Below, in pieces: positions 1 through 64,000 of a DNA stretch of 64,000 bases. The notes under the pieces were generated by a model, which worked only from the letters and a program-made list of their open reading frames with translations, was not told the origin of the DNA and did not search any database. The stretch is from contig OZ038379.1 of assembly GCA_964036045.1 (NCBI GenBank), positions 7,378,001 to 7,442,000 of the forward strand, written 5' to 3'. Position 1 is the stretch's first letter. Each line of letters opens with the position of its first letter. Both the position numbers and the translations under genes were made by a program. This DNA is from Eutreptiella sp. 'Long Island Sound 2002' (Eukaryota > Protista > Euglenida).

Positions 1-2242
1 GCACACCCGGTGCATGCCCTGTACACCCGCTGCATGCCCTGTGCACCCGGTGCATGCCCTGCACACCCGGTGCATGCCCTGTACACCCGGTGCATGCCCT
101 GCACACCCGGTGCATGCCCTGCACACCCGGTGCATGCCCTGCACACCCGGTGCATGCCTTGTGCACCCGGTGCATGCCCTGTACACCCGGTGCATGCCCT
201 GCACACCCGGTGCATGCCCTGCACACCCGCTGCATGCCCTGTACACCCGGTGCATGCCCTGGACACCCGGTGCATGCCCTGCACACCCGGTGCATGCCCT
301 GTACACCCGGTGCATGCCCTGCACACCCGGTGCATGCCCTGTACACCCGCTGCATGCCCTGTACACCCGGTGCATGCCCTGCACACCCGGTGCATGCCCT
401 GCACACCCCCTGCATGCCCTGTACACCCGGTGCATGCCCTGCACACCCGGTGCATGCCCTGTGCACCCGGTGCATGCCCTGTACACCCGGTGCATGCCCT
501 GTACACCCGCTGCATGCCCTGTACACCCGGTGCATGCCCTGTACACCCGCTGCATGCCTTGTACACCCGCTGCATGCCCTGTACACCCGGTGCATGCCCT
601 GCACACCCGGTGCATGCCCTGCACACCCGGTGCATGCCCTGCACACCCGGTGCATGCCCTGCACACCCCCTGCATGCCCTGTACACCCGGTGCATGCCCT
701 GCACACCCGGTGCATGCCCTGTACACCCGGTGCATGCCCTGCACACCCGGTGCATGCCCTGTACACCCGGTGCATGCCCTGTACACCCGGTGCATGCCCT
801 GTACACCCGGTGCATGCCCTGTACACCCGGTGCATGCCCTGCACACCCGGTGCATGCCCTGCACACCCGGTGCATGCCCTGCACACCCGGTGCATGCCCT
901 GTACACCCGGTGCATGCCCTGCACACCCGGTGCATGCCCTGTACACCCGGTGCATGCCCTGTACACCCGTTGCATGCCCTGTACACCCGGTGCATGCCCT
1001 GTACACCCGGTGCATGCCCTGCACACCCGGTGCATGCCCTGCACACCCGGTGCATGCCCTGCACACCCGGTGCATGCCCTGTACACCCGGTGCATGCCCT
1101 GTACACCCGCTGCATGCCCTGTACACCCGGTGCATGCCCTGCACACCCGGTGCATGCCCTGCACACCCGGTGCATGCCCTGCACACCCGGTGCATGCCCT
1201 GCACACCCGGTGCATGCCCTGTGCACCCGCTGCATGCCCTGTACACCCGGTGCATGCCCTGCACACCCGGTGCATGCCCTGTACACCCGCTGCATGCCCT
1301 GTACACCCGGTGCATGCCCTGCACACCCGCTGCATGCCCTGTACACCCGGTGCATGCCCTGCACACCCGGTGCATGCCCTGTACACCCGGTGCATGCCCT
1401 GTACACCCGGTGCATGGCCTGCACACCCGGTGCATGCCCTGTACACCCGGTGCATGCCCTGCACACCCGGTGCATGCCCTGTACACCCGCTGCATGCCCT
1501 GTACACCCGGTGCATGCCCTGCACACCTGGTGCATGCCCTGTACACCCGGTGCATGCCCTGCACACCCGGTGCATGCCCTGTACACCCGGTGCATGCCCT
1601 GCACACCCGCTGCATGCCTTGTACACCCGGTGCATGCCCTGTACACCCGGTGCATGCCCTGTACACCCGGTGCATGCCCTGCACACCCGGTGCATGCCCT
1701 GCACACCCGGTGCATGCCCTGTACACCCGGTGCATGCCCTGCACACCCGGTGCATGCCCTGCACACCCGGTGCATGCCCTGTACACCCGGTGCATGCCCT
1801 GCACACCCGGTGCATGCCCTGTACACCCGGTGCATGCCCTGCACACCCGCTGCATGCCCTGTACACCCGGTGCATGCCCTGTACACCCGGTGCATGCCCT
1901 GCACACCCGCTGCATGCCCTGTACACCCGGTGCATGCCCTGTACACCCGGTGCATGCCCTGTACACCCGGTGCATGCCCTGCACACCCGGTGCATGCCCT
2001 GCACACCCGGTGCATGCCCTGCACACCCGCTGCATGCCCTGTACACCCGGTGCATGCCCTGCACACCCGGTGCATGCCCTGCACACCCGGTGCATGCCCT
2101 GCACACCCGGTGCATGCCCTGCACACCCGGTGCATGCCCTGCACACCCGGTGCATGCCCTGCACACCCGGTGCATGCCCTGCACACCCGGTGCATGCCCT
2201 GCACACCCGGTGCATGCCCTGTACACCCGGTGCATGCCCTGT
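1..2242. repeat. 20-bp minisatellite, 112 units in window (consensus GYACACCCGSTGCATGCCCT); may extend upstream of window
   Basis: The 20-nt period is directly visible and stays in register from 1 to 2240. Main variants are at unit position 2 (C/T) and position 10 (G/C). Confidence 0.99.
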
Positions 2243-2471
2243 CCTCATCATGGAGGTCCAGCAACAGGTCCACCGGGGAGTCCTGTGGCAGGTCCCAGTA
2301 GACTTGCCACGGTCGCTGCGCATGGGAGAACGTGTACCCCATGCTGCGCAGCGCGCCCTCGATGTGGGTGCACTCCTTGGCGTCAGAGCGGTTCTGCACT
2401 CACTGTGGGGCCTTCGTGCCATCCTTCAACTTGGAGTATCCATACTCCTTGTCCCACTCAAGGCTAGCCAT
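2243..2471 (-). pseudogene. Coding-like fragment interrupted by an in-frame TGA (2400-2402) and abutting the minisatellite; tentatively resembles the N-terminal region of tubulin-tyrosine-ligase-like proteins
   Basis: Manual translation gives MASLEWDKEYGYSKLKDGTKAPQ*VQNRSDAKECTHIEGALRSMGYTFSHAQRPWQVYWDLPQDSPVDLLLDLHDED with strong GC3 bias. ALRSMGY...WQVYW resembles the TTLL 'LxxxGF...WdlyW' segment. The family call is inference only. Confidence 0.35.
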
Positions 2472-4059
2472 GAGCGGCACCAACCGTCCCGCGGTACCGG
2501 TTAGGGGCGCTGCAGGCCGGGGCGGAAGAGCCGTCGACTAGACAATGATGCTTTTGGTTGAAGATGCGGAAGTGCTGTTGGTGAGAATGTTGTGGTGCAC
2601 TCTGTCTGCAGGGCTGGTACCAGTACGCTTGATGGTGGCTGGGAGTGTTGTTGAGGCGGGTGACGCGGTCCACTCTCTCTACAGAGCTGGGACCAGTACG
2701 CCCGATCGTGGTGAGGTGGATGCTGGTGTTCTCAAGGTTCTTGTTGTAGGCCCACGGTGGCTCTCGGCGGTAGAACGCTTTTGACACGGTACCGTGGAGG
2801 GCTGGGGTCCACGGGTCCGCTACGCACGAACGGGCAAACGCACGCAAGGGCAATGGGCGCCGAGACCATTCTCATAGAACAAAGCGTTCTAGGATCCTTG
2901 CCACTCCGAAATACATGAAATGATGCTATGTACAATCAGCACGTATGTACACCCAGCAAAGCACGATAGGGAGTGGAATGGGTTCAGGGTGCGATGCAGC
3001 ACTAGGCATCTGAGTCCTGCCCACAACCCTACCACACGGTTCTCCTTGCCGATGGCCAGCAGATATGGGGGTTCTGCCGCAATCAGACCTTAGAACCCTG
3101 AAATGGCAAGGGTGTCCCGACCAGCCACAGTGGCGTGCGGGGGCGTCAATAGGCCCCTTTGCCAACCGACAATTGCTCTTCATCTTCCTTTAATGGTCAG
3201 GTTTGACCTTCCAGTTAGTTGACCCCGCCATCATCCCAAGGGGGTATGGCGTCCGAATCATGGTGATTTCAGCCCAGATTTCCGATGTGGCAAAACATCC
3301 AAACATGACCCCTTACCTTGGCCATATGAGGGTAGGGCCCAACCAACCAAGTGCATCCCCTTGAAGTACAATTCCCGTAGAGGCCTTGTGTATCCTAGCT
3401 CCCTCGGATTCCTTAGCAACCTGGAGCCTTAGGGTTGCCAAGTGGGCTCAGAACGCCAAAATGGCCGAAATTGCCCACACTGACGGCGATGCAGGGGCCT
3501 AGTGATGGTCCCTTTGAAGAAGGGACCATGGCCCCTGAATAGAAGAAAGCGGGAGCTTCTGGCCCAAGGGCCACATCGCTACCAGCCTGAAAGCTTTCTC
3601 GCGGGCACGGCACCATGTTTGTATCCACTCAACAGGCAGCATTATGGAAGCCACGGGGGGCTCGCCGGGACCGGACCCTTTACGCCGACCCCCCCCCCCC
3701 TCCCTGGAAATTGGCTGGAAAGTGCCTGATCATGGGCGCCAAAGGCGCCCTAAGGAAAATTTGCTTGAATTAGTAGAGGGTGAAAAAATGGGTTTTCACC
3801 CCATGTGTCTACACTCAAAATACTCAGTTTTTTGAGGAGAACCCAATGATGGATGAAACCCAAATTGGACCAAATATGAATACCACCCCTGTGCAGTGGT
3901 GTGTCACAGATGGCCCATACCCTAGTGGGTAAAGCATTGCCTCTGCAACTGAATGGTCCTGGGCTCAAACCCCAGTGTAGGTAGTCTATAGGACCATAGG
4001 CAGGATCAACGACACCATGGGAAATTGTTTGTTTTTGTTTTTTTTTGTTTTTTTAGTGC

Positions 4060-4292
4060 TTTGATTTTGTCCCCTTTGTTGGGGATCCCCGAGAAAGCAG
4101 GGGTGACGTAGCATTTCTGCCCACTTGTGGGCCCCCCAGTAGGCAGGGTTTAGGCAGCCATTTCTGATTTTGTCCCCATTTGTTTGGGGATCCCCCGAGA
4201 ATGCAGGGGTGATGTAGCATTTCCGCCCTTTTTTGGGCCCGCTTTGATTTGTCCCCTTTGTTGGGGACCCCCGAGGATGCAGGGGTGATGTA
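4060..4292. repeat. Dispersed repeat family built from roughly 60-bp subunits with a GGGGATCCCC/GGGGACCCCC core
   Basis: TGATTTTGTCCCC..TTGGGGATCCCCGAGAA.GCAGGGGTGA.GTAGC recurs three times here. Related copies occur at about 17315-17400, 25700-26150, 44030-44260 and, inverted, 63082-63470. Confidence 0.9.
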
Positions 4293-5959
4293 GTGGGCAC
4301 GTAGTGCGCGGAGAGAACTTTTTTTAAAAAAAATATATTGCGCACGTTGCAAACCCCCCCCCCTCTCCTCCAAAGGGTTTCGAAACATACATGAACTCCT
4401 TCTTCACAACATGCATGGTTTGGCCTGGGTGGGGCGCCACTGGCAACAGTGGCCGGAAATTGACTCGGGGTTCTATGCCCTTAAACACAAGTACCACCTA
4501 CCATGCCCCCCCCCCCCCCCCCTAGCAATTTTGACACAGCAACAGCAATTGAACACACAGACACACGGCAGAACACACCATAGGACTACCACAGCAACTG
4601 AGAGCCGAAGGAGTGCTTGATCACGGTAGCAGTGGGAGGTAAGACACACAGTATGTCGCATGCAGGCAACTTTGCCGATATATAAGTCATCAGGTGAACA
4701 CGCACGAATGTTGCCGTTTGATTGTAGATATGGATGTAGCTTTATGACGGATGAATACGTTGTGCTTCATCTAGATTGTCCATAGCATATCCTCTCGAAC
4801 ACAAGAACAGTTGCAGTTTGAATGATGATTGCACCCCCCTAGCAATTTTTCTTGCCCACATACATTCCAGAAAAATGTCTAGGGCGATGAGGGGGTCTTT
4901 TTAAGCCATATATGTTGGGGTCCGGGTGCCCCCCTCCCCTTCAGCCGGCCCCAAACCCCCCCCCCCCCCCCCGACCCGCCCCCCCTGAAATTGGCTGGAA
5001 AGTGGGAGGGAGTCGGCGTATGGCCCGATGGTACGCCCCCCCCCCCCCCCTTGATGGAAGCCCCACTATGACCAATAAATATGGTCACACACATCAATTC
5101 GATCTTGATTCGTGCAGGAGTACACAGAGTAAAGCACCTCTTTAATCAAGCGGGCCAACCCCACCATGGACTCATCAAACATCTCCCGCCTTCGTGTTGG
5201 ACTATTTACTCAGCAGGTTTTGTGCCTACCAGGGACTCCCGCTCAATGATTGGTCTGTGCCGTCAGTGTGGGCGGGAACATGGGCCAAAGCCCACTCCTT
5301 GGCCCTTGTGGCTCCATCCAAACATGTAACGGAGCCAAACACATGATCTTTGTTGTGGAGCGCCCCGTTGCCTCCCTCCTTACGTGTTACGGGATTTCAT
5401 TTATTAGAGCATGTTGTAACTAAGGGTTAGGGTCCGCCTCTTCCCCTGGTTACAAACCAAAGACCGCCCCCTATGCGGAAAAGAGGAAACGGTGAGGCAT
5501 GCCCTCAAATAGTGCAAGTTTTTCAAGCATGTTCAGCAAGCTATGCATTCGTGCTTTGGGGAGGGGCGTATCCGGGGCAAAACAGGGCCCTGGGTGCAGC
5601 TACCTATCGCGCAAGCACTTCGAACAACGCCCGGTTTGGTGCTCTCGTGTGTGCGCAAAGCGCACTGGGGCGTCTGATGCGTCACTAGGGCCTGACATTG
5701 ACAAATTCGTTACAAAGTGGGCGGAGGAAATTAGCGTGGCGATATGGTGGGTGCCTTTGCAACACCATAGTAAAGCTCTACGAGAATTTCATGGAGCCTT
5801 GCTCTTTTTCCTGAAAGAAGGGACGGTTCCCAAACGTCATAGCAACTGGCGGCAATATAACCCCAACATCATGCCAAACACATCAACCCATGTTAAAAAG
5901 TAGAAACCATAGGCTCACAAGGCCTCAGTGGTGGAACAAGTGAAATCTCTAGTCCACAC

Positions 5960-6295
5960 CCACATCTTGGAGGGGTCGCACACACCTTTTTTTTCTCGGT
6001 GGGTCATCCAAGCGATATGAAAAAAGTGGATATGTGGGGGCGGGGGGGTGCCCGGGCAACTGGGAATTTGAAACCCACCTGGAAGAAGATGAACGCCAAA
6101 CCTATAACAGCGGCGAACTCGAGGGTGCTATTGCAGTAGTCCTGAAAGTGACCCAACACACTGTGATTTTTGGGGACTCTAAGTATGCCCTCAATAGAGT
6201 ACATGGGGAGGCATATAAGTGGCGACGCAATGGTTGGTGTGGGCCTCAATAGCCCGTACCTAACTCCATGCTATGGGAAGCACTATTGCAGGTAT
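5960..6295 (+). mobile_element. Decayed RNase HI domain, probably from the C-terminus of a non-LTR retrotransposon ORF2
   Basis: HILEGS ... GYVGAGG ... ERQTYNSGELEGAIAV ... VIFGDSKYALNRVHGEAYKWRRNGW ... *PVPNSMLWEALL follows the RNase HI pattern (TDGS, QTNNRAEL, TDS, KWKRNGW, PVKN..LW), with stops and frameshifts. Confidence 0.65.
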
Positions 6296-8559
6296 AGATT
6301 TGACCCCCCACCTCATTTGGTAGGCGTGGCCCCCGTGGCACCGGGGCATCCCTTGTAATGAGCAATCAGACAGGTCAGCAGAGCGGGGTCGCCGCATGCA
6401 CCCCTTCTACATTACATCCATCTCACCCCGCCACCGGCAGGGCCACAATCCCCACCCAGCCCAGATGTGCTGCGCAAGCCAGTGGCGTCCCGTGTGCTCC
6501 TCGTGGATGAGGAGTATATTGCCCTGCTGCAGGCACCGCTTTTCACAACGCCTTCTAATGTCACTTTGTCTCCTAGTGTCAAGTCTCACAGATGCTCACA
6601 GCCCATCTTAGAGCCAGAACACCATCCGTAGCACGACACCCAGTCATCTACTCACACCGTCACCGATGAATACTGCGCCTTGAACCCATGACTGACGGCT
6701 ACCACCCATGGCCAATGTATTTGAGAGCTCGAGAGTTACCCGATCCAGCTGCGGGCGAGCCCTTAGTGGAATGGGTCCTGTTCCATGATGACTGTGATTA
6801 CAGCATGATGTTGGTGATAGGCCGGCGTGGCATTTGCTTGGCATAATACCTACGGCATATTGGTGGCTTGCCACCACAAAATTGACCAGTGTGTGGTGTT
6901 TGGCGTTTGTCAAGCAGTACATACTTAGTTCACATGCGCAGCGCCTGAGAACCACATACAAAATGGGAGAGCCACCGGATCCGCCGGACAGCCGAAAACA
7001 CCAACCCCAAACGCCAGAGACGAGATACCATACCCTGAGAACTGCACGCGGCGGCACAAGCGGCGAGGCGCCTGCGGCGCCTCTCCGGTGCTGGTAGGCC
7101 AACAACCCGCCAACACCACCTACGTTGGCAAGCTATGAAGTGAGATTAGAATGGCACACCGGCAATACATGATAGTTAACTCGAATATTCCACCTGTGTC
7201 TGCCTTTGTGCTACAGAGACCCCTTTCTAGCCAACAGGCAGGGCTGGGCCCTGGGGTGGGGGTTCCCGCGCCTGACATTAGTGGTGCACGCCACATCACT
7301 CCGTTCAACGGTGGTTGACATTCACTGATCTGCTGCAGTCCAACTCCTGCTCTTGCCCCACTGGCTGTCCTCTGCCGTCCCAGTCCCTATGCTCTTGTGC
7401 AGTCCCATTCCCTGCCCTTTGGGCACCAAGCACATTGCCAAGCTAACCCATAGCCTTATGCCTCCTCTCCATGAGGAAGGCAGGTAGGTAACAGGGAACG
7501 GTAATGCACTGTCTCAAACCATGTGTGTGAAGCGCCGGATGATCTCGAACACTTGTTGATGGTTTTGGACAGTCGAAAAAAAATTGACCGGCGTTTGAGC
7601 TGAGATATGTCCACACAAACAAGCCGGCATTCGGCCGGCCAAAGAGTCCGGCATATTGCCGGTGATCCAGTCTGGTAGCTCAGCCCTACAATTGTGCCCT
7701 TGTTTGTAGAAATGGGCCGACGTCCGGGCTAGGAGTTGCCTGTACAAATGGGTTGTTGTCCAGGGCGAGATTTGCTTATGCAAACAGTTCGGCCTTCAGC
7801 CGGCCAAAGAGCATGGCATATTGCTGGCCATCTACATAGCGCTTGCGATCTGGCCCAGCGGCTTGGCCCTGAGTTCCTGTACAAACGGTGTCCAGGCCAA
7901 GATTTTGTTTTGCCTGTACAAAGGGGCCACTGCATCCGGCATATGGATATCCATTTCCTTGGTTGACATAGAGCGTACCTAGCAATATTGTTGCCCTACC
8001 TCCAATATTCGGTTGTATGTACCTTCTTGCCAGCAGCATGGTTAGCCCCAACTGCCTTGCCTCCCTGAACTGTCTAGTAGTATGTGCTATTGTTGCCATA
8101 GTTGAAACATGTGGACAAGGCCAAAGATCTTGGCTCTCATCACATCCCTTAATGATTCGTGGCGCATAGATTCTTGACTTGTACGTATTCAACTCCTTAC
8201 CTCCCAAGGGCTTGTAAGCCCCCGAGTTGTTTGCATGAGGTCCCATGGACCGCGGCAGCTGCAGCTACGTGATATAGTCTCTACCCAATGTTATATATCT
8301 ATGGGTGTGCACCACTGTGCTTGGGCCTTGCATGCATGAAACCAAAGTTTATAGAAGATAAAGTGAAATTTATTTTTGGCCGGGGGGGGGATAGCTGTTA
8401 TTACAACGAATTTCGATGTGTTGTGCTCAGTGTTGCCACGCCAACGCAGCCGGTGTACAGCTATTTGGTCCACCATCAATCCTGAATGAGTTTTGATGAT
8501 TTGCGCCCACATGTGCATGTGCATCTTCCCACTATTGACAGAAGAGGTCAAAACATAAG

Positions 8560-9010
8560 TCCGTGGAATGCGCAGCCGCATGGAGTGCTGAACCAGGAGC
8601 ACACCCATAAAATGTCTGCACAAGGCTGAAGGGCTGATTTGTTGCACAACTGCGAAACTGTAACAACCACAGGGTCCAATCCAAAGGAAACCCAAAATGT
8701 TGTATGGACAGCGGTGACATTAGACAGAGCCAAGGAAGCCAACTACAAAATTCTGGAAACATTGCAGTATTATTTTGTGAAGTTTTGCACCCGCAAATAA
8801 TTTGGCATTGGACCCACTCCCAACTTCAGACCCTTCCCTGTCCAACAGATCACCTCCTTGAAGTACTCCCTGAAGGCATTTGGAGTGGACACCCACCCAG
8901 AGGCATGCTGTCATGGTGTAAAATGCCTTGTGATCCAATTTTGCCACAACAACAGAGTGAGCCTCACATCTGTTTCTGGAAGTCGTTGTCAAAACACACC
9001 TAACCCCAAC
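8560..9010 (-). mobile_element. Highly degenerate non-LTR (LINE-like) reverse transcriptase relic; the relic may extend over about 6640-9500
   Basis: VVVAKLDHKAFYTM resembles the 'D..KAFD.V' motif, and GSV*CHRCPYNILGFLWIGP resembles 'G.rQGcPLSP.LF'. There is no intact YADD, and the frame has several stops and frameshifts. Confidence 0.4.
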
Positions 9011-9670
9011 CCACACCCATTTGGCAACACCGAAATGAAAGGTGTTGTGTTGTCATTTGGCACCTCAGGGGATGTACTTATTTGGGACCACACAGGGCCA
9101 CAACGGCCCAAGGGCCATTTTAAAGAAGTGGGTGCCAATTGCATTGTGCTATTGGGCTCTTGATTGTGCTTTGTTTGTGGGAATGTTTACACAATTGTTG
9201 TGGCCAAAGCGTTTGCTCTCCGTAGGGGCCATTTTGCGAGGGAGTAATTTTGCGAGGGAGTAAAAATCCGGACGGTCCAGGTGTGCTTGCTGCAAAAGTA
9301 GCGTGCGGCATGTGCGTGGCACAAGTACTCCCCCACTGTGCATGCAATGCGAACCCCACAACTGTCTTCCAATTGCTATTTGGTTGCCTCCCAACCATAA
9401 CCAGGCACCCACCCACCACCACTGCCAGTTTGCCCCCAACAAAGACCAGAAGGTTTTATTTTGGTTACCATTCTGTCCTTTCTGCCTCAGCATTTCTCAC
9501 CAAGTCTGCAGCAGCACTCTGCCCTATCTATCCACCAGCTTTGTGCCCCGAGAGTTGTAGTCTGCCGAAGCAACAATTGACTCCATTTTGTTGTCCGTGC
9601 TGGAGATGACGGTGTAATTGGGGTAGAACCTCTGCTTTTCTGACTTTCTGTGCAATTGCAAACGCTTGAT

Positions 9671-10328
9671 ATGGACGGCGAGCTCCGGTTCCGCGCACAG
9701 CAAGGCATGCCTCAAGACCCCCACAACGACGCAGACTTCCACCACCACCACCACCACCACCAACACTACCACCACCACCAGCAGCCTCCCCAATTCGGTG
9801 GCCCCTTTGGGCAAGACTATCCCGGACAGCAATATGGACCACAAAGTGGGGCTCCTCCTGGCTATGGACAAGATCCGAACATGAACTACAATCCAAACTA
9901 TGGCATGCAATACAATTCTGGATACCAACCACCCGCTCAAGCCCCACCTGCCGGCTACGGTATGGGCGGCAACAATTTCGGCAATGATATGATGATGAAT
10001 TTCGGGATGCAGTACGGCAGCAAGGTGCTGCAAAAGACACAAGCCAATTTTTCCCGCTACCTTTTCTGGCTTCAAGGGCTGCATTACTACTTCACCGTCA
10101 ACAACAGCTACGTGAAGAATAAGCTGAAGCTGCTGATGTTCCCGCTGCGACACAAGTACCGCAGGCGCGAAGTGGATGCCGGGCACCGGTTTGAGACACC
10201 GGGCATGGCACCAACGACCAATTATAATTATTTGACGGCAGTCGACGATATCAATGCCCCGGACATGTATATCCCACTGATGGCCTTCATCACGTACATT
10301 TTGCTTGTTGGCTTCATTACGGGCATTG
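9671..10328 (+). CDS. YIF1: YIF1 (Yip1-interacting factor, ER-Golgi trafficking membrane protein), exon 1
   Basis: ATG at 9671. Contains YYFTVNNSYVKNKLKLLMFP and DINAPDMYIPLMAFITYILL, hallmark YIF1 motifs. Ends at a phase-1 GT donor at 10329. Confidence 0.93.
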
Positions 10329-11622
10329 GTTTCTTTCTCCACCTTGTGCGCCCCTACACTCCATGCCCTTTTCCTCTGTTCACATGCCCTCCAGGCCTCT
10401 GCACGGTGTTCGATTGCTGAACCCGTGCCCTGACCTCCTGTACCCTGAACTTTTTGGGGCTTTTCATCATCTTTTTTTTTCCCACCAGAATCACATATAT
10501 GGCACGAGGTTGCCCCCCCCCCCCCCCATACCCTGGAGGTACGGGAGGGGGGTACGGGGTGGGGTACGAGGAGGGGTGCGGCGAGGGGGGGGGTGGGGGG
10601 GGGCTAGGGGGGGTACGGGTGGGCGTAGGGGGGGGCGGGGGGCATTTACCCGTGCACACGAGAAGGCGGTGAATAGTCTGTAGACGCGGTCTGCCCCAAG
10701 TAGACGCGGTCTGCTAACGGGGGGGGGGGGGATACGGGGGGGGGGCGTACAGGGGGGGGGGGTAGGGTACGGGGGGGGGCAACTTCGGGCCGACTATCAG
10801 AATCAATCCTTTTACCAAAGTCAATTGTTTTTACCACAATCAAAATCTTATGACTATGGTCAAACAATTTGACCTACAACGACCACACGGCCCGGCGGCT
10901 GGGGGGGTGCCGGGGTCAACGACATTGGAACGGAGGGCGGAGGTCGTGTTGCAGCCAGACCTCTTTCGCCCCGGAAATCCAAGCATTGGCAATGCACATG
11001 CAGAGAGAAGTGTGAACCTGCAATGCAGCACCTTGAGGACTGGGTTTCATTCTTGTTTTCACAGACAGAGTGTGGGAAACAGGGTTTACTCTGCTTTTGT
11101 GCAAGTCAGTAAGTGTGAGGGGGAGTATTGAGGGGTTGGGGAACCGTTCACTTGGCCGTGACCGAGGGGACCTCTGGCCACTAATCCTCCTCCAACTCCT
11201 CCCCCTCAGACCCCCATCGCCATGCCACCCAGATACGTTCTCATTTTGCCACAAAACAGAATACCCACAGGTGCAGGTTGCGGATCTAACACGTTCCCAG
11301 CGCAACAAACAAATGTCCCTCAGCCCATGTCCTCTGTACTCCTGCCCCGCTGTACCCTCTGCACCCCTGCGCTCCATATGATATGATCTCACACGTCTAT
11401 CACATCTATACCTGCCCTATACATACTACACCATGCACTACACACTACACACTACACACTACACACTATATCCTACACATACTTTACTCTTCCACATTCC
11501 ACGCATTACACACTCTACATACTACACATACTATACTACACACTACGCACTCTACATGCTATACAACCCTACCCTTGTACACTGCGACTTCATCACGCAC
11601 AACATCCTCCTGCCCTCTGCAG
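10329..11622 (+). other. GT-AG intron of YIF1 (1294 nt) containing G-rich tracts and a CACTA-type simple repeat
   Basis: GT at 10329 and pyrimidine-rich CCTCCTGCCCTCTGCAG ending at 11622. The phase-1 join restores the frame G-I-G-G-V-N-F-S-P-E. Confidence 0.88.
11401..11560. repeat. Degenerate (CACTA/CACACTA)n microsatellite
   Basis: ACTACACACTACACACTACACACT and variants are visible directly. Confidence 0.85.
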
Positions 11623-11996
11623 GTGGAGTGAATTTTTCTCCTGAGGTGTTGATTGCGACGGGATCGTCATCAATGGTGCTGACATTGACGGAGATGTTGC
11701 TGCTGCGGCTCGGGTTCTCCGTGCTCTCCGTGCCCAGACCAGTGTACTCTCTTGATTTGTTATGCTTTATTTCATATAAGTTCTTCCATGTCAGCGTCAT
11801 CCTCCTCACGCGCATTGCCCTGCTGCGGTGGATGTACGTGTGTTTCTGGGTGATGTTCGCGGCCTTCCATGGGTATTTCCTGTTGCACACACTCAAATTG
11901 TATTGGCAAGGGAGCGGTAGCCAGCAGCATATGCTTTTCCTATACTTCGTTGCGGGCGTTCAATTTCCCATCTTCTTCTATTTGCAGCATGTGTAA
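11623..11996 (+). CDS. YIF1: YIF1 exon 2 (transmembrane helices); spliced product 343 aa
   Basis: NFSPEVL...LDLLCFISYKF...YFLLHTLK...FLYFVAGVQFP matches the YIF1 C-terminal half. TAA stop at 11994-11996. Confidence 0.92.
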
Positions 11997-14900
11997 GCAC
12001 CCAGATTTCTCTCAGCGCCCTGTCGTCCGGCAGTCTCGTGCCCCCCCACCCCCCTCAATCCCGTCGGCCGGACGAATTAGACCCCTCGAGCCCCCCAAAC
12101 CCCGGCCTGCAAGCCGCTCTGCTCCCCCGTCCGGATTCGGGCAGCGCCCATATTTCACCCTCCGTCTGGTGTCTGCGAGCGGCACCCCTCGTGCCTTCCC
12201 CACACACCAATCCCTGCCTCCGTCGCAGGTGACCTTATGGAAGACTCAGTGCTGGCTTCAGCAACAGTAAAAAACCCCCCTCCTTGGCAGGCGCTTGTAC
12301 TCGTTTTCGAAAGAAGTGGTTCGGTTGTGTCGGTGCTTGGGCGGTGGCAATCATTGCTTCGGTTGAGTGCGCGCCGTGCACGCTGCTTTTCCTGCTTCCT
12401 CAGTGCCCAAGCACGACCTTGTCCTTGCACTGCATCCCCCGGGGACTGCACCTTGCTTGCGAAATTGGGGAGCTGGCGTTTCCTTTGATTTTGTTCAACT
12501 TGACAGGGGTGCTTGACAGGGGTGAATTGCACCACCACGTCTCACGAGAGAGCAGCTGAGAACATGCCTTTTGCGCAGGGTCCCGCCTCACTTGCATCCA
12601 AATGCCCCAGCAGGTACTTGAATTGGCTCCCGGGCAATCCCAGGCAAAATGGTAAACGCAAGTGGGTACAGAGTCACGTTCCTCATGCTGTTGACTCTGA
12701 GATGGTTGGACCGGTGGGAATCTCCGGTGGCGAAAGGGGCGCAAGTGGCTGCGAACAATGTTTGCGGAGATCGACGGATTGGTGGGTTGTCTTGTGCAGC
12801 GTGTGCATTTCGCTTCATAGTTGCTGCTTGCTCGCTCAGAACGGGGTCTCGCGTCAAGCCCATAGCTGAGTATGAAGCAGCTCATTCTGATCATGTCGAA
12901 GGTAGCACGCTGGTGGCAAGTCTGCTTCTGTCTTCTAATCCCTGGTTTTGTGATCCTGGTACCTTTCAGCTCGCCACGGCCAGGATCTTTTGCCCACCGC
13001 GGCGGGACACTTTCTGGGCGTTAACAACGGAAGGCTTGAGTTGGAATGACGCCGACGTGCAACACCACAACTATATTGCTTTGGACGATATAAATGGCCT
13101 TGTGCAAGCCCCAGGCCCACACACACACACACACACACACACACGCCATGATGTCTTCGTACTAGTCCGTTATGCACGTGTGCTTTGCAGCATAACAGGC
13201 TGTGGGCCATGGGCGTTCAAGGGGGGGGGGCTTGCATAGCTCGATCATGAAACGATTTTTGGTGTGATATTCACGATGACGCTCCATCTCACTGCCATTG
13301 TTTGGAAGTCTCCACGTCCTGTCCAAACCATTTGAGGAGATACAGGAACTCTGGATTTTACCATTTTGCAGCACAGAAAAGTATGCCATACTGCTTGGCA
13401 CATGAGTGAAGGGTTCCTCATGGGCGTATTGACTCCATTGAGTTGTCACATCGTGTGCAAAAAGGGGCGGGGAGGGGGGGCGGGGAGGCATAGGAAGGAC
13501 AGGGCGGCATGCAAAGATATCTTGAGCTCCATCTGTCCCTGTCCGGTCAAACGGGGACAGTGTTGCCTGGGAGTGCGCATTTGTGGGTGGTCAGTTTTAA
13601 CCGAAGCTGAGTCTTCTGGCCACTTTCGGTACACCCTGCGGTACACCCAGGGACCCTTTGGATGGTGTCGAACACGTTTCGGCCATCCGCAGGTTGTGGA
13701 GCCATGCATGTTCTGTGTTGATTAAACGCGCATGAACTGACTTTGTGCCGGATTGATCAAGCACAAAGAACGTGCGCAATGCAATATCCCACGGGCGTTG
13801 AAGCGCATGAACGTGGTTGGAACCAACTCCACTGACGGAGTTTCCACCCAAAAGAGAGTCTCAGGCACAGTGCGCGCACAGTGCATACACCGAGTTTATG
13901 CAACACAGGAACCAGGACAATGGTGATGCAGCGAAAACCCTCCACCCAGAAACATACTATGAAAACTACAGTGCACTACCAAGTCTTGTGGGATTGTAAT
14001 CACCGTCCACAGGCCAAGGCTTCACTCCTATGACAGGGGTCTTAGGAGTGAAGACCCCTGTCATTCTGCATGCTGATCATAGACGTCAGAATGCCAGATC
14101 ATGTGTGCAGTGATGGAAGACGTTTTTTGCTTGTTTTGCTTGTTTCAAACTTTTTTTTACTTTTTTTGGATGTTTGTGGATTTTTTGGTACACTTTTGGA
14201 TTCCTTGGAGTTGCACCATGTGTAAATTACATGGGACATCATAGTCACCGGCTGGAGGGGGCAAGGACACAGTACAAGACACAAGGGAACAAAGAGGCCT
14301 TCCTTGGGCCGGTTGCAATGTGCAAATAGCACTTTTCAGAAGCCTCCAAGCGGCATCATGTTGTGGGGCTCTGAAGGGAGACTGTTGGCCCAGGTTTTGA
14401 CTCCAACAGCACACGGTGTGTGCACAGTGTGCGCGCAATGCGGAAGGGGAAGAATGTGCAGATGTGCAGTGCTGGCCAACATGCATACCTCGCTTCCCTC
14501 ATCAACACAATGGTGGTGCTGTGCTACAGACCGGGCCCTGGACCAGCACTGGGCAGGCAGACTCCCAACTGCCTGAACTCCCAGGAAGTGTTGATGGGCT
14601 GCCTGTTGCAGTGCCGAAGGCTTGTCAAGAACATGCACACACATGCAGCTCTCACACACTCACTCGGTGCATGGGTACGTGGGCTGCAGAGCACAAGGTT
14701 TTCCTTGGCACTGCTCTGTGCTCCTCTAACAGGCATGCGCAATAGGTGCTTCCAGGCCTGGTTCGGGACGAGTGCTCAGGGACCCCATCACAGCACTTTG
14801 CTATGGTGTGTGGTGCCTGGATGCATGTACTCGACCATTCATTTCCGCTGCTTTCATTTCAGTCAGGCACAGAGGTTGGGCATGGTTTTGCAACAGGTAA

Positions 14901-17900
14901 AACCGAAGGGAGAGGCGGAAGGGCCTCTTAAGGGAAGGTGATCTGACTGAAGTATCAGGCAGAGGAGGAACCTATTCACACTCAAATTGAAGGGCAGTGC
15001 TCTGCACCATCACTCGATGTTGTCACCCTATACCATCACCCTTTCCTGTCACTCTACACCGTCACTCTCTACCGTCGCTGTATACTGTTACTCTATACTG
15101 TCACTCTATATCGTCATTCTGTACCTGCATGCTCTGAAACATGCCCCCCCCCCCCCGCCCCCCAACGATGTTTCCTGGCACATTACAGGTCGTGCATGGT
15201 TGCACACCGGGGTTTTGCTGGTTATTTGTTGCTAAGATGCACAGCACACAGTTTGTGTTTTCCGCTGAGAAACATTGAACGCAAACACCCCCCCCATCCC
15301 CCTCCCCCCCTGCACAATAGCCAATGGAGCACTCTGATTGAACTTGCGTGTTTCACTGAATTAATCATGCCTCACGCAAGTATGGCTTTTGTCTCAGCAT
15401 GGCTGCCCCCTCTGACCGTTGTTTTGCCTGATTTTTGCTGTGCTTGCGCAATGGGGAGTGGGTGTTGAGCAGAGGTGCAGGTTCACATTTGTTGTGCTTC
15501 TACCAATGAATGAGGGTGTGTGTCAAGACAGCAGTCTGCAGCACGAGCGGCAGCAAAGAATCGGACGTTTGGAAAGGAGAGAGCCCCTAAAATTTTTGCC
15601 CACAACATCCGTCATATCTGTGGACATCTGTGGACAGTGCAGCCCTCTTCACCCATTTCACTGCCTACACCTCTGGACTTAGCCTGGATGTGCCTGAGTA
15701 TGCAAAGACCGATCAAATCGGCACTCAAGGCCCACACACTGCCGAGTGAAGGAGCCAGAAGAGGTTTCCACGTCAGTGAACTGCCCATCAGCATGAAGGA
15801 GCGTGCTGTGCATGCGTTGTGGGACGTTGCCTGTCATGTTGAGACTACTGCACCAGCCTGAGGCATTTTGTTGTGCTGGCCCACAAACTCGCCTCATGTG
15901 AGTGTGTGCTCTGGCGCTGTTTTTGTCCCTCTCTTGATTGCACCGTGAAAATTGCCAAGGGTCGCAAGGAAGGATGACGTGCCATACCGCTACCCTGACA
16001 GTAACAGCAACACATTTGTCCCAAGTCCACGAACCTCACCCTTCTACCTCCCCCTTGTGAGAACAACACCCTGCCAGAACAACAGGAGGTGTCGTTTCTG
16101 CAACTTTCGGAGGTGTTTTTTTTCTGCACCTGCACGTGTTCTGTAAATCAGCTTGAAGAGAGGTTGTTAGATCAAGCGCAGGCGCGGGCGTTGTACCCCC
16201 CTTTTGGGGGGTCATTCGCGTAGCATACCTCAAGGCATGATATTTGATGTCCAACCCCTTGTAAAATCATTATTTTGCCCAATAAGACGATCCCCCAATG
16301 GGTTTTTTGATTCTGCGGCCTCTATCCCCTGAAAATGGATATCACTTTTTTTTTGGAGGGGGGGGTGGGGGGGATGGGGAGAGGGGTCAAAAGTTTGTGC
16401 TCAGAAGGGTTTGAACGAGGGACAGATTGGGCAGAGCTGACAGGTCAGCCGGCGCCGCCGGCAGTGGTCGGCCTACAGGTCTGTGGTCGGCTGCATTACC
16501 ATTTGACCAGTTGCTTGTTCTGACAGTTGCTACTCTCCCCACTGCTTGTATCCGAGTCTGCCACCGAAAAAACCCAAACTGTGTGTTTCTGTCTGCCTGC
16601 CTGCTTGCCCAACTGACTGTCTGACTGACTGCTTGCCTGTTTAACTGACTGTTGGCTGACTGTCAGCGTCTCTTCGAGGTGCACTGCCGAAGGCAATAGA
16701 ATTTGAATGGTGGTGGTGGCACTGCACTCGACAGAGAGCAGAAACATGCCTTCCCATAAAGCGCACACACCGCGCCTGAGCCTCACTTATGGCCGCGCCC
16801 TCAACAGGCGGGGCCTCCGCGTCCGTGCCCCCCGACAACCCGCTGCAACCCCTACGGTAGGCTCTGTGGATACCGGGGTTCATCGACCCGGTCATCGCAC
16901 TCGTAGGAAACGTACTGGCCCCAAAGGCGACGGGCCCAGCCCGCCGAGCGCGCCACGGGGGCGTCGCAGCAACTGGGCGCATGGGCAAGGTGCCGCGGAC
17001 CTGCCCATGCCCGCCACCGGCGAGCAGCAGGCGTATGTAGCGCCGGGGCGCAACAACAAGGAGCTCCTGCAAGTTGTGAAGCAGCTGCAAGTTGTGAAGG
17101 AGCTGGGAGCAGAGATTGTGGACCCAAGGGGGAACGTTAGTGCGCTGGGCGCGCGCCGGGCATCTTTTGTGACCCGTGCCCCACCGGTGGCCTTCTAGGG
17201 GGTGCACTAAGGGGGCGCACTTAGCGCAGTGCAACTATTTGGGCGTCTGGCTGTACTAGAGACCCATACTTTGAAATACTGGGAGCATCATGGTGACCCC
17301 TGGCATAGGCTTTGTTTTCTGATTTTGTCCCCTTTGTTGGGGACCCCCGAGAATGAAGGGGTGACGTAGCATTTCCGCCCTCTTTTGGACCCCAACCTTC
17401 CGGTGCTATTGAGGAAACCGGGACAATCTTTGTTACGCTTTTGTCACCCCCCCTATGGACCATGGGAGCATGTCCTGCCTCATGTTTGGAAAGCAACTCG
17501 GCCGCCACGCAAGATGAGGCAGAGGATGAGGCAGAAGGGTGTGTGTTGTGTTGCCAGAAGCACTCCACCGTCGCAGTTTGTGATGAGTGTAAGGAGCACT
17601 ATTGTACTGAATGCATTGACACCCACACTTGTGGGACCAATGTTGTTCGTTAAGTACAATACAGATGACAGTTGGAGTTGTTGAATTCACAGATATTGCT
17701 TTATTATGCAATGTGCTTTGTAGGGAAGGTGTGCAGTGCAACATGGTCTACTTGGGGGGCTTCTCCATGAGAGGGTAAATCTGGGGCTGAAGTCGGGATA
17801 GTTAATAGAAAAGTAGCGCGCCAAGTGCACACCGGGCAAACATTCCCCCTCAGGGCCACGGCAACCAGAGAACGAGAGCAGACGGCTCATCGTAGGTTGG

Positions 17901-20900
17901 TGGCCCCCATCTGCGGAACAATGGGGCGCACAGCGGTGAGCACGGGCGGCAGCTGAGAAGCAAATCAACGGGCTGCGGGATGCGACCGGCTGCCTAGCGG
18001 AGGCGGGGCACTGCAGCCCGCCCATAGCAGCAACAAGCGGGCTGGTAGGTAGGTGGTGCCAAGCCGGCAAGCGGCGGTGGAGGAGGGCATTCCCCAAAAT
18101 GTGATTGGGGAGGCAAAGGCATACGCCACAGGCACTTGGCACACGCTCCGGGGTGCCTATGTCTGGACGGCGCCATCCCGGTTCCCGCCACATCCTTTTG
18201 TGGCTATGCAACCGCGTTGGGTGGCTATGCAACCGCGTTGGGCGGCAGAGGACATTAAGTTGGCGTTGGAGTGGCACAACCTGCATGGGCATTTGATACG
18301 ACGCTATGTAGAGCAGCAGGAAAGCGCCGAAAGGACGGCGCTAGTTCAGCGGGAGGGGGCTCGGCAGGCCCGGCACGCAGCAAGCAGCATGGCAGACGAG
18401 GGCTGTGGGAAGGGTGGACAAATGGCATTGAGGAGTATTCCATGACTGGCGTAGATGTTGAGGACAACACCGTTGTCAACAATGTCGTAGAAGTTCTGTA
18501 TGAAGTAGTGGGACCTAAGACAGGAAGGTCCAACACACTATAAGGGCTCACAACGCAATCACATTGCACCCCACAAATGTCCAAAGGACGCAGACTCAAG
18601 CTCGGCATTAACTGTGCGCCAAGTCCGAGCCTTAGGGACTCGGGCCACCAGCACATGAGCCACAGCTTGAAGATAGTCTCGGGACGGCTCCCACGCCCCC
18701 CATGTTCGCACTCCAACTCGTCCTGGTGAGTCTTCCCAGTAGAGCCCGGCTGGATGGCCTGCCGTCCCCGCATTGGCATCCAGCTCCAATACTCGGTTAG
18801 CGGCCCCGTGGGGGCCATCAGGACCGTGTACCAAGTCATGCGCGCAGGGATTGCCACACCTTCATCTTCTCTACTCCAGGGGCGGCAACAGACACCTGCA
18901 ACGCGCCCGCTCGCCCTAAGGGTCTTGCTCGCCGCCTCCAAAGGGAGAGGCAACCATACCTCCAAGCGGTGCCCTGCGCGTTCGCCCACAGCCATATGCG
19001 GCTGCACAATCACGTCGGGAGCTGGAACCCTTTTGAGATGGCTCTAGGCCTCGCGTTTGGCCCATTGCATGCACTTGTGCTCGTGCCCCCCCCCCCCCGT
19101 CCCTTGCCGAGAGAAGCATGGCTTGGTCAAGCAAAGCCGTGGTGCACCTGAGGTTGCCAATCTCCAGCGCCAGCGGCTGCAGCTCCTCATCCCGCTCATT
19201 GTCCAACATGGCGTCCTCCGGCGTGGCATCTTCAAGCTTACGTGCCCACGTGGCCATGAGCATTGACCCGCGGGGCTAGATTGACGGCCCTTTGCTCTGC
19301 TATCTCCTAGGGCTTGCGCTTGACTGTGACAACGCACTGGAGTCTACAGCCTGCAATCTCAAGGTCCATACGCCGGGATGTGAGCGCCCGCATGGCAGTA
19401 TCTGCCATGGCCTTGCTGGACACACCGTAGTTGACCAACAGCACCGTCTTGACATTTGTGACCGGTTCCTGTTGCTCTAGGTTGTCCTCAGCACTCGCAT
19501 GCGCCTCTGCAAGGGACAGGCCCACCAGCGCGGCCCGTTGCAGAGCCGCCAGGTTGTCGGCAACCGGCCACTCCGATGGTGGCTTCCTAGGCGTGATCCG
19601 CCGCAACCGCCCTGGTGTAGCTCCTTGTAGTCCTCCTCGGTGCATGCTCACGCCGCCTATACCGTGGTGGTACCTAGGATGAGTGCGAGGAGCGTGGAGG
19701 CGATGGGCTGGTATTCATCCACCTTCATGTGTTGTTCCATGTCGTAGTAAACCCAATTGGCACATCCTAGAACGGGGCACTTGATTGGCTCGTTGTCTAC
19801 GAACATTTTACACAATGCCATATCATGCTTCACAAACCATCTGTGGGCACAAAATGCATTAATGGGCTGAAATTGTGCTTTGGCAGTTGTCACCTTGTTC
19901 ACTACAATAGCGACACAACTCGGAGCCCGGTGGGTCACATCCCACCCCCACTGGAAATTTGATGCCCCTCCCTCGGAGCAAGAAGTGTGGCAGCGCTCCC
20001 CAGGCAAGCAACGCGCTTTAGAGGTAGGCGAAACGGCCAACAGTGTACAATGCAGATGTAACCCAAAGGTAGCACCCACTGCCAAAAGGCACAAGGACTA
20101 GAAAACAAGTAAAAAAAACTCTGCGAGTCAAAATTGCAACGGGAGGCAATGGCGAAAACCGACGAGGCCGAAGAGGATACATGGCCGCGCGCAAGCAACC
20201 AAGACGCCGAGCATGATGTGGCAACACGCCCCTCGCTACCATCAAGATCCCCCTCCTCCACTTCACCAGCGTCCTTCGCCTAGTCCGATACGTGCAAGCA
20301 ACCCCCTTTGTTGTGGGTGTAGTGGTAGTAGGTGTAGTAGTAGCAGTTCTTGTTTCCGTCACTTTCAGTGCTTTTACCGTTGCTTTCTGCCAAGATGTAG
20401 CTGGTGCAAATTATGATCCAAGTGGAGGATCACAACCCTCAAATTTTGATGAAGAGAAAGAGGATAGTAGTTCGCGGACCTATGATGCCTCGTCCAACTC
20501 AAGCTGCAGCACGTCCTCATCATCTAGCTCCTCGTAAATGCTCGTCAGTGAGGTTGCTCCGGTCGGACATCAAAGAAAAAAAGCACGACAAAGAAGTTTA
20601 GTGGGGTCTCATAAATTTTTGCCAGTCATCTCCTGACGGACCACTGTTAGGTTTGCCTTATGGCGTGGCAGTCGCCTACCGCACTAGAGAGCCCTCTTGT
20701 ACATGCTTATGGGCTGTGGGTCTGCGCCCCGTGCCCTGCATTGCAAGGATCCACCGTATCATATGCTGAAGTGAGGCCCACTGACCAAGAACTATCTTGA
20801 GAACTCTTCGAACTTTTGGAGTCAACCAAGAAAAAAGAAAAAGTGCACGACAAAGAAGGCCTACTCGGCTTACCGTAAGACACGGACACTGTGAAGACAC

Positions 20901-21805
20901 ACCTCAAAAGAAGGCCAAGGCCATGCATACTTGAACATATGTGAGGCGACGATCCCAGCTTGAGGGGCTGTGGGGAGCATTGAAAACCTCGTGTTCGACC
21001 AAGGCCATGTAATTTGGATGGGATTCCCACAAAAATGTTGTGAACCAATTTGGATCTTCATTGTGTGAACCGGCTTGGATATCCATTGTGTCAACCGGCT
21101 GGGATCTCTATTGTGTGAACGGGCTTGCATCTCCAATGCGTGAACTAGCTTGGATCTCCAAGTTAGATCACTGGGTCATTTTGGAGTAGGTGCCATATAT
21201 TGGCACCAAGGCTGTGCCGTGTACATGGTATGATAGTGTAAAGTGAAACAGCTTGGTGGGAAGATGGGCATCGTGGCAGGCTCTAATTAACTGCTATTCA
21301 AGTCGCTATTCAAATTCAAAATAAACGCGTTTATGCGTTTATTTTTCAAAAAACGCCCGTTTTGGGGCGAGAATCGCTGTTTATCGATGTTTATTGATGT
21401 TTATTGGTGTTTTCACATATTGTTGCATGCATTGGGGAAGGTTTTGGGTTGCCTTGTTGTGCCATTCGCTTGCAAGTTGTCATTTCCGGTAGGTGTCATT
21501 TAAATTTAAATAATCATAAACGCCATCTCGTTCGCTTACAACAAAGAGGTCAGGGAAATGTGCCTCTTGACACTTTGTGACGGATTGCATTTGTACATCC
21601 ACATTAGAACAACAAGCTTCAACACAAAATAAACAAAGTTCTCGCTTCTAATTCACCGCATGTCCGTACGCATTACCATAAATAGATAGACAAAGCCTGA
21701 ACTTTGCTGTTTCCTGTGTTTGTCCAATGTGCCAGAAGAATTATCATCTCTCGTCTTCTTGTTTGTTTACCCTTCAGACCCTCTTTTCCTATTTCGCATC
21801 TCGGG

Positions 21806-22360
21806 ATGGGTGGTGATGTATGGATGCGCCGCCTCGGTCCGGTCGCTCCCGAGGGTGCCGATTGGATGCATTTCAGCAATGCCGCGGCTGCCCTCCGGTA
21901 CCTACACTCCCCCGACGGTGGGTCATTGACGAAGTTGGCCCACATCCAAGTCATGCGCGCCGCCAAGTCGGATGGCACGCGCGATGGCTGGGCCTTCACC
22001 CTCAAGAAGCCGGCGTCTAGTTCAGGCGCATCGGCTGCCCCACCTCCGTCGTCCTCACGTGCCACCCCCTCCCTAAGTCCTTTTCTTCTTGTTCCGGTAA
22101 GGTGTGCATGTTGTGGTGCAAACATTTGTGGCACCAAGTATTCTTGTCAGAGGTGCCACAAGGTGGTTGATGAGGCGTGCATGACCATGGTTGGATCAAC
22201 CGTGCATTGCTTCTCGTGCACCTGCCGTGCCTGTGGACAGGAAGTGTCCACGCCTGATGTGGAATGCCACACGTGTCATTTCCGCGTATGTCCAGGGTGC
22301 ACCACAGATGGTATTTGCACCTCCTGTGTTGAGAGGTGCCGGCCGTCTGACCCCCCTCCC
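21806..22360 (+). CDS. N-terminal module of the hAT protein: short helical domain plus two Cys-rich zinc-finger-like modules, joined to the transposase frame through a poly-C frameshift
   Basis: ATG at 21806. Contains CACC..CQRC..DEAC..CFSC followed by CRAC..CHTC..CPGC..CTSC. The reading frame changes in the C-run near 22350-22362. Confidence 0.6.
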
Positions 22361-24036
22361 CCAAGAAACGGCAGTTCAGAAGGGAGTGGCTTCTTACCCG
22401 GTCTTGGCTAAGGTATGAGGCTACTACGGACAAGATGTGGTGCATTGCATGTAAACAGTATCCTCAACTTGGCCACTCTGTTCCCTTCGTGCAAGGTACT
22501 TCAAACTTCATGTTGTGCACCCTTAAGCATCACCAGCGGTTGGGCTCACACGCTGTGTCCTTGGCCTTGTGGCAATCAGGTGGTCGGGTGACGTCGGTCA
22601 TTAAAACCTTGCCCCCTCATGTGCTACAGGGCATCCTGGTCCTATTCAGGACCGTGTACAGGATTGTGCACCGCGCTGGTCCCCTCAGTCATGTGGAAGG
22701 GGATGCCGAGCTCGTGTCACTCAATGGAGGCACAGTTATCCCAAGTTATCGTTCACCCTTCTCGGCTAGGGAGGTGCTGCGCTTTATTTCCCAACCATTT
22801 CGCATTTCCCAGGGTCTAGTAATCAAGGAGTCTTCTTTTTTCTCCATCGCATCAGACTCGTGCACAGACCGCGCAGCAAAGAAAGAAGAGCTTTTTTATG
22901 TTCGTGCCGTCGTTGATGGAGTGATGGCTACCAATTATTTCTCTTGCCAACCCCTCCCCTCCGGCACCGCTCCAGGAATAGTTACTGCATTGAAACGGGC
23001 AATGGCCCATGCAGACGTGGATCTTGATGTTTGGATCCGTAAGCTCTTTTTCTACTGTGGGGATGGGGCCAGTGTGGTTCAGGGCGAATGTGGTGGGATT
23101 ATCCGCATCATCGGCGACTTGCAGAAGGAGATCGCAGGCTATGATGTGGTGGTGCCATATCACGCATCGTGTCACAGATGCGAGCTGGCCTTTAAGGCCG
23201 CCATCGCCTCCGACCATGCGTTTCTTGATCTACTTGCTGACACGTTGCAGTGTGTTGCGCTGTTTTGGAATAATGCTCCCTCTAGGCTCAAGACATTGCA
23301 TGCATTGGCTCTCGCCCTCGATGCCGCATTCTTGAAATTAGGGGATCTGCACACTCGTCGCTGGTGTGCTTTTGCAGCAGATGCCTTGCGCCGTATGAAG
23401 CGGTGCTATGTGATTGTTGTCCTTGGTTTGCGTGAGGTACACCTGAGCAAGGCAGTCCACAAAGAACAAAGAGATGCTTTGCTTTTTGCACTCACGAACG
23501 AGGTGTTTCTATGTGGTCTGTTTTTTATGCTGGATGTTGTGCAGGCTTCAGCCCTAATGTCCCAGGGAATCCAGGTGACGAAGAGGTGCTCTGCTCTGAT
23601 TGATCACAGTGTGGAGGCATGCGTTGCTGAGTTGGACAAAGTAGCGCGATGGGAAGGTGATGAGTGGCTAGCATTCAATGCCGCTCTGGTTTCTCACGAG
23701 GGCTCCCATACACGGTTTTATGGTGTCCCCCTGCACAACAGCACCGGGCGCACAGAATTCATGTCGCAGGCAAGTGATTTTGTGGCGAGGGCACGTGATG
23801 AGTTGTGCTTCTCAGGCCCCCCGGCGAGTCAATGCGTGGCGCCAGAGGACAACGTTATCAATGTGGACGATGACGAACAAGACGAGGAGGAGAACGAGAG
23901 GGACGAGGGTGGTGAAGGGGAGGAGGGGCAGGAGGAAGAGGAGGGTGAGGGGGAGAGGCGCTTCTGCCTCGGGCAGGAGCACGACAGCAGGGCTGTCAGG
24001 GAGCGGGAGGGGAGTGAGTGGCCACCGGACTTCTAA
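22360..24036 (+). CDS. hAT transposase (ZNF862/C17orf113-like), TTF-type zinc finger plus catalytic core, apparently lacking the C-terminal dimerisation domain and catalytic Glu
   Basis: The frame is open from PKKRQFRREWLLTRSWLRYEATTDKMWCIAC (TTF ZnF). It contains SIASDSCTD (first Asp), CGDGAS (second Asp), HASCHRCELA (CxxH) and TRRW. No ERxFS motif was found, and the protein ends in an acidic tail. Confidence 0.88.
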   Translation, partial: PKKRQFRREWLLTRSWLRYEATTDKMWCIACKQYPQLGHSVPFVQGTSNFMLCTLKHHQRLGSHAVSLALWQSGGRVTSVIKTLPPHVLQGILVLFRTVYRIVHRAGPLSHVEGDAELVSLNGGTVIPSYRSPFSAREVLRFISQPFRISQGLVIKESSFFSIASDSCTDRAAKKEELFYVRAVVDGVMATNYFSCQPLPSGTAPGIVTALKRAMAHADVDLDVWIRKLFFYCGDGASVVQGECGGIIRIIGDLQKEIAGYDVVVPYHASCHRCELAFKAAIASDHAFLDLLADTLQCVALFWNNAPSRLKTLHALALALDAAFLKLGDLHTRRWCAFAADALRRMKRCYVIVVLGLREVHLSKAVHKEQRDALLFALTNEVFLCGLFFMLDVVQASALMSQGIQVTKRCSALIDHSVEACVAELDKVARWEGDEWLAFNAALVSHEGSHTRFYGVPLHNSTGRTEFMSQASDFVARARDELCFSGPPASQCVAPEDNVINVDDDEQDEEENERDEGGEGEEGQEEEEGEGERRFCLGQEHDSRAVREREGSEWPPDF

Positions 24037-24226
24037 AGCAACTGCAGTGGGGCAGTGGAGCCCGCGCACATAAACAAATACAAAGATGTTCCGCATGTTT
24101 ATGTTGTGCTCTTGTTTCATGTGCAGGGTATGGATTACAGGAAGGGATGAGCCAATATTATTATTCAGATGCAAGCGCAAACAGCGGGGGAAAAAAAAAC
24201 AAGGCACAGCGGAACAATCATTTCAG

Positions 24227-24306
24227 TTGAATGAAGGTCCCAAAAATAAACATTTGAATGAAGGTCCCAAAATTAAACATTTGAATGAAGGTCCCATAAA
24301 TAAACA
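24227..24306. repeat. Three tandem copies of a 27-bp unit in the hAT 3' subterminal region
   Basis: TTGAATGAAGGTCCCAAAAATAAACAT repeated three times with minor substitutions. Confidence 0.95.
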
Positions 24307-26712
24307 AGGATTGGGAGCATCCAAAAATAAACAGCATGGGATTTGTTTTGTACCAAAGTTGAAGGCATACAGACATATCTAAACATGTAGTAGAGAATTA
24401 TACAGACCTCAATGGTACCAGCCACATGGAACAAAGTTGTGTCCTATGAACCTGCAATGAAAGGAATGGGTATAAGGAGGCAAGCAGCTGCAGAATGATC
24501 ATTTTTGCAAACAATTTGTTTAAAAAAAACGGTAAAAAAACAACCAATTTTCACCAAAATAAACAAGTTACTAGTCACTAGTCAAATGGCCTTTGGATAG
24601 TGTTTAATTAGAGCTTGCATCGTGGGGTCCACAACGGACATGGGGCACCCATTGAACGGCCAAGACGAGCCATCCGAACCACATGAGGTCCATCAACTAG
24701 CGCTGTAAGGCAATGGACACGTACATAGTGGCAGAGAAATTGGAGCAGCCGGGTGGGAAGATTGATGCCGTGGGGTCCACAATAGACATGGGGCACCTAT
24801 TGAACGGCCACGACGGGATTGTACCCACGCGGGGTCCACTAGTTGCTTGCCCGGGTTCTCGCCCCTGTGCATGGGGCCGACAAGAGACCCGGGTGGGGCG
24901 CTGCAACACGATACGTAGCTAAGAGTACTCAGGGGGTTTTGTAACCCTTAACGTTAATGCCACCCAACACACATAATCATGGTGTTCCCATCCATGGCAT
25001 GACATGACTTTGGCACTAGTTGGCAGTCCTAATGGGCTATCCAAGGTACTAGCCCATCTCCTACATGCCATTTGTGACATGTAGCTATCGGTGGCCCCTT
25101 TTCCATAGCATGCATTGCAGCACAAGTTCACGATTGAGCGAACAACATGCATTGCTGACGTGGGAATGATGATGTGTGACATGGGAAGAAAAAAAATTTT
25201 TTGTAGGACCAACTTTTTTTTGTACCCCCCCCCCGCTCCCCTAGGGCTTCGAAAAAATATCCCACCCGGTAAAAAATCCCCCCCCCCCCCAGCTGTCCGC
25301 ACCACCTTTGTTTCCCATGTACTTGGTCCACACCACTTTATGGTGCACGCCTTTAATGCACAATTGGCATAATGTGGACTTAGCAAGCATTGCTTTTGAG
25401 TGCAAACAAAATAAAATTGTGGCGGTGTTGCAAAGCACCGCAAGCACAAAAAGAACAAACAAATGTGATACCAATGAGACATGCGTAGATAGCGGGTGTG
25501 ACTCAAGAAGGCAAACGGCCCTCCATCCAATTCAATCCTATTGAATTGAAAGGTAGAGTCTAGCAGCCTTGTAAGAGTTCCCCAACACCAGTACCATGCT
25601 GTGCCGGCATAGCCTTGTGCCACAAAGCCCCTACTGTGTTGGGGTGTTTATGGCAGGGAGGGATCACAAAGATCAAGAGTGGTAGCATAACTACTGCCAG
25701 CTTGGGGTCCCCAAGATGCAGAGGAATCAAACGTGGCTCCAAAACCTGTCCCATCTCAAGGTCCATAGATGGGGAAGAATCACAAGTGGTTGCATAACCC
25801 CTGCTGTACATAACCCTTGCCGTCTTGGGGTCCCTAGACTGGGGAGAAATCACAAGTGGCTACATATCTCTTGCTATCTAGGAGTCCCTAGAATGAGGAA
25901 AAATCAAAAGTGGTTGCAGAACTGCTGCTGTTTCTGAGTCCCTAAATTAGGCAGGAATCAAAGAGACATGACCCTTGCCGTCTCGAGGTCCCCAAAATGG
26001 GGGGAAATCAACAGTGGTGGCAGACCCCCAACTTTCTCCGGGTCCAAAGAGCCTTCATATCTGCTGCCGTCCTAGGATCCCCAAAGTGGGCTGGAATCAA
26101 AAGTGGCTACATAACCCCTGCTGTCTTGGAGTCCCCGAGATGGGGAGAAATGAAAAGTTGCTGCATAGATCAGCTGTTTCGTACTCAGTTCGGGGTGTGA
26201 CAGTCGTGGATATTACTGAGTGGCACGTACGGCGGAACCATTCCTCACAAAACTGAGTTTCTTGCAGGCACTGGTCGAAATTCAGTCTTGAGTGTACCGG
26301 AAAAAAACAAGTGAGGCGTCAAACAACAATCATGCCGGATGCTAGTAGGCTTCGTTCTGCTAGAACGTATCCAGAGCGTGAATTCGTTGTCAGCCAAGCG
26401 CACAGTGTGCAACTCTGCAAGGCATGTCTGCTGGGGCGGTGCCTGTTGACCAACACCAGTGCATCGCTCACCCCTCATATCATAGTGCCCCCTTGAGATC
26501 CCAGCGCGCAGCCCAGGGCATTTGTTAGTGAACGATTTCTGGAAGAAAAAAAAAACAACGCCGACCTCCAACCGCTATCGGGTACCTTCTTACTGCTATT
26601 GGATACCCCTGTCCAATTGTGTACCTAATGAGGCGGTGACTGGATCGCCTGATTTGATGTTGTTTCGATGAAAAAGCGTCCTGTACAGCCCCCTCTGCTT
26701 TGTTTGTCGCAG

Positions 26713-27065
26713 CTGTCTTCCTCCTGGGGGTACAGGCGTCACTTATGATTGGTACCCGTTTCTCTTGGAGGCCCTACAGGGCCGCCGCGAAGCTCATCAC
26801 GCGGGCTAGCTACACCACCGACAATGGCACCACAAAGTTCCCGACCACCGAGTCCAAGGCCAGTTATGGACTGGGGCTGAAGATTGGGGTCGATCTGGCC
26901 AACACCTCATTCAAGGGCGTGGACGAGACTGCTTTGTACGAGGGGATCTCCGATGGTTTGCACGGTCGTACAACACAGGTGGAAGTGGAGACGCTCCGGG
27001 CAGCGTTGACTAAGGTGCAGCAGGCCATGCGCGAGGCTGATGCTGAGAAGAAGCAGCCCGAAGAG
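26713..27065 (+). CDS. FKBP-type peptidyl-prolyl isomerase (MIP/FklB/FkpA-like), exon with presequence and FKBP_N dimerisation domain; true 5' end not resolved
   Basis: SKASYGLGLKIGVDLANTSFKGVDETALYEGISDGLHG is typical of FKBP_N. Phase-0 GT donor at 27066. There is no in-frame ATG before the hydrophobic segment; candidate acceptors end at 26712 or 26688. Confidence 0.85.
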
Positions 27066-29015
27066 GTGACAAATCCGGTGCACACGGCAAGGCTTTTTGT
27101 GTTGTTTTTGATGTTAACAAACGCCGACCTCTGCCGTCAGTTACCACCTTCGGTGAATCTTCAACTGCCGTCGGTTTTCCTCCAACCGGCGTTGTTTGCC
27201 TTTCAAGTGCTGTCCAATTGTATCCCCAAATAATAAGCTGGCTACTGAACAGCCCGAGTTTTTTTTTGTCTTAATTAAAAAACATCATGGCACACAGGAG
27301 GCCCCTTGGCCTTCAAGCAGCCCCCATCCCCATCCTCTTCCAACCACCTGACGTCTAACCCACAGGGGGGGTATCACGTGTGGGGCCGGATCCCCACCCC
27401 TCAAAGACCCCCCAACCTGCACCCGTGGGCAACAGCAGGTGCCAATGGGGCGGGGGAGGGGAGTGCGTCAGACATGCCACAGACGGCACGGGCGTGGCAC
27501 AGGCCTGTGGGGCAACAGAGCTGACGAAGGTGTGGCAGGTGGAGAATGGAAAAATGGGATTTTACTCCCCAACGTGTGTGTATTCACAATGCTCAGAGCA
27601 AAACGGCGAAGTCAAAAATGTCGTCAACAGAAAATTATTTTTTGGGGCCCCACCCCCAACCCCCCAACTCTCTCCGGAACCCGACAGTTACTGCTTGTAG
27701 GGAGGGAAGCCCGTAAAGAGGAGGCATTTCAGGGAGCTCACAGGTCTTGAGCTGTAGCTGGTTCGGTGGTTTTTGGTTGGTTGCAGGGTGTTTGGGCAGC
27801 ATTTTGCGCTTTCAACCGCAATTTGGCCCATTTGATCCTGTCCGTGCATTGTGCATGCTGGTGTCTTTTTGTGTGTGTGGCCCCCCCTTCCGTAGGTCCT
27901 GTACGTTGTGGTTCTGTGTTGAACCCCCCCCCCCCCTTTGCGGCCCCTAACAGAGCCAACCACCAAGGCCTTGTGCCAACCCCCCCCCCCCCCCCTTGCG
28001 AGACTCTGACAGTGCGGTTTCGACAGTGCGCCTTTCGCACACCAATTTGCACTGTCCCTCCTGCCACTCTTTTTTGAAGTGATGTGCCTTTGAGTGGTAG
28101 CAATCCAGTATCTCTTGGTAGGTGAGGGTGTTCAACATGGTAAGTCTACCAAAGGTTCCATCTACACCTTCGCTTAGCTCACCGTCATTAGGTTGTACCT
28201 CCTCTTGCAATACCCTGAACGCCCCCTCGCCATTGTAGGGGGTCATTTGCCCTTTTGTTTTTGGCAGTCATGGCTTCGTCTCATCTCGTAGCCACCCATG
28301 GGGGACATCTGACGCGGTGCAGCGCAAGCACCGCAAATATAAGGGCAACTGGGGGCAGCCCGGCAAGAGTGGTAAGAGTAAGCACAGTGGCCGGTGCAAA
28401 CCCCCTTCTGACCAGTGCTATTTCACCCAAACAACTCCAAGTGTTGCCTTTTTCAGATGCCCGCACCCCACCTCACTCCTGGCAGGGGTTCTCAAGTTGG
28501 TAGGGCAACAGGGCCCTGCAGACACCTGCACTGCATCATGACTCATGCGCCCTTGTTTCCAGGTTTGAATCTCAAGATTCGAAGGTCGCACTCCATCGGC
28601 GCCAGGAGTAAAGCCGCGGCCTCCGAACACTCCAAAAGACCCCCCTGGTCGAGAGTCCGCACCCGGGGGTCTGACACTGATGGTTAGACACATGCCCTGT
28701 CGTGCGCTCGTATGTCGGCGGGTGGTCCTCAGAGGGGACTCATGCCCCGAAGTCAGGCCTGCGCTTGAAGGGGGTGTTGTCCCCCCCATCCCCCCATTCG
28801 GTGATGATCGTCAGTTCCGCCCCAACCACTTCTGACTGCCCCCAAATGCCCTCCAATCGTTTTGCAACCGCCAGCACGGCTACTGAAACTGCCTTCCAAC
28901 CGCCAGTAACCGCACCGGCAGGCCCCTTTTTAAACTCCCCTTCAGCCTCCCTCCCCCTCAACCGCAGCCCCTCCAGAAGTGCCCACCCGCTCCACCTGCC
29001 CAACGCCTCCGGCAG

Positions 29016-29384
29016 GACTTCCTGAGGATCAATGGTGCTCGGGAAGGGGTGGCCACCACCGCCTCCGGGCTGCAGTTCGAGGTCCTGCAGACCGGCACCG
29101 GGGCGACCCCTGGGGCCACGAGCACCATCAAGGCCCACTACAAGGGCACCCTCATCGACGGCACCGAGTTCGACAGCTCCTACAAACGGGGCGAGCCCAT
29201 GACGTTTCAGGTGGACCGGGTGATCAAGGGCTGGACGGAGGCCCTGTGTCTGATGCAGGTTGGCGCCACGTGGCGGCTGTACATCCCCTCGGACTTGGCG
29301 TACGGGGAGCGCGGTGCAGGGGACGTGATCCTGCCTTTCAGCACACTGATCTTTGACGTAGAGCTGCTGGAGATTGTGGAGTAA
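29016..29384 (+). CDS. FKBP-type PPIase, final exon (FKBP_C catalytic domain)
   Basis: The acceptor ...CTCCGGCAG ends at 29015 in phase 0. The exon reads [24 protein letters not shown]...[16 protein letters not shown]...VIKGWTEAL...YIPSDLAYG...TLIFDVELL and ends in TAA. The intervening intron is 27066-29015 (1950 nt). Confidence 0.95.
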
Positions 29385-32300
29385 GCATTGCGGGGGGGCA
29401 CTGAGGCTTCCCTGGCAAATCTGCCGTGTCCAGCAACTCCAGGGCGTGGGGATCCCTCCTCCGGGGCCACAGATTGGATGTGGGCAGATCATCCTGAGTC
29501 TGAGATCCGATGCGGGTGGGTGATACTGAGACTCGTATCGGACGTGGGTGGATCCTACTCAATTTGAGTCAGATGCGGGCCGGGCCCCCACCAGACTGTC
29601 GGACAGCTTGCTCTGAACGGCTTAATTGCAGTGGCAACAGACCCTTTAGACCCCAATGCTCCAACGATCCCGATGGAAGGTGTGCACAACAAAGCGTCTC
29701 AAGAGACTTATATCTGACGCGCGTAACACTCACGCGGCGTTATGCCACAAGCGCATGTGTTCTGCATCAGGACAGTGGCTTTCCGCTTCTGTCGCCCAAA
29801 CTCCTGAATACCTTCTGGGGCTGCGCCACATCTTCAACTGGGGTGCTCTCCCGGCGGCTCTGCGGGCCCTTCAGCAGCATTTGTGTTGCTTCAGCATAGG
29901 GCCCACTATTCACTCGCTCTGGGCCTGCTGGGGCCTTCATGGCACTACAGGGGTCATGTCCACGGTGCACATCACTATGAGCTCTCGATAGCAGCAGATT
30001 TTACTGAGTGGCCCGTGGCACTAATGCCTACCAGAACTCAGTCCCCCTGCCGGACACTAGACCCCCCCCCCCCACACACACACATAGTGCAGTGCAGTGC
30101 GCGGATATCAGTGGTGCTGGTGGAGGATCCACACGCACACACAGCGACGAAGGGGGGAAGGTCTCCAGCCCCAGGCTGCATTTGGAAACAAGAGGCCGAA
30201 GGAAACAAGAGGCAATTGTGAGCAGTGGCACAGACATTCCTGAGGCCATCCCCAGCGCTGAGGTGCACGCACGTTGCGCAACTCTGTGTCTCCATGGCAT
30301 CCTCATGCTCGACCAGCAACAACCTCCAACGTATGCTTCTCCATTTCCTGCATGCTTGGTCACACTTGGGCCGACATCCCACGAAGAACTTTGCTCCACT
30401 CAGTCTGGAGTGGGAAGATGTCTATGGGTTGTCCCATGGTTGATGACACTTGGGCCCATTTTACTACCATGGCGTGTGTCCGCGTCTTTGTTGACAAGTA
30501 TGATAGTTCACTCGTTTCTGAGGCCACAGAAATCCTTCCAACAGATTGCAGGTCCTGCCTGACATGTCACATGGCGCCACAGAGTCCAACGCGAGAGTAT
30601 CATTGGTGTGTCAGAAAAGTTCACTGACCAGCTGATGCGCCCACCTAAGCTGATCTTGGCACAACAAGGAGCGGGACACGGGGGAAAGGGGAACTGTCAG
30701 TTGGTGTAGGATTTATGGCCTGTGCTGCTGGAACGGATTATAATTGTCGCTTGGCAAGGGTGATTGTACCATTCTATCAGGCCTTGGAATCATCTGCTAG
30801 GGTGGACTTGGTGCTAGAGGAGTGCCCTGCAGGGGAATGCATACAGTTTGGGAAAGGGATGGGGTAGAGGCTTGGGACAAGCTTGTGGACAGGATTTGGG
30901 GGTTTCCTGACAGGGTCCAGGCCACGGTTCGGGATTACAGCCAGGGGGTGGGGCCAGTGAAGGGGTTGGTATAGGGATTGGCAAAGGTTTGGGCAAGGGA
31001 TTGGTCTGGGGCTTTGGACGGGGTTGCTGAGAGGGCTGTGTGCATGTGTTTGCAGAAGGGTTTCCAATGGGATTCCGGATTGGGTTTGGGACAGGGACTC
31101 AGCCTAGTTTGGCACCAGGATTACTGACATGGTTTGGGATGTGGTTTGCACCGGTGTTGGGTATGGGGTTAGGGCAGGGTTTCATAGTCTGGGACAGCAC
31201 CTTGCTTACCCTTCTACAGTTGCGTGTCAAGTCTGCTTTGTGGAAAGTTTGAAGCTTTTGGTAGTAGGGAGCAAATAAATGGCTTCTCAATGGGAGCCCC
31301 CGCATGGATAGCATGGAGGCAGAGAGCAAAGGGAACATGAATCAGCAAAACTGGTTGTTTTTTGTAAAGATAAGATAAGTAGTTCCGTAAAATAAGAGAC
31401 ATGATCTCAGTATACATGTGTTGCAAATTCGCATATCCAATTATGCACAATGTAGTTGAGTAAAATTTGCATTTGGCAAGAGATTTCCAAGAAGTACAAT
31501 CCTTATTTTTTTTTTTGCATTCCAAAATGCATGTTTGTGCAATATGGACAATTGTATGGAGCGATATCATGGAGCCAAATCCTGTTTTGATGAGTGGAAG
31601 GACAATTTGTACAAAAACATGCAGCCTATAAATGTCATGGTGTTAACACACAAGCTGCCGCCACCAAATGTTATCACAAAGGATCATACTTAGGTGACAA
31701 AGTTTTTGGCAGACATAAGTTAACTTACTACGAAACAAAAACTCGTTGGAGGTCTACACGCAATGGCCAAAAGAATTTCATGTGTGAGTCTGTGCTCTCC
31801 ATTGGAGCATGGTAAGGCTTGATTCATGTTTAGAGAACCTTCTGCATGTGGTACAAAAAGGTAGGTTACATGCTACACAAAGGGAAAAGTGCGGAGATAT
31901 GTCCAATCTTTGTATGTAAAGATGTGTTGAACAGACATCATGTGTTGGTGAATGCTGCAATCGTAGCTTATGTTCTAAACAGAAGCACTTCTGAAAACAG
32001 TACAAGTGTTAAACCTGCGCTGCATTGGACGGTTTCCGGCGATGGTCCAAATTGGTGTCTTTGATAAGGGGCAATTGAATGTGTTCTACAAAACATCTCT
32101 CTATTTTTTGCATTCCGAAGGACAAGTTTAGCGCAAAGAGATGTGTATCACCAACCCAACCACCAGCGCAGCTCGCACATTGTTTTGACCAATACGGCCG
32201 AGTACCCAGCAACATGCAACCCTTTTTGACCGCCGGGCATTATGCCAACCTTGCAGTATAGGATGTTGTTGCCAAACTAGTTGTCAACCCGCTCATCCTT

Positions 32301-35300
32301 GGGTCACGGCGTGAGATTTTCGGCATTTCGTAGAAAGGCTGCTTTTTGGAGCACACCATGACCCCTATTGGCCGAGTAATAACTTGTGAGTTGCAAGCTA
32401 GGGTAAGATCTCAGTAAGAAAAAGTGTATTTCAATGCCTTTGGGGATAGCTTTAGTTGTATTAAAGATGCCTTGAGGCTGTTGATGTGAGAGATATATGG
32501 CAAATGTGGAGCAATGTTGCTCATGCCAATGGTGAGTGGAGGGCATGCATAGAAATGGATGCATATATGGGAATGGAATGGCAATACATACATGACATGA
32601 CAATATCATACAAGCATGCACATGATATGATACATGGTAGATGGACAGGCCCTAGTGGAGCACATGTGCACTCCTATAGGTGGCAACTATTGCCAGGCAT
32701 TCATGGGTAATTCCTACCCAAGTCAACCGACACATCAAGATGTATAACAAGATGAAATCATGGTGCATGTGGTATGAGGTCGATTCATTTGTTGTTATGT
32801 CATTTTTTCCATATTATTATAACTATGCAGCCCTTTGTTGATGATTCTGGACCTATTTGAATTTCGAGATCGTGTTCTGGCCTTGCTCGTCGCCGCCGCC
32901 GCTCCTGCGCTTCATCTTTTTCTTGCTTGTTTTTGGAGTTTTAACAGAGGCATATCACATTTTTATCTTAGCATTGGCCCCACCAAAATGAGGATAATGC
33001 ATTTTCACCTATAAAACCAAGCACTAATCAATGGATGTTGTGAGGACCAAATACTGGACCCCTAACCCTCCAACTATTTTGATTTTATCATAGGACCCTG
33101 AGATTACTGAGGCACTGCTCTGGCTCAGAGCATATAAATTTTTATCTATTTTTTCATGAATGCCTACTTATCCTAGTGGTGTGCATCCTAGAGGGCTGTG
33201 GTACCTCTTTTGGATAGGTCCTAGGTTCAATTCCCAGCCAGCCTAGCTAAGTAGGAAGATCGCAAGTGACATGGCAGTGACCTCAGTGCCACAAGCTATG
33301 CCACCTCAGCACCTAACGGACCAAAAACAAAGGCTACACTGACCCTGCCTCAGAGAGGATACCCATGAGGGCAGTTTTCTATGTTGATTTGTTTGTTTTC
33401 TACCTATCTTTTCTAATAGGCAGTCACAGTTTGATCCATTGTTGTGAATACTTTGTACATGTATTTCCCTTTGACTGCAGCCCTTCATGTCTGGAGTATA
33501 AGATCCTGAATTGTGCCGTACTCGGACCGTGGATTGGGTCTTTTCCCTGGTTTCCAAAGTACGCAAAAACAAGAGGAGCAGGCAAGCAGCAAGATACAAG
33601 CAGAAGCACATCAACACAAAAACAATCATTGAAAGCATAACAATTTCTGTCCCATGGATGCATCATGCTACCCTCTTTGTCTATGGCTTTGACCATTTTG
33701 GGTCTTTGTGAAACTTTGGAAAAGGCGCCTTTCTGATTCTCTATTGTCACGTAGCTTGATACGGATTTAAGATCTCTTTCAATATATGCGCCAAAGGCAA
33801 AGAAGTTAGGTTTTCAGAACTGCTCCGGGCCTCACAGGCCATACGCTAGATTTGGGACAAATGAACAGCCGAGCCACTTGCACTACTTAGCGTATTCAGA
33901 CAGCATAGTTCAAAATGCTATCGTCATAAGATTCCAAACTAAGCTTACAAAGTCATAGAGGTAAGATTATGTATGTCATCACAAATGCCGAATATTGGAC
34001 CGGCAAGAATGATTGCACGGTTCGATCAGCCTCAACGGGGCTCATCTGCACTCTTCCTGCCTTTTCGATGAAAAACATCGGTCCGGCATTCGCACCCCCT
34101 TCATCCTTCAACTCATCCCCCCGCCCTCCGGACATTGTTGCAACTCAAGTTCATGACTAATACGGAAAAAATTATTGAAATAATGCGGGTAGTTAGATTG
34201 TAGCTGTATCCGTCCAGGCTATTGATCCTTAATTTTTTTTGGTGTGCATAAGTGCTTTTCGGTGATACATTGTATACATTTTTGTGGGCCGTTTCTTTGA
34301 TTTGTGATGCATGGGCGTAACTTTTTGGGGTGCACAACACGAAAGCAACCTTAGTAGGGGTGTAAAAGTGGTCATGGCGAGCTAAACTTCATCAAGGACA
34401 ACAACCATATGTATGGCAACTCAATGGATTAGACCCTGCAACATAGCAACAATCTTTTGAATGGTGTGGGTTGTCATGCCATCGGCTTCCTATTTTTATT
34501 GAGCGCAGAAAATAAAATGGTCCAAAAATTTTAGGTACATGGTGGCGGCAGAAGGGGTGGGAGGGATGACTTTGGTGGGGTATGTGCAAGATGAACAAGA
34601 GATCATGTTTCGAGAAAGAAAAGGAGAAAACCCCCAAAGTTCCTATAAAATTAGTTTGAGGCGGAAACTTGCCTGTCACAAGTAGAGCTTAGGTTGCTTC
34701 TATTTTGAAGGGTTGGGAGTTTGCGTCTTGTGTCCTTTGGTGGCAGGGGTTGGTGGGTAGATGCGGTGGGTGCCTTGGCAAGGGGCTTTAGGGCTTGGTG
34801 TTTCAATGTTTTTTTTTCTTTTATACTATGGACCTTGCTGAGTAGAGGTGTTGGTTGTGAGGATGTGTTAATGTTGTTTCTGTTGGAAAAGAGAAATTGG
34901 TGCGGGAAAGGAAGTGCTATAGATGGATGGGGATATTTCTAATAGTTGCTAACAAAGTCTCGTTAAAGTGTGTAGATGTGTGCAGACTTTAGTGTGCATT
35001 TGTGTTGCAAATAAGGAATATTTGGAGATAATACGGGAGTAGGTTGCCGAACGAGAACATTTGGAATGAGAATTCGGTCGCAGTTGCTTCTGTCACCTAG
35101 TGATGCAACGGTCCCCTATCCTGTGTCAGTTTTGATGAAGAAAAAAAGTCCAAACATGCAATCGCATTTGTTTGAGGTGTTCGGCATTGTAACATTGCAA
35201 AACATTGGTTATTGGGTCCAGGGAACGGTGTAGAAAGCATTTGGGGTGGTGGACAATGTTGCGAACACTGGCCCGGTACCTTGCACAACAATGGACGGTT

Positions 35301-38300
35301 TGACCATTGAAAACGGAAATGAGAGAACCAAGATATGCATGAACACAAATCACTGCAAAAGCAGAGATGTAAATTGTCGTGTGCGTAGGAAAAGAGTTAG
35401 CTCCTTGACAGTTGTTGAAATGGTTTTCCAAGAAAAATGTGTGGATATGCTTGAATTGTTTCTGTGTTGCTTTGTACCTCTGCAACTGCCTTTTGCCCGG
35501 TAAAGCCCGCTCCTCCCTTCAACTCTTGACCTCCCGTCCTAACAAACCAAAAGCATCCCCCTCAACTTCTTTTTGGTCAACATCTTTTTGGAATATGCCC
35601 TAAATTCCCCTACCATATCGCTGTGGGCTATGCCATTAGGTGGAAAACGTGTACATGCATTTGTTGTATCACGATAATGTACTGTTTGCCGTTTGTGAAA
35701 ACCAATATCCAGCTTGACAAAAAAAACCCACTGTGGGTATCTTGGGCCATGATGGTTTTTTACCATTTCTTGCATCAAAATTTCTGATTGATGTCCTCGG
35801 CTGTCCTTTGGTGGTGTGTCAAATACGCTGCCCTGGGTGCTTTGGTGTCTTTCTTAAATATTAACAAAATATTAAACATTAACAAAGAATGATTCTACAT
35901 GCACCATTTTCTGTCCATCAAACAAATCTAAAAGCATTCCATCTGCAAAAAAACCCAAAAAAAAACACATGGTAGCCAATTTTTCTAATGTGCATGTGGT
36001 TGTAGATGCATGTGCTGATTTGATTCATGCAATCACTGTTTTGTGAGAAATAAAAGGTTACACATGCTCTATAGGGTTGTGCTGTGCTAGACTGATCCAA
36101 CACTGCTTCATCAAATGACAAAAGTGATGTGTTTTAAATGTGTTGGCCGCACACAGGTCAAAGAGCACTCCACACATGCACGTCCTGGTATGCATATGCA
36201 GCAATGTTCGGCAGCTTTCACAGCTGTACTCAATGCACAGCTCTCCAATGTAGCTCCATGTTCTTGAGATGGCCGTGTTTGTCAGCCACAAACTCTGGCT
36301 TGCCTGCTATGTACATAGGATACCTCTATCTTGCCATCAGGTCCCTGCACATAGGCAAATGTGTTGGCGAGGCGTGTGCTGTCTCCCCTGCATACTGACC
36401 TGTCGCCACTCCCTGTCTATTTACCGCTGACAATTGGCAGCTCTGCCAGGCGCTGAGCCATCCATCATGGATCGAAAATGTTTCAAGCCAAAAAGACAAA
36501 CTCCATATCCAGTGGCGCTCGGGAACACCATTAACAACCAGCATCAGCCAATATCAATAAAATCAATGCATCACAGGCAAATACAATTTGCTAGCATAAT
36601 GGGTACTCAGGGAAATGTGATATTGATACACCGTATGTGGAAAAAAAACTGCACTGTCCAGTAAGTGGGTCGAGAAATCAGAGCTTTCAAAACAGTGGTT
36701 GGCCAACACCACAGACGATGCATGCAGACTGTGAGGCCACGTAGACTGCCCGTATTCCCACACAACAGTTGGGTCTCATGGCATTCTGTAAAATTATTAC
36801 ATCACATGTAGAATAAGGCTGCACTGTCCAGCAAATGGGTTAAGAAATTAGACCCCTCTGCAGAACTTTCAACCCAGTGGTTGACTACAATACCACAGAC
36901 AATGCATGCATACTGCGGAGCCATCATGTGGAGCGCTCATCGATCCCCTCATACATGACGGGACGGAGAGCACTATGGTGCTGCACCACAGGCTTTGTGC
37001 TGTTCCATGCAGAAGCGGGAGACAGCCAATAAGGAGATACTGATCATCAAACAGATCAGATGTGGGCCGACCTCACACGACCACAGATCAATGATGCAGA
37101 TGGACCCAAAACTGTGGGTCATTGTGGAGCTGTTGGCACATGAAATGTTTTGCCAGAACACCAGAATCAGGATGAATGTACTGGTCAGCCCCAAAGCGAA
37201 GTCTACATGCCTACACCCGAAATTGGCAGCACCGTCTGGGCAGGGGGGGGGGAGGGGGGCTGAAAGGCCTGGGACTTCTGACTTGATTGGTGCTGAAAAT
37301 TGCGGCATTGATATGACTTTGCGTGTGTCAGGCAGTTGGGCCAGGAGAATGCTTCACACGAGCAAGCGCTGACAAGCCCCCTACAAAGTGGCACCATTGT
37401 TAGGATTGGGTCAGTGTCCAGTAGGGTTAGGGTAAGGGTCACCGAGCTGGTGGAACCAGTCTTGGTTTTATAACCCTTTTTAGTGTCTAGGGTGGACCTA
37501 CCAGGTTTAGCAAGCAAGCAGCAAGCAAGCAGCAAGCAAGCAGCAAGCAGCAAGCAACAAGCAAGCAGCACGCGCGAAATGGGAAAAAATCAGAACTCCG
37601 TCGTGGTGCTTTGGATTTGAGTGAAATTTTGGTGCATGATACCTATGGGTGTGAAGTACAATCACACAAAGTTTGAGCAAGAAACTCAACGGTGGTGGCC
37701 GGGAACGGGATCCGCAAGTGGCGGACCTCAGTTTCAAAAACTGCACTTTAGGGCCAAAAATAGTCATTTTTGGGCCAAAAAAGCCCTGGAACACATTCAA
37801 AACGGCCAAACGAAGGGAAACGGTGGGTGCACTCCACGTGAGTCTTGACTTCCCCGTGTCAACGAGCTCTTTGCGGCCCTCTAGCTCCATGATATGTCTG
37901 AGAAACGGCCCAAAAAGGCCCCCAGAAGCTCCAAATGCCGACAGCCACAAACCAAGAATAGGCCATATCTTTGGCTACATGGCTCAAAATGCAATTCCGA
38001 GGGCACCTACTCCACCCGCAACCCCCCGCTTTTTGTGGTTTCCGCCCCTCAGAATTGCCCAAACGGACGCCTAGGCCCCCATACCTAGGCCCACTAGGCT
38101 GCAACAAGCTGCAAGCTCAAGCCCAAACACATGGGTGCCCAAATGGGTCAACAGGGTCCAATAGGGGCAAAAAGATGACTTTTCTCAAAAATGATCCTAC
38201 ACCATGTGCGACGCTAAAACAAGTGTTTTTGGACCGTTTTGAGCCTGTGGTGGCCCATTTTGGTCCTCCGAAAATCCCAAAATGCCTTGAAAATGGGCTG

Positions 38301-38596
38301 TTTTGGGACCAAAAATGGGTCAAAAATGGGTCAAAAACGCAGTTTTCCAAACCTCATCCTAGACCATTTGGGGTGCACCAACGGGTGAAATGAGCCCATT
38401 TTGAGCCCATTTTGGGGCATTTTGGCCCCTCAGAAGTCCAAAAGGCCTTGAAAGTGGGCCTCGTGGTGATGGGGTTCACTTGCAAGCTGATTTCACTTTT
38501 CAAGAGCCATCAATGTGTGAATCATTCTTGATGTCCCTCACCAGTCATAGCTAATGTTCCCCCCCCCACCAGCTCGGTCCCAATATTCAATCTTGA

Positions 38597-38622
38597 TTAG
38601 GGTAAGGGTTAGGGTTAGGGTT
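38597..38622 (+). repeat. Short interstitial telomere-like (TTAGGG)n tract; a second one lies at 37422-37439
   Basis: TTAGGGTAAGGGTTAGGGTTAGGGTT is visible directly. Confidence 0.7.
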
Positions 38623-38901
38623 GTTGTGTGGCTTGGCAGAGCTAACAAGAGCTAACAAGAGAGGTTGCTACAGATTCATGATGGTATGAGGTTAGGTATG
38701 GAAGCAGAGGCCAACATCAGCCCGAGGGCTGGAAACCAAACCAGGCCTAAGCAAAAGGTCCTGGCGGGGCTGCTGCTGACACCATCGGCAGTACAGCTCC
38801 AAAAACGTGCAAAAAAAAAACTGGTACTTAGTTTGGCAGACGCGTCGAGTTTGCCGGGCGTGCCAGCGGGGACACGCAAAGGCAGAGCGCATGAGCCGGC
38901 A

Positions 38902-39186
38902 CCTTGCCCACAGCCTCCAAACAATCCATGGTGCATGGACGTGCCCCTCAGCCTGCTTACTGCGCGACTTATGGGGATCACGTGTCCTTGCCCACAGCCT
39001 CCAAGCAATCCTTGGTGCATGGACGTGCCCCTCAGCCTGCTTACTGCGCGACTTATGGGGATCACGTGTCCTTGCCCACAGCCTCCAAGCAATCCTTGGT
39101 GCATGGACGTGCCCCTCAGCCTGCTTACTGCGCGACTTATGGGGATCACGTGTCCTTGCCCACAGCTTCCAAGCAATCCATGGTGT
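38902..39186. repeat. 84-bp tandem repeat, about 3.4 copies
   Basis: Units start at 38902, 38986, 39070 and 39154 (CCTTGCCCACAGC...GATCACGTGT). Confidence 0.97.
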
Positions 39187-39574
39187 ATGTCAGACCTTAC
39201 ACCAAGTCCCCTGTGAAGCCCAGTTTCTAATGCACTGCATGTTGTGCACACCAAGATGTGCCATTAAGCGACCTTGAGAGAAAAACCTAACATGTGCAAA
39301 TTCAGCTTGTGTGTCGCTGTCCTATATGGAACACCCAATACAAAAATGATAAGCAAGGCATCTCCCCTTCAATAGCATTGTGGAAATGGGGAGGAATGGG
39401 CCAAAACCAAATGCTTTGCTTGCCCAAAAGCAAGCGCTCAACGTCCATATATTCAGCATCCAATATGCTACACAGTATGCACATGGAAAGTGTAACACAT
39501 GCTCCCACCCAAAGGGTTCAAACTGGGTGAGAAACACAGAAATGCTTTTCTGTGCACAAATGGCCAGAGACAGT

Positions 39575-39946
<372 letters not shown>

Positions 39947-40190
39947 TCAGGCCTCTGAACGCCGAAAAGAAATCATTGTTGATGAACGCACCCATCAGAA
40001 ACATTCCACCAGCAGTACCTAAGCACGTTTGTTCATGGAATCCTGCGGAAACCCCGCAGATTTTAAAGCGGGCGGTAGTTGGCTGGCAAGCAGGCTGTGA
40101 TTGCATCCCCCTCTCGGGCTCTGAGGCCCTCATGGCATCAATGCTACCAGCAGCATGCTCGGCACTGGGCCACAGCGTCATTCAACACAC

Positions 40191-40335
40191 CTTCCGGGAC
40201 GGTATTGAATGTCTCGTCAAAAGGAAAGGACGTATGGGTCGCATCGCCGTTGATACCAACAACTAAGGGCGTCTTGGCTTTCTCACCCAGCGAGAGGTTC
40301 TGGAAAATAAACAACGGCTGGCCAGGAGTAAATTC
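40191..40335 (-). pseudogene. PFO/PNO exon, copy 1 (145 nt)
   Basis: TTGCAG|EFTPGQPLFIFQNLSLGEKAKTPLVVGINGDATHTSFPFDETFNTVPEG|GT. It splices in phase to the 39828 exon to give [14 protein letters not shown]. Confidence 0.88.
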
Positions 40336-41636
40336 CTGCAAAGAGCAGCGAGCAGGCAAAGGTGGCCGCCTGTGTGCACACCCCGAGGTTTTCGCATTGC
40401 ACTGTTTTTCGGGCTACGTGCACACACTCCGTCGAATATGACCATCGACCGTCGATCACGCACCGCATTTCTAACTCCGAGTCAACTAGTTCAACAGACT
40501 TAACAAGATAGCTACACAAATTGAACAACATTTGGGGATGGGTGTTATGTGGCAGCCTGTTCGGAATTCGGTGTTTGTTGTGCTGCAGTGTGGTGGAGGA
40601 GAGCATGCTTCAGACAGGCAATGTGACAAATGAGCCAATGATGAACATACTTCTGATGAGTTGATAAGAACCCCAATTCGCATTCGAATCGTAGTAAAAT
40701 GCGCTCCTGGTGATGCAATCATTTTCGCGAGGTTTGCCTGCTGTGCCAAACTGAATTGCTGTGCAGGAGGGGTCTGCATAACACGTCTCCGCACATCCAT
40801 GAAAGGTGTTGCTCTAAGCGTTGGTCTCATCATAGCTATTCAAGGATGCTCCAACAGACCCAAGACAGCCAATAGTGAACGGTCCGTCAAGGGAAAACCA
40901 CTCTGTGTAGAGAGCAACCGATGTTGTGCACAAAGGTTCAGGGTATCAAAGGATGTTGTGCAAGAAGGTTCAGGGTACCAAACAATGTTGTGCAGAGGCT
41001 GGGGTACCAAAGAATGTTGTACACACTCGGGACACCAAACGATGGAGGGCATGTTGTGCAGAGAGGTTCAGGGTACCAAACGATGTTGTGCAGAGGTTCG
41101 GAAAAGGCTGAACTTTAAAAACATTCTACTGCCTTTGGCAAGTCCACCTCACAGAGAATCTACCACGAGCAATGCACTGTGTTCAACCCTACAAAAAAAA
41201 AACGCCCTCTTTATGCGTACGTTGCTCATCACATTTCAAAAAACAACAGTAAGTGGCGTGAAACTGGTGCACTCTGGTTTGAGTTTGAGAAATAAATTGA
41301 CTCTGTTGCTTGTTGTGGTCAGTGGGAAAAATGTTTTATGAAATGAGAGTGGGAGAGGTGCTGATTCTGGCTCTTGGCGTCTCCAGATTTGCCTCTATTT
41401 GAGCTGTTGGCATGCCATGCTCTCTCCTAAAATTTCCCTCTTTACGGAATAGGTCTGCACTCTTGCACTTGGTGGAGCTGGTGTACCTAAGCACGTCTGT
41501 TCATGGAAATCCTGCGGAAGCCCCAAAGATTTTAAAGCTGGTCGTAGTTGTTTGGAAAGCAGGCGGTAATTGCTCTGAGGCCCTCATGGCATCAATGCTA
41601 CCAGCAGCGTGCTCGGCGCTGCGTCATTCAACACAC

Positions 41637-41781
41637 CTTCCGGGACGGTATTGAATGTCTCGTCAAAAGGAAAGGACGTATGGGTCACATCGCCGTTGAT
41701 ACCAACAACTAAGGGCGTCTTGGCTTTCTCACCCAGCGAGAGGTTCTCGAAAATAAACAACGGCTGGCCAGGAGTAAATTC
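41637..41781 (-). pseudogene. PFO/PNO exon, duplicated copy 2 (145 nt) with both splice sites and intron flanks
   Basis: Near-identical to 40191-40335 (EFTPGQPLFIFENLS...NGDVTHTS...). The duplicated block spans about 41482-41812 versus about 40012-40366. Confidence 0.88.
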
Positions 41782-43106
41782 CTGCAAAGAGCAGCGAGCA
41801 GGCAAAGGTGGTGGCGGTGCACATGGGTCATAGCTTTGGTTTTGGCTCTGAAATCCGTAATTTCCTTGAAATAATTCTCCCATATGCAACGAGGGACCGC
41901 CAAACACACGGAGGGACTTTGGCCAATTCCCACTCCAGTCAATTGGCGCCAAAGGCACCAGAGAAAGTTTTTTGATTGGCCGAAGGCCCAGAGGAAAATA
42001 TGGTCCAATATTTTCGGGGGGGATTGGTGGGTAGATCTAGGTGGGGGGGGGGGGGGGGGCCCACCCCCAGTGGTACCGAGTGCCGAGCAGCCCTGGGTCT
42101 GGCCCAAGCCCCCCTGCCTCCTACGGTTGTCCATCCCAACCTGCTCTCTTGGCCTCCTTGAGTGCCTGGGCGTCCTCTCCTCCCCCCGTTGCGGGCAGAA
42201 GTGAAACCGGCCTGCCCAGGCACCCATGCATCACACAGGACCTGTTGAACAACCAACTGAGAGGGCCCAAAACGAAAACGTAACATTTCCAATTGGTGCT
42301 GTCAGTGACCCCCTGTGTTTGGCTGACTGTTGTCTGTTCCCTTGACTGTGGCTGGTTGTTTAACGGAGGTTCGGGGAAGGGGTCGAGAGCAGGGGGGGAG
42401 TCTCGAGGGTTTGTTGGCGTGTGACTGACCATTGAAGTGTTAGTTGGTAGCGCTTGACACCCCCCCCCAAAACTCCGTCCAGGTCTGTCACTGATCAGCA
42501 ATACAAACACGAACACTGCGGAGGCCCAGCACAAGCAGCTGGGCACAAATTATGAAAAGCAAATTGCAGCCGAAGCCTGTGTCTCCCCTGACACCAGGGG
42601 CAAAGTAATGATTATTGCTAAACATTAGATAGGTGGGGGAACCTGTAGCGAAGAGTGCAATCCCCCCCCAACGCATGAGAAGGGGAGGAGGTGGGGGGAG
42701 GGGGCCCAAGGGGCGGGGGACCCTCCACCTACGGTTGGCAGCTGTTCTAATACATCCACGGGGGTGCGCTTGAAGAGGGGGGAGGGATCCCTGCCCCCGC
42801 CCCTCTTTGGGGTGCCGGTCAGCTGTGCTAACCGCTTCTGGCCCCCTTCAACGGCCCTGACACCGCTTTGTACCCGACCGAAATTGCCTCCCAACCGCTT
42901 TCCAACCGCCTGCAACCGCTCCCAAAGCCTCCCTTCGGCCCCCTCCTCCCCCGCCACTCCGCTGCACCAGTCGGCCTGCCCGGCCCCTTCAGAAAGGGCC
43001 CCCATCCGCCACACCGGGCACGGCCCGCGGCCCAGACCCAACGGGGAATGGGGTGGGGCTTGGGGGCAGGGGGTAGCGGTCCGGAGAAACGGAGCACAGG
43101 CCACAC

Positions 43107-43249
43107 CAACCGCTCGCCATCCCAATACGCCCGCAGCCCGTCGTACTTCTCGGACACCCACCAGCCCTTCAGCGCCGCCGCCTCGTCCAGCCGCTGCAGC
43201 GTCTTGGCCAAAAGAAACTCAGGGGCCTGCGGCATCTGTGCCACGTCCT
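43107..43249 (-). CDS. ATP-dependent DNA ligase adenylation-domain exon (motif I); 3' boundary uncertain (GT at 43106 or 43104)
   Basis: TTCCCCAG|AG acceptor in phase 1. The exon reads PEFLLAKTL...LKGWWVSEKYDGLRAYWDGERL, with KxDG active-site Lys at 43146-43148 in the context typical of minimal ATP-dependent ligases. Confidence 0.85.
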
Positions 43250-44562
43250 CTGGGGAAGCGGGTCACAGACTTCGTTGTGCAGGATTGAACAATGCAGGGG
43301 AAGGGGCCCTCAGTAGGATTTGGATATCGCACCTACAAATACCAAGAAAAAAGGTCACACATGAATTGGGGACATGATATGTGGCGGGGGAAGAGAGAAA
43401 CAAGATGGACGGTCAGAGGACTCAAACAAACGCCGATTGCACCCCAGGGGTGCAATTCACAATGTCCCGATCATGCTTCACAAAGCTGAGTGACATATGG
43501 TTGGGTGACAACACGCCCAAATCCACACACATCGATGACAGTCGCAACTGCAACTGTCCGCACATTGGAATGTGAAGGGGTCGGTGCTGGAATGCCTTTG
43601 TTGCTTGGGCCATCCACAAGAGCTTGCTTGTACAGCTGATTGCGCTTGGGGTCCCACAAGTACAAATGACAGGCGGGTTCAACGGCCACCCCACAAGAAA
43701 AAAAAAGAAGCAGGCCACAGAGCAAGCTTTTTTTTCTCAAACGTGCAAGGCGCGGAGACACACCAGCATCGCATGTTTCAACACATGCCTTGAACTGCAA
43801 ACACCAATCCCATGTGTTTGACCATACCCGCAGTGCAAAGAACCGGTGATGTCACACCCAGGCCACTAACTTAAAGCGGGGGTTGTGGCGTGGGGTTGTG
43901 TTGTGTCAAGTTTTCCTGGGCAATGGAGTCACTTGAGAGATATCCAACATTTGGCGCTTTGGAGTGGCAGGTGGCACGCCTTGAACACGTGGTGTGAGTT
44001 AAGGGGAGAAATTCTCCTTCACAGATTTTTACCAGGGTCCCCAAGCGGTGAGGAATCAAATGACTACATAACTCATGCATTAACCTGCCCAAAGCAGCAT
44101 GCAGCATCAGGGTCCTCAAGCCGGGAAGGAGTCAAATGGCTGCACAACCCATACCGTATCAGGGTGCCCAAAGAGGGGAGGAATCAAATGACCGCCTAAC
44201 CACCACCATCCACTACCATATGGAGTCCCCATCGTGGGAAGGAGTCAAACGACCACCTAGCCCATGTTGTAACCAGACCGGCAAACAAGGGGGTGATGGT
44301 GTTTTCAATGGCTGTGATTCTTTCAAGCACATTTGCAAATACAGTAAAAAAAAAAAAATCAGGTGCAATAAACGGTGCTTGGAAACAAACTCAAAATTTT
44401 TCTAGTCGGAAAATGTCACGTTTTTGATTCCGTTGCACCCCAAGGACGTTCGATGCGCCCTGAGGCAGAGCACCGGCTGATGAGGGAGATTTGTGCGTCA
44501 CCAACAGTGTGCAGGACTCCTCCCGATGAACACTCATAAGTGGAAGCTGACCCGATGCAATC

Positions 44563-45740
44563 CAGAAGACCGTGTTCATTTATCTGCCGTTGTTTGTTTG
44601 TTTTGCCAACTGAATTTCTGCAATGGTCCTGGCGTCGCAAGATACTTCATTTTTCCTGTTTTTCCTGGGCAGCATTTTTGTGAAGTTGACCTTTCTGTGA
44701 AGGATGTTTGGGTGCCCTTCTCCTGTTCATAACAAGAAGTGCGGGTTACTGCGTCGCCAACCACTGTCGGGTTGCCACAAAAATGCCACCCCAAAACCTG
44801 AGGCTTTCCTGGAAAAACGAAAGAAAGAAGAAAAGAAATAAATCCCCGTGGCAACCAACATTTGTCCAGCCCCACCACCCCTCGGCCCACACGGGAGAAA
44901 CCGTGACCCAACGAACCCCTGCCAGTGAGAAATTCCCTCGCGGCAGACATCCCCTCCGGACCTGCCCGACCCAATCATCCCCATACCACTGTCCTCGGCC
45001 GCCACAAATGTGGACTGCAACTCCTCCCCAGTCTCCACAAGGTGGACCAGGAAATCCTCTGTAACAACCGCAACCTCAGCTTTTCTGTGGGCTGCATTGT
45101 GCAAAGCGGTGCCAGCCCCGTTCTCGCACACCACCAAATGCGTCACCTCGGAGGTCAGCGTCCGGGCCACAGACCAGCCACGACTCCCCAGTTCCTGTAT
45201 AATAGAGGAAACGGTTCAATGGGCACAAGTGCAGCAGACCTAACCTCCTGCGGTCAACTGGATATCCCCGCCATGGAGGCCGGTAGACACGGCGTAGATT
45301 GCAACCAACAGAAACGCCAGACTGCGTAATTCAACCCCTTTCAAGTTTGGGTGAAATGACGATAAGGTGGAGGACCATTCACAGCAAGGTAAAACACCCT
45401 TTCAACACAGCAGCAGCTGATGCTGCAACAGACCAAGATATTCGACACCGGCCCGATCCAGTGTCTCATCCAGATAGACTGTAGCGGTGTCAGAGATTAC
45501 GCGGGATACCAATTCTGTTGAATTCTATTTTCGCAATTTTTGAAGGCCGCCAGAAAACAGAAGACCGTGTTCATTTATCTGCCGTTGTTTGTTTTTTTTG
45601 CCAACTGAATTTCTGCAATGGTCCTGGCGTCGCAAGATACTTCAATTTTCCTGTTTTTCCTTGGCGGCATTTTTGTGAAGTTAACCTTCCTGTGAAGGAT
45701 GTTTGGGTGCCCTTCTCCTGTTCATAACAAGAAGTGCGGG
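44563..45740. repeat. Pair of 183-bp direct repeats (44563-44745 and 45558-45740) flanking the BRCT2 exon
   Basis: CAGAAGACCGTGTTCATTTATCTGCCG...CATAACAAGAAGTGCGGG is present twice with scattered substitutions. Confidence 0.95.
44987..45194 (-). CDS. BRCT domain exon (second half of BRCT2) of the BRCT-ligase gene
   Basis: TATACAG|ELGSRGWSVARTLTSEVTHLVVCENG...AEVAVVTEDFLVHLVETG...AEDS(G)|GTATG. Phase 0 in and phase 1 out, matching both neighbouring exons. Confidence 0.82.
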
Positions 45741-47524
45741 CCCTTGGACTATGGGATCGCACGCAGTCCATGCCACACACATAGGTTGGTTGAACTCGAG
45801 GAGTGCCATACACTTTCCAATCCGTTTTCGGGCACTTTCAATCTTGGTGTCACTCAAAGTCTTCATCGCTGCTGATGTGACAATGAGGCAAGCAAACCCT
45901 TCCACGTTAGAAGAGCCACAGGGTCCCACAACTGGGCAACAAGGGTGACTGCTGCAGGGCCAGCAGCAACATTCAAAATCCCAACAACCATGGCTCTACA
46001 GAAATCAGACAGAATGTCCAAATCTCCTCCAGCAGCAAAACGAAGGGCTGCAATGTCATGGGGCACAACGGACCAACCAATACACTTGCTCCATCTGAAC
46101 ACAATGCGACATAAACAACCCAGCAATCAGGGTTTGTAGAATGACGTCTTCCAAAATTGCTCCCAGACCTCTTGGGATGCCCAAAACGAGTGTTTTCAGC
46201 CTGTTTTGAGGCCGTCCTGCCCTGTGTGGCCCCCGAACAGTCCCGAAACCCTTTGAAAACGGGCCATTTGGCGCCCATAAGTGCGTTAAAAATGGGGTCA
46301 ACAACGGATTTTTCCAGAAATGATGGGGCTGTGTTGGTCCCATGTTCAGTCGGTTTTGCCATGTACGTATGGCATGCCCATGTTTGAGGAGTCCCAGGGT
46401 GAATCCCCTCTATTTTGAAAATAGAGGGGTGGGGAATCCATTTTTGAAGATTTTGGGGCCTGTCCGTAAATCCTCTGCCCAGAGATTCCGATTTTGTATC
46501 ATTTTTGCCATGTTTTCACCAACATCTGGCAAGGCTGCATCCCGGGCATCTTACAGGCCCGATTCCTTCAAAATAGTGTCAATGGGAGGTCATATTCATT
46601 CAGAGTAGATTTGTTGCGTCTGATGTGTAGAAGCCATGTGCAAAGTGGCTCGACTCAACTCAACAATACTTGGCACAACCATCATGGGCACCCCCCATGG
46701 TGCTGCCAGTTCGCATCAGGCTGCACAGGGGTGTTAGTGTTCAGATTAGCCAACATATCATTGGGATGAGGGGAGCTACTTTGCACATGGCTTCTAAACA
46801 TTAAAATGCAACCAATCCACCCTCAATGACTTGACCACTCACTGACAATATGTCGGAGGATTTGGGGGGGGGGGGGGGGGAGCAAGGTCGAGACGCCGGG
46901 AGCTGAGCCAACAGCAGGTCGAAACCATGAAAAGTTCAAAATTGCGTCTTCGGTACTCAAAAATATGGCCTCAGGACCCCCCATGACGGATACCTCTTCG
47001 AATATCCCTTTTTTTTGGAGATTTCAGCCCCCCCCCCCCCCCCCCCAGTGACAATAATCTTAAGCAATTCGGCCGAAAAATTGACAACCCGTTTTGTGGA
47101 TTACCCCCTCCCGTTTCTACAACGCGTATTTCTGTGTTCTACAATGCACAGTATTGCCTACACTGCATATTTCGTTTTCTACAAAATGACATGACACACA
47201 CTATAATTTCCACAATACGTAGTAAAGCGTTCTCCAACGCGCGATATATTTTCCACACGGCATATCAAATTTCATGCAAAAATGTTACATTCTCTACAAT
47301 GCGCATTCAATTGGCTACAATGCAGATTACATCTTCTACAACACACACTACATTTTCTTCGACATGCATTGACCTTTCTGCAACACACGCTACACTTTCG
47401 TTCGATTGTGTACCATTTCCACAACACGCCTTGCATTTTCTGCAGCACATGTCAACCACATTTTCTGCACTCCACATTGCAATTTCTGCAACGTGGTACA
47501 GCCTCAACTGCTGATGGTGCATAC

Positions 47525-47583
47525 CTCGATCCACTCCTTGCGGGTCTTCTGCTTTGGATGCCCAGCAAAGATGAAGCCATATC
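47525..47583 (-). CDS. 59-nt exon (first half of BRCT2)
   Basis: TTCAG|(G)YGFIFAGHPKQKTRKEWIE|GTATG. Phase 1 in and phase 0 out. It supplies the BRCT beta1 'GxxFxFxG' segment. Confidence 0.75.
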
Positions 47584-48232
47584 CTGAATAAGACACAGTC
47601 AAGATGGCCATTGGTTTTGAGAGAAATACCATGACCGGAGATTCGTTGCTCTGGGATTGCTCACCAAGTAATGGGGCTAAACCACAGGAACTAGAGGAAA
47701 AGTGTGGTGCATAATTGTGTGTGTGTGGGAAATTGCCAAAAAGGCTCAGTAAATGTGCTGGTGAGTACTTCTGGGCGTATTGGTGGGTGAGAGTGTGTCA
47801 GTTGTCCATGTGATCACAAGGGGTGCTTCTGCCCCTGTGGCATCCCTGCCATGCTGGCGATGGCAACCTGTTCATGAAGGCCCTCCCAAGACTGTGAAGA
47901 TATAGAGGGGGCTCGCCACTACCACTGATGTGGCAAATGTAGCACCGGGCCAGGAGGTTCCGGGCCACTGAGTCTTCTGAGGGGGGAGAGGAGGGGAAAG
48001 GGGCACAGGAATTCGGGAACGATGGGTCATTGAGCCACCAAATATCCCGTCAGATATTACAGTCTGCATTACAACAGCCCTCTGTCCTTCACTACAGCAA
48101 CGAAGCAAGCAAGCAACAAGCAAGTCCACTGGCAGCTGTGTCAATCACCCCATCCCAACGCTGTGGGCTCAACTCTACTCCTGTCCCCTTATGCAACCAC
48201 ATGTGCCCTGCCCTGCCGTAACCTGCCCTGAC

Positions 48233-48270
48233 CTGAACAATCGCTGTGGGCTCCAAATTGGGAAAACACC
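48233..48270 (-). CDS. 38-nt linker micro-exon
   Basis: CCACAG|(W)VFSQFGAHSDCS(G)|GTCAG. Phase 2 in and phase 1 out, exactly bridging the 49101 and 47583 exons. Confidence 0.65.
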
Positions 48271-49100
48271 CTGTGGAAACCGTCCAGTTCGGCGACGTCC
48301 GTCCAGTCAAGTGTGCCCCAAACCGGCCACAGCGCAGATTTAGCGGTGAGTGTGCCACAGTTTCACTTCCCTTGCTGCGCCATTGAGGGTTGTTCCAGCC
48401 TCTACCTCCAAGACAACTCTGGGTCACGCCTCAATAACTGCCCCACGTGTCACAGGCCGCCCAACTTGTCCGATGGTGCCTCGAAGGCTCCTTGTGTTTG
48501 CAGTTGTTGCATCCAACAAAGGCGAATCTGCTAATTTGTGCTTGAATGCTGCACATTTGGGACTTTGGTGCCAAAACTTCCGCCGTAGTTTTGTGGCATA
48601 TGCCTGTGGCAGGCGTTTTTCTTTTGTCAAGTGCCTTGAGGTCCTCACATGCACAACTCCCAGCGATGGACTTGGACACTTGTGCTTCTCCTTTTGCTTG
48701 ATCTCACTTGGGGTTCCGCCCACTTCAGAGGGCAAGTCGCAGATGAAAAAACCAACCTTGTTCAGCGACTAGCCACAAGTTCCAATTTTCAACACGGCTC
48801 CGCAGAGCGTGAGGCGACCTATTTCGCCACGGTGGACGATATCTTTGGCTGTATGGCTCGGAATCCGAATTTGACGGCACGTACTCTGACCGCCACCACC
48901 CCCACTTTTTGCAATCTGGACCCTGTCCAGCGTGTCCCTAACCCCATCCCAATCGCTGGACATACCCTGCCCAAATGACTCTCCAAAGGTGCCCCAACGC
49001 GGACCATTGGAGCTATATTCATGCGCCAAAGTGCACGCACAAGCGCATACATGCAAGCCTACCCGCACCTAGGCCGAACATGCACATCGCGCACTGATAC

Positions 49101-49270
49101 CATTCAGGTGGGGCCCACGCGAACTCTGAGATCATGCTGCTGCTGGGCACTGTGCCGTGGTCCAGCAGATGAGCCACGAAAGCCTCCGTGACGATCAGAA
49201 TGTTGTTGTGCACTGCTTTGTCGTAAGCTTGGGTGGTGTGCCCTTTCTCACCACAGACCAAGTGGGTTAC
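49101..49270 (-). CDS. BRCT domain exon (second half of BRCT1); upstream exons not resolved
   Basis: GGCAG|VTHLVCGEKGHTTQAYDKAVHNNILIVTEAFVAHLLDHG...PPE(TG)|GTATC, a typical BRCT 'THLV...KA....I.IV...F/W' pattern. Confidence 0.8.
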
Positions 49271-50687
49271 CTGCCAGGACATTGGGACGGAGGCTGTTGG
49301 AACGATTCCATCATCTGACATGGGCATGCAACTCAAAGATGTGGTACTTTCGTGTCCTCTCTACAGCTTCGTATAGTGCAATGAAAACGCATTTTTTACG
49401 ATGGCTGCTGGTAAAGAGGTTGCGGATAGGTGTTATTGCAACGCGTAGACACAGGTCATGCTTTTGCACTTCGCGCAGCACACGTCTGCGCTGTCCCCAG
49501 CATCCAGGGACGAATTTGGTGAAAATAACATAAAAAGAAGAGAAAGATGATGCACAAGCAACTTGCACCACCATGCATGGCAAATCTGTTTCAGAAATTT
49601 CGATTATTCCACTCTTGTGGCTCAAAACAGCCAAGCCCTTCAGGATCACAATGGCAAGGGTAGAATCCTGTGCCGATAGCTGAACCCCCCCCTTGCCCGA
49701 AAAACAGCTGTCGAAAATTTCATTATTTTTCGGGCCCCGGCTTGACAACACCTTAGTCTCCTTTGGGCCATTGTCCTATGTAATAAGGTGGTGCTCATAT
49801 CTAGACTCAACATTTACATAGCCACTGATATTGCATGCTCTGTGTGTTGCGTCTCCCCCAATTGTTGTGTCCGTGGTCAACAATGATGTCCTAGGTGCAA
49901 GCACTTCCATTTTGCAAACTTCGCTCAAGTTTGCATACCAACAATCCCAGATTCCAACATTGTGCCCAAATTTCCCATGCACAGTTTGGTGTCAAAGCAC
50001 AAACCTCAATGTGATGACGCTCATGCACTGTACCTATTCTCAAGTGCCTGGCACCTTTTGGCCCAAGTGGGTGGATGGCTAACACAAAATGTGCGGCATG
50101 TGTGTGATTGAGCATTCAAGCATTGTCTACATAGGCTTTGCAATGATGCATCTACACTCCATCTACCACATACACACACGAGCAAGAGGATAAATAATGG
50201 CCAAATGAGTCACACAAGGTAGCAACAAGGCCACTGCCTTGTCCAATTGGCAAGTCAAACACACACAACACTCAAACAACACAATACCAACACAAAAAAA
50301 AGACAACACAAAACAAGAAAGCACAAAAGGTGGTAAGCATGCAACTTATTCTAGGACACCTACAAACCGCCACAAATACCCAAACTCAACAAACAACAGA
50401 CCACACAAAGAAATTACGCCTGCATAAAAAAAGGGCCAGCAACTATTAACTCCAACAGCTGGCGGGCAGGCTTGCGGCGGAATTGACCTAACGGCTGGCC
50501 ACCACCAACAACACTATGTTGACATAGCCCAAAGAAAGACCGCCCATGTGGTTCAAGGTCATGCCCATGTTATAGCAGCCCCGCCCCCCCCAAAAAAATT
50601 GGGCATCTATCCTACCACACATTGCAACTGTGGAGTCTTTTGCATTGCAAGCTGGACAGGTTTTCATGAAAGTAACCAAAAAAAGAG

Positions 50688-51484
50688 CAAATTCGTGCTT
50701 CTGCTTTGGGGAGCAAGCTCTTTCCTCGCTGTGTCTTTTTCCCAATCAGGGTCTTTGGTGGCTTCAACACAGAGCACGAGGGCATCTGGTGGCCAAACGC
50801 GACTCCTTGAGTGTTGAACGGAATATTGAGAACGACTTGGAACTGTACACAAATGTGCAGTGCACATAAAAAAAGAGCATCCTCCAAGCATCCGTCCGAC
50901 GCAACGACACAAACAACGTGCGCGAAACAAGCTTCACCTGCAAGGAACGAGTGGAAGCACGTCCTCGTCAGGAATAGTCGACGTACGATGTGCGAAAGCC
51001 GTCGAAGAACTGCAGAGACGAATTCACGACCTTGTGGCGGCACTCTGAAGACAAAAACAACATTGTGGACTTCTCTGGCACTTGGTAGAGCTGGTGTTTT
51101 GTGTGCATTGCTGGATTCGGACCCCTTGGAGCTACATACTGGATGCAAACAAAAAAAGGATGCATTTGAACTGTGTTGAACTCTCCACTGTTTGAACACA
51201 AAGCAACACAAAAAAGGTAACGACACAAATTCGTGCTTCTGCTTTGGGGAGCAAGCTCTTTCCTCGCTGTGTCTTTTTCCCAATCAGGGTCTTTGGTGGC
51301 TTCAACACAGAGCACGAGGGCATCTGGTGGCCAAACGCGACTCCTTGAGTGTTGAACGGAATATTGAGAACGACTTGGAACTGTACACAAATGTGCAGTG
51401 CACATAAAAAAAGAGCATCCTCCAAGCATCCGTCCGACGCAACGACACAAACAATGTGCGCGAAACAATCTTCACCTGCAAGGA
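50688..51484. repeat. Direct duplication of about 259 bp (50688-50946 and 51226-51484)
   Basis: CAAATTCGTGCTTCTGCTTTGGGGAGC...CTTCACCTGCAAGGA is present twice and is near-identical. Confidence 0.95.
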
Positions 51485-52290
51485 TTCGCGAGGCACGAAT
51501 GGAAGCATGTCCTCGTCAGAAATAGTTGACGTATGACGTACGAAGCCGTCTCGTACGAAGCCGTCTAAGTGAGAGTTCGCGACCTCGTCGAGGCACTCTG
51601 AGCGATGAGAGCTAGCCACGTCTCGGACCTCTTGAACGTTGAAGGAATCCGTCTGGTGGCAAGCCACCACGTCGGTAGGCACGTCGGAGTGATCGTTGAA
51701 AACAGACAACCCGTACTTGGAAATGGTCCGGGCCAACACGTGTATCTCGTCACCAGCAATCAAATACAGAATGGGAATCCCCCGAGCTCCCAGCTCCCCC
51801 GAGTCTCGCTTTGCCTGCTTCCCCAAGCGTAGCTCGGGGCATAAAAAGGTACGGCGGATCCCCCAAAATTCGCTTCGCCTGCACGGCTCCCCCAAGCGCA
51901 GCTCCGGCCATAAAAAGGTAAGGCAACTCCCCCGAGTCTCGCTTCGCCTGCAAGGCTCCCCCAAGCGCAGCTCTAGGCATCTCCACAAGTCCCATGTTCT
52001 GGTGGAGAGACCTTGAGCAAAAAGGTAAGGTGAAGGCACACCCAACAAAGAGCAAAGGTAAAGGTCAGAGGTAAAAGGTCAAAGTGCACACAACAAAGAG
52101 CAAAGGTCAAGTTCCAAGGTCAAAGGTCACAAGGGTGCAAGTCAGTTTGGAGATGATGCAGGTCACTGTGGAGAAGGTGTAACTGACAGCAAGCAGTAAA
52201 GGCAAAAGAAAGCACCTAGCAGCCTACAATGCGACGACCAAACATGCCAACTAATTTGCCTAACTGCAATAATTATGTATTATGTATACA

Positions 52291-53607
52291 TGAACTAACA
52301 AGCGTAGCGTCATGACACAAGAACTTTTGCGGAGTAGCTGCGGAGTAGCGGCACGAGCAGACAATTGGGTTTACGGTGGGTGCAAAAGTATTGAAATGCC
52401 CTCCCTTTAGCATTTACAGCATGAGGGCAAACACCTACGTACTATGCAATTGAACTTTATGACACTTGCTACTAACATCGGTGCTTGCACTCCATCATTT
52501 TGCGTTGATTCCAAAGCACAATATGCGGGTGAGACACATGCAGCCCATCCATATCCTCAAAGCTTCACGATGCGTGACACTCAGATGGTTTATGTTCATC
52601 CTTGCTTCAAGAGACAAATACAAAACCTTAAGGCTCCCAATTAGGAGGTGTGTTCAAATTCACCCGGATAGTACATGGAAGGGTGAATTGTACAACACAA
52701 TGCAAAGCAAGCGAGCAGCGCTCAAAAGCTCAAAGACATGGAACTCGATATAGACAGCAAAATGCGGTGCCCCATGTGCTGCTGGTCTCAACACCAATAA
52801 TCTGATGGGGGGCACGGTACAAAAGGGATTGAAAACAGGAAAATGGACGACCCTTGGACGTCTCAGTTTGAATGGCATCGCATCTATACCATAAACAATT
52901 TGTCATTTGGGGCACGCCAACTCTTCGGCAATCGCGAAGTCTCCCGAGGCAGAAGGAATACCTTCTCGAGCCTTCCGTAGGATGGGATCAAAATTTTACC
53001 CGCGCCCGCAAGGGTCGGCCAAAACCAAAACCAAACAAAACCAAAATTTGGTGCCACGCACAGGTTAGCAGCTGCTACAAGCGGAAAAGTAAGGATGCGG
53101 GCTTCAATGGGGGAGAGCTGATGAAAATGTTCTCAAATAAAATGCATCCGGGCTGCACCCGTGACAAGTGGTAAAAGAGCCTTCTCCGTTCTCAAATTGT
53201 GCAATGCCAGTAAGGGAAACCACTTCAAGTGATAGCGACATCCACACGATGCAAGCCAATCCACCCTCCACCATTGAGTGCAAAAAGTCCAAGATATCGC
53301 ACTTTTGATGCCAATTCAAACGAAAGCGGATGGTTCGCCGCTGCTGTGCATAGCGCATGACGTCGTGCCTGCAAAATCGTTCAAAAACCCAGTTCAGCCG
53401 CAAACGGTGGTCACTAGCGAAAAAACATGAACACGACTCTCCAATACGGCCATGTGGTTGGTCGGCATGGCAAATCCCTGCTCTGGCACTCCCGGGAACC
53501 TAGTGACTTGGGAGGGAATGGGCCCAATTGTGGTGGTAGCTCACGTGTTCCCTTTGCAAGATTTTGTCCTTCATGCAAAACGGAAAATCTTTGAATCTTT
53601 GAATTGA
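52291..53607. repeat. Left arm of a long inverted duplication; carries the empty integration site at 52630/52631
   Basis: The reverse complement matches 55655-56690 joined to 61989-62328 almost base for base, apart from an extra segment of roughly 60-70 nt near 55745-55805 in the right arm. Confidence 0.95.
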
Positions 53608-56600
53608 GCCGCCAACCTAAGCTTGGTTGGGGTTTGGATACATGTGAAAAATCCCTAGATCATCGAACAAAGGTTCTGTACTCCGTTTCCCATCCGGAGC
53701 CCCCGTTTGGCGCGAAGATTTCCCCGACAACTTTACCACAAGAGCACACACCCGAGGCATTCGTTTAGGGGAATTAGACGCAAGGTTTTGGTGGAAGCCC
53801 CGTTTTTGGTGCGGGAACATGCATCGAGTTTACTGAAGACGTGCCGCGAGGTACATGTTGCTTCACGGATGAACTTGCCGTGACCGGCAGTGCTGAGGAT
53901 GGCCTGAAGGGAGACGGGGCACGCAGTTTGCGCTCTTGTTGCACCGTGAGAGCGTGTGCTGGTGAGGGTTGTACTTGTTGGGGTACATAGGCTCACCACC
54001 ACTAGCGGAACACCACTCCGCTGTTGGACAGAGTGTTTGCACTTCGTGCTGAAAGGGGTATTGCCGTGTGGATCCCCAAGGGAATGTGCATATCCCAAGA
54101 TGTTCCCTTCATAAAGTCCGTTCCGGACCCTGGCAACTCATTCCATTTGAAAAACTCCGTTCCAGCTAAACTCCATTCCATTCCATTTTGAAACTCCTAT
54201 CCCAAGATCTCGAATATTCTTGTCGTACTGCAGAATTTGTGTTAAATAAGGAATAATAATGGCCTCGGCCACCGCGGGCTTTTTTCCTTATCCTTATGTT
54301 CTAATAATGTGTTTTGTAGAGCCAGGATGTTTTCCTAATTTTCTAATGGAGCCCAACCTCAGGGATGTATTTTGATGTGTTCCTCATTCTTTGCTTCGCC
54401 GCCTTCGGCGGTATTGTTCCTTGAATGAATGCACATAAGCATGCATGGGCACAAAGCAGGCACAAAGCGTAAGAGGGAATTCTGAATGTGCTAAGCACGG
54501 CTAACCAAGGACGTGCAGCGAATCACGTCGCACATCTGCTCCCACCAAGTATGTCAGAGCCGACTTGTGCCGAGGCTGAGCCTTTTGGGCAGTGATCGAG
54601 TAAGGCAAGCCCAAGGCACCAAAACCAGAGCGGCAATTTCATGAACGCAAATTCGGGGTGCGAAGCACAAAAAGTTTTTTCCCACCTAGTGCTGTAGTGT
54701 GTCTCCAAGCACTTGTTGTGGAATCCGTCCCCTGGAGTTGAGGCACCGGCACTTTAATGAGGATAGTGATGAGGATGATGAGAATGACCCAGCTTGGGTT
54801 GATTTCATGGTAGAGATGGGGAGGAAGATGAGGAGGTTCAAGAGGAGGAGGACGATGACAATCAATTGCCGACCAATCTTGCTGATTGATAGCTTTAAAG
54901 CTACTACCACCCGCGGTGGACGAAGTACATGCATTCGACCCAAGTACTCATGAGTTTAGTGTCACATGTGGACAACGCCGATGTTTTGGCTGCTGTCGGA
55001 TCTGTGGCAGATTGAAACTCAGGTATCACACCTGGGTGATCGATCAATCACTCTACTGTATATACAGGTCAACACAGTCAGGCACCGTTTTGGTGCCTTC
55101 GCGGTCCCCACAGTAGCCACAGAAACGGTCAAGCGGGTAACCGGGCAGATCACGGAGTGTCAAACCACCAGGTGCCAGTATGCAATTTGCAGCCTATAGG
55201 ACGCACTAGAGTTTTCACAGCGCAGATAATTCCCCGTAAATTCGCGGTACGTCTCTGGACGATGTCTGTGGTGGGGAGTTTTCGCACACAGCGCAGATAA
55301 TTCCCTGTAAATTCGCGGTCGTCTCTGGACGATGTCTGTGGTGGGGAGTTTCTGACACAAATTTCTGGGATGCGGCTAAGTAAGGGATAAGTCCCTTACT
55401 GAGCCGCGTCATCTTTTCTCCTCAGTACCTGACAGGACATTCAGGAATTGACACAATGTTGGAACCGGATTTTCTGGGATCACATTTCTGATTCTGATTT
55501 CTATCTATTGCAGAAATTTGGCAATTTCAGAATGCAGGCTAGGGGCCCAAAAAAAAGAAAAGTGAATGATGTTGATTGTTTCGACAGTGCTATCCCATTA
55601 AATGTCTAAATGTATCATTTCAATGAGACAATCCATGGTTATGCTTTTTTTTTATCAATTCAAAGATTCAAAGATTTTCCGTTTTGCATGAAGGACAAAA
55701 TCTTGCAAAGGGAACACGTGAGCTACAACCACAATTGGGCCCATTCTCTCCGTATGTCCCCATGGCCGTACCAAGAGGACGCAAAAGTTTCGCCGAGTCG
55801 CTTCTTCCTCCCAAGTCACTAGGTTCCCGGGGAGTGCTAGAGCAGGGATTTGCCATGCCGACCAACCACATGGCCGTATTGGAGAGTCGTGTTCATATTT
55901 TTTCACTAGTGACCACCGTTTGCGGCTGAACTGGGTTTTTGAACGATTTTGCAGGCACGACGTCATGCGCTATGCACAGCAGCGGCGAACCATCCGCTTT
56001 CGTTTGAATTGGCATCAAAAGTGCGATATCTTGGACTTTTGCACTCAATGGTGGAGGGTGGATTGGCTTGCATTGTGTGGATGTCGCTATCACTTGAAGT
56101 GGTTTCCCTTACTGGCATTGCACAATTTGAGAACGGAGAAGGCTCTTTTACCACTTGTCACGGGTGCAGCCCGGATGCATTTTATTTGAGAACATTTTCA
56201 TCAGCTCTCCCCCATTGAAGCCCGCATCCTTACTTTTCCGCTTGTAGCAGCTGCTAACCTGTGCGTGGCACCAAATTTTGGTTTTGTTTGGTTTTGGTTT
56301 TGGCCGACCCTTGCGGGCGCGGGTAAAATTTGATCCCATCCTACGGAAGGCTCGAGAAGGTATTCCTTCTGCCTCGGGAGACTTCGCGATTGCCGAAGAG
56401 TTGGCGTGCCCCAAATGACAAATTGTTTATGGTATAGATGCGATGCCATTCAAACTGAGACGTCCAAGGGTCGTCCATTTTCCTGTTTTCAATCCCTTTT
56501 GTACCGTGCCCCCCATCAGATTATTGGTGTTGAGACCAGCAGCACATGGGGCACCGCATTTTGCTGTCTATATCGAGTTCCATGTCTTTGAGCTTTTGAG

Positions 56601-56690
56601 CGCTGCTCGCTTGCTTTGCATTGTGTTGTACAATTCACCCTTCCATGTACTATCCGGGTGAATTTGAACACACCTCCTAATTGGGAGCCT

Positions 56691-56759
56691 CGTGTTTTGT
56701 GCTTGCTCAAAACACGGGTTTAACTTAATTACCTCTTCATTAGGCATTTGTCAGTTTGT
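56691..56759 (+). repeat. Split direct repeat A1 (5' terminus)
   Basis: 69 nt, with two mismatches to A2 at 61471-61539. Confidence 0.97.
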
Positions 56760-56771
56760 TCCCTTTTTGCC

Positions 56772-57629
56772 ATGTCTGGGCTTCACGGGAGCAGCGGGAT
56801 GCAAGAGGACGCAATTTTTGTGTCCGACGATTCACACGCGGAATCGGGTACGGCCAAGGAATTGGCCGAGTTGAAGGCCATGCTCCGTCGACAGGATGCG
56901 GAGGTGGAGCGCTTGAGGGTACAATTAGCCGCCACGGAGATTGAAAAGCGCAAGGACACGGAAATCCCGGACCTCAACTTGGATGGGATAGAGGAGTTTT
57001 TGAAGAAGGAAAGAGTCACGGTTTGGATGAAGGATGCATGTGCGGTATTAAAGAAGTATGGCACGGCGGTTCCGAAGCCGAGTAGGCCAGCAGACGTGGG
57101 AGGTAAGCAAGGAGAACAATTAAGTCTCGGAGATGCGTTGGCGTACAGAATGTGGAAAGTCCTCATTGTTGCACATGCGACTTACGTGAAGAGGTATTCG
57201 CCGGGACAAGCATCGGGGCCCAAAGGAAAGTCGGAAAATTTTGATGAGGCCATGGCGAGTGGCGGGGATTCCTGGAGATATATAACTGCTAAGATCTGTT
57301 CACATAGACGCGTACGTGTTGAAATCTCAACACGTACGCGTTGGTTTTTTCTTTGTTGGAAATTTGTCATTTTTCATGCAAAATTCATGTGTGGGGTATC
57401 ACCTTACCCAACCCAACCCCTCTTTGCCCTTTCCCTACACCACTGGGTGCCACTGCAAACATTGCCGACCGTAGGTCGCCTTCTCCCTCTGCAGAGTGTC
57501 CCGAAAACCATACTGAATTTCCCAAAACAAGAGTATTCAATTCAAGAAACGGGACGGGGTAGCCTACTGGTTATCCAAGGCCGGAGACTGGATACCGGTG
57601 GATGCACAACCCAGCGAAGATTGCCGTAG
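56772..57629 (+). CDS. Gag-like ORF1 of the YR retroelement (coiled-coil N-terminus); 3' part may contain an intron
   Basis: ATG at 56772, just after A1. Contains the heptad-like ELAELKAMLRRQDAEVERLRVQLAATEIEK. It occupies the first-ORF position of DIRS-order elements. No diagnostic motif. Confidence 0.65.
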   Translation: MSGLHGSSGMQEDAIFVSDDSHAESGTAKELAELKAMLRRQDAEVERLRVQLAATEIEKRKDTEIPDLNLDGIEEFLKKERVTVWMKDACAVLKKYGTAVPKPSRPADVGGKQGEQLSLGDALAYRMWKVLIVAHATYVKRYSPGQASGPKGKSENFDEAMASGGDSWRYITAKICSHRRVRVEISTRTRWFFLCWKFVIFHAKFMCGVSPYPTQPLFALSLHHWVPLQTLPTVGRLLPLQSVPKTILNFPKQEYSIQETGRGSLLVIQGRRLDTGGCTTQRRLP

Positions 57630-57774
57630 ATGCACGGCGGCGGGAAAGCTGGAGAACTTGCGGTACTGGTGTTTCCGGTGCCCATTGTGGTCGTGACGAG
57701 AAAACCCGTGGCGGTATCGGGATGCCGTCGCGGGGATCGAACCACCGGGAGAGCAGAGGCCGACGTACCGGTGG

Positions 57775-59415
57775 TTGGCGCTTGAGTTTGAGTCGCACCG
57801 ACGTGAGGAAGAACCCACAACACCTGTGGGTGTTGCAATTCGGGGTTGGAAGCCGTCTACGACGGCTGGATACGCGTCCAGTTTGCGAAGGTTGGGAGAC
57901 CTTGAGGAATCCTTGGGAGAAGAGGGCAACTTGCCTTCCATCCTATCTCGGAAACTCGCTCAGCACGTTCAAAATGGTGGCAGCTCAAGTGGGGCGAGAG
58001 GCATCATCTCGGTAGTGCGGGCTTGTGAAGACCTCCAAATGGCTGCAGGGGTCGTCAAACCACTGCATTGGCGGCTTGCTAAAGCGGGGGCCCAAGCGGG
58101 AGTCCAAGAATATGCAAGTCCTGTACTGCTGCGTCATTTGGTGGATAGAACGACTTCGGATGGCGAAAGGGCGGTCGTGGCAATGGCCCTGGTGTCATAT
58201 GTTTGTTTTCTTAGAGTGGCGGAGGCTGCTAGCGTACGTGTTGGGGATGTACGTGACAGCAGTTATTTGGTTTTTTGGAATAGTAAGACAGGACATGAAG
58301 GGTGGCAGAGGAGGCCGGTGCCTCCTTGGGTCAGGCCGTTTGTTGAGTGGCTTCACGACTGGGCTGAGGGACGAGGGTGCGCCAGGGACGACTTGCTCTT
58401 TCCTGCAGGGGCTCCTCAGCTCGAGAAAACAATGGCGGACTTGGTGCGTGGGACGGCATGGTCCCGACATCGGTGGCACTGTTTCCGACGTGGAGGAGCT
58501 GCAGCGTGCTGGAAGAGAGGACCGGCCCTGCCTCATTTTAAATGGTGGGGCAGATGGGCAGCAACGGCGACGGCAATGGCGTATGCGCTTGGGTACCGAG
58601 ATGAAGAGGTTGTGGCCCCGCTTTGTCTACCACAGGTTTGGGGTTCCGTATCAGCGGCAGCTTTCGCGGATCCGCAGCAAGTATGGGGAGACATCATGTT
58701 CGATGAGCGGCATCAGGACAAAAACCGGCCGGTGTGGGGCCGGAGCGAGCGACGCCGAGCAGCGCCCAGTATGTTCAGGGGTAAGAGATTTGCAGGGGAA
58801 CCGAGATCTGATGCGGCAGACTTGGGCAGTTCATCGGAGGACACGGGATCAGGAGTATCGGCCGATGATGGGCCGAGTGTGCGTTCGGGTGTCCGGAGGA
58901 CTGCAGAGGTTGTTCCAGCGCCAGAGGCAAGAAGGAGTTCAAGAGCAGGACCGACGATGGGGAGGCCAGGTGTCGCTGAGCGGGGACTTGCGGGTCCTGC
59001 CGGTCCACTCCCCAGCGGGGGATCGGATGCCAGCGATGCAGCGAGTGCTGGGCAGCAAGTGCCCGGCAATGGAGGAGAGAGGGCAAAGTTCAGATTCACG
59101 GCGCCGCCGCCGGGACGACCAAAGGCGCCAACGAAGTCGGGGCCATGGCGGTCAGCCGCTGAGCCTGCCCGAGGGCACCGAGGAGTCAAGCGTACGGTGG
59201 GTGGCAGAGCCCTTTCAGTACCAGCAGGCCGGAAGGGTGGCGCGGCGGTGGCGGTGGCGACGCCTTCAACGAGACGCCCGGTTACCACAAGGGTGGCGGG
59301 AGCTACACGACGACCGCGGCACAGCGATGGAGAGTCCGGACCGGGACGGAAGCGATCCAGGACTCTACCCAGTGGAGCCGGCAGCACCAGGGGGGGGGCT
59401 CGCCAGCAACGGTGA
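57775..59415 (+). CDS. Tyrosine recombinase ORF with a long Arg/Gly/Ser-rich C-terminal extension
   Basis: Catalytic R in FLRVAE, K in NSKT, HxxR in HCFRRGGA (58477), GRW, and the nucleophile Tyr in AMAYALG (58582-58584). Confidence 0.93.
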   Translation: MALEFESHRREEEPTTPVGVAIRGWKPSTTAGYASSLRRLGDLEESLGEEGNLPSILSRKLAQHVQNGGSSSGARGIISVVRACEDLQMAAGVVKPLHWRLAKAGAQAGVQEYASPVLLRHLVDRTTSDGERAVVAMALVSYVCFLRVAEAASVRVGDVRDSSYLVFWNSKTGHEGWQRRPVPPWVRPFVEWLHDWAEGRGCARDDLLFPAGAPQLEKTMADLVRGTAWSRHRWHCFRRGGAAACWKRGPALPHFKWWGRWAATATAMAYALGYRDEEVVAPLCLPQVWGSVSAAAFADPQQVWGDIMFDERHQDKNRPVWGRSERRRAAPSMFRGKRFAGEPRSDAADLGSSSEDTGSGVSADDGPSVRSGVRRTAEVVPAPEARRSSRAGPTMGRPGVAERGLAGPAGPLPSGGSDASDAASAGQQVPGNGGERAKFRFTAPPPGRPKAPTKSGPWRSAAEPARGHRGVKRTVGGRALSVPAGRKGGAAVAVATPSTRRPVTTRVAGATRRPRHSDGESGPGRKRSRTLPSGAGSTRGGARQQR

Positions 59416-60949
59416 CCAGCCCCTGGGCTCCCCCTTGAGAGTGCCTGGGATTCTGGGGGGTTGGGTGGGCACGGAGGCTGGCCTGCATCTTAAAGGTGGA
59501 ATTCTCCTGACCATCATGGCTGTGCTGACCCAACACTTCTGGTGGCTCAAGTGTAGGCTACAGTGTGCAGTAGGGGTTCTGGTGCGTCGTCTGTGGATAC
59601 TGTTGAATCGCATTATTTCTGTTTGTGAGGACTTTCGGTTGGATGAGCCACTGGGGATTTGCCTGATGGCAGTACAGTACCTCTCGCCAGGGGTTTGGGA
59701 TTCTGTTAATCACCTCTCCACCTCTCCCAAGCCTAGGGAAGCGAAGGTCACCCCGGAGATTTTGGAGGCTGGTATAGGTAATGTGGGGTGCTATGCGATG
59801 TCTGAAGCGGAATGGGATGCTGCGGTGCCCCCGGAGTTTTTGGAATTCATGAGAACTTTTGATCTGCGGGAGGCTGACAGGGGAAATGGGAGGGTGCGAG
59901 CAACGGTGAGTGGAATGACGGACGCCATTCGAAGGACTGGTGTTTTACATGATGAATCACCCTCTCTACCGCCAACCTGTTTTCCTTTTGTAATACCCAA
60001 AAATGATATTAAGCGCTCCTTGATTTTAAGTTGCGTGGGTATTCACAGGGGATTGCATCTCAAGCCACCAAAGTTTTCACTAGCGTCTTGGGAGGGAATA
60101 GGTAGATGGATGGCGGAGCAGCCGGCTGGGGTGGAACTGTACGGTACTCATATCGACCTCTCTAATGCCTTCTGGTCGTTCCTGTTACCCAGAAAAGCGA
60201 GGCGAATTTTCCGCTTCTTTACCCACCAGAAGGGGGGGCTCGTGTCGCTGGACCGCCTCCCGTTTGGGTGGGCCTTTTCGCCCTATCTGTGTCAGGAGAT
60301 ATTGGGGCGGGTGGTGGGAGATGCAGTGCCGGATGGGGTCTTTTTGGTGCATTACTTGGATGACTTTATTTTGTTATCCAGCGACAAACCCCTGCTTGGG
60401 ACAACCACGAGTCACTTGAAAGATCGTATCGTGCGGGCGGGATTCTTGGTTAGTGCTAAGAGCACACTGAGCCCCGTCCAGAAGCTACAGGCCTTGGGGA
60501 AGGTGGTTGATTTGAAAGAACGTTCCATCCAAGTGCAGCCTTTTGTGTTCCTCCAGTTCCTGGTTGCGTGGTTGCGACTGGCCACGGGGGCGTACTCGAA
60601 GCGGCGGCTGGACAAGCTGCTGGGTACCCTGCAGTGGCATTTAGGGCCACGACGCGGGTTTTCAGGGGTGCTCGCAGGAGCGTATGCCTGGTCGAGATTT
60701 GGACCGGAAAGGGCGCCAGCCACCCCTGTTAAAGTGTTGGAGGGATTGGCGACAGCAATTGCGCGCATAGGCCAGAAGTGGAGACCGCTGTCGGAGTCGC
60801 GCATGCGAAGGGTACGGCAGCTGGGAGGTTGGTGCCTCTCTGAAAGGCCGGCATCTAGAGGCGATTTGTTTGGGGCTGTGATATTGGTGGATGCCGCCAA
60901 AGACGGTGTTTGCTACAGGGTGGGTGGTGTGTTGCCTGCTAACCATTGA
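59325..60949 (+). CDS. Reverse transcriptase ORF (frame open from 58025; start approximate), continuing into RNase H across an in-frame TGA at 60947-60949
   Basis: Contains FVIPKND..SLI, HIDLSNAFW, LPFGWAFSP and HYLDD (YLDD at 60353-60364). The first RNase H Asp is in ILVDAAKDG. Confidence 0.93.
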
Positions 60950-61360
60950 CAGTCTGTGCGAACATGGGTATGCCCGGACGGACCCTGTAACCAGCAGGTG
61001 GCGGAGCTCATGGGCATAGCGTGGGCGGTGAGATTGGCGGTGCGGTTGGGTTGGAAGGTTTTCACTGTCTTCGCCGACAGTATGGTGGGCATTGCTCAGG
61101 TGAGGGGTTTGAAGGCAGCATCCCATCTGCGTACCCAGTTGCGTGTGTTGCGCGCACTGACGTGGGTGCTGTATAACACAGGAGTGATAGTACGTCTAAT
61201 TTGGGTGCCGTCAGAGCTTCATCCTGCCGATCCAATGAGTCGAGTGGACATGGATTTCGGGGGGCGGGTGCACCAAGCTGAGTTGGAGGCGTGGGAGAGA
61301 TGGCGAGTATTGCAGAAGTATCCTGAACTCTGCTGGGTGCAAGGCCTAGCTTATGTATGA
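60950..61360 (+). CDS. RNase H domain, same frame as RT
   Basis: NQQVAELMG (Glu), VFADSMV (Asp) and WVPSELHPADPMSR (Asp) are typical of DIRS-class RNase H. Confidence 0.92.
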   Translation, partial: QSVRTWVCPDGPCNQQVAELMGIAWAVRLAVRLGWKVFTVFADSMVGIAQVRGLKAASHLRTQLRVLRALTWVLYNTGVIVRLIWVPSELHPADPMSRVDMDFGGRVHQAELEAWERWRVLQKYPELCWVQGLAYV

Positions 61361-61411
61361 CGCCCACCTGGGTCGCGCCGCGGGTGTCAGAAGCCAGCCT
61401 GGTAAAGCTTT

Positions 61412-61539
61412 CCAGTGAGCCGAGGCAAGCATTGTTTAGTATTGTTTCGTGCATGCACTAGGGTTAAACTCGTGTTTTGAGCTTGCTCAAAACACTGGTT
61501 TAACTTAATTACCTCTTCATTAGGCATTTGTCAGTTTGT
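61412..61539 (+). repeat. Internal B1-A2 junction (copy of the joined ends)
   Basis: B1 (61412-61470) is identical to B2 (61930-61988). It is directly followed by A2, a copy of the 5' terminus. Confidence 0.97.
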
Positions 61540-61929
61540 CCCCCCCCCCCCCACCCCCTGCCACTAATCGGGGCGGGTTTCTGCCACACTTCATAGCTGT
61601 TTTGTGGAGTGGGAGCGGTGGGATGTCCAGCTTAAGAGCGACAGTAGTGGGCGCAGGGGGGGGGTTTGAAGGTGAGAGGGTGGCCTGCTCTGACCCCACC
61701 CACCCACCCCCTGCCGCGATTGAGTTACATCCGCGCATGACCAGCTATGATGGGCAGGGACGGGGCACTGTATGTTGAATGTATCTTTGCTTTCGTCGGC
61801 GGGACATGACAGAATACGCGGGTGAGTGAGTGCGTGAACGTGTGGGTATTGGTCGGGTCCCCTGCGGGGAGGCGAACGCTGTCGGTCACAACGATGTTAT
61901 ACTGGCCACTACGGTGGCAACTGAACAGG

Positions 61930-61988
61930 CCAGTGAGCCGAGGCAAGCATTGTTTAGTATTGTTTCGTGCATGCACTAGGGTTAAACT
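61930..61988 (+). repeat. Split direct repeat B2 (3' terminus)
   Basis: 59 nt, identical to B1. Confidence 0.97.
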
Positions 61989-62503
61989 TAAGGTTTTGTA
62001 TTTGTCTCTTGAAGCAAGGATGAACATAAACCATCCGAGTGTCACGCATCATGAAGCTTTGAGGACATGGATGGGCTGCATGTGTCTCACCCGCATATTG
62101 TGCTTTGGAATCAACGCAAAATGATGGAGTGCAAGCACCGATGTTAGTAGCAAGTGTCATAAAGTTCAATTGCATAGTACGTAGGTGTTTGCCCTCATGC
62201 TGTAAATGCTAAAGGGAGGGCATTTCAATACTTTTGCACCCACCGTAAACCCAATTGTCTGCTCGTGCCGCTACTCCGTAGCTACTCCGCAAAAGTTCTT
62301 GTGTCATGACGCTACGCTTGTTAGTTCACAAAATCATTGTTTTCCATTATTTAAATTATGTATTATGTATGTTCATGTATTACATATTATTCATTTCGTT
62401 TATTTACATGTAAAACGTGCAAGTAACCCGTTTTACCGGCACGAAAACGGGCTATTAACCCGTTTTTCTCGGCCATGTAACCCGTTTTACTGCCGAAAAA
62501 ATA

Positions 62504-63081
62504 GGTGCTGTTTCTATTTTGTTTTTGGTTGCAAAGGCAATGCCATAGACTCCGGGTACCATGGACGCATCCCTACAACCCTTGGACTCGAGTCCGGAGA
62601 CTCCACCCCAATAGGCTATGGTCCGACAGTCCAATCCCCCATCGTCCTCAGCATATGTATGCCTTGCAACAGAAGACATATTAAGGATGACTCTATGTAT
62701 CTGGCATATTCATCACCAAGACCATGTCTTATGTGACTGCACTACATTTGGTACCGAATTCAAGTAGGTTTGAAATAAATACGGTCCCTACTTACTGTGG
62801 CATGGACAAGGGCGTGGCTATGACAAAGGCGAGGGGTACCTTGTTTGACACAGCCACCTACCATGAGCTACTGCATCACTACTACGGAAACCTACTATGG
62901 AAAGGCACACAAACGGTGTTGTTTCTATTTTGTTCCTAGTTGCAAAGGCAATGCCTCAGACTCCGGGTACCATGGACGCATCCCTACAACCCTTGGACTC
63001 GAGTCCGGAGACTCCACCCCAATAGGCTATGGTTCGACAGTCCAATCCCCCATCGTCCTCAGCATATGTTTGCCTTGCAAC
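62504..63081. repeat. Direct duplication of about 167 bp (62504-62670 and 62915-63081)
   Basis: GTTTCTATTTTG...GACTCCGGGTACCATGGACGCATCCC...GCCTTGCAAC is present twice. Confidence 0.93.
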
Positions 63082-63470
63082 GCCAAGCGCAGGGAGCAAA
63101 AATTCAGAAGTGGTCCCCAACAAAGGGGAGCAAAATCAGAAGTGGCTACCTCACCCCTGCCTTCTCGGGGGCCAAAAAGGGGGCGGAAATGCTATGGTGC
63201 CCCTGCATTCTCGGGGATCCCCAACGCCAAGCGCGGGGAGCAAAAATTCAGAAGTGGTCACCAACAAAGGGGAACAAAATCAGAAGTGGCTACCTCACCC
63301 CTGCCTTCTCGGGGGCCCAAAAGAGGGCGGGTATGCTTTGTCACCCCATTCTCGGGGATCCCCAACACCAAGCGCGGGGAGCAAAAATTCAGAAGTGGTC
63401 CCCAATAAAGTAGAACTAAATCAGAAGTGGCTACCTCACCCCTGCCTTCATGGGGGCCCAAAAGAGGGTG
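63082..63470. repeat. Tandem array of the GGGGATCCCC repeat family (higher-order unit about 140 bp, roughly three copies), inverted relative to 4060-4292
   Basis: CAACGCCAAGCGCGGGGAGCAAAAATTCAGAAGTGG...TCAGAAGTGGCTACCTCACCCCTGCCTTC recurs. Confidence 0.92.
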
Positions 63471-64000
63471 ACGTATTCTTTGTGGCGTTTTGGCGACATT
63501 CTCGAATCCCCTCGTAATTCCATTTGAGTCCACACGGGCAAGGGAATGGTGACACAAGTGGGCGGTCAGGTTCACGCAAGCCGGGGGTCAGAACCCGCTC
63601 CCCAGTCGCCACGTGTGAAACCGAAACAGGGCATTCCCGCAGACATACAAATGAACCCACGAGGCACACGCAGAGCGTTGCTAAAGGGTGGGGCTGAGCT
63701 GTGCGGGGGGGACCCCAACCCCGCAGAGGATTGTGAGGCCTTTGTCTTCACATGGGACGGGGCACAACAAACCCGACTGAAACCCCCCGTTCCCAGAAGA
63801 CCAACAAATGCCATACTACTGCAGCTGTACATTGGGGGGGGGGGGGGTGGCAGGACAGGGCAGACAGGGGACTAGGGCCCGAACCCACTCCCATGTCCCA
63901 TCTCCACCCGCGCTTCTTATTGCCATCCCTGACCGTCCTTGTCGGCCAATGGACAATGCGGCCCAATCACTTACCGGGGGCTTTGGGGGGGGTGTTAGAT

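What the first reader, a model, noticed from the sequence alone, without database searches (positions are those of the whole stretch)
61463..61504. End-joining creates a 20-bp hairpin, and the integration breakpoint sits beside its only mismatch: possible folded-ssDNA recombination substrate
Seen: across the B|A junction the consensus is GTTAAACT|CGTGTTTTGAGC-TT-GCTCAAAACACGGGTTTAAC, giving 19 Watson-Crick pairs plus one G-T. That G-T is the last base of B, immediately before the breakpoint defined by the empty site. A1 and A2 each deviate from the consensus at one different position. Integration leaves 8 nt of the left arm at the element's right end and the rest at its left end, destroying the long stem. 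Established: classical YR sites exchange strands in a central spacer between inverted arms, whereas integron attC and CTX-phage attP are folded single strands recombined within a stem near unpaired bases. Inference: this retroelement may integrate a single-stranded circular cDNA through a hairpin site, with directionality built in. I know of no such mechanism described for DIRS-order elements.
Basis: partly seen in the sequence, partly recalled or inferred. Interest (0 to 1): 0.85.

Follow-up and report, generated by a model that had tools for sequence, protein, structure and literature searches.

The report
Conserved junction hairpin of recombinase retrotransposons
Where the two ends of this euglenid jumping gene meet there is a small DNA hairpin whose shape, but not its sequence, is kept across distant relatives, and the element always opens next to the hairpin's unpaired bases, much as bacterial integron cassettes do, which suggests how this poorly understood class of retrotransposons inserts.

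Summary
The 42-nt palindrome at 61463-61504 is real. It is the internal B1|A2 junction of a 5.3-kb VIPER/TATE-like tyrosine-recombinase retrotransposon (56689-61987) in a euglenid genome.

Family-wide the site is a 7-bp outer stem, two mismatched positions (T.G and C.T), an 11-bp inner stem and a TT loop.

The central idea holds up:
- Six sequence-unrelated versions keep the same architecture: a 6-7 bp outer stem, 1-2 unpaired bases, then a 6-11 bp inner stem. They come from RT lineages down to 32% identity, two of them from another metagenome.
- The outer stem shows many compensatory changes, and the distance between the outer arms varies from 19 to 34 nt.
- In three families every end sits at the same phosphodiester, and the target shares only R-H-C.
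- About 100 right ends show no 6-8 bp staggered-exchange footprint.

This argues against a lox-type duplex core and for a structure-specific, attC-like site. Single-strandedness itself is untested, and recombinase geometry and the wobble pairs point to the sense strand, not first-strand cDNA. The internal copy is never used for integration, which is unexplained. The scan had already noted this hairpin in a sister family (s1-210111).

The parts
61463..61469 (+). Outer left arm GTTAAAC, the last 7 nt of repeat B1. It ends in the AAC where the crossover maps.
   Evidence: B copies always end ...TAAAC. It pairs with 61498-61504.
61470..61471 (+). Spacer TC, the first two bases of repeat A2. It lies opposite TG (61496-61497), giving a T.G wobble plus a conserved C.T mismatch.
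   Evidence: The C.T mismatch is kept in types I, II and IV. The partner of T8 is G or A.
61472..61495 (+). Inner hairpin: an 11-bp stem (GTGTTTTGAGC / GCTCAAAACAC) with a TT loop.
   Evidence: It is replaced by unrelated 6-10 bp stems in other families.
61496..61504 (+). Spacer TG and outer right arm GTTTAAC.
   Evidence: In public contigs, position 61497 varies G/A and 61494 varies A/G, matching the sister subfamilies.
56689..56724 (+). Left end of the integrated element. It comprises the shared C (56689), T8 (56690), the inner hairpin with a private A>T change at 56700, and the outer right arm (56718-56724) with a private T>G change at 56716. The outer left arm is missing here.
61981..61987 (+). 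Right end of the element: GTTAAAC of B2, followed by target DNA from 61988.
52631..52632 (-). Paralogous empty target site (GGGAGC-C-TTAAGG read on the minus strand). The single C at 52632 corresponds to the C found at both ends of the insertion.
   Evidence: The empty form is also present in public contigs as a joint 56688>61987.
56690..56763 (+). Repeat A1 (74 nt).
   Evidence: 56689-56763 versus 61469-61543, 96% identical.
61412..61469 (+). Repeat B1 (58 nt).
   Evidence: 61412-61470 versus 61930-61988, 100% identical. The last base of that match is target T by coincidence.
61470..61543 (+). Repeat A2.
61544..61929 (+). Unique spacer X between A2 and B2. It is rich in C and G runs and its length varies between copies.
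61930..61987 (+). Repeat B2.
57775..58674 (+). Tyrosine recombinase domain, the first ~300 codons of ORF 57775-59415.
   Evidence: Pfam Phage_integrase below threshold (E 0.015). A profile of three relatives hits the Cre catalytic domain (E 0.0035). R147, H235-x-x-R238, W261 and Y274 are invariant.
59990..61360 (+). Reverse transcriptase and RNase H. In this copy they are separated by an in-frame stop at 60947-60949.
   Evidence: Pfam RVT_1 E 1.2e-12 and RVT_3 E 1.5e-4. Other copies lack 6 nt here.
56748..57629 (+). First ORF, gag-like by position only. In this copy it is interrupted by a 247-bp insertion at 57280-57526.

Best explanation
The palindrome is the recombination site of a VIPER/TATE-like tyrosine-recombinase retrotransposon, and it is read as a shape rather than as a sequence.

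Folded, either as a hairpin of the sense strand or as a cruciform arm, it forms three parts:
- a 7-bp outer stem ending in AAC/GTT;
- one or two unpaired bases;
- an inner stem whose sequence and length are free to vary.

Proposed mechanism (inferred, not shown):
1. The recombinase sits on the outer stem and cuts the sense strand at the stem/spacer boundary. The likeliest cut is AA|C, as in integron attC.
2. It swaps that one strand with a loosely specified target (purine, not-G, C).
3. Only the first swapped base (C) needs to pair, because the next bases are unpaired in the site itself.
4. The junction is finished by replication or second-strand synthesis, not by a second staggered exchange.

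After insertion the outer left arm (7 nt) is 5 kb away from the rest, so the end site cannot refold.

Shown here: the architecture, its covariation, and the uniform crossover. Inferred: folding in vivo, one-strand exchange, which strand folds, and the exact cut.
For: 1. Six sequence-unrelated versions share the architecture, and all fold the same way (z -5 to -8; table):
- type I: the window family and all families at or above 62% RT identity;
- type II: L053;
- type III;
- type IV: L069;
- types V and VI: metagenome elements L073 and L074 at 32-33% RT identity.

2. Six of the 7 outer-stem columns show two or three different Watson-Crick pair types. Stem length is 7 bp in five of six types.

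3. The distance between the outer arms varies: 19, 21, 22, 24, 28 and 34 nt. That is incompatible with a fixed duplex dimer site, but irrelevant once the site is folded.

4. The crossover is uniform.
- Left ends: C before the first base of A in 10 of 10 (type I), 37 of 37 non-AAAC contexts (type II) and all type III left ends.
- Right ends: always ...AAC then a variable base (about 100 ends).
- Only one right end (C4:153013020) carries more than 4 nt resembling the start of A. A 6-8 bp heterologous overlap would predict about half.

5. The unpaired base(s) are the first base(s) 3' of the crossover in types I, II and III.

6. The target shares only R-H-C with the site. In type II, position -3 is a purine in 35 of 37, position -2 is never G, and position -1 is always C. 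The satellite target of L069 is GAAC.

7. The same logic is established for integron attC: an R box ending in AAC next to an unpaired spacer, a variable terminal structure, crossover in AAC, and resolution by replication (PMC5027507).

8. Family-level non-Watson-Crick pairs are all T.G on the sense strand (types Ia, Ic, II, IV, V).
Against: - No experiment or read data show a folded or single-stranded form. The public runs are contigs only and cannot resolve the closure junction.
- Both strands fold about equally well in silico.
- Compensatory change in a palindrome is also what co-evolving symmetric protein-binding half-sites would give.
- The internal B1|A2 copy is identical over 59+75 nt and is present in any closed circle, yet it is never used. 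All 15 testable left ends are canonical and none is permuted. So extra determinants or a different substrate are needed.
- First-strand cDNA, the single strand seen in DIRS-1 (PMC7192593), is the antisense strand. That is the less favoured strand here.
- For types V and VI the ends are not mapped, so their hairpins are placed at the element boundary only by position.
Confidence: 0.45

Rival explanations
1. The hairpin is a replication element rather than the recombinase substrate. It would act in the RNA or in cDNA: for example as a signal or splint that lets the internal B1|A2 junction template the joining of the cDNA ends, as a primer or strand-transfer structure, or as a packaging signal. 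The crossover would coincide with it only because the ends are defined there.
For: - The internal copy is kept in every element yet never used for integration. That fits a template role like the DIRS-1 internal complementary region, which is essential for retrotransposition (PMC7192593).
- The T.G wobbles are on the sense (RNA-like) strand.
- A 3' hairpin has been suggested as a primer in DIRS-1 (cited in PMC7192593).
- Contigs from RNA libraries cover parts of the element.
Against: - It does not explain why the unpaired bases sit exactly 3' of the crossover in three families.
- It does not explain why the outer arm ends in the AAC that the target partly mimics.
- It does not explain why the outer stem keeps a 7-bp length.
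- The internal hairpin lies about 520 nt from the 3' end, so it is not a terminal self-primer.
Confidence: 0.25
2. The site is a duplex site on a double-stranded circle. The recombinase and accessory factors bind the arms as ordinary double-stranded DNA, with further arm-type sites outside B and A as in phage lambda attP. The palindrome reflects paired binding sites, and no folding occurs.
For: - The standard DIRS model ends in a double-stranded circle (PMC7192593, PMC3266345).
- Exclusive use of the closure junction is most simply explained by flanking determinants in X-B2 and the start of the internal region.
- DIRS1-like elements use a 3-bp AAN junction matched in the target (PMC3266345), and here the site has AAC and the target A-W-C.
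Against: - No inverted arm lies 6-8 bp from the crossover in types II and III.
- The partner arm is 19-34 bp away at varying helical phase.
- There is no heteroduplex footprint in about 100 right ends.
- The target lacks 6-8 bp of identity.
- The inner stems keep perfect complementarity while changing sequence completely, which is more than spaced binding sites require.
Confidence: 0.18
3. One reading: a single-stranded circular first-strand (antisense) cDNA folds at the junction and is the integrating molecule, with the G-T pair as the key irregularity.
For: - Single-stranded, mostly linear and partly circular, cDNA is the observed intermediate of DIRS-1 (PMC7192593).
- The antisense strand folds as well as the sense strand in silico.
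Against: - The G-T pair is not the conserved irregularity. It is T.A in sister families, while C.T is conserved.
- On the antisense strand the wobbles become A.C mismatches.
- Tyrosine recombinases cut the strand that runs from the bound arm into the spacer. With the outer stem as the arm, that is the sense strand at the observed position (established geometry of Cre and attC, from my own knowledge).
Confidence: 0.1
4. It is a chance palindrome or a neutral by-product without function.
For: None beyond the fact that dead copies accumulate uncompensated changes.
Against: - About 0.05 such palindromes are expected per element.
- The same architecture appears at the same place in six unrelated sequences.
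- The sequence is nearly invariant across type I families whose neighbouring DNA is about 75% identical.
Confidence: 0.02

Closest known systems
Integron attC sites recombined by IntI integrases
   Same: - An imperfect palindrome conserved in structure, not sequence.
- A 7-bp outer box ending in AAC paired to GTT, directly next to unpaired spacer bases.
- A variable terminal hairpin.
- A crossover at the AAC.
- Minimal micro-homology with the partner.
- Uniform junctions, as expected from one-strand exchange resolved by replication (PMC5027507).
   Different: - This is a eukaryotic retroelement with its own, Cre-like and very divergent, recombinase.
- The rest of the outer arm reads GTTA/GGTA rather than RYYY.
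- No extrahelical bases were seen inside the second box, only the 1-2 nt spacer.
- The partner is a nearly random genomic site, not an attI.
- Single-strandedness is unproven.
CTX phage attP(+), a folded single-stranded site used by XerC/XerD
   Same: A hairpin made from two inverted half-sites with an unpaired central region. One pair of strands is exchanged and the product cannot be reversed. This comparison is from my own knowledge and was not checked in a paper here.
   Different: CTX uses host recombinases and a specific chromosomal dif site. Here the enzyme is element-encoded and the target is loose.
DIRS1-like elements: internal complementary region and 3-bp circular junction
   Same: - An internal copy of the joined ends that templates the junction.
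- A junction trinucleotide AAN (AAC in some elements) matched in the target.
- No target-site duplication (PMC3266345, PMC7192593).
- Single-stranded cDNA intermediates (PMC7192593).
   Different: - DIRS1 has inverted terminal repeats, so its joined ends are a palindrome centred on the crossover.
- Here the repeats are direct, the palindrome is a separate 42-nt module, and the crossover is off-centre at the stem/spacer boundary.
- Only the C is strictly shared with the target.
VIPER and TATE of kinetoplastids (VIPER-like superfamily)
   Same: The gene order is gag, recombinase, reverse transcriptase/RNase H. The split direct repeats are arranged A1...B1 A2 B2. The host phylum is Euglenozoa (PMC6681497).
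   Different: The host is a euglenid, not a kinetoplastid. No junction hairpin or mapped crossover is described for VIPER or TATE in that paper, and I could not examine their sequences.
loxP / FRT / lambda core-type sites
   Same: A tyrosine recombinase and inverted arms.
   Different: In those sites the arms flank a 6-8 bp overlap in which both strands are exchanged. Here the arms are 19-34 nt apart, the crossover is at one arm, and there is no staggered footprint.

Membership tests
DIRS-order, VIPER-like tyrosine-recombinase retrotransposon | Reverse transcriptase and RNase H | tested here: met
   Pfam RVT_1 E 1.2e-12 and RVT_3 E 1.5e-4, just above its cutoff.
DIRS-order, VIPER-like tyrosine-recombinase retrotransposon | Tyrosine recombinase with the R..HxxR..Y catalytic residues | tested here: met
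   R147, H235, R238, W261 and Y274 are invariant in three distant relatives. The profile hits the Cre catalytic domain at E 0.0035. The Pfam hits are below threshold. The AlphaFold model was too poor to use.
DIRS-order, VIPER-like tyrosine-recombinase retrotransposon | Split direct repeats A1...B1 A2 ... B2 and the order gag, recombinase, RT | tested here: met
   The same layout is seen in L069.
DIRS-order, VIPER-like tyrosine-recombinase retrotransposon | Conservative insertion without target-site duplication | tested here: met
   The empty site has one C where the filled site has one at each end. The same holds for the satellite target GAAC in L069.
Integron attC-type structure-specific site | Structure conserved while sequence and length vary | tested here: met
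   Six types.
Integron attC-type structure-specific site | Outer box ending in AAC/GTT next to an unpaired spacer, with the crossover in AAC | tested here: met
   Met in types I-IV. The crossover is mapped to within one base of the C in types I, II and III. Types V and VI end in AAT and ATC and their ends are not mapped.
Integron attC-type structure-specific site | Extrahelical bases in the inner box that select the strand | tested here: not met
   The inner stems are fully paired apart from single T.G wobbles. Only the spacer is unpaired.
Integron attC-type structure-specific site | Recombined as a folded single strand, with one strand exchanged and resolution by replication | not testable with these tools
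   The only indirect evidence is uniform ends with no stagger footprint.
Integron attC-type structure-specific site | IntI-type integrase | tested here: not met
   The best solved-structure matches are Cre. No IntI appears among the hits at E up to 10.
Classical duplex core site (lox/FRT type) | Inverted arms 6-8 bp apart with the crossover between them | tested here: not met
   The arms are 19-34 nt apart and the crossover lies at the left arm.
Classical duplex core site (lox/FRT type) | Staggered exchange: overlap identity with the target, or mixed junctions when the overlap is heterologous | tested here: not met
   The target shares only R-H-C. Of about 100 right ends, one carries more than 4 nt resembling the start of A.
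DIRS1-like circular junction | A 3-bp junction motif (AAN) identical in the target and found at both element ends | tested here: inconclusive
   The site has AAC. Type II targets are A-W-C in 21 of 37 (ATC 16, AAC 5), and only the C is invariant.

The most novel reading that the evidence does not exclude
A large, ancient clade of eukaryotic tyrosine-recombinase retrotransposons (VIPER-like elements, and Dam-methylase-bearing DIRS-like elements) integrates through a structure-specific folded site. One strand is exchanged at AA|C next to unpaired bases. This would be the eukaryotic counterpart of integron attC and CTX attP recombination, arising either by convergence or by descent from a phage-type system. 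It would explain how these elements insert almost anywhere without target duplications.
Probability: 0.3. Interest if true: 0.85.

Novelty: new variant of a known kind. Interest (0 to 1): 0.72.

Why it matters
How DIRS-order retrotransposons integrate has never been shown biochemically. The textbook model, in which a double-stranded circle recombines at a 3-bp motif, rests on sequence anatomy.

This analysis adds a conserved stem-mismatch-stem module with a base-precise crossover. That gives a defined 35-45 nt substrate that can be synthesised as top strand, bottom strand or duplex and tested with one recombinant protein. If the site proves structure-specific, three things follow:
- It would link eukaryotic retroelements mechanistically to integrons and filamentous phages.
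- It would explain near-random targeting with only a C required.
- It could yield a recombination system that is free of sequence constraints.

The result also corrects how the ends of these elements should be annotated: the element ends at ...AAC and starts at the first unpaired base.

Tried and rejected
- **Whole-window repeat scan.** A 20-bp satellite swamped the output. I used a local BLAST of 48-64 kb instead.
- **Genome fetches.**
I switched to 0.9-1.7 kb pieces and to pattern searches that print the matches.
  - Pieces L051, L052, L055, L056, L058-L060, L064, L066 and L068, and loci L070-L072, showed no recognisable junction in what was fetched.
  - This says nothing about those families.
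- **Count of the pattern TAAACTC...TGGTTTA.** The count is not above its reversed control, so only the repeated families in the list are meaningful.
- **Within-type-I compensation.**
  - The variant left arm GGGGTCTGAGC (two adjacent copies on C3) has an unchanged right arm. It is therefore decay of a dead copy, not covariation.
- **Public reads.**
  - All runs are contigs. B plus A (134 nt) exceeds the assembly word, so a closure junction or circle cannot be told from the internal junction.
  - No starts, ends or strand information were obtained.
- **AlphaFold model of the recombinase domain from a 3-sequence alignment.** Mean pLDDT was 47, so I did no fold search.
- **Strand choice by folding energy.** Both strands fold about equally well, so this was uninformative.
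- **Classical core site at the crossover.** I looked by eye for an inverted arm 6-8 bp to the right. Type I has a weak 4 of 7 match and types II and III have none, so I rejected it.
- **C>T at the second base of A1 in L045, next to a TTGT target.** It could be a heteroduplex trace, but CpG decay in an old copy explains it more simply.
- **Literature.**
  - I found no description of a junction hairpin in split-repeat recombinase retrotransposons.
  - The subscription papers by Goodwin and Poulter (2001, 2004) and Poulter and Goodwin (2005) could not be read, so prior mention there is not excluded.

Full report
**What is at the coordinates**

The window is C2:7378001-7442000 of a 2.28-Gb eukaryotic genome. 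An earlier scan note takes it for a marine euglenid, Eutreptiella; I did not check that.

Positions 61463-61504 read GTTAAAC TC GTGTTTTGAGC TT GCTCAAAACAC TG GTTTAAC. A local self-comparison gives the following layout:

| Feature | Coordinates | Note |
|---|---|---|
| Repeat A | 56689-56763 and 61469-61543 | 96% identical |
| Repeat B | 61412-61470 and 61930-61988 | 100% identical |
| Inverted duplicate of both flanks | joined at 52631-52632 | an empty site |

The site is therefore the internal B1|A2 junction of an element laid out as A1, internal region, B1 A2, X, B2 (56689-61987).

The element encodes three recognisable products:
- a first ORF without database matches;
- a tyrosine recombinase, supported by a sub-threshold Pfam hit, a profile match to the Cre catalytic domain at E 0.0035, and invariant R, HxxR, W and Y residues;
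- a reverse transcriptase and an RNase H.

That gene order plus split direct repeats is the VIPER/TATE layout of kinetoplastids (PMC6681497), which fits a euglenozoan host.

The window copy is damaged. It carries a 247-bp insertion at 57280-57526 and a 6-nt insertion that introduces a stop at 60947-60949. Both are absent from other copies.

Most 100%-identical copies on C2 (4.9-12.3 Mb) and on small contigs share the flank CTTAAGGTTTTG. They are one insertion copied by segmental duplication.

Fifteen independent copies (L031-L045) show that both A1 and A2 normally read CACTGG:
- The window's A2 is the family form.
- The window's A1 has two private changes.

The true site therefore has two adjacent irregular positions, T8 opposite G35 and C9 opposite T34. 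These lie between a 7-bp outer stem and an 11-bp inner stem.

**Where the element opens**

In ten independent full copies the left flank is variable up to an invariant C, followed by T-C-G-T-G. Right ends are ...GTTAAAC followed by any base.

A larger sample of type I right ends (about 45 non-junction rows) gives T 18, C 13, A 11 and G 5 at the next position.

The window's empty site (GGGAGC-C-TTAAGG) has that single C.

**Related families**

A six-frame search with the RT region found a continuum of families from 100% to 44% identity, with 17,291 candidates.

All families at or above 62% identity keep the type I sequence almost unchanged, although the neighbouring DNA is about 75% identical. 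There are two family-level variants. G35 becomes A, so T8 then pairs. A32 becomes G, giving a T.G wobble in five independent copies.

More distant lineages carry unrelated sequences with the same layout:

| Type | RT identity | Sequence (outer arm, spacer, inner stem, loop, inner stem, spacer, outer arm) | Source |
|---|---|---|---|
| II | 47% | GGTAAAC TC ACGGTG CTTGT CACCGT TG GTTTACC | L053, |
| III | 45% | GGTAAAC A CCAGTTTG TCCCC CAAACTGG GTTTACC | 12 copies, |
| IV | 44% | GTGAAC TC, 10-bp stem, 10-nt loop, TA GTTCAC | ENA contig L069, |
| V | 33% | CGCGAAT AT GGCGCTTC GACA GAAGCGCC GG ATTCGCG | metagenome scaffold L073, |
| VI | 32% | GCAAATC G GCTGATT CCT AATCAGC A GATTTGC | L074, |

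In L073 and L074 the hairpin was the only palindrome of that quality in the locus. It lies between the last and first ORFs. Those elements carry a Dam-like methylase and a weak integrase match.

- All six types fold as outer stem, 1-2 nt mismatch or bulge, inner stem.
- About 0.05 such palindromes are expected per shuffled element.
- Six of the seven outer-stem columns show two or three different Watson-Crick pairs.
- The outer stem is 7 bp in five of six types.
- The distance between the outer arms ranges from 19 to 34 nt.

**Crossover in other families**

- Type II left ends are always preceded by C (37 of 37 non-AAAC contexts). Position -3 is a purine in 35 of 37 and position -2 is never G. 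ATC (16) and AAC (5) are the commonest target triplets.
- Type II right ends (55) are AAAC plus variable sequence. None carries five or more bases of the start of A.
- Type III left ends again have the C, followed by the bulged base (A, rarely T or G), so the unpaired base is the first base after the crossover.
- In L069 the satellite target reads GAAC, identical to the end of B.

**What this excludes**

A lox-type reaction exchanges the two strands 6-8 bp apart. With a non-identical target, half of the descendants would then carry the element's overlap at the right end and the target's overlap at the left end.

Among about 100 right ends, only one (C4:153013020) resembles the start of A beyond 4 nt. 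Targets share no 6-8 bp with the site. In types II and III no inverted arm lies 6-8 bp from the crossover.

A single, fixed exchange point next to unpaired bases is what integron attC sites show. There, a 7-bp box ending in AAC sits next to an unpaired spacer, the crossover is in AAC, and resolution is by replication (PMC5027507).

If the cut is AA|C, the only swapped base that must pair is the C. That would explain both the invariant C in targets and the unpaired bases that follow it. This step is inference.

**What remains open**

- *Folding.* Nothing shows folding in vivo, and a cruciform in a duplex circle would serve as well as a single strand.
- *Which strand.*
  - Tyrosine recombinases cut the strand that runs from the bound arm into the spacer. 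This is established for Cre and attC and is from my own knowledge.
  - With the outer stem as the arm, the cut strand is the sense strand.
  - The family-level wobbles are all T.G on that strand.
  - The single-stranded cDNA seen for DIRS-1 is the first strand (PMC7192593), which is the other one.
- *The internal copy.*
  - A closed circle would contain two identical junctions, yet none of 15 testable left ends is of the permuted form flank|A-X.
  - So the hairpin alone does not define the integrating site.
  - The internal copy may act only as template, like the DIRS-1 internal complementary region that is essential for retrotransposition (PMC7192593), or flanking sequences may matter.

**Comparison with what is known, and novelty**

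The element is a new member of the VIPER-like group. The junction module and the base-precise, non-staggered crossover are not described in the papers I could search. The older subscription papers were not readable.

DIRS1-like elements are known to use a 3-bp AAN junction matched in the target (PMC3266345). The AAC here is probably the same feature embedded in a hairpin.

The scan had already reported the type II hairpin with compensating changes in five families (s1-210111, whose left end is C2:1854994, seen). I reached the same conclusion independently. I add the crossover statistics, the two metagenome types, the test that excludes a staggered exchange, and the unused internal copy.

**Handling notes**

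- I built no element-length consensus or repaired frame.

Noticed in passing
window:1-2400: A 20-bp tandem satellite fills the start of the window (at least 105 registers at 20-nt spacing, 67% G+C, strong C skew).
   Followed up: no
window:52291-53607 versus 55655-56690 and 61987-62328: A large inverted duplication (98-100% identical) carries the target of the element in empty form on one arm and filled form on the other.
   Followed up: partly
G000:C2:4.9-12.3 Mb and contigs C763, C1045, C1168, C1591, C2097 (L001-L026): The same insertion with the same flank is present at least 20 times. A segmental duplication of tens of kilobases has been amplified in this part of chromosome 2.
   Followed up: partly
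window:57280-57526: A 247-bp insertion is private to the window's lineage of copies and contains a 34-nt palindrome (57308-57341). The same segment occurs elsewhere, inverted, in L035 and L043, and public contigs end at its borders. It is probably a small non-autonomous mobile element.
   Followed up: partly
window:60944-60949: Six extra bases bring an in-frame stop between the reverse transcriptase and RNase H. Other copies and public contigs lack them.
   Followed up: partly
window:61449-61458: A perfect 10-nt palindrome, GTGCATGCAC, lies 4 nt upstream of the outer left arm inside repeat B. Its GCATGC core is kept in most sister families.
   Followed up: no
G000:C1:113481931-113494508: Four type II junctions lie on one strand, spaced 4392, 4077 and 4077 bp apart. 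This is a head-to-tail array of shortened units, as expected if a circle recombines with a resident junction or if cDNA is made by rolling-circle copying.
   Followed up: no
G000: for example C2:116044539, C2:144131865, C3:35875214, C6:74146223, C7:6581840: A recurrent 24-nt motif, TAAAC TC GACCTCCATG TG GTTTA, has the outer arms and both spacers but no inner stem. It may be a related family with a plain loop or a non-autonomous derivative.
   Followed up: no
L073:1-9278 (metagenome scaffold): The scaffold holds 1.63 head-to-tail units of a 5675-bp element with a Dam-like methylase ORF, a recombinase and an RT. It is either a tandem array or an assembled circle, with one hairpin per unit.
   Followed up: partly
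L069:1-2551 and 8710-12160: A type IV element sits in a 215-bp satellite array. The neighbouring monomers give about 20 copies of its empty target, ...GGCCA GAAC AAGC...
   Followed up: yes
window:56701-61453: Contigs from a metatranscriptome run and from a run guessed to be RNA cover several parts of the element. This hints at transcription, although DNA carry-over cannot be excluded.
   Followed up: partly
G000:C4:153013020-153013048: One type I right end is followed by TCTGGTTTTG, which matches the start of repeat A (TCGTGTTTTG) at 8 of 10 positions before diverging. It is the only candidate among about 100 ends for a shifted or staggered junction, or it may be a broken internal junction.
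   Followed up: no
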